Shown: positions 1 to 25,751 of the stretch, one piece after another
How positions within the stretch are numbered: the stretch's first letter is position 1
Layout: every line of letters starts with the position of its first letter
From: a virus
Lineage: Duplodnaviria; Caudoviricetes
Strand: one strand, 5' to 3'
IMG/VR virus record: IMGVR_UViG_3300027804_000205
Location: 1-25,751 of that record
DNA length: 25,751 bases
Position numbers and translations under genes: made by a program
The notes under the pieces: model-generated
Told to the model about the DNA's origin: nothing
Database searches by the model: none
The model's input: the letters and a program-made list of their open reading frames with translations, nothing else

Positions 1-437
1 GACGAACCGGGTTCTAGGTAGTAGAGCGAGAAGGTGATGCCTTCGATCTTGCGTAGCTCTGCGAATGCCTCGACGGGTGGCGACCACGCGCTGTCGAAGT
101 AGCCTTGCACTGTGACCGAGCCATCTTCATGCGCCGATACCTCGAGCGGGTCGATGTCCTTGGTATTGATGTCCCACTTCGTGCCCCAGTTGGACAGTCG
201 CCACTCATACCATGACGGATAGCCATACTTGGCAAACATGGATCGGCGTTTGTTCTCATAGAGTTCCGCGTTTTCACCGCCGAAAGACGACAGGTCTGGG
301 TCGTCGAGTTCGTCCGGCATGGGCTTGAGGAACTGAAGCAATGCGTTCGCGTTGAACGCTTCGACGAGCTTGCGAGCCATGTCGCCGTGCTCTTTCGGGA
401 AGGTGGCGGTGAAGTTGTTTTCGCACCAGTTGGGCAT
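1..437 (-). CDS. DUF1281/YubB-like ferredoxin-fold protein (3' end runs off the window)
   Basis: Not in the ORF track; translated by hand from ATG at 437 behind AAGGAG: MPNWCENN...GYPSWYEWRLSNWGTKWD...YFDSAWSPP...YYLEPG. The MPNWC, WY.W...NWGTKW and F..AWSPP motifs are characteristic of this family. Confidence 0.85.
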   Translation of the reverse strand, partial: MPNWCENNFTATFPKEHGDMARKLVEAFNANALLQFLKPMPDELDDPDLSSFGGENAELYENKRRSMFAKYGYPSWYEWRLSNWGTKWDINTKDIDPLEVSAHEDGSVTVQGYFDSAWSPPVEAFAELRKIEGITFSLYYLEPGS

Positions 438-450
438 GATGTTTCTCCTT

Positions 451-471
451 GGTTACGGTTACGGTTACGGT
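451..471. repeat. Tandem hexamer (GGTTAC)x3.5
   Basis: GGTTAC at 451, 457 and 463 plus GGT at 469-471. It fills the gap between the stop at 474 and the RBS of the 437 gene. Confidence 0.9.
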
Positions 472-473
472 GA

Positions 474-782
474 TCACACGGGCATTTGCTCGTGCTTGAG
501 TCGCTTGATGCGGAAGAACCCCTTGTGTTGCGGGTTGTAGTGCATGAAGAGTCGAGCGTAGTAGGCGATGAAGTCGTTGCTGACTTTGAAGTCGTCGCCC
601 TTGGTGACCACGCTTGTCTCCCACCTGATGCGGTTGACGATGAGCCAAGCCGATAGGTTTCTGTGCCCGTGGCTGATTGCCTCACGGGTAAAGCGGTCGA
701 ACATCTCGTAGACATGGGGGTTGGCTTTGTGCCATGCCCACCATCGACGCTTGGTTTCATCGACTGCTACGCCCGAGGTCAT
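474..782 (-). CDS. Conserved phage hypothetical protein (102 aa)
   Basis: AAGGAG RBS and ATGA overlap with the upstream gene. The pattern H..NP.VY..F...IRW...FK..N....YYAR......P...GFF resembles a common uncharacterised phage protein. Confidence 0.8.
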   Translation of the reverse strand: MTSGVAVDETKRRWWAWHKANPHVYEMFDRFTREAISHGHRNLSAWLIVNRIRWETSVVTKGDDFKVSNDFIAYYARLFMHYNPQHKGFFRIKRLKHEQMPV

Positions 783-1132
783 TTCGATTGCTCCTTGCGT
801 TGGCGGTCAGTCACGATCAGGTGGGCGCAAGCATCGAACAGGAAGTCGGATTGCTCGGCTGTCTTGATCTGGTCACCGCTCGGGGCTGGCGACATGCGGA
901 AGTGGTCGTCTCCCGATGTTGCCCACACGATAGCGTTGAGCTTGTTCTTGGTTGTGATGACGCACACGAGACGACTCTTCTCGAACCTGTTTGGCACGAG
1001 CTTGAGCGAATAGGTTGCGTCCTTGCCGAACAGGATTGTGACTGGTCGATTGGCTGGCGCGCTCTCGTAGTAGGCGATGACCGCTGTCTCGACAGGCAGT
1101 GGCGGGGGAAGATCGGCGCTGATCATTTCCAT
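779..1132 (-). CDS. Hypothetical early protein (117 aa)
   Basis: Start moved to ATG 1132 (MEMISADLPPP), which follows GAAAGGA. Tightly packed with its neighbours. Confidence 0.7.
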   Translation of the reverse strand: MEMISADLPPPLPVETAVIAYYESAPANRPVTILFGKDATYSLKLVPNRFEKSRLVCVITTKNKLNAIVWATSGDDHFRMSPAPSGDQIKTAEQSDFLFDACAHLIVTDRQRKEQSK

Positions 1133-1296
1133 GTTCCTTTCACGGGTGTGTATGGGATGACGAGACATTCGCCCGTAACGAATGTGCCGTCGGCGTGATA
1201 CTCAACCTCACCGCAGCCCATCATCCAGTTGATCAAGACGAGGCTGAGCAAGGCTGCGAAAGCGATGATTGCGAGGATGGTTGCGATGGCTTTCAT
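1123..1296 (-). CDS. Small membrane-anchored protein (57 aa)
   Basis: AAGGAG RBS before ATG 1296. MKAIATILAIIAFAALLSLVLINWMMGC gives one hydrophobic helix, followed by a short domain with two Cys. Confidence 0.75.
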   Translation of the reverse strand: MKAIATILAIIAFAALLSLVLINWMMGCGEVEYHADGTFVTGECLVIPYTPVKGTWK

Positions 1297-1315
1297 GTTG
1301 ACTCCTTGGTTGTGT

Positions 1316-1361
1316 TGTCTCGATAGCGTGACAGGATAGCACATGTCACGCCAACGAGACA
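1316..1361 (-). promoter_or_regulatory. Long intergenic stem-loop (possible RNase III-type processing site)
   Basis: TGTCTCG(1316-1322)/CGAGACA(1355-1361) and GCGTGACA(1326-1333)/TGTCACGC(1344-1351) form nested inverted repeats. No U-tract follows. Confidence 0.5.
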
Positions 1362-1367
1362 TCGGGT

Positions 1368-1502
1368 TTACATACTCCTTGCGACCCAGATGAGCCACAA
1401 AGCACTGAGGATGCCGTTCCTGCGAGCGGCTTCGTGAAAGGCGTAGCGTCCGCCCCAACGATTGAGGTCTTCCATGACCTGCCAGACATTCGTGCGTGTC
1501 AT
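1368..1502 (-). CDS. Small hypothetical protein (44 aa)
   Basis: Below the ORF-track cutoff. GGGAGG RBS and ATGA overlap with the stop of 1499..1744. Sequence MTRTNVWQVMEDLNRWGGRYAFHEAARRNGILSALWLIWVARSM. Confidence 0.65.
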   Translation of the reverse strand: MTRTNVWQVMEDLNRWGGRYAFHEAARRNGILSALWLIWVARSM

Positions 1503-1744
1503 AGCCGACCTCCCTGCTTGATGTTGATCCCGTAGAACGCGAAGGCATCGACGGGTGACATCCCCGTCTTGCCCACGAACTGGACTGCTTTGAGGCAGTC
1601 TTTCGTGTAGGCGATGCGTTCATCGAGGATGACTCGCATCTCCGTGTCGCCGTCTTGCACGGCTTGTTTGCGCGCCTGCATTGCTGCGAAGAGCGCACGC
1701 TGGTAGAACTTGGTCGCGTCTGCGACTGCTACGGCTGTGGTCAT
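1499..1744 (-). CDS. Hypothetical early protein (81 aa)
   Basis: AAGGAG RBS, protein-like composition, tight packing with neighbours. Confidence 0.75.
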   Translation of the reverse strand: MTTAVAVADATKFYQRALFAAMQARKQAVQDGDTEMRVILDERIAYTKDCLKAVQFVGKTGMSPVDAFAFYGINIKQGGRL

Positions 1745-1747
1745 GGC

Positions 1748-1957
1748 TCACTCCTTGGTTGCGTTGGCGAATGCGACCGACATGGCGGTCTCGGTGTCGT
1801 TGTTGTCGACCTCGAACGAATCCTCTGTGGGCGGGTCGAACGCACCCGTGGCGAGGAACGAGTAGAAGTTGTCGTCGTCGTGCAGTGTGTCCGCACGGCG
1901 AAGCGCCAACAACTGACGGGTTTGTGACGCGATGCGTCGCTGGTGTTGTGTCTGCAT
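1748..1957 (-). CDS. Hypothetical early protein (69 aa; basic N-terminus, acidic C-terminal half)
   Basis: GAAAGGAG RBS before ATG 1957; directly downstream of the terminator. Confidence 0.7.
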   Translation of the reverse strand: MQTQHQRRIASQTRQLLALRRADTLHDDDNFYSFLATGAFDPPTEDSFEVDNNDTETAMSVAFANATKE

Positions 1958-1987
1958 GGTGACTCCTTTCGTGGTTGCGAACAGACG

Positions 1988-2014
1988 AAAAAAAACCCCC
2001 GCCGAAGCGGGGGT
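1988..2014 (-). terminator. Rho-independent terminator
   Basis: Minus strand reads CCCCCGC-TTCG-GCGGGGG-TTTTTTTT: a 7-bp GC stem with a cUUCGg tetraloop and U8, about 15 nt after the stop of 2029..2409. Confidence 0.95.
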
Positions 2015-2028
2015 CGTGTGCTGCGCGA

Positions 2029-2409
2029 TTAGGCGAGCTTGGCGAGGAACGAGCGGAGCAGAGCCAACTCGTCTGCGCTCAGCGCAGGTGCGTTGACGGC
2101 AGGGGCTTTCGCCTTGCGTGTGCGCTTGGGTGCGACGGTCGCGGTGAAGGTCGCGACGGGTGCGGGAGCGGCGAAGCCGTCACGCATGGCGCGCACGGTG
2201 GCGAGGTTGGCGTTGGCGTTGGCGAGGATGCTCGCGTGGGCTTGCACACCTTTGCCTGCGGACGCGGCGGCGTTAGCCTTCGCGGTGCGCGTGGTGATGC
2301 GACGCTCGAACTCTGCGACGACTGGGTCGATGTCGGCGACAGAGGTCGCGCCCTTGGCGAGCGCGATGAGGTCAGAGGCTTTGAGGTTGGCGAGTTTGAT
2401 TGTGGACAT
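2029..2409 (-). CDS. First early gene; Ala/Lys-rich helical protein (126 aa)
   Basis: AAGGAG RBS and its own terminator. Contains a basic PKRTRKAK patch and an amphipathic C-terminal helix. Confidence 0.8.
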   Translation of the reverse strand: MSTIKLANLKASDLIALAKGATSVADIDPVVAEFERRITTRTAKANAAASAGKGVQAHASILANANANLATVRAMRDGFAAPAPVATFTATVAPKRTRKAKAPAVNAPALSADELALLRSFLAKLA

Positions 2410-2469
2410 GGCATTCTCCTTCGAGTCCGTTGTGTGTCACATGCGGGTGACACGACCGTTGCCGGAAGT

Positions 2470-2600
2470 GGCTGACTCCAACTGCCCCCTATCCCCCTCT
2501 GGGGGAATCAGGCGCACGCCGGAGCGTGTGCCGGAACGGCTGACTGAACTGTCAACCGAACCGGCTGACTCCAATCGCCCTCCTCCTCCCTCTGGGAGGA
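2470..2600. repeat. Duplicated GGCTGACTCCAA + TCT-loop hairpin element (93-bp period)
   Basis: GGCTGACTCCAA at 2470-2481 and 2563-2574, with a partial GGCTGACT at 2538. Hairpins TCCCCC-TCT-GGGGGA (2492-2506) and TCCTCCC-TCT-GGGAGGA (2584-2600). In both copies 16 nt separate the 12-mer from the loop. Confidence 0.85.
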
Positions 2601-2739
2601 CGACGCGCCCCGTAAGCCCGCGTCATGATTGGGCAAGCGCGCGCGAGGCTCATTTTTTGCCCACCTCGCGCACCCGTGCGAAACGCAGGGGCACGCGAGC
2701 CACCGCAAAGTCCCTCGATGGGAGACGAAAACCGTGAAA

Positions 2740-2752
2740 AATCAACGACTTA
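2740..2752 (+). promoter_or_regulatory. Putative IHF binding site
   Basis: AATCAACGACTTA matches the WATCAANNNNTTR consensus, has upstream A-tracts, and lies in non-coding DNA upstream of terS. Confidence 0.5.
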
Positions 2753-2927
2753 GCCTCGCAGATGCACGCTTCATGCACCGCAAGGCGCGTCCCGTGAGCG
2801 CGCCCCCGGGGGGAGACCCCATCCCGCCGACGGCTTGCAGCTCATGCCATGCCCTGCCACTCGAAATTTCGCACCAAAAAATGAAAACTCGGTCACAATA
2901 ACGAGACACGAAGAAGGAGAAAAAGAC

Positions 2928-3353
2928 ATGCCAAACGTCCGCAAGAATCGCAGCATCACGCAAAGCACAGGCGGTCTGCCCGCCGTGACACCCATTGAAG
3001 TCGACCGTGTCCGCCGCTCGGTTCTGGACATCGTCCGCAACAACATCCCGACCGTCAGAGAAGTTCTCAACGGTGACAGAAGCTGGTCGAACCAGCAGGT
3101 TCGTCTATTCGGAATGATGCTCAACAAGGTGATGCCAGACCTGCACCACACATTCAATGAGCACACCATCGAAAACAAAAAGGCACACGAACTGACAATC
3201 GAGGAGCTTGAACAGATCGCTCTACAAGCCACTCAACAGTCTGAACGGGAAGACAAAGAAGAGACGATGGAGGATACTGACGACATCACCGATGCGGAGG
3301 TCATTGACGCGCTCAAGCATCATGACTCTAAGGAGGAAAAAAGTGCCATATAA
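2928..3353 (+). CDS. terS: Probable terminase small subunit (141 aa)
   Basis: AAGGAG RBS before ATG 2928. First gene of the late block, upstream of terL. Helical with an LNKVMPDL...ELTIEEL pattern and acidic tail. The call is mostly positional. Confidence 0.6.
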   Translation: MPNVRKNRSITQSTGGLPAVTPIEVDRVRRSVLDIVRNNIPTVREVLNGDRSWSNQQVRLFGMMLNKVMPDLHHTFNEHTIENKKAHELTIEELEQIALQATQQSEREDKEETMEDTDDITDAEVIDALKHHDSKEEKSAI

Positions 3354-4125
3354 CTTCCAGTCAGAGAACAGACAACTGAAGCCAAGTGAACTGGATGTCT
3401 CAAAGCTCAACCTGAATGGCGAGATGAACATCCAGTTGACACCTGAGATGGTCGCTTTTTTACGCACAAACCTAACTCCCATCGTCAATCTTCAGCAAGG
3501 CCAACCGCCAAACCACGTCTCCGGATACCGCATGTTCTCTGATGTCGGTGTAAACAGGGAGATGGATGGCTACTCCAGCATGGACTATGGATTCAAGTCC
3601 ATGGGCAGTTTCCAAGACAGACAGCAAGAGGGTCGCTTCAACCCATACGTCTCGATGAACAATCCGCTCCCGCTTCCGGTCGAGCACTATGTAAGACGAG
3701 ATGCCCCCGGAATCTCTCAAGGGCGAGACGACATGCAGAACATGTCATACAGCAACATGATGCCCGGTAGAGTTGCGGTCGGAACCCGGCTTCCGGTGTT
3801 CAACGATGCTGGGGTTGGCATGCTCAATGCCGAATACAACCGCTCAGACAAGCCTCAAGGTGGCGGCCCATCCATGGACGAACTCAGGCTCAACTTTGAG
3901 CAGGCTGTCAAGAACGGCACAATCAACGCCTATGTCTCTCGTCTTCGCAATCTCATAGGAGAAGAGGGCCAGAACTTCAACGCCACATCAGCAGGAGCAA
4001 ACATGGAGTTCAGGAACCCCGTTGGCACAAACAGCAGTCTCTCGGTCGGTGGTCGATATGACAGGTCGTCCATGGACTCAAAGCCAAACCTGAACTTTCA
4101 AGTTCTCCTCAAGAAGATGTTCTGA
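3343..4125 (+). CDS. Hypothetical 260-aa protein with outer-membrane beta-barrel-like patterning
   Basis: AAGGAGG RBS before GTG 3343; stop overlaps the terL start (TGATG). Many alternating polar/hydrophobic strands and a terminal Phe. Confidence 0.75.
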   Translation: MPYNFQSENRQLKPSELDVSKLNLNGEMNIQLTPEMVAFLRTNLTPIVNLQQGQPPNHVSGYRMFSDVGVNREMDGYSSMDYGFKSMGSFQDRQQEGRFNPYVSMNNPLPLPVEHYVRRDAPGISQGRDDMQNMSYSNMMPGRVAVGTRLPVFNDAGVGMLNAEYNRSDKPQGGGPSMDELRLNFEQAVKNGTINAYVSRLRNLIGEEGQNFNATSAGANMEFRNPVGTNSSLSVGGRYDRSSMDSKPNLNFQVLLKKMF

Positions 4126-5774
4126 TGCAGGTCTCGCCACAAGAAGCCGCCAAATATCTATTGCGCCTCAAGAAAGCGCAAACGTCTTTTCGCGAGTTCG
4201 TTCACGCAATATATCCAGACCTCAAGTGGGCATCTTTCCATTACGAACTCATGGATGCCCTCGACGCTTTGGAAAAAGGAACGCTCACCAATGCCAGTGG
4301 AAAGCAGGTGACACGGCTGCTGATCACAATGCCTCCACGGCACGCGAAGTCTTTCCTCGCAACAATCACGTTTCCTGTCTACTACCTTGCAAGAAAGCCC
4401 GTTCGAAATGTTCTCTCCACTTCATACAATCAGGACTTGGCTAAGACATTTGGACGCCAAGTTCGCGATCTGGCGCGTGAACCGATTGTTAGCCAAGCAT
4501 TCAAAGACTTTGGAATGTCGGAAGAGAGTCGGGCGGTCGACGACTGGCGTACTTCTGTTAATGGCACTTATTTCGCCACGGGTATTGGTGGCTCGACGAC
4601 TGGACGCGCGGCGACGCTCCTTCTTCTCGACGATCCAATTAAAGCCCGAGAGGAAGCAGACTCCGCAAGCCAAAGAAACAAAACGTGGTCTTACTATGTT
4701 TCTGCACTGACAACTCGTAAGCAGCCAGAGCCTGACGATACGCCGCCCATTGAGATCGTCATCCTGACCCGCTGGCATCCAGACGATGTTGCCGGTCGTC
4801 TCATGGAGACAGACGACTGGAAGGACGGCCTCTGGCATCACATTAACTTCCCAGCCATTCGTGAGACGGGCGGAGAGAAGCGCCCGGTCACAGAACTTCC
4901 AGAGGATGATCCACGCTATGTCGCGCCCGGAAAACTCTCAACGGTTGCCCCCGGCAAGCGTTACTATCGCGAAACTAAGGAGGAGGCTCTGTGGCCTGAG
5001 AGATTCCCTCTTGAAGAACTTCACCGCCGCCGCCGCCTTGACCAACGAGAATTCGCATCCCTCTACCAGCAGTCGCCGTTCATCGCAGGCGGCAACATCA
5101 TCAAGGCAAAGTGGTGGAGGTCATACAACCCAGAGCTTGTCAGACCCAGCACGGTCATCATGCTGGCCGACACCGCCTTCAAGAAAACGGAGCAAGCCGA
5201 CTACTCTGTAATCATGACCATGGGTATGGACGCTGGCGGGGACATCTTCATCCTCGACATATTGCGCGGCAAATACGAGTTCCCGGAACTCAAGCGCAAG
5301 GCCATCAACCTCAACACCATGTGGCGTGGTCGCGGACTTCGCGGCCTCTACATCGAGGACAAGGCATCAGGCCAGTCGCTCATTCAAGAACTCAAGGCAG
5401 CCTCCGGAATCTCCGTCATCCCCTACAAGGTTTCGACAGACAAGGTGTCTCGTCTCAATGCCGTCACACCATTGATCGAAGGCGGGCGAGTCCACTTGCC
5501 AGAAAGAGCGCCTTGGCTGGACGACTTCATGAACGAGTGCCAAGCGTTCCCGTCCGGCAAAAACGACGACCAAGTTGACACTTTGACCATGGGTCTGGAC
5601 ATCATGTCCCGCATGGGAGGTGTCGGATCAGAACTCATCAACGCGCCAATTGATGTTGCCACCTCCCTTTACAACCAGTTCAAGCCATTCGAGAGTTCAA
5701 CCTCGCGCGGCCCGTGGGTGGACAATGTAGGCAAGCAAAAGGCTCATGAATGGAAACCTTGGGGTGAACTGTAA
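4125..5774 (+). CDS. terL: Terminase large subunit
   Basis: Walker A-like MPPRHAKS, Walker B LLLLDDP, coupling motif LTRWH.DD, and RNase H-fold nuclease residues (ADTA..DYS, IEDKASG, DDQVD). Confidence 0.97.
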   Translation: MQVSPQEAAKYLLRLKKAQTSFREFVHAIYPDLKWASFHYELMDALDALEKGTLTNASGKQVTRLLITMPPRHAKSFLATITFPVYYLARKPVRNVLSTSYNQDLAKTFGRQVRDLAREPIVSQAFKDFGMSEESRAVDDWRTSVNGTYFATGIGGSTTGRAATLLLLDDPIKAREEADSASQRNKTWSYYVSALTTRKQPEPDDTPPIEIVILTRWHPDDVAGRLMETDDWKDGLWHHINFPAIRETGGEKRPVTELPEDDPRYVAPGKLSTVAPGKRYYRETKEEALWPERFPLEELHRRRRLDQREFASLYQQSPFIAGGNIIKAKWWRSYNPELVRPSTVIMLADTAFKKTEQADYSVIMTMGMDAGGDIFILDILRGKYEFPELKRKAINLNTMWRGRGLRGLYIEDKASGQSLIQELKAASGISVIPYKVSTDKVSRLNAVTPLIEGGRVHLPERAPWLDDFMNECQAFPSGKNDDQVDTLTMGLDIMSRMGGVGSELINAPIDVATSLYNQFKPFESSTSRGPWVDNVGKQKAHEWKPWGEL

Positions 5775-5781
5775 GGACGAC
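5775..5781 (+). promoter_or_regulatory. GGACGAC intergenic motif (candidate late promoter element), before portal
   Basis: Starts immediately after the terL stop; the same 7-mer occurs at 13896, 15266 and 21714. Confidence 0.55.
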
Positions 5782-5812
5782 AGCCAACCCCAATTTGTTG
5801 GATAAACAGACC

Positions 5813-7711
5813 ATGAATTATCGTGACATCAGACAATCGGACGACAGTCTTATCGTGGACTTATCAGAGCACGTCAATGCTCTGATGAACTACGACGACA
5901 TCTCCGACCTCCTAACAGACGAGCAAGAGCGCAAGCTCATTGACTTTATTCGCGCCTGCTCGAAGATGTCGTGGGATCGCATCCGCCGCCGTTACGACCA
6001 CTGGCGCGACGCAGACCGCGCGCACGATGTTTGGGTTCCTGCGGACACAACCAAGTTCCGCGAAAAAGTCGTCATTGCTGATACCCGCGCCATCGCCGAC
6101 ACAGTCCTCACCTACCAGATGGCTGCCTTGGCTGGTCGCAACCCAATGTTCCAGCTTGAGGGCTTGAATCGCAAGTCGCGCCGCGCCTCCCTGATTCTTG
6201 AGCGCATGCTGCACCAACAGATGCGCCGCACCGCTGGCGAGGCACGCATCGCCCAACTTCTGCTTGACAGCCTGCGCTACGGCTTTGCCCCGACCAAGAT
6301 CGTCTGGGACGCAAAGACCAACTCAAACCAGATCATCAACTTCGATCCACGCAGGGTTTTCCCTGACCCCCGTGTCAACTGGGGTGAGTGGGATCGCATG
6401 CAATACATCATCTTCAGCGACTTCGTCTCGACCAACGCGCTGATTTCGAGCGGCCTGTATCCCAAGCTCAACAAGTATCCCGGCCTGCGCAAGTCCATCC
6501 ACCGCGCAACTTGGTGGGACGCTCACAACTACTGGAAGGAAGAGGGCCGTGGTCTGAACATCAATCAGTCCATCGACCGCAACTCCGGCTCAAACGGCTA
6601 CCAGTTCACCCTCGACCCAGCCCGAACATTGGATGAGTGCTGGATTCGTCTCAACGGATTCGAGATCGGCATCCCGAGCATCGAGCAAATCTGGCTGGTC
6701 TGCGCCGTCTTGGACGAGCACGCTGTCATCCGCTTCCAGTTAAACCCCTACGGTCAGCAGTTCCCGACCACGATTGGCGGTCTCTACTACGACAGCCACA
6801 AAACTTACAGCCAGTCGCTCTACGACCTGCTGCTTCCACTGCACGAGGTCTCGACTTGGCTGCTGCGCAGCCGTATCGACAACGTCCAAGCCGCGCTCAA
6901 CAACCTCGTCTTCGTTGACCCGACGCAGGTATCCGTCCCAGACTTGATCGACCGCAACCCATGGGGCGTGGTTCGCACAATGCCGGGTGCAAAGCCCGGT
7001 GACGGCGTGTTTATCGCCGAGATTCCGGACGTAACCCGTGGTCACTGGAACGACATTGCAGCCATGTCTGACCTGAAGCAGCGCATCTCCGCCGCCAGCG
7101 ATGCCCAGCAAGGCGTTCCAACCAGCGACGGCATCCGCACCGCAACGGAAATTCAGCGTCTGACGCAACTCGGCTCACAGCGCCTTGGCGTTCTGGCTCG
7201 AGTCATGTCGGCAACGACTGTCCGCCCCATGGTCAACATGATGGTCGCCAACATTCAGGATGCCCTGAACGTCGAGGGCAGCCTTCGTCTCAACCAACAA
7301 GATGCCCCATCCGAATTGACCCGCATGGTTCAAGACGGCTATGTCGACTACGACAGCACCATGCTTCAAGGAGAAATCGACTACCTTGTGGTCGACGGAA
7401 CGCTGCCCATCGAACCAACCCGCAACGCCGAGACTTGGCTGAACATGATCCAGATCATGGGTCAGTCCGGCCTCCAGATGGAATACAAAATGGGCAAGAT
7501 CGCCGAAGAGGCTATCCGCGCCATGGGCGTTAGCGACCTTGACCAGTTCAAAATCACCAAGGAAGATCAGGCCAATGGCCCGTCTCCGTCTCAACAAATG
7601 GCGCTCATGGAAAAGATGCGCGGCGCTTCTGTCATGCCAGAAGAACAAATTGCCGCAGAAGCCCAGAAGGGCAACATCATTCCGTTGAGCCAAGCACAAG
7701 GAGGTAGATGA
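5813..7711 (+). CDS. Portal protein
   Basis: About 630 aa directly after terL. Podovirus portal-like segments (FPDP, SQSLYDLLLPL...RIDNV, RTATEIQ) and a Gln/Met-rich helical C-terminus. ATG 5813 is preferred over TTG 5795. Confidence 0.9.
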   Translation: MNYRDIRQSDDSLIVDLSEHVNALMNYDDISDLLTDEQERKLIDFIRACSKMSWDRIRRRYDHWRDADRAHDVWVPADTTKFREKVVIADTRAIADTVLTYQMAALAGRNPMFQLEGLNRKSRRASLILERMLHQQMRRTAGEARIAQLLLDSLRYGFAPTKIVWDAKTNSNQIINFDPRRVFPDPRVNWGEWDRMQYIIFSDFVSTNALISSGLYPKLNKYPGLRKSIHRATWWDAHNYWKEEGRGLNINQSIDRNSGSNGYQFTLDPARTLDECWIRLNGFEIGIPSIEQIWLVCAVLDEHAVIRFQLNPYGQQFPTTIGGLYYDSHKTYSQSLYDLLLPLHEVSTWLLRSRIDNVQAALNNLVFVDPTQVSVPDLIDRNPWGVVRTMPGAKPGDGVFIAEIPDVTRGHWNDIAAMSDLKQRISAASDAQQGVPTSDGIRTATEIQRLTQLGSQRLGVLARVMSATTVRPMVNMMVANIQDALNVEGSLRLNQQDAPSELTRMVQDGYVDYDSTMLQGEIDYLVVDGTLPIEPTRNAETWLNMIQIMGQSGLQMEYKMGKIAEEAIRAMGVSDLDQFKITKEDQANGPSPSQQMALMEKMRGASVMPEEQIAAEAQKGNIIPLSQAQGGR

Positions 7712-7974
7712 TGTCATCCCCAAGAGCATCCCAACTTGAGTCTATGTCAGGCTTGACCCCCACGGGTCGCATGTACATCAAGGCTCTGATTCAAGAAGCC
7801 ATTGCTGGAATTCCCCAGCAATCCCCGCAATCCAGCACATGCGAGCACTGTGCAACAATACAAACGTTGTCCGACACTGTCGCGTATCTCGAAAAACGCT
7901 ACAAGGAGGACGACAAGTTCACACTCACTAAGGCCAAATTGCTTATGTTCATCGAAGAACACGGGGTGAAATAA
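7711..7974 (+). CDS. Small hypothetical protein with CxxC and coiled coil
   Basis: GGAGGT RBS; overlaps both the portal stop and the next start; contains TCEHCATI. An alternative ATG is at 7708. Confidence 0.7.
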   Translation: MSSPRASQLESMSGLTPTGRMYIKALIQEAIAGIPQQSPQSSTCEHCATIQTLSDTVAYLEKRYKEDDKFTLTKAKLLMFIEEHGVK

Positions 7975-8483
7975 TGGCTTTTACCAGACCAAAAGGCGAG
8001 CAACTTGAACTTCGTTCATCAAGAACGGGAGTCCACGTCCTCGACACATACCTCGAAGCATGCGAAAAGGGTGACATCACCCTGCCAGCATTGCTCGACA
8101 AGATTTTCGATGCAACCGGCTCACTGAATCCAACGACCCTCCAGTTCAGGGTCAACGAAGCAACCGGCTATCTTCAGAGTCGCTTCGGAACTTTCACCGA
8201 TCCAAATGCCGGTTGGATCAACACCAATCAATACTTATTCCGCCAGATGGGGCAATACACCTCCGGCGAGTCCTACAATCGCCTCGACATGGTCGAGGAC
8301 GACGACAAGGTATGGGTTTGTCTATATTCTCATACAGGGGGCGCGGTTCTCGATCAGACGAAATGGTCAATGATCTTTGACGGCAACAAGTTGCTGGCAG
8401 AAGTTCAACTGTTCCGGGCAGAATCAGAACCTCGTTTGGATTTGCTTGAGGAATATGCCTTACTCGGAATTGACGTGCTTTAA
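7974..8483 (+). CDS. Virion structural protein; fibre-anchor-like N-terminus plus a CBM5/12-like module
   Basis: N-terminal part is visibly similar to the 17825 protein. YTSGESYNRLDMVEDDDKVWVCLYSH..W resembles small chitin-binding-type modules common in phage tail proteins. Confidence 0.65.
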   Translation: MAFTRPKGEQLELRSSRTGVHVLDTYLEACEKGDITLPALLDKIFDATGSLNPTTLQFRVNEATGYLQSRFGTFTDPNAGWINTNQYLFRQMGQYTSGESYNRLDMVEDDDKVWVCLYSHTGGAVLDQTKWSMIFDGNKLLAEVQLFRAESEPRLDLLEEYALLGIDVL

Positions 8484-8495
8484 GGAGAGCCAAAA

Positions 8496-10724
8496 ATGTC
8501 AACAGCATCGCTTCGCGAACTCGTAGAAACCATCAAGACCCGTGGCACGTCTCTAGCCGCAGCCACTGGCGCATCGTCCGCGACACCGCGTGACCTTGTC
8601 TATCTCTCGACAGCCGTTGAGCGCCTCATGGGCGCAGACGCTTTGCTCGAGTTAATTGACACTGCGGCAAGGCCAGCGGAGGTGATCCTTCAGCCCGCCC
8701 CCGGGACTGCGGTCATTACCCTGACAACTGACCAAGTTCAAAAAGAAGTCATTGTCGTCAAGCCAGATACGGGCACTTTCACCGCCTCCTTTGTGAGCGT
8801 CATTGCTCCGAATCGCGGCTGGTCTAGCGTTGTTGACAACCGCCTGACCATCCCCCTCCGCGTCAAAACTTCGACCCAATCTGACTATGTTCAGATTGCT
8901 GCTGGTCAGCGCGGTTGGCTCTACTGCGATGGAACCGATGTTGAATTTGTTGTCGACATTGCCGCCATCACTGCCGCACTCACCACCCCCATGACAACCA
9001 ACGGCGACATGGTGGTGTTTGCTGCTGGCGCGCAGGCTCGCCTTAGCGCTGGTGCAGAAGGCTCCATGCTGACAATCAAGAGCGGCGCTCCCTCTTGGCA
9101 GTTCTCCGGCGCAAAGCCGCATACCAGAATCCGCGCACTGAACAACAACTACGTTGGTCAGAACCCAGACCTCTCGGTCAACAAAGGCGGCAAATACACG
9201 CAGTCAGATGGCTCCCAAGCCTCAACGCCCACAACAATTTCAACAGTCCCGACCAACCGCCTTGGAAACTACATTGAGGATGCCACGACGTTCCCTGTTG
9301 CAGCCAATGCCGGAACTTGGGATGTTGTGCAAGAACCCGGATATTCATATCGCGGTGGCTCCGTAGTCGCATTTGATGGCGGATTTTGGGTTTGGGGTTC
9401 CCCATCAAATGGTCGAAATGGGGACATCAGTGGAACTGCTCGCATTCCTGTGCGCCCTCCACTGTTCAACTACACAAACGAAGGTATTGAGTTCTCCGAA
9501 GACGAAATGTTTGACATCAAGCAGGTCGTCTCAGCTTACGAATACACCGCCGTTGTGACAACAGACGGCACTGTTTATAGCTGTGGCTACGGTGTAAACG
9601 GACAGCAAGGTGACGGCGGCATTGTGAGTCGCTCCTTCTTCCGTAAAGTCGATTTCCCAATTGATGCTGGCCCAGTGCGTTATCTGCATGTTCAGTTCCA
9701 TGGCGCGAGCACCCTTTCCGTCTACGCACTCATGGAAGACGGAGATGTTTACTCTTGGGGCTACAACAACTATGGTCAGCTAGGCCATGGCGACACGACC
9801 AACCGTTTGACCCCCACAAAGATCACCGTTTTTAACCAAAACGTTCGATGTGTACGCACTGGCGGTTACCACGTTGCCTTCATCACCAATGATAATCAGC
9901 TTTACCTTTGCGGCCTGAACACCAGCGGTCAATGCGGCAACGGCACTGTAACCAACCTCTCTACTCCTACGCTGTGCAACATTGGCGGCGCGGTCGTAAA
10001 AGTTGCAATTTGTGGAGACTCTGCCAACGCCAACGGCTGGACGCTCGCCTTGCGTGCTGATGGTCGTTTGTATTCATTTGGTTACAACGGCTATGGTCAG
10101 TTGGGCGACAACTCTGCAACTTCTCGTTCTACTCCGACACAGGTGAACGTGATTGGCGTAGATACCAACAAACGCGTCATCGACTGCTGGTGCGGCGGTG
10201 GCGTTTACGGTTCGTCTGCCGCCCTGTGCGAAGACGGCACGTTCTACACATGGGGTCGAAACAACGTCGGCCTGCTTGGCTTGGGCGATACAACTGATCG
10301 CGCCGTCCCCGTCCTCAACCAAAAGGTTCAGTGGGTATCTGATGTTCAATGGGCTGGTCAGACCACCAGCACCAGCTACTACTACAACAACGTTATTGTC
10401 ATGGCACACGCCAGCAAGAATGACCGCATCAACCGCCGCAACGGCGCTGCCTTTACTGCTGGTCATCAAAACGTTTGCTTGGGTCGCCCGAACACGGCTT
10501 CTCCTCAGACTCAGTTTGGTCGAGTCGGTTTTGCAAATCGCTCTGGCAACCATCTCAGATATATTTCCGCTCAAGGCTATCACTCAGGCGCTACTGTTGA
10601 AAATGCTTGGATGGCTTTGGACGAAGAGGGCGTTGTCCACTGGGTTGGCTACGACGCTGGAAACTACATGTCGGGCCGTCCAGATGGCGCGAACACATAC
10701 AACGCAGTTCAAGTTTTGATTTAA
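8496..10724 (+). CDS. Tail fibre/receptor-binding protein with RCC1/BLIP-II-like beta-propeller
   Basis: AAGGAG RBS. Fibre shaft motif TTNGDMV....ARL..G..G..L.....P.W, then repeated RCC1 units (VYSWGYNNYGQLGHGDTTNRLTP, LYSFGYNGYGQLGDN, FYTWGRNNVGLLGLGDTTDRAVP). Confidence 0.85.
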   Translation: MSTASLRELVETIKTRGTSLAAATGASSATPRDLVYLSTAVERLMGADALLELIDTAARPAEVILQPAPGTAVITLTTDQVQKEVIVVKPDTGTFTASFVSVIAPNRGWSSVVDNRLTIPLRVKTSTQSDYVQIAAGQRGWLYCDGTDVEFVVDIAAITAALTTPMTTNGDMVVFAAGAQARLSAGAEGSMLTIKSGAPSWQFSGAKPHTRIRALNNNYVGQNPDLSVNKGGKYTQSDGSQASTPTTISTVPTNRLGNYIEDATTFPVAANAGTWDVVQEPGYSYRGGSVVAFDGGFWVWGSPSNGRNGDISGTARIPVRPPLFNYTNEGIEFSEDEMFDIKQVVSAYEYTAVVTTDGTVYSCGYGVNGQQGDGGIVSRSFFRKVDFPIDAGPVRYLHVQFHGASTLSVYALMEDGDVYSWGYNNYGQLGHGDTTNRLTPTKITVFNQNVRCVRTGGYHVAFITNDNQLYLCGLNTSGQCGNGTVTNLSTPTLCNIGGAVVKVAICGDSANANGWTLALRADGRLYSFGYNGYGQLGDNSATSRSTPTQVNVIGVDTNKRVIDCWCGGGVYGSSAALCEDGTFYTWGRNNVGLLGLGDTTDRAVPVLNQKVQWVSDVQWAGQTTSTSYYYNNVIVMAHASKNDRINRRNGAAFTAGHQNVCLGRPNTASPQTQFGRVGFANRSGNHLRYISAQGYHSGATVENAWMALDEEGVVHWVGYDAGNYMSGRPDGANTYNAVQVLI

Positions 10725-10735
10725 GGAGAGATCAA

Positions 10736-10993
10736 ATGGCAATTTATGGTTACAAGTCTCCGGATGGAAAAACTCATTGCAACCCGACTGACGATTTCAC
10801 GTCTCTTGGCATGAACGGAATCAATGGCAAATGCTATTTTTTCATTGAAGACGGCGTGCAAGTTCCAGAGCAGCCAGCAGAAATCAACTGGGGTGTTGTC
10901 ACGGATGAAGATGAACTCAGGTTGGTTGCAGAAGGATGCCCCGCATTCTTCAGAGACCGCGAAGCAACCAAGGCGCAAGTCGGTATTGCATAA
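10736..10993 (+). CDS. Small protein after fibre (85 aa; possible fibre chaperone)
   Basis: TAAGGAG RBS before ATG 10736 (MAIYGYKSPDG). The function is a positional guess. Confidence 0.7.
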   Translation: MAIYGYKSPDGKTHCNPTDDFTSLGMNGINGKCYFFIEDGVQVPEQPAEINWGVVTDEDELRLVAEGCPAFFRDREATKAQVGIA

Positions 10994-11003
10994 GGAGCGT
11001 TGA

Positions 11004-11597
11004 ATGAGTGACGGCTACAACGTGTTTAGCGGCGTGCCGTCTTCGGAGACAAAGCGCCGCGAGGAAGGGTACTCCTGCCTGCGGCGCTTGGCTTTTGTAA
11101 GACCAGCAAAGCCAGACACCGACAACGGTCAGGGTCTACCCAACTTCAGCGGCAATAGCTGCTGGTTCTATCCGTCTGCAAAGCACTTTGATGGTTGGCG
11201 AATCAACTACACGCCAGTCAGAAACGACAGCTTGATTCGCGTCATCTGCGGTGGATACATCTATCGCGACACAACCTATCAGCGCTACTCAATTGATTGC
11301 GAAGTAGACGGAAACGGAATCAACGTTTACTACAAGAGCGCATACGCCATGGAATCGTTCGACGAATACACATGGGACATGCCCTCTTGGGGCGCTGGAA
11401 AAACAAAGCAGGTGGCAATTCGCGCCGCAAGCTGGGACGGCAACACGGTAAACCTGCATCAAGGCGACAGCTATCAGTCGATGTTTGGCGGTCGTGTGGA
11501 CGCATACCTTCGACGCTTCACAATTGAAGAGTGGGAAAACACCGAACCCGGTCAGCCAGCCGTGATCGAGTGGGATGGCGCAAGACTGGACTTCTGA
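11004..11597 (+). CDS. Fibre-associated beta-rich protein, paralog A
   Basis: TAAGGAG RBS; aromatic-rich; shares motifs with the next gene. Confidence 0.75.
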   Translation: MSDGYNVFSGVPSSETKRREEGYSCLRRLAFVRPAKPDTDNGQGLPNFSGNSCWFYPSAKHFDGWRINYTPVRNDSLIRVICGGYIYRDTTYQRYSIDCEVDGNGINVYYKSAYAMESFDEYTWDMPSWGAGKTKQVAIRAASWDGNTVNLHQGDSYQSMFGGRVDAYLRRFTIEEWENTEPGQPAVIEWDGARLDF

Positions 11598-11598
11598 G

Positions 11599-12231
11599 AT
11601 GAACATAATTGGATCGCCAAAATTCAGCAATGTGACCAACGACCGGAAGACCCGGGTCGCTGGAAAACTATTGCGTCGAGTTTCTATGGTGATGAAGAAG
11701 CCGCGCCCAAGCATTGAGACGATCAGCAACAATTACGAACAACCAGACAATCCGGGCGCTACATTGCCTGATGGCATGTTCTTAAATTACACGCCAACAT
11801 CAGACGACAGCATCATTCGAGTCAAGGTCGGCTGCTACCTGTATCGCGGAGGCTCAGCCTCAGACGGAACATCAGTCAGGAATGACTACATGATGTTCCG
11901 TTACATGTGGCAGTTTGGCGATGAAGCAATGGACTACCAGTTTCATCGCGAATACGACTCTGATGGATACAGGTTTTTTAAGACGGAGATTCCGTCTTGG
12001 GGGAAAGGAAAGCAAAAGCCGATTCGCTGGCGAGTTGTGAACTACTCTGGATCGGGGTACTTCAGGACAAATATCTACTACAACAACGGGTTCACAGCCT
12101 CATGGAACCAGCGCTTTGACGGAGATAAATGTTTCTCCCTGATGCCTCAAATCTGCGTCGAAGAATACTCAGCAACCGAACCTTCAGAGAGTCCCGTCAT
12201 AGTATGGGATGCCAACAATGTGGACTATTAA
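11599..12231 (+). CDS. Fibre-associated beta-rich protein, paralog B
   Basis: ATG 11599 lies 1 nt after the previous stop. Shares NYTP...DS.IRV..G.Y.YR, PSWG.GK.K and EE....EP...VI.WD with paralog A. Confidence 0.75.
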   Translation: MNIIGSPKFSNVTNDRKTRVAGKLLRRVSMVMKKPRPSIETISNNYEQPDNPGATLPDGMFLNYTPTSDDSIIRVKVGCYLYRGGSASDGTSVRNDYMMFRYMWQFGDEAMDYQFHREYDSDGYRFFKTEIPSWGKGKQKPIRWRVVNYSGSGYFRTNIYYNNGFTASWNQRFDGDKCFSLMPQICVEEYSATEPSESPVIVWDANNVDY

Positions 12232-12232
12232 C

Positions 12233-12478
12233 ATGGAACTAGATGAGCAAAAACTACAAATTCTTCTGAAGCAAGCGGCTCAAGAGGGCGCTCGCGAAGC
12301 ATTGCGCGGCGTTGGCCTCCATGATGATGACGCAGGTAAAGACATTTCCGACCTCAGAGACCTGATAGATGGCTGGCGAGATGTGAGAAAAACCATCCTC
12401 GCAACCTTCGTGAAGTGGTTGACTCTCGGTATTCTGAGTATCATTGCTGTTGGTGCATATACCAAGTGGGGCAAATGA
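12233..12478 (+). CDS. DUF6127-like small membrane protein (putative holin)
   Basis: AA.EGA..AL..VGL....A..DI.DLR.L pattern followed by a single C-terminal transmembrane helix and basic end. Confidence 0.65.
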   Translation: MELDEQKLQILLKQAAQEGAREALRGVGLHDDDAGKDISDLRDLIDGWRDVRKTILATFVKWLTLGILSIIAVGAYTKWGK

Positions 12479-12771
12479 AACCTAAAGACGCTCTCAAGGC
12501 CATCATCGAACTGGAGAACAGTTCCGGATGGGCCTATGCCAAGCAGGCAATGCAAGACGACATCTTGCGTGCTGCTTACAACATTGCAGAGTCACCCAAC
12601 ATGACGTTGGAAGAAATCAATTTTCGGAGGGGAGCCATGTGGGCTGCTCGCCGATTGCTCGAGCTACCTACCGCTCTAAGACTTCGTCTTGAGAACGACG
12701 TGCTGATGGAAGCAGCAATGTCGAAAAACGAGAGTAGCATCACTGAACCGCCCGCTACGGCTGGCAATTAA
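12475..12771 (+). CDS. Small helical protein preceding scaffold (98 aa)
   Basis: ATGA overlap with the upstream gene (MKPKDALK). Similar in size and position to small pre-scaffold genes of podoviruses. Confidence 0.75.
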   Translation: MKPKDALKAIIELENSSGWAYAKQAMQDDILRAAYNIAESPNMTLEEINFRRGAMWAARRLLELPTALRLRLENDVLMEAAMSKNESSITEPPATAGN

Positions 12772-12789
12772 CGTCCGCTACGGCTGACA
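12750..12789 (+). promoter_or_regulatory. Twin UACG-tetraloop hairpins abutting the scaffold RBS
   Basis: Direct repeat CCGCTACGGCTG at 12752-12763 and 12775-12786. They fold as GCC-C-GC[TACG]GC-T-GGC and GTC-C-GC[TACG]GC-T-GAC, followed at once by AAGGAG. Confidence 0.7.
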
Positions 12790-12800
12790 AGGAGAAAAAA

Positions 12801-13892
12801 ATGGCAGTAGATCAACAGCAAGACCAAACGTTCATTGACGATGTTGTCAATCAAACGCTTGGCACGGTGCAACAGGGTATGCAACAGGCTCAGCAGCAGG
12901 ACGCTCAAGCGCGGCAGCAAGCGATGAATACCCCGGGTGCAGACCCCAAGAATCCACAAGAAAAACCGACCGCCATGGAAAAGGCGGCAGCGACTGCGTC
13001 ACCTCAGACTGAGGGAGACAAGTCGAACATGGAGGCCATGACCTTTATCGACGTTGACTTCGGAGACGGTCAAACCCGTCGTCTGTCTCCCAACCAGATC
13101 AAGGACACCTTCCAACGGTATCGCGATCTCAACTATCGCCATCAAACGCAAGTGGCTCCTAACCAGCAGTTGCTGGATATGGCCTCTCAAATTCAGGAAG
13201 CCGCAGCGCGGCAGGGTTACCAAGTTGGCCCCAATGAGGTTGTTCAGCTTATGACGACCGCCCTGAATGCCATGGTTCATAACGCCCAGATGGGCGGAAC
13301 CCCCACGCAGCCCACTCAAGTTGGCCTTCCCGTTCCTCACGACATGGAGATGGCTATGCAGCAGTGGGAGCAGGAGAACGCAATTTCTCTGCCTCCGGCC
13401 TATCGTCAGGCAGCCGCCCAAATGACGGCGCTCCAAAACGATAACACCCAGCTAAAGCAGATGATGATGCAGATTCTCCAGCAGGCTCAAGGTGTGCAAG
13501 GACAAGTTCAGCAGCAAGTGGTTGATGCACATCAGGCGCAGGTTCAAAACATGCGCTCGATGGCTGCCAACAACCTGAACAGCGCCCAGCAGAGGTATCA
13601 GCTTCCAGACGAGGCTGAGAACGACTTCTTCACCTACGCCTTCGAGCGGGGCTACACCATCGAGGACTTTGTCGACCCCGCCTTGACCGACAAGGTTGTG
13701 TCCGATTTCCGGAACAACATGAACTCGGGCGAAATGGAACGCTTGCGTATGATGGCTCAGCGCCGGACAGCATTCACTGGCAATATTGGCACACAGCCAG
13801 CCGCCGGTGGTCGCCCTCCTGCTGCTGACCAGAATCAAGCATTCATAGACTCTGTCACCCAAAGCATCATGAAGAAACGCAACATGGTGTAA
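12801..13892 (+). CDS. Capsid scaffolding protein
   Basis: AAGGAG RBS. Gln/Met/Ala-rich coiled-coil protein directly upstream of the major capsid gene, with an IDVDFGDG..R.L....Y segment of the kind seen in podovirus scaffolds. Confidence 0.8.
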   Translation: MAVDQQQDQTFIDDVVNQTLGTVQQGMQQAQQQDAQARQQAMNTPGADPKNPQEKPTAMEKAAATASPQTEGDKSNMEAMTFIDVDFGDGQTRRLSPNQIKDTFQRYRDLNYRHQTQVAPNQQLLDMASQIQEAAARQGYQVGPNEVVQLMTTALNAMVHNAQMGGTPTQPTQVGLPVPHDMEMAMQQWEQENAISLPPAYRQAAAQMTALQNDNTQLKQMMMQILQQAQGVQGQVQQQVVDAHQAQVQNMRSMAANNLNSAQQRYQLPDEAENDFFTYAFERGYTIEDFVDPALTDKVVSDFRNNMNSGEMERLRMMAQRRTAFTGNIGTQPAAGGRPPAADQNQAFIDSVTQSIMKKRNMV

Positions 13893-13895
13893 CAG

Positions 13896-13902
13896 GGACG
13901 AC
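13896..13902 (+). promoter_or_regulatory. GGACGAC intergenic motif, before major capsid
   Basis: 3 nt after the scaffold stop, with an A-rich -10-like tract about 18 nt downstream. Confidence 0.55.
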
Positions 13903-13928
13903 GGATTCTCACTTTTGGTAAAAAATTG

Positions 13929-14066
13929 TCTCATGTCCCACAGACGCTACGGCCTCACATGCGGGACATGAGATTGACGAGACGAGACCACAATGCTGCA
14001 CGCTAATTTGGTTGAAGTTGAGTCGAAAGACTGGAAACACGCAAACTAATGCCATCAACTTTTCAA
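13929..14066 (+). promoter_or_regulatory. Structured 5' leader of the major capsid gene
   Basis: Perfect 11-bp stem TCTCATGTCCC(13929-13939)/GGGACATGAGA(13963-13973) capped by GA-C-GC[TACG]GC-C-TC; AGTC[GAAA]GACT at 14021-14032; TTGAAGTTGA(14012-14021) complementary to TCAACTTTTCAA(14055-14066) next to the SD. Confidence 0.65.
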
Positions 14067-14078
14067 GGAGAAATCAAC

Positions 14079-15263
14079 ATGGCTGCTATCACCGGACTGC
14101 GTGGGACGGGTCAGTTTTCGGCTGACTTCCGACCCACCAACTATCGCGAACTGTTCACTCTTTTAGAGCCGAACGGTACTGCACCCCTGCAAGCTCTGCT
14201 TGCTATGGCTGGCTCTGAAGCCACCGATGACCCGAAGTTCAACCACTTCCGCGACGAACTGCCTAACCGCGTTCTGAAGGTCAACGATGCTGCTGGCTAC
14301 AACTCATCTGCCACAACCATCACGGTTGACAACAGCGACGACGAAGGCTTCGTGGTTGCTGGCACGCTGATCTACAACACCAAGACTGGTGAATTGATGC
14401 GCGCATCCGCTGATGCCAATACCGGCTCCAACACCATCACTGTTGAGCGTAATATTGGCGGCACTTCCTTCACCATTGCTGACAACGACGACCTTGTCAT
14501 TGCTGGCTTTGCTGATCAGGAAGGTGGCACTAGCCCCACCCCTGTGTCGTTCGATCCAACCACTGACTACAACTACACGCAGATTTTCAAAACTGCCGTG
14601 CAGATCAGTGGCACTTTGAAGAACACCTACTTGCGCACTGGCGACAAGGAGCAAGAGCAACTGACCAAGGCGCTCAAGCTGCACATGTCCGACATTGAGC
14701 GAGCCATGTTCTTCGGTCGTCGTCACGAGAAGAACGGCAGCACCGCAACTCCTACCCGCTTCACTGGCGGCCTGTTGAGCCAAATCACCAACGTCTACGA
14801 CGCTGCATCTGGCTTCGCAACTGCCAACAAGATCACGGAGAAAGAGTTCGACCGTCTGCTGATCGAGAACTTGTTCGCTTATGGCTCAACTGAAAAAGTT
14901 GCTTTCTGCGGCTCTCGCGTTATCTCCAACATGATGGAGATCGGCAAGAATCGTTGGCAGCCCACTCAGGTTGACAACGCCTACGGTGTCTCGTTCACTC
15001 GCTACACCACCTTCGCTGGCGACTTGCTCGTCTACATGCACCCCATGTTCCGTCAGATTCCAAACATGGAACAGACCATGGTTGTGCTGGATATGCCTAA
15101 CCTGAAGTATCGTTACCTCCAAGGTCGCGACACCCAGTTGCAGCGCGAAATCCAGAACAACGACTTCGACGGCATGAAGCACATGTACATGACTGAGTGC
15201 GGTTTGGAGATGCTCCAAGCCAAGCCTCACGCCATCGTGAAGAACTGGTCTGCTGTAAGCTGA
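14079..15263 (+). CDS. Major capsid protein (SU10/DUF5309-like, HK97 fold)
   Basis: AAGGAG RBS before ATG 14079; 394 aa. NYTQIF...V..SGT, Q..K.......DIE.A..FG and R.TGG motifs; followed by a terminator. Confidence 0.92.
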   Translation: MAAITGLRGTGQFSADFRPTNYRELFTLLEPNGTAPLQALLAMAGSEATDDPKFNHFRDELPNRVLKVNDAAGYNSSATTITVDNSDDEGFVVAGTLIYNTKTGELMRASADANTGSNTITVERNIGGTSFTIADNDDLVIAGFADQEGGTSPTPVSFDPTTDYNYTQIFKTAVQISGTLKNTYLRTGDKEQEQLTKALKLHMSDIERAMFFGRRHEKNGSTATPTRFTGGLLSQITNVYDAASGFATANKITEKEFDRLLIENLFAYGSTEKVAFCGSRVISNMMEIGKNRWQPTQVDNAYGVSFTRYTTFAGDLLVYMHPMFRQIPNMEQTMVVLDMPNLKYRYLQGRDTQLQREIQNNDFDGMKHMYMTECGLEMLQAKPHAIVKNWSAVS

Positions 15264-15265
15264 TC

Positions 15266-15272
15266 GGACGAC
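15266..15272 (+). promoter_or_regulatory. GGACGAC intergenic motif, after major capsid
   Basis: 2 nt after the capsid stop; AACAAT lies 19 nt downstream. Confidence 0.55.
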
Positions 15273-15297
15273 AGCCTCGGTAGTTCTAGGCAACAAT

Positions 15298-15333
15298 GGG
15301 CCGAGGAGGTATCCCACCCCCTCGGCCCTTTTT
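15298..15333 (+). terminator. Rho-independent terminator after major capsid gene
   Basis: GGGCCGAGG(15298-15306)/CCTCGGCCC(15320-15328) 9-bp stem followed by TTTTT. Confidence 0.9.
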
Positions 15334-15350
15334 ACTAAAAGGAGACTTAA

Positions 15351-15689
15351 ATGTCTGACAACGAAACCACCCAAGTCGAAGACTCTTCTGAGACGACAGA
15401 TAGAAATGAGCTTCGCAAGCGCGCAGCCAAAAAGGCTGAGGTCACGGAAGCTCAAAAGGCTGCTGCAACTGTTGTTGCCGTCTCAAAAGACCCCTCCAAG
15501 TACGCCTACTATGTAAGCTCCAAGCCAGAGAAAATCACATTCGACATTAAGGTCGCTGGAACTGACTACTCTCCCGCTTGGGACAAAGACAAAAAACATC
15601 TGTGCTGGCGCATACCCACAGAACTAGCTGAACGTTTTGAAATGCACTCGCATTTTGTGAGTGGACGCATCATCAAAGCAAAGGAGTAA
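15351..15689 (+). CDS. Hypothetical virion-associated protein (112 aa)
   Basis: AAGGAG RBS; lies between the capsid and adaptor genes. Confidence 0.75.
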   Translation: MSDNETTQVEDSSETTDRNELRKRAAKKAEVTEAQKAAATVVAVSKDPSKYAYYVSSKPEKITFDIKVAGTDYSPAWDKDKKHLCWRIPTELAERFEMHSHFVSGRIIKAKE

Positions 15690-15695
15690 TCCATC

Positions 15696-16316
15696 ATGGC
15701 CCATCTCAAAGATATGTTTAAGCCCACGCAGGAGCCTACTCACGTCGATGTGCATGGGCGAGTTTCTGCTGGCGCTGGAGACCCAAGAACGGTCATCAAC
15801 AAAGCAAAGATGAACGAGGCAAATGCCGCGTGGCACGATCTTTACGACGAAAAAGAGCAGCGCAACAGATATTCAGCAAGTTCCCCGCACATTGCGGAGC
15901 CTTACTCTCCTCTTGAGATTTTGGTTTTTCAGGCGCTGCGCCGCTACGGCGACATGCACCCCGGAACTGTCGACGGTGAAGTCATGATGATGTTTACCGA
16001 ATTCGGCAACCTCGTGATAGAAGACCTTCGCGCCCACCCATACTGGGAGGGCGTTGACATTGACTACTACACTCACCCCTCGGAAATCCGGCCTATTCCT
16101 GATCCAATCATGGTGACTGGCCTTCTTTACCACTACGCAATCCAGCAACAATCCAACAAGGTTGAGGCATACGGCCCCATGTATTTCAAAGGCATGAACC
16201 GCATATTGTTCAACCGCAAATACGGCAACGGCCCGATTGAGTTGTCTCCCGTAGACAGAGGTGCAGGCAACGAACCAACCGGCGCTGTCTCCTATGATGC
16301 GAGAAGGAATTACTGA
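15696..16316 (+). CDS. Probable head-tail adaptor (tail tubular protein A-like)
   Basis: AAGGAG RBS; about 200 aa and helical; sits before a nozzle-sized gene. Positional inference. Confidence 0.6.
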   Translation: MAHLKDMFKPTQEPTHVDVHGRVSAGAGDPRTVINKAKMNEANAAWHDLYDEKEQRNRYSASSPHIAEPYSPLEILVFQALRRYGDMHPGTVDGEVMMMFTEFGNLVIEDLRAHPYWEGVDIDYYTHPSEIRPIPDPIMVTGLLYHYAIQQQSNKVEAYGPMYFKGMNRILFNRKYGNGPIELSPVDRGAGNEPTGAVSYDARRNY

Positions 16317-17812
16317 TGTCGACGATTTACGCGCCATCCGGAGTCAAGGTCAAGGTATATCCTTACGAGGACTACCAAGGCATTGACTCGTCACGCGACA
16401 AAGGCGCGCTGGATACCGGTCAGAAGCAGCACATGATTTCCATTCTGAACGGTTTCGCAGATTGGCGCGGTGCTCTCGTGAGAGACCCGGGCGCAAGTCA
16501 AAGAACAGAAGGCAACCGACTCATCAAGCACGTCACGTTCTTTGGTCGCAATCTTTTAGCTTGGGCGCAAAAAGATGGTGGCGGCATGAGCCTCGTCTCA
16601 GAAAAAAATCACAAAGCAAACGAGGTGTACCCGCGCAACGCAGTCGTCACCACTGCGGTGTTTAACAACAAGCTCATGTTTTTCTCTCGCGACAACGCGA
16701 TGTATCAGTATGACGGCAGTGTCTTCGAGAAAATCAAAACAAAGAATAACGCTAGACCGGCATACGGTGTGGCTATTCAACGTCGTCTTGCAATTGCTGG
16801 CGCTCCTGACAAACGCACAATCATCGACATCAGCAGAGTCGATGCTGAAGACACCTTTACAGAAGACGAAGACGCTCGCTCCACTGACGTAACCAAGGCC
16901 GCAAAAATTGACGTTGCAAACATCATCGGAACCGCAGACGAGATTCGCGGTCTCGGCGTGTTTGAGAACAACCGCTTGGCTGTTTTCACGAACGACCAAA
17001 CGCTTGTTTATCAACTGCACCCAGACTACACGCTCTGGGCAATTGACGATAAGGCCAACGTCAAGGTCGGAACAATCAGCCACAACTCGATTGTCACGGC
17101 TGGATCAGACTTGATGTTCTGCTCAAGGGACGGCGTTCACTCGTTGCGTCGATCAGACACAAACGGCATCACAATCTTCTCGATTCCGATGTCGAACAAG
17201 ATCGACTCGCTCTATCGCAGCATGGTCAAGATGGTTCAAGACCCGGAGCAAATCTCCGCGTACTTCGACCAAGACGAAGGCCAGTATCACATCTTCTTCC
17301 CAATCTCAGACCTGCTGTGCAAGAGGCTCACGCTCACGCTGAACCCAATGCAGGGCGGCGAATCCAAGTGGTCTACCGGGGACTTCCTAAATGCCATGTG
17401 CGGTCGCCAGCTTGGCGGTGTCACGGTGTTTGGCACACCCGGCGGAATCTGGGAGCGCAAATACATTGAGGATCAGACGGCTGAATTCAGCCCGGAGATG
17501 ATCGTCACAACACCAATCTTGTGGCAGGGTGCGTTGAACGACATCAAGGAGTCGTTCTCATTCATCCTGCAAGCGACAGGCAAGGGCGAACTTCAGGTGG
17601 AGGCTTTTGACGAGCGCGGTCGCTATTTGACTTCGATGCAGTTCCTGATCGAAGACGGCGGCGCGGACGACAAATTCCCAGATGTTCCGTTATCACGTCA
17701 ATATGAGCGGAAGTTCGAGCATCGCTATCGCGGCGTTCAATTCCGCTTCACGACCCGTGGTAAGGGGCTGCTGAAGATCATTGGCTTTGCGGTCACGGTA
17801 AGAACTTCTTGA
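16316..17812 (+). CDS. Probable tail nozzle/hub (P22 gp10 / tubular protein B-like beta-propeller)
   Basis: 498 aa, beta-rich, with RDPG near the N-terminus, GTISHNSIV....LMF.SRDGV.SL, and a C-terminal RGVQFRF segment typical of such proteins. Confidence 0.75.
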   Translation: MSTIYAPSGVKVKVYPYEDYQGIDSSRDKGALDTGQKQHMISILNGFADWRGALVRDPGASQRTEGNRLIKHVTFFGRNLLAWAQKDGGGMSLVSEKNHKANEVYPRNAVVTTAVFNNKLMFFSRDNAMYQYDGSVFEKIKTKNNARPAYGVAIQRRLAIAGAPDKRTIIDISRVDAEDTFTEDEDARSTDVTKAAKIDVANIIGTADEIRGLGVFENNRLAVFTNDQTLVYQLHPDYTLWAIDDKANVKVGTISHNSIVTAGSDLMFCSRDGVHSLRRSDTNGITIFSIPMSNKIDSLYRSMVKMVQDPEQISAYFDQDEGQYHIFFPISDLLCKRLTLTLNPMQGGESKWSTGDFLNAMCGRQLGGVTVFGTPGGIWERKYIEDQTAEFSPEMIVTTPILWQGALNDIKESFSFILQATGKGELQVEAFDERGRYLTSMQFLIEDGGADDKFPDVPLSRQYERKFEHRYRGVQFRFTTRGKGLLKIIGFAVTVRTS

Positions 17813-17824
17813 AGGACTTAAAAA

Positions 17825-19666
17825 ATGGCTCGACTACGACAGCAACACCCTCAGAACTACGTTAACTCTGGAAACATCCACACGGATTTCGAGAACGTAA
17901 TTCGATACATCAATACCGCCGAACTTGGCAACAAGACGATTGCGGAACTACTTGCCATCTTGTTTGATGAGGCCGGTCAGTTCCGTGGCCCCATTGAGTT
18001 TCGAGTCGACACCGTCTCCGGCCTTCAATATCGTGTTGGTCAATATTCCAGCACGGAGTCGGGCTGGATCACGCTGTATGACATCGCGTCTCTGCGCGGC
18101 CCGTCTGGCTCGTCTGTTGGAAACGTCGAAGGCCCGTTCTTCTACAACCGACAAGACAAGCTGATCTCCACTGGGGTAGCCTCTATTGCCGTTGGAACAG
18201 CAGGCTCTGGCTACACAACTGCGCCTACGGTGTCCTTCTCCGCCCCTCAAGATGGAGATGGAACTCGTCCAACTGCGGTGGCAACAATCAACGGCTCCGG
18301 CGCTGTCACTGGAATCGCAATCCTGACTCAGGGTATTGGCTATACGCAAGCACCAATAGTCACGATTCAAGCGCCTCAAACCGCTGGCGGAGTGCAGGCA
18401 ACAGCAACCGCAACGCTTGCTGCCCTGACTTCTACATCTGACACCGTGTCTTATTCGTTCGATCCTAACGTGTCGAACATTGTTGTTTACCAAAACGGTC
18501 TGCTTTTGGTTGGTCAAACCAATACGAACTTGCCGTCTGAGTTCTCTTACGACACCACCGCCAACACAGTGACGCTGGAGAACGGCGTAAGCCTTGGCGA
18601 CAAGGTAACCATCTACTCGATCCGTTCTCAGGCTGTCACAAACTTCCGTCGTCAAGACACCGAAGTTCAGGGTTCTACCACCGTGATTCCTTTCGTTCAC
18701 ACAGAAGACGAAAAGATTTTGGTGTGGCGCAACGGTATTCTTCAGGAAGAAGGTGGCGCTGCTGACTACCTTGCTTCTGCGGCAGCCGACACTATCACGT
18801 TCCTCGACCCTGCGGGTCTGTCGTCCGGCGACAAAATCACCGTGCTCACCGTTGAGAACACCTCACTCAAGACGGTCGCTGGCCTCATGTTCGAGGACAA
18901 CTACACCAATGAAGAGGGATACATTCTTTGGAACAAGTTAGCGGTTGCTGCTGACGAAATTCCACAAGCAAAGGTCGCGTCCTTGGCAACCACGCTGGCT
19001 GCCAAAGCTAACATGGTCATCGCCTCCAGCACTCCTCAGAATGCTGCAACGTCAGACCTTTGGCTAGACACCTCTAAGACACCTGTTGTCTTGAAGTTCT
19101 ACGACGGCACTCAGTGGCTACAAACCTCTCCCGACTCGTCTTTGCCAACGTTCCTCCAATCAAACGCTGGTCAGTATGTTCGCGTGAACGGAACTGGCAC
19201 GGCGCTGGAATACGGCAACATTGACTTCTCTGCTGTCGTTCCCAAGACCTACATGGGCGCTGCAAACGGCGTGGCTACGCTTGGTTCAGGCGGCAAGATG
19301 CCAGTCAACCAGTTGCCAGATACCTTCGCAACCTACACGCTGGACTTCTTCTCTCCGCACGAAGACAGCGCAGCAACGGTCACGAACAAAACATACTTCC
19401 TTGGCGTGGTCTACAAGCAGAAGATTCGTATTGACGGCATCACAGCAAAGCTAGTGTCCGGCACTTGTACGATTCAATTGTCGGTAGACGGCTCCACAAT
19501 CGGAACAACGTTTGCGGTCACAAACTCTCGCCTGTCTCAGGACATGCCAACCGTTCTCGAGGTAGACGGCACAAATGCTGGTCGTCGTCTTGAGCTTGTC
19601 GTTACTTCGGCAACAAGCGCAAACACGCTGGAGGTTGGCGTCTCCGTTGCAACACTGAACATCTAA
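17825..19666 (+). CDS. Tail fibre/appendage protein (613 aa)
   Basis: [10 protein letters not shown] / [10 protein letters not shown] repeats, two V..NG.L.....T.T......GDK.T units, and [15 protein letters not shown] and GAANGVATL...GK.P..QLP fibre motifs. Confidence 0.8.
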
Positions 19667-19676
19667 GGAGCGTTGA

Positions 19677-20795
19677 ATGGCATATCTACCTGACATACCC
19701 GGACAGAAGGAAATTGCATCCTTCCCTTGGCATGCTGTCAAGAATGATGTCATTGCCTCAAAAACTCAACCCGGTGACTTGGTCATTCCGAAGCAGGTTC
19801 TTGATTCAAACCCAGACATCGCCACGCTGGCACAAGCAGCCATCCTCCAAAAAGGTGGCCTCCCAAGCAACTACATTGCTGGCGACCCGAACGGCATGTA
19901 CAACCCATACACCGGAGAGCAACACTTCGGTTGGTTTGACAGCATTGTCCGCATTGCTGCGCCCATTGTGGGCTTTGCCATTGGCGGCCCAGCAGGCGCT
20001 GCCGCAGCTTCAGCGGTAGCCACCAAGGCCACCGGCGGCTCTTGGGAAGAAGCAGCACTAGCCGCAGGTACTTCATACATTGGTGCTTCAATGTCTGGCG
20101 GCACTACCGCTGCCGCAGGCGCGGATGCGGCAGCCGCAACAACAAATGCAGCCGCCACCGAGGCCGTCAAGCAGGGTGGCGTTGCCGCATACGGGGCAAA
20201 TGTCGCCGGAAGCGCCGCCACAAATGCCGCCGCCAGTACGGCATCTCAAACTCTTGGCTCCAAGTTGGCTGAGTGGGGAGCGGGAGAGGGGCTTTCCTCT
20301 ACATTGGCAAAGGGTGCAACCAGTGTCATCAATTGGCTGCCGGATGCGAGCGCCAAGGCTGTTATGGGTAACACCATGGGACAGCTTGGTAGCGTTGCTT
20401 TGAACACACAGCTTGCAAGCGGCATTGGCGCTCTTGCCATGAACATGGGCGCAGAGAAGGCTGCCGACCAATATGAGCAAGCCATGAAGAACTCTGTCAA
20501 TCTCCCCGGATCAGCAACTCCAAGGGCGCTACCGGGCGCAACAGCAATGAACTTCTTGCCATTCTCTGAGGCCATTAACAGCACATCTGCTGGCGGCGTA
20601 ATTGGTGGCGCTGCACCCTACGCGAGTGGCGCAAGCATCACTGGCATTCCGGGTGTCAACATGCTGAACGAGGTCAAGAACAGGGACACTGGTGCTGTCT
20701 CGTATCAGTCCACACCATACGACTCCGGCTCATTTGCAAACTCTTTGTCTCGCGGTCGTCGCACCGGGTGGGGACAAAACGTGGTCTACGCATAA
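19677..20795 (+). CDS. Putative internal virion/ejection protein (372 aa)
   Basis: TAAGGAG RBS. PGDLVIP...NPYTGEQHF followed by an amphipathic helix and Gly/Ala-rich hydrophobic segments. Confidence 0.65.
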   Translation: MAYLPDIPGQKEIASFPWHAVKNDVIASKTQPGDLVIPKQVLDSNPDIATLAQAAILQKGGLPSNYIAGDPNGMYNPYTGEQHFGWFDSIVRIAAPIVGFAIGGPAGAAAASAVATKATGGSWEEAALAAGTSYIGASMSGGTTAAAGADAAAATTNAAATEAVKQGGVAAYGANVAGSAATNAAASTASQTLGSKLAEWGAGEGLSSTLAKGATSVINWLPDASAKAVMGNTMGQLGSVALNTQLASGIGALAMNMGAEKAADQYEQAMKNSVNLPGSATPRALPGATAMNFLPFSEAINSTSAGGVIGGAAPYASGASITGIPGVNMLNEVKNRDTGAVSYQSTPYDSGSFANSLSRGRRTGWGQNVVYA

Positions 20796-20804
20796 GGGTA
20801 AACC

Positions 20805-21254
20805 ATGAAAGTAAGGCCAGCAACTGAGACGGACATCGAAGCATGCCTTCGTCTTGCCGAACAGTTTTGGCATGAGAGCATTTACAAAATGGTCTCGTTT
20901 GACCCCGTTAAGTCGGTGGCCTACGGGAAGAACGTGATCGAAAATCCATGGACTCTGTTCTGGGTTGCCGAGGATGCGGGGGTGGTAATTGGATTCGTCA
21001 TCGCGCATTTGGAGAACCCCGCATTCAGCAACGACATCATGGGTGTTCACGACTTCTTGTTTGTCAACAAAGACGACCGTGGGCACATGGCTGGTATACA
21101 GTTGATGCGTGTCTACGATCATTGGGCAAAAGAAAACGGCGCTGTCATCGCAACCTTTGTTCCGTCGGGAATGGGGCTAGACCCAAGGTGGGAATCGTTT
21201 GCCAGCCATCTTGGATTTGAAAAAACCGGCCTCTACTTCAGAAAGGAATTTTGA
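20805..21254 (+). CDS. GNAT-family acetyltransferase-like protein
   Basis: MKVRPAT..D start, WVAED.G.VIGF, LFV....RG..AG..L (acetyl-CoA motif A), and LGFEK end. Confidence 0.88.
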   Translation: MKVRPATETDIEACLRLAEQFWHESIYKMVSFDPVKSVAYGKNVIENPWTLFWVAEDAGVVIGFVIAHLENPAFSNDIMGVHDFLFVNKDDRGHMAGIQLMRVYDHWAKENGAVIATFVPSGMGLDPRWESFASHLGFEKTGLYFRKEF

Positions 21255-21255
21255 T

Positions 21256-21714
21256 ATGTTTATCATGACCGATGCGCTTGCAGATGCAATTAGAAAAATG
21301 ACCGCTGGTACTGGCACTGCCCAGCCGCAAGAAGCTCCCCCTCCACAATCTGGTGGAATGTTTGGAATGATTGTTCCGCTCGTCATGCAAGTTCTAAAGC
21401 AGCAGGCTTTGCAGCAGAAACAATCGCAGGCAGCAGATCAAAAAATGGTTTTTTTGGACGACTCAAAGCCCTACATGAACCCAAACGTTCAGTCGGGGCC
21501 AGCGATTACGCCAATGGCAATGCAGATGCAAAACACAGCGCCAGTTCCATTCCAGCAGCCAGCGGCAATGGGTGGCGCGGGCAGGTCAGCAAGCTATCAA
21601 AACTCGTTTGCCCCATCCATGAACCCAGTGCAAAAGGGTGGCAACAGCACCTTTTCGTCCGGCTTTACAAACGAGCCTCAGTCTGGCTGGGGGTCAAAAG
21701 TTCTTTTAGGGTAG
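21256..21714 (+). CDS. Low-complexity Gln/Pro/Met-rich putative internal virion protein (152 aa)
   Basis: AAGGA RBS before ATG 21256; carries the shared C-terminal GWG motif. Confidence 0.65.
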   Translation: MFIMTDALADAIRKMTAGTGTAQPQEAPPPQSGGMFGMIVPLVMQVLKQQALQQKQSQAADQKMVFLDDSKPYMNPNVQSGPAITPMAMQMQNTAPVPFQQPAAMGGAGRSASYQNSFAPSMNPVQKGGNSTFSSGFTNEPQSGWGSKVLLG

Positions 21715-21720
21715 GACGAC
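21714..21720 (+). promoter_or_regulatory. GGACGAC intergenic motif, before the distal ejection-protein genes
   Basis: Overlaps the last base of the TAG stop; TATCGT lies 18 nt downstream. Confidence 0.55.
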
Positions 21721-21772
21721 CAAAAATCGTCTTAGTAGTATCGTTGAGACAATCTTGTAAAGGAGAACCATC

Positions 21773-22525
21773 ATGAGTCTAGGCGGAGGCGGAGGCGGAG
21801 GCGGATCACCCGCACCCTCACAACCAACCCAAACCAAGCCCTCTACACCACAGCCAGTGAGCACTCAGTTCCTTGGTGGGGGCGCTACAACCCCAACCAC
21901 ACAAACGGCACAGCCACTTGACTTCTTGCGTCAGGCCATGGCGGCAACACCAATGGCTCAAGCCCCTTCAATGGGCAGCTATTTGGACGATGCCAAGAAG
22001 AAAGAGCGCATGCCTGAGTTCATGGGCGGCACACGTCAGGTTGCTGGTCAAGGCCAAGCGCCGGGGATGATGGTCGACCGCCGTGCTGACTTGCGTTCCA
22101 TGGTGAGCGCGGATGTCGGCACAGCAGTTCCGTCAGCCGAAGGCTTGCCTCCTGCTACCTACGCTGTTGCACCGCAAAATTTTGCTGGCAACCCACCCGG
22201 CGGCGAAGGCTTTGGTCGTCGCGCCCTGATGGGAAGCGAGGGTCAGGTCGTCACTCAGGCTCTACCGGCAGACACAGTTCAGCAGACTGAGACACCATCC
22301 GTCTTGCCTGCTGGTGATGTGGCTCCCGTTGGTCAGCCGATAACCCCAAACCAAGCTGTTGCCCCGGATGTAAACTACGTTCTGTTGTCTCAGCAGGGGC
22401 AGCAAGGCGTTGGTTTTGTCCCCGGCTCGAAGTTGGCAATGCAAGTCGCGACAGGCCCGTTCTCTCGCTATCTGCAAAACCCGCGCATGGGCAGGGGCTT
22501 TGGCTCTCGCATGATGAGCGTCTAA
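21773..22525 (+). CDS. Low-complexity Gly/Pro/Gln-rich putative internal virion protein (250 aa)
   Basis: AAAGGAG RBS; N-terminal MSLG8 run; carries the shared C-terminal GFG motif. Confidence 0.7.
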   Translation: MSLGGGGGGGGSPAPSQPTQTKPSTPQPVSTQFLGGGATTPTTQTAQPLDFLRQAMAATPMAQAPSMGSYLDDAKKKERMPEFMGGTRQVAGQGQAPGMMVDRRADLRSMVSADVGTAVPSAEGLPPATYAVAPQNFAGNPPGGEGFGRRALMGSEGQVVTQALPADTVQQTETPSVLPAGDVAPVGQPITPNQAVAPDVNYVLLSQQGQQGVGFVPGSKLAMQVATGPFSRYLQNPRMGRGFGSRMMSV

Positions 22526-22537
22526 GGAGCACTTGAC

Positions 22538-23335
22538 ATGGCTATCGGCTCATTTCTTGGAAACGTAGGTAATAAGCTCATTGGCGGAGAAGCTGGTGGC
22601 TGGGCGCAGATGCTCGGTCAAGGCTTCGATGTCTTCCAAGCTGATGCAAACGCACGCCAAGCAGATGCAGAGCGCCAAGTTGCTTTAGCCAATCAAGCCA
22701 AGTATCTCGAATACATGATGCAGACCGATTCTCAGAATCGGGCTGACTACCTTGCACTTCGGGACAGGCTTCTTGAGGAGTCCTCAAACTTGAACGCCGC
22801 CATGCAGCAGGCGTACAACTATTTGGGGACTCCCTACAACGTCAATCCGTCTCAGATTCAAAAGGATTATCTGACGTTGCGCGAGCAAAATTTTGGCGAC
22901 ATCAACAAAGCTGTCAATCTGGTGTCTAGTCGCACATGGGCTGGCAACATTGCCAAAGGCATGGGCGAAAGCACGCTGAACAATGATCAGCAGACTGAGA
23001 TCGTTTCGAAGTTCATGCCTGAATTCCAGAAGGCTGATCAAGCTGCATACGATCAAGCTCTGCAACGTTCCGCGTCCATGCAAGACACAATCCAGAAAGG
23101 CAGAACGAATCTGCTCAACGAAGTTGGCACTGTATACGGCACGCAATTCAACGCAGAGAAAAACCTCTTGCCGCAGCAAAGCTCCGCGCTTGCTCAGAGC
23201 GTTAACCAAGGATACTCGGACTTGTCCAAGAGCTACACGACTGCATCTACCGATGCGAACAAGTATGCTGGCTGGACAACCGCAAGCCTTGATGAAAAGA
23301 TTGGTTCGATCTTGCGCCAGATGGCTGGCAAGTAA
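22538..23335 (+). CDS. Putative DNA ejection/pilot protein (265 aa)
   Basis: TAAGGAG RBS. Gly-rich amphipathic N-terminus (MAIGSFLGNVG..IGG..GGW) followed by Gln/Ala-rich helices. Confidence 0.65.
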   Translation: MAIGSFLGNVGNKLIGGEAGGWAQMLGQGFDVFQADANARQADAERQVALANQAKYLEYMMQTDSQNRADYLALRDRLLEESSNLNAAMQQAYNYLGTPYNVNPSQIQKDYLTLREQNFGDINKAVNLVSSRTWAGNIAKGMGESTLNNDQQTEIVSKFMPEFQKADQAAYDQALQRSASMQDTIQKGRTNLLNEVGTVYGTQFNAEKNLLPQQSSALAQSVNQGYSDLSKSYTTASTDANKYAGWTTASLDEKIGSILRQMAGK

Positions 23336-23350
23336 TTTCAGGGGAAGACG

Positions 23351-25615
23351 ATGGCACGCAACTATGCTGGCTACATAGAGGGTTGGGAGGAAGGAAAAAA
23401 ATTCCTTCGCGAGCAACGCTCGGAAAACGCCAAAGCGTGGCAGATGTTTATCGACGAGGCCACAAAAAACGACACGCCTCTGACGGCAGAGGCGCTTGAT
23501 CAATTCCGCTCGTCAATCACTGGTGGAGACCCTTACTTCTCTGATGCTCTGCCATCAAAGTCGATGATGCAGACTATCGCTGGCAATCAAAACCAGCGCG
23601 TCGTCTCAAACATCCTCGAGAGAACGACAAAAGACTTCGAGAACAACAAGAAGCAGTTGGACACTGGCGCTGCCTTCATTGGGATTTCCGATACTCCTGA
23701 CATTGCCCAACAAAAAATTAATCAAGCATTCGGCCCACAAGCAGGAGCTACTTGGTGGTCAAAGCACGGCAGCAGTCTTGAGGAAATTCAAACCAAGAAG
23801 CTAAATGATCGAGTATCTGAACTCATCACAACACCTCGGTTTACAAACGCAAACGATCCAAAAGACATCGACGCTCTTTTTGAGAAAGAGCCTGCAATCG
23901 TGAAGAACGCTTTGCGTCAGTCCATGACTGATCGCATGGAAACTCAACGCAAGACTCAGATTCAGGCTGCGTCTCAGGCCATCGAGACGTTGAATGATCC
24001 AACCATGATTTACATGGACGATGCTGCTTTGAAGAAGCGCGTTCAAGGAATTGCATCGGCGCATGGATTAAATAATCCAACCGATCAGGAAACCAATCAG
24101 CTTATTGCTGCCTTAAAAAATCGCAGAGACGTAACAAACTCTGCGGAGAACGCTCGAAAAGTCAAAGACCTGAACAACCTGTTGACCGCTCCAGACGGTG
24201 AACTCAAGTCCCTTCTTGAGACGTATCGCGGTCAGGCAATGACTCCAGACATGATGCTTGACATCATCAACAACGCATCTGCACGAGTCGGCATGCAGCG
24301 TTTTGCCACTATCGAAGAAGCACGAAAAGTTCTTGGAACAGACTTCGAGCAAACATTCACAAGAATGCGTGCTCGCTTCGACTTCCAGCAAAGTCAGGCA
24401 GCCGCAACACAGTACGGTCAAACTCAAGCAGAAGCGTATTTCGACAACTTCAAGATCAACGTCAAGACGAGTGTCAACAGCGCCGTTCAAACCGGAACAC
24501 TCAAGAAAGATGGCCCAGCCTATTTGGCCTTGGTCAACCTTGTCGAGCGCGGATTGTCGACAGACGCTCCGCTTGATGATGTCGTTAAGACGGCGGCTCA
24601 ACTTGAAAAGGGAGCAGACAACGCAGAGGTTGTTCTGGCTGGCCTGCAAAGAAGGTACATGTGGCGCACCAAGCCGGAGCTTGCCATCAAGTATTCGTCT
24701 GAGCACATGGCTGCAAAGGGCGTGGCGGTTCGCCCCGGCGAGTCCGTCAATCGTCACGTCTCAGAGTCTCATGAACTTGTGAGCAAACTTATCAGCAACC
24801 TGATGACCAAAATCCAGAACGATGGCCCAGCCAACTGGAATGGCTCTGCGTACACAAAAGAATTTGCTGCTGAGATTGAGGCGAACAAGCAAAACATTCG
24901 CACCATCGTCAGCAACATGCGCACTAAATGGAGTTCCGGTGAACCGGCAAACTTTGCCGAGTACGGAACAACCATTCAGTTCACTGTCAAAAACGCAGAC
25001 GGCTCAACTAGAGTCGGGACGGGAAGCGTTCAAGACTACTTGAACCAGCAACTCATCGAATACGACAAGATGGTCAATGGCATCGACTCCAAGATCAGTC
25101 GCATTGATCACAGCAAAACGCCAACCAAGGCTATTCTTCCGACAAACGAGCAGGCTCGCAACAACTCAACCATCAGTCAGTCCGTCACTGATGACCCGAA
25201 GAAAACTGCTGTTCAAAATTGGTCTGAAAGACAAGATCGTGCAGGCAATGCAACCACTGCTCTTAACTCGGCGATGGGTGTTTACTCTGGCTTCTACGGC
25301 CCATACGACAGACTCATGCGTAAAGAAGCCGATGTGCAAAAGCTCGGATTCAAAAATTTTGAAGAATTTGATGCTTGGATTGATCGAATGGGCGGAGTTG
25401 GCACTGTTGGTTCATCTGCCGGATCAAACAATCAGCATCTAGCTGCTTACCTTACATCCCACCCAGATGAGTCAAAGCTCCTTCAAGAACTTGCGGCAAA
25501 AGCTCGCGAGACTGGAGACCTTCGCCCCATCACTGAACGCCTGCGCCTGCTAGAAGAAAATGTCAGGACAGGCGGAGGAGCAGTCCCCCGGGCAAATCTG
25601 CCCGGGGGAGGTTAG
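23351..25615 (+). CDS. Large helical putative internal virion/ejection protein (754 aa)
   Basis: Long ORF in the internal-protein position; predominantly helical composition; no catalytic motif recognised. Confidence 0.7.
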   Translation: MARNYAGYIEGWEEGKKFLREQRSENAKAWQMFIDEATKNDTPLTAEALDQFRSSITGGDPYFSDALPSKSMMQTIAGNQNQRVVSNILERTTKDFENNKKQLDTGAAFIGISDTPDIAQQKINQAFGPQAGATWWSKHGSSLEEIQTKKLNDRVSELITTPRFTNANDPKDIDALFEKEPAIVKNALRQSMTDRMETQRKTQIQAASQAIETLNDPTMIYMDDAALKKRVQGIASAHGLNNPTDQETNQLIAALKNRRDVTNSAENARKVKDLNNLLTAPDGELKSLLETYRGQAMTPDMMLDIINNASARVGMQRFATIEEARKVLGTDFEQTFTRMRARFDFQQSQAAATQYGQTQAEAYFDNFKINVKTSVNSAVQTGTLKKDGPAYLALVNLVERGLSTDAPLDDVVKTAAQLEKGADNAEVVLAGLQRRYMWRTKPELAIKYSSEHMAAKGVAVRPGESVNRHVSESHELVSKLISNLMTKIQNDGPANWNGSAYTKEFAAEIEANKQNIRTIVSNMRTKWSSGEPANFAEYGTTIQFTVKNADGSTRVGTGSVQDYLNQQLIEYDKMVNGIDSKISRIDHSKTPTKAILPTNEQARNNSTISQSVTDDPKKTAVQNWSERQDRAGNATTALNSAMGVYSGFYGPYDRLMRKEADVQKLGFKNFEEFDAWIDRMGGVGTVGSSAGSNNQHLAAYLTSHPDESKLLQELAAKARETGDLRPITERLRLLEENVRTGGGAVPRANLPGGG

Positions 25616-25694
25616 CTCGGTTAACAACCAACCCCAAAATTCCACAGTAAATAGGGCATCGTCGAGAGCGGCATCTGGGCCGCTCGAGGTTGTG

Positions 25695-25751
25695 CCTGCG
25701 CCCGCACCCGCACCTGCACCTGCACCTGCACCCGCACCTGCACCTGCACCT
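25695..25751. repeat. Hexamer tandem repeat (CCYGCR)n running off the window
   Basis: CCTGCG CCCGCA CCCGCA CCTGCA... It encodes (Pro-Ala)n on + or (Gly-Ala)n on -, with variation only at wobble positions. Confidence 0.9.

Follow-up and report, generated by a model that had tools for sequence, protein, structure and literature searches.

The locus studied here raises the question of why a podophage would carry, between the genes for its terminase subunits, a protein that is predicted to resemble the wall of an outer-membrane barrel and has no signal for export. The window, by which we mean the whole stretch of 25,751 nucleotides analysed, is assigned to a CRP-810-type freshwater podophage by conserved synteny and its core TerL, portal and capsid genes. 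PHROGs and Pfam searches identified TerL, an SU10-type portal and capsid protein, an RCC1-repeat protein and a GNAT. Among cultured phages the closest is Roseobacter phage CRP-810, which matches the window in gene order and shares 56% (TerL), 71% (portal), 61% (capsid) and 50% (nozzle) identity with it. The CRP-810 family is temperate, its isolate and named prophages belong to marine bacteria including Roseobacter, SAR11 and Sphingomonadaceae, and the portions of its description drawn on here mention no barrel-like protein (PMC11288001). Half or more of the window is present in 15 sequencing runs (10 freshwater metagenomes, three crustacean and two marine), and four of the 10 freshwater runs are possibly the source of the window DNA. 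Weak host hints come from TerL relatives filed under Neomarinimicrobiota and Gammaproteobacteria MAGs (L090, L091) and from a partial barrel homolog filed under a Burkholderiaceae MAG (P0026), all possibly binned phage contigs. A divergent control region, in which a GGCTGACT core recurs and several inverted repeats are GC-rich, lies between the leftward genes and the late operon (2410-2928), and a 742-aa RCC1-repeat protein occupies the tail-fibre position (8496-10724); L010 has two RCC1-like genes in tandem.

Table 1. Features of the barrel gene and the adjoining terminase genes, in window coordinates.
Feature	Position	Strand	Basis
Likely small terminase subunit, 141 aa	2928..3353	+	Position; 37% identity to CRP-810 gp62
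Shine-Dalgarno AAGGAGG	3330..3336	+	Sequence; 6 nt 5' of the GTG
Signal-less amphipathic beta protein, 260 aa; predicted outer-membrane-barrel-like wall	3343..4125	+	ORF, model, alternation statistics
Residues 1-20, polar low-confidence N-terminus, no signal peptide	3343..3402	+	Model pLDDT, hydropathy scan
13 predicted strands in a meander, residues 24-260	3412..4122	+	DSSP on the model; face analysis
Signature P-Y...H-[WY]-[VI]-R-R-D, residues 101-122	3643..3708	+	Most conserved, least hydrophobic strand region
Last amphipathic strand, residues 249-260, ending in invariant Phe; beta-signal-like, out of canonical register	4087..4122	+	Alignment
Large terminase subunit	4125..5774	+	PHROG 38, E 8.7e-112; 55.6% to Roseobacter phage CRP-810 TerL

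The barrel gene is translated without interruption from a GTG at 3343 to a TGA at 4123-4125. An earlier note on this DNA, made from the sequence alone, described a strong ribosome-binding site and an overlap with the terL start; both are present, the stop codon and the terL ATG having base 4125 in common, and all eight peptides quoted in that note occur in the 260-aa translation. The start lies inside the upstream ORF, which it overlaps by 11 nt; the AGGAGG is retained in L004 and L006, and the same start codon position is an ATG in six relatives with 70% identity. GC content (0.52, GC3 0.64) is in line with the neighbouring genes. An assembly artefact is excluded by a contig from an independent run that crosses 3102-4625 with two differences; related-strain contigs in two river RNA runs cover parts of the gene, which is not evidence of transcription. 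Codon comparisons indicate purifying selection, with dN 0.229, dS 1.46 and dN/dS 0.16 between the window and L004, and dN 0.012, dS 0.213 and dN/dS 0.06 between L004 and L006. These ratios bear on the idea of a decaying host porin that has lost its leader. That the barrel gene is the most divergent of the packaging block (70% identity vs 89-99% for its neighbours) would suit such an origin, but the gene is under selection and intact in members down to 26% identity, and no named bacterial family is among the matches in 1.84 billion representatives; the idea is largely refuted, and we regard it as extremely improbable. Compared with L013, the window is mosaic: within 2928-7711 the identities are 91% (terS), 70% (barrel), 89% (terL) and 98.6% (portal), with 93-100% for most downstream genes and 87% for the 7708 ORF, which suggests that the packaging block was exchanged as a unit.

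The earlier note placed the gene between terS and terL. The assignment of terL stood (Table 1); that of terS follows from position, the upstream ORF having no meaningful family match in Pfam and PHROG scans. The survey of terS-terL inserts that the note had called for was made on TerL relatives in IMG/VR: the best 80 of 249 were taken, partial rows and rows without a terS homolog were dropped and identical ones merged, leaving 54 distinct rows. Among these rows from the best 80 of 249, the terS homolog overlaps or abuts terL in 30, other genes fill the slot in 20, and the barrel gene fills it in four, which represent two lineages only, L010 and the window's clade. Most inserts of other kinds encode small proteins with no assigned function, many of them basic, apart from one pair of 290 and 103 aa (L046:856-2110), in which the larger protein has an HExxH-like motif and neither has a significant Pfam or PHROG match; in CRP-810 the slot holds a 74-aa gene. 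In L054, L055, L057, L061, L062, L064, L067, L077 and L090 it holds one to four small, strongly Lys/Arg-rich genes (including phrog_7595, 27331 and 23735, with no function assigned) whose products are possible DNA-binding head cargo. The four carriers are not monophyletic (p-AU 0.0023 in a quick tree of a 26-row TerL subset), and non-carriers surround both the window's clade and L010, which has a barrel of 26% identity; on this tree the barrel gene is present in two separate lineages, presumably either gained twice or lost often. A profile of the protein found it in three of 48 whole records, in a loose first look that could miss distant copies, and a similarly loose search found it in one of the six IMG/VR records that are at least 90% complete and gave no match in CRP-810.

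The slot is thus a variable one, and the barrel gene is an optional passenger of the late operon. As most close relatives lack the gene, its product is unlikely to be an essential form of the entry pore put forward in the earlier note. The gene lies before terL, outside the likely ejection-protein cluster (about 19.7-25.6 kb), and the likely ejection proteins of the window have counterparts in the complete relative G001, so DNA entry is probably independent of it. The cluster itself (19677-25615) appears to encode internal virion proteins, with Ala/Gly-rich, Gln/Pro-rich and helical products around the GNAT; in the equivalent region of G001 two GNAT-like genes lie in tandem and one protein exceeds 2,000 aa. 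A homing nuclease or a packaging role is rejected for the barrel protein, given the lack of any motif or family match and the direct joining of terS to terL in most relatives.

The protein belongs to a family with no name of its own. When 5.8 billion clustered proteins and 1.84 billion representatives were searched, two clusters of 13 and 46 members proved close and seven others more distant (P0004-7, P0009, P0010 and P0050), the weakest at 26% identity; P0008 (E 1.4e-4) was dropped as spurious, being repeat-rich and matched over 29 residues. Family members are 218-260 aa long from the conserved start, free of Cys, leaderless and terminated by Phe. Columns invariant among 29 aligned sequences include P34, G83, G88, Y102, R118-R119-D120, G147, R167, D169, P176, G192, G218, P248 and F260, with Y102, R118, R119 and D120 of the signature conserved in all 29. 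The window protein has no match in Pfam, PHROGs or NCBIfam, and its best E against PDB sequence profiles is 0.93; this leaves no homolog of unrelated function, such as the homing nuclease that the earlier note had considered, in any of these collections. Family scans gave other members weak single matches only (E 0.047-0.18), and none of the seven members scanned has a Pfam match at E up to 1. No relevant match to P0004 was found among 50,697 phage records that would provide a cultured carrier, and when the fetched loci were scanned for ORFs resembling the family in C-terminus and alternation, one unrelated-looking ORF came up beyond the family.

The barrel-like character of the protein is first evident in its hydropathy. 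Its period-2 alternation reaches z 3.6, a value attained in none of 500 shuffles, and its alternating windows number 13, where shuffles average 5.6. It is the only one of 19 window ORFs tested with significant alternation (lowest p among the other 18, 0.08), and six homologs give z values of 2.1-3.6. AlphaFold with a 7-sequence alignment reached pLDDT 64 and pTM 0.42; with a 29-sequence alignment it reached pLDDT 77 and pTM 0.63, all five models lying at 73-77, and produced a meander of 13 long strands. The alternation that the earlier note had seen by eye is thereby borne out; its count of 10-12 strands is not.

All 50 matches listed for the better model in two VIA searches are membrane beta-barrels, and no soluble fold is among this top 50. 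The highest are CymA (Z 14.1, rmsd 6.5 Å, 227 residues aligned), OmpG (Z 14.1), CdiB (Z 13.7, rmsd 4.9 Å, 223 aligned) and FhaC and TamA (both Z 13.5); the 12-strand NanC is lower (Z 10.8, 169 aligned). The best matches thus have Z about 14 and rmsd 5-7 Å, no one barrel family predominates, and the model superposes on 14- to 22-strand barrels at 4.3-10 Å. Foldseek with the same model gave nothing at E 0.001 or better (top match OmpG, E 3.9e-3, TM 0.42). The first, shallower model superposes on its matches at 3-13 Å (pTM 0.42), and a Foldseek search against viral models, made with that model only, gave nothing at E 0.001 or better. For an independent Atlas model (pTM 0.57), the matches are ten bacterial clusters with TM 0.52-0.65; the majority are named as outer-membrane barrels, and the best balanced match is SlipAM (TM 0.65/0.61, model-to-model).

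The ranges aligned to 14-16-strand barrels cover about 13 strand positions at rmsd 4.5-7.5 Å; for OmpG (from residue 30), BamA (433-776) and TamA (274-546) we take them to be about 13 strand positions each. On our reading, the model looks like a wall of 13 strands, with the polar strand 113-121 counted in and the first strand of a 14-strand barrel missing. Such a wall could close only through a parallel seam, by one more strand drawn from residues 1-23, or with the help of another copy or of a barrel of the host. Members of the P0007 group seem to contain a further hairpin, which keeps the strand count odd. Of the closed, lipid-facing barrel foreseen in the earlier note, the barrel-like amphipathic fold is thus supported by the model and the closure is not, which goes part of the way toward the outcome that the note itself held to count against its proposal.

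The distribution of residues points the same way as the fold. One face has 61% large hydrophobic and 3.6% charged residues (477 cells, eight sequences) and the opposite face 14% and 28% (638 cells, eight sequences), statistics that are partly circular because the faces were assigned by eye. In the topology adopted, which replaced an initial one of 12 strands, the last of 13 strands ends on the inner side. This makes the links on the C-terminal (inner) side short (0-7 residues) and the outer links long and variable (1-10, 9-21, 5-9 and 6-17 residues; overall 1-21). Lys and Arg on the hydrophobic face occupy 37 of 285 cells in its outer half and 12 of 270 in its inner half; Arg119 and Arg167 of this face are invariant, and its basic residues typically lie two positions after an aromatic one (Y165-x-R167, Y239-x-R241). 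In outer-membrane proteins the periplasmic turns are short and the outer loops long, and basic residues that face outward contact LPS. Under the 13-strand reading, the predicted loop lengths and outward basic residues match this polarity; several C-terminal strands are short in distant family members.

These traits weigh on whether the protein enters a membrane at all. An open sheet, soluble or bound to the virion and wrapped around lipid, LPS or a partner, for example as a head or tail accessory, would explain why the model appears open and why the polar H-W-V-R-R-D strand is the most conserved segment, and it would sit well among slot genes that otherwise encode small basic proteins with no function assigned. 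The loop polarity, the basic residues that face outward and the Phe kept at the C-terminus are, however, traits of membrane barrels, and the VIA top 50 for the better model includes no soluble fold; we therefore consider this reading unlikely.

A second possibility is an attacin-like pore-former that is freed at lysis and inserts from outside into the outer membranes of Gram-negative cells nearby, killing competitors or sensitising hosts. Two members only 27% alike each score 0.93 for the Attacin_C cluster (168 and 172 of 256 features) and 0.91 for the gloverin cluster in the Atlas, and an odd strand number would place the N-terminus of the barrel protein outside. Disruption of outer membranes has been shown for one attacin, which is predicted to form an amphipathic sheet and a porin-like trimer, in the part of that work consulted (PMC10690985). 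Attacins and gloverins (PF03769, PF10793) are likewise Cys-free, Gly/Asn-rich amphipathic beta proteins; they differ in being smaller and secreted with a pre-pro leader and in giving no HMM match to the window protein, so the likeness is one of features, not of homology. The Attacin Pfam models (PF03769/PF03768) give no match at E up to 1, the Atlas rates the high attacin score as weak evidence for P0007 (recognition 1604), the feature match may mirror merely Gly/Asn-rich amphipathic strands, and the net charge of the protein is near zero (K+R 26, D+E 26). We judge attack from outside to be quite unlikely.

The lack of an export signal, as claimed in the earlier note, holds at every start considered. 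In our own hydropathy scan of all in-frame starts in three lineages no signal-like hydrophobic core was found, the best 8-residue Kyte-Doolittle mean being 0.24-1.64 and the longest stretch without D, E, K, R, N, Q, H or P two to six residues; CRP-810 gp53 (L011:11261-12016; annotated 'OmpA family protein', with a hydrophobic leader and no Pfam match at E 0.01), taken as a leader-bearing control, gives 1.86 and 12 residues. The frame is open upstream of the barrel start for only nine more codons in L004 and five in L010, so no conserved leader could be encoded there. None of nine family members has a hydrophobic core in its first 40 residues, and a lipobox is ruled out by the absence of Cys. 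Model pLDDT is below 50 over residues 1-17, and residues 1-20 could conceal one more short strand.

The C-terminus departs from the usual pattern in another manner. Phe260 is invariant in all 29 aligned sequences, including relatives down to 26% identity. The beta-signal consensus, as given in part of PMC10629564, is hydrophobic-G-hydrophobic-x-Y-positive-F, and the family does not conform to it: among nine members Phe is terminal in all nine, an aromatic residue is at -3 in none and Gly is at -6 in none, the window protein having Lys and Leu at these positions. Gly is found at -8 in six distant members and Tyr at -5 in seven, so that the G/Y pair is shifted two residues inward. The aromatic BAM signal described in the earlier note therefore survives as a terminal Phe and not as a canonical beta-signal. 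Ten other barrel types have other motifs (PMC10629564, seen in part), which makes recognition by BAM compatible with, though not established for, the barrel protein.

Three routes to the membrane could serve a leaderless protein: ejection from the virion, passage through holin lesions, and release followed by attack from outside, discussed above. It is tentatively proposed, as the explanation we favour though possible rather than probable, that the protein travels in the virion, is ejected into the periplasm and enters the outer membrane by way of host BAM, with the tail taking the place of Sec. The barrel protein would be expressed late and likely packed unfolded into the head; on the next infection it would be ejected into the host periplasm, and BAM would place it in the outer membrane where the phage enters. 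The wall might there be closed by the protein's own N-terminal segment, by another copy of it or by a barrel of the host, and the protein could ease entry into some hosts or immediately block later phages. A tail acting in place of Sec would account for a leaderless family in which the terminal Phe is always kept. Ejection is favoured by the coupling of the gene, through overlaps, to the packaging and virion operon and by the terminal Phe, which BAM could recognise from the periplasmic side and which persists in members as little as 26% identical. Disordered internal proteins of podophages are ejected into the envelope, according to the parts consulted of reports on P22 (10.64898/2026.09.03.749273) and SU10 (PMC9509320). 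Against ejection stand the distance of the gene from the likely ejection-protein cluster, a wall that looks one strand short of closure, the departure from the canonical beta-signal and the shortness of several C-terminal strands in distant members. The N-termini of the family are also unconserved, so a packaging tag is not evident by eye; an L-[SA]-D-A-[IL] stretch noticed near the N-terminus of P0007-type barrels (L010:9435) and of ORF 21256 is a by-eye candidate for such a tag and is absent from the window's own barrel.

The second route would make the protein a lysis aid, which would accumulate in the cytoplasm, reach the periplasm through holin lesions and there weaken the outer membrane by forming a pore or jamming BAM, replacing spanins or acting beside them. 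For a leaderless late-operon product a holin alone would suffice for access to the periplasm, and G001 has a holin and an M15 peptidase with no spanin detected by Pfam in the three lysis-region ORFs scanned. The barrel gene is, however, distant from the lysis cassette and unmatched in five of the six near-complete IMG/VR relatives and in CRP-810, and BAM-dependent folding seems slow for lysis, all of which leaves a lysis role distinctly improbable. A Lom-like moron, an outer-membrane protein that masks a receptor of the cell during infection or lysogeny and is exported along a route not recognised so far, would be in keeping with the temperate CRP-810 family (PMC11288001, in part) and the integrase of G001, and Lom is cited as blocking LamB in the part of 10.64898/2026.10.24.761521 drawn on here. 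The absence of a signal peptide speaks against this reading, and no promoter- or terminator-like site was found flanking the barrel gene on the + strand, which together with the overlap-coupling to the terminase genes makes lysogenic expression unlikely; we hold it to be very improbable.

Among described barrels, the monomeric 14-strand OmpG (2f1c/4ctd), CymA (4v3h) and predicted SlipAM/Slam and the 16-strand Omp85 barrels CdiB, FhaC, TamA and BamA have in common with the modelled protein an amphipathic up-and-down meander, a similar curvature (Z 13-14 over 200-230 residues) and a terminal Phe. The window protein differs from them in being leaderless, in having about 13 strands, 4-11% identity and no profile match, and in being encoded in a phage late operon. 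No Pfam match to Slam/SlipAM (PF04575) was obtained for any of seven members at E up to 1, and the N-terminus consists of 20 polar residues with no TPR or signal. Bacterial outer-membrane barrels normally reach the periplasm via Sec.

Phage-encoded outer-membrane proteins are already known, and those we found described, in sources seen in part, bear signal peptides. Lambda Lom, DUF680/IPR056410 and the huge-phage OMPs are likewise phage accessory barrels, and the cyanophage DUF680/IPR056410 protein is also incomplete, a six-strand barrel with predicted dimer closure that is sometimes encoded in virion-assembly loci, as far as the text consulted reports (10.64898/2026.10.24.761521). The largest survey found, of 1,603 huge-phage OMPs, kept only those with signal peptides according to the same partial text, so that signal-less barrels would have been missed by design. 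Delivery of signal-less proteins from head to envelope is shown for P22 gp7/gp20/gp16, SU10 gp20-24 and crAss001 gp45/gp46 and only proposed for the window protein. crAss001 gp45 has a predicted transmembrane helix and the trans-envelope channel of P22 is described as helical in the part of that report consulted (10.64898/2026.09.03.749273), whereas the window protein is all-beta; unlike the podophage ejection proteins, it is also optional (four of 54 TerL rows), and its gene lies apart from the likely ejection-gene cluster of the same phage. The literature searched, which took in few subscription papers and no bioRxiv supplements, gave no account of a phage barrel that is signal-less and delivered by the virion.

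We conclude that the barrel protein represents a real, new protein family and a predicted new form of phage outer-membrane barrel, for which we infer the delivery route. A broader and more doubtful proposal is that signal-less, odd-stranded, attacin-like barrel walls carried in virions form an undescribed phage class that would bypass Sec, hijack or plug BAM and thereby reshape the outer membrane only seconds after adsorption. Of the 30 Atlas clusters nearest to each of two members, 26 are unnamed, and those shown are all viral; with so many unnamed clusters, the class may be large. If the proposed delivery is true, membrane barrels would have a second delivery route, and the protein would be the beta-sheet counterpart of helical ejection pores. 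It would also be a possible natural client or inhibitor of BAM that is brought in by a phage, and the barrel protein of the window is small and easily tested.
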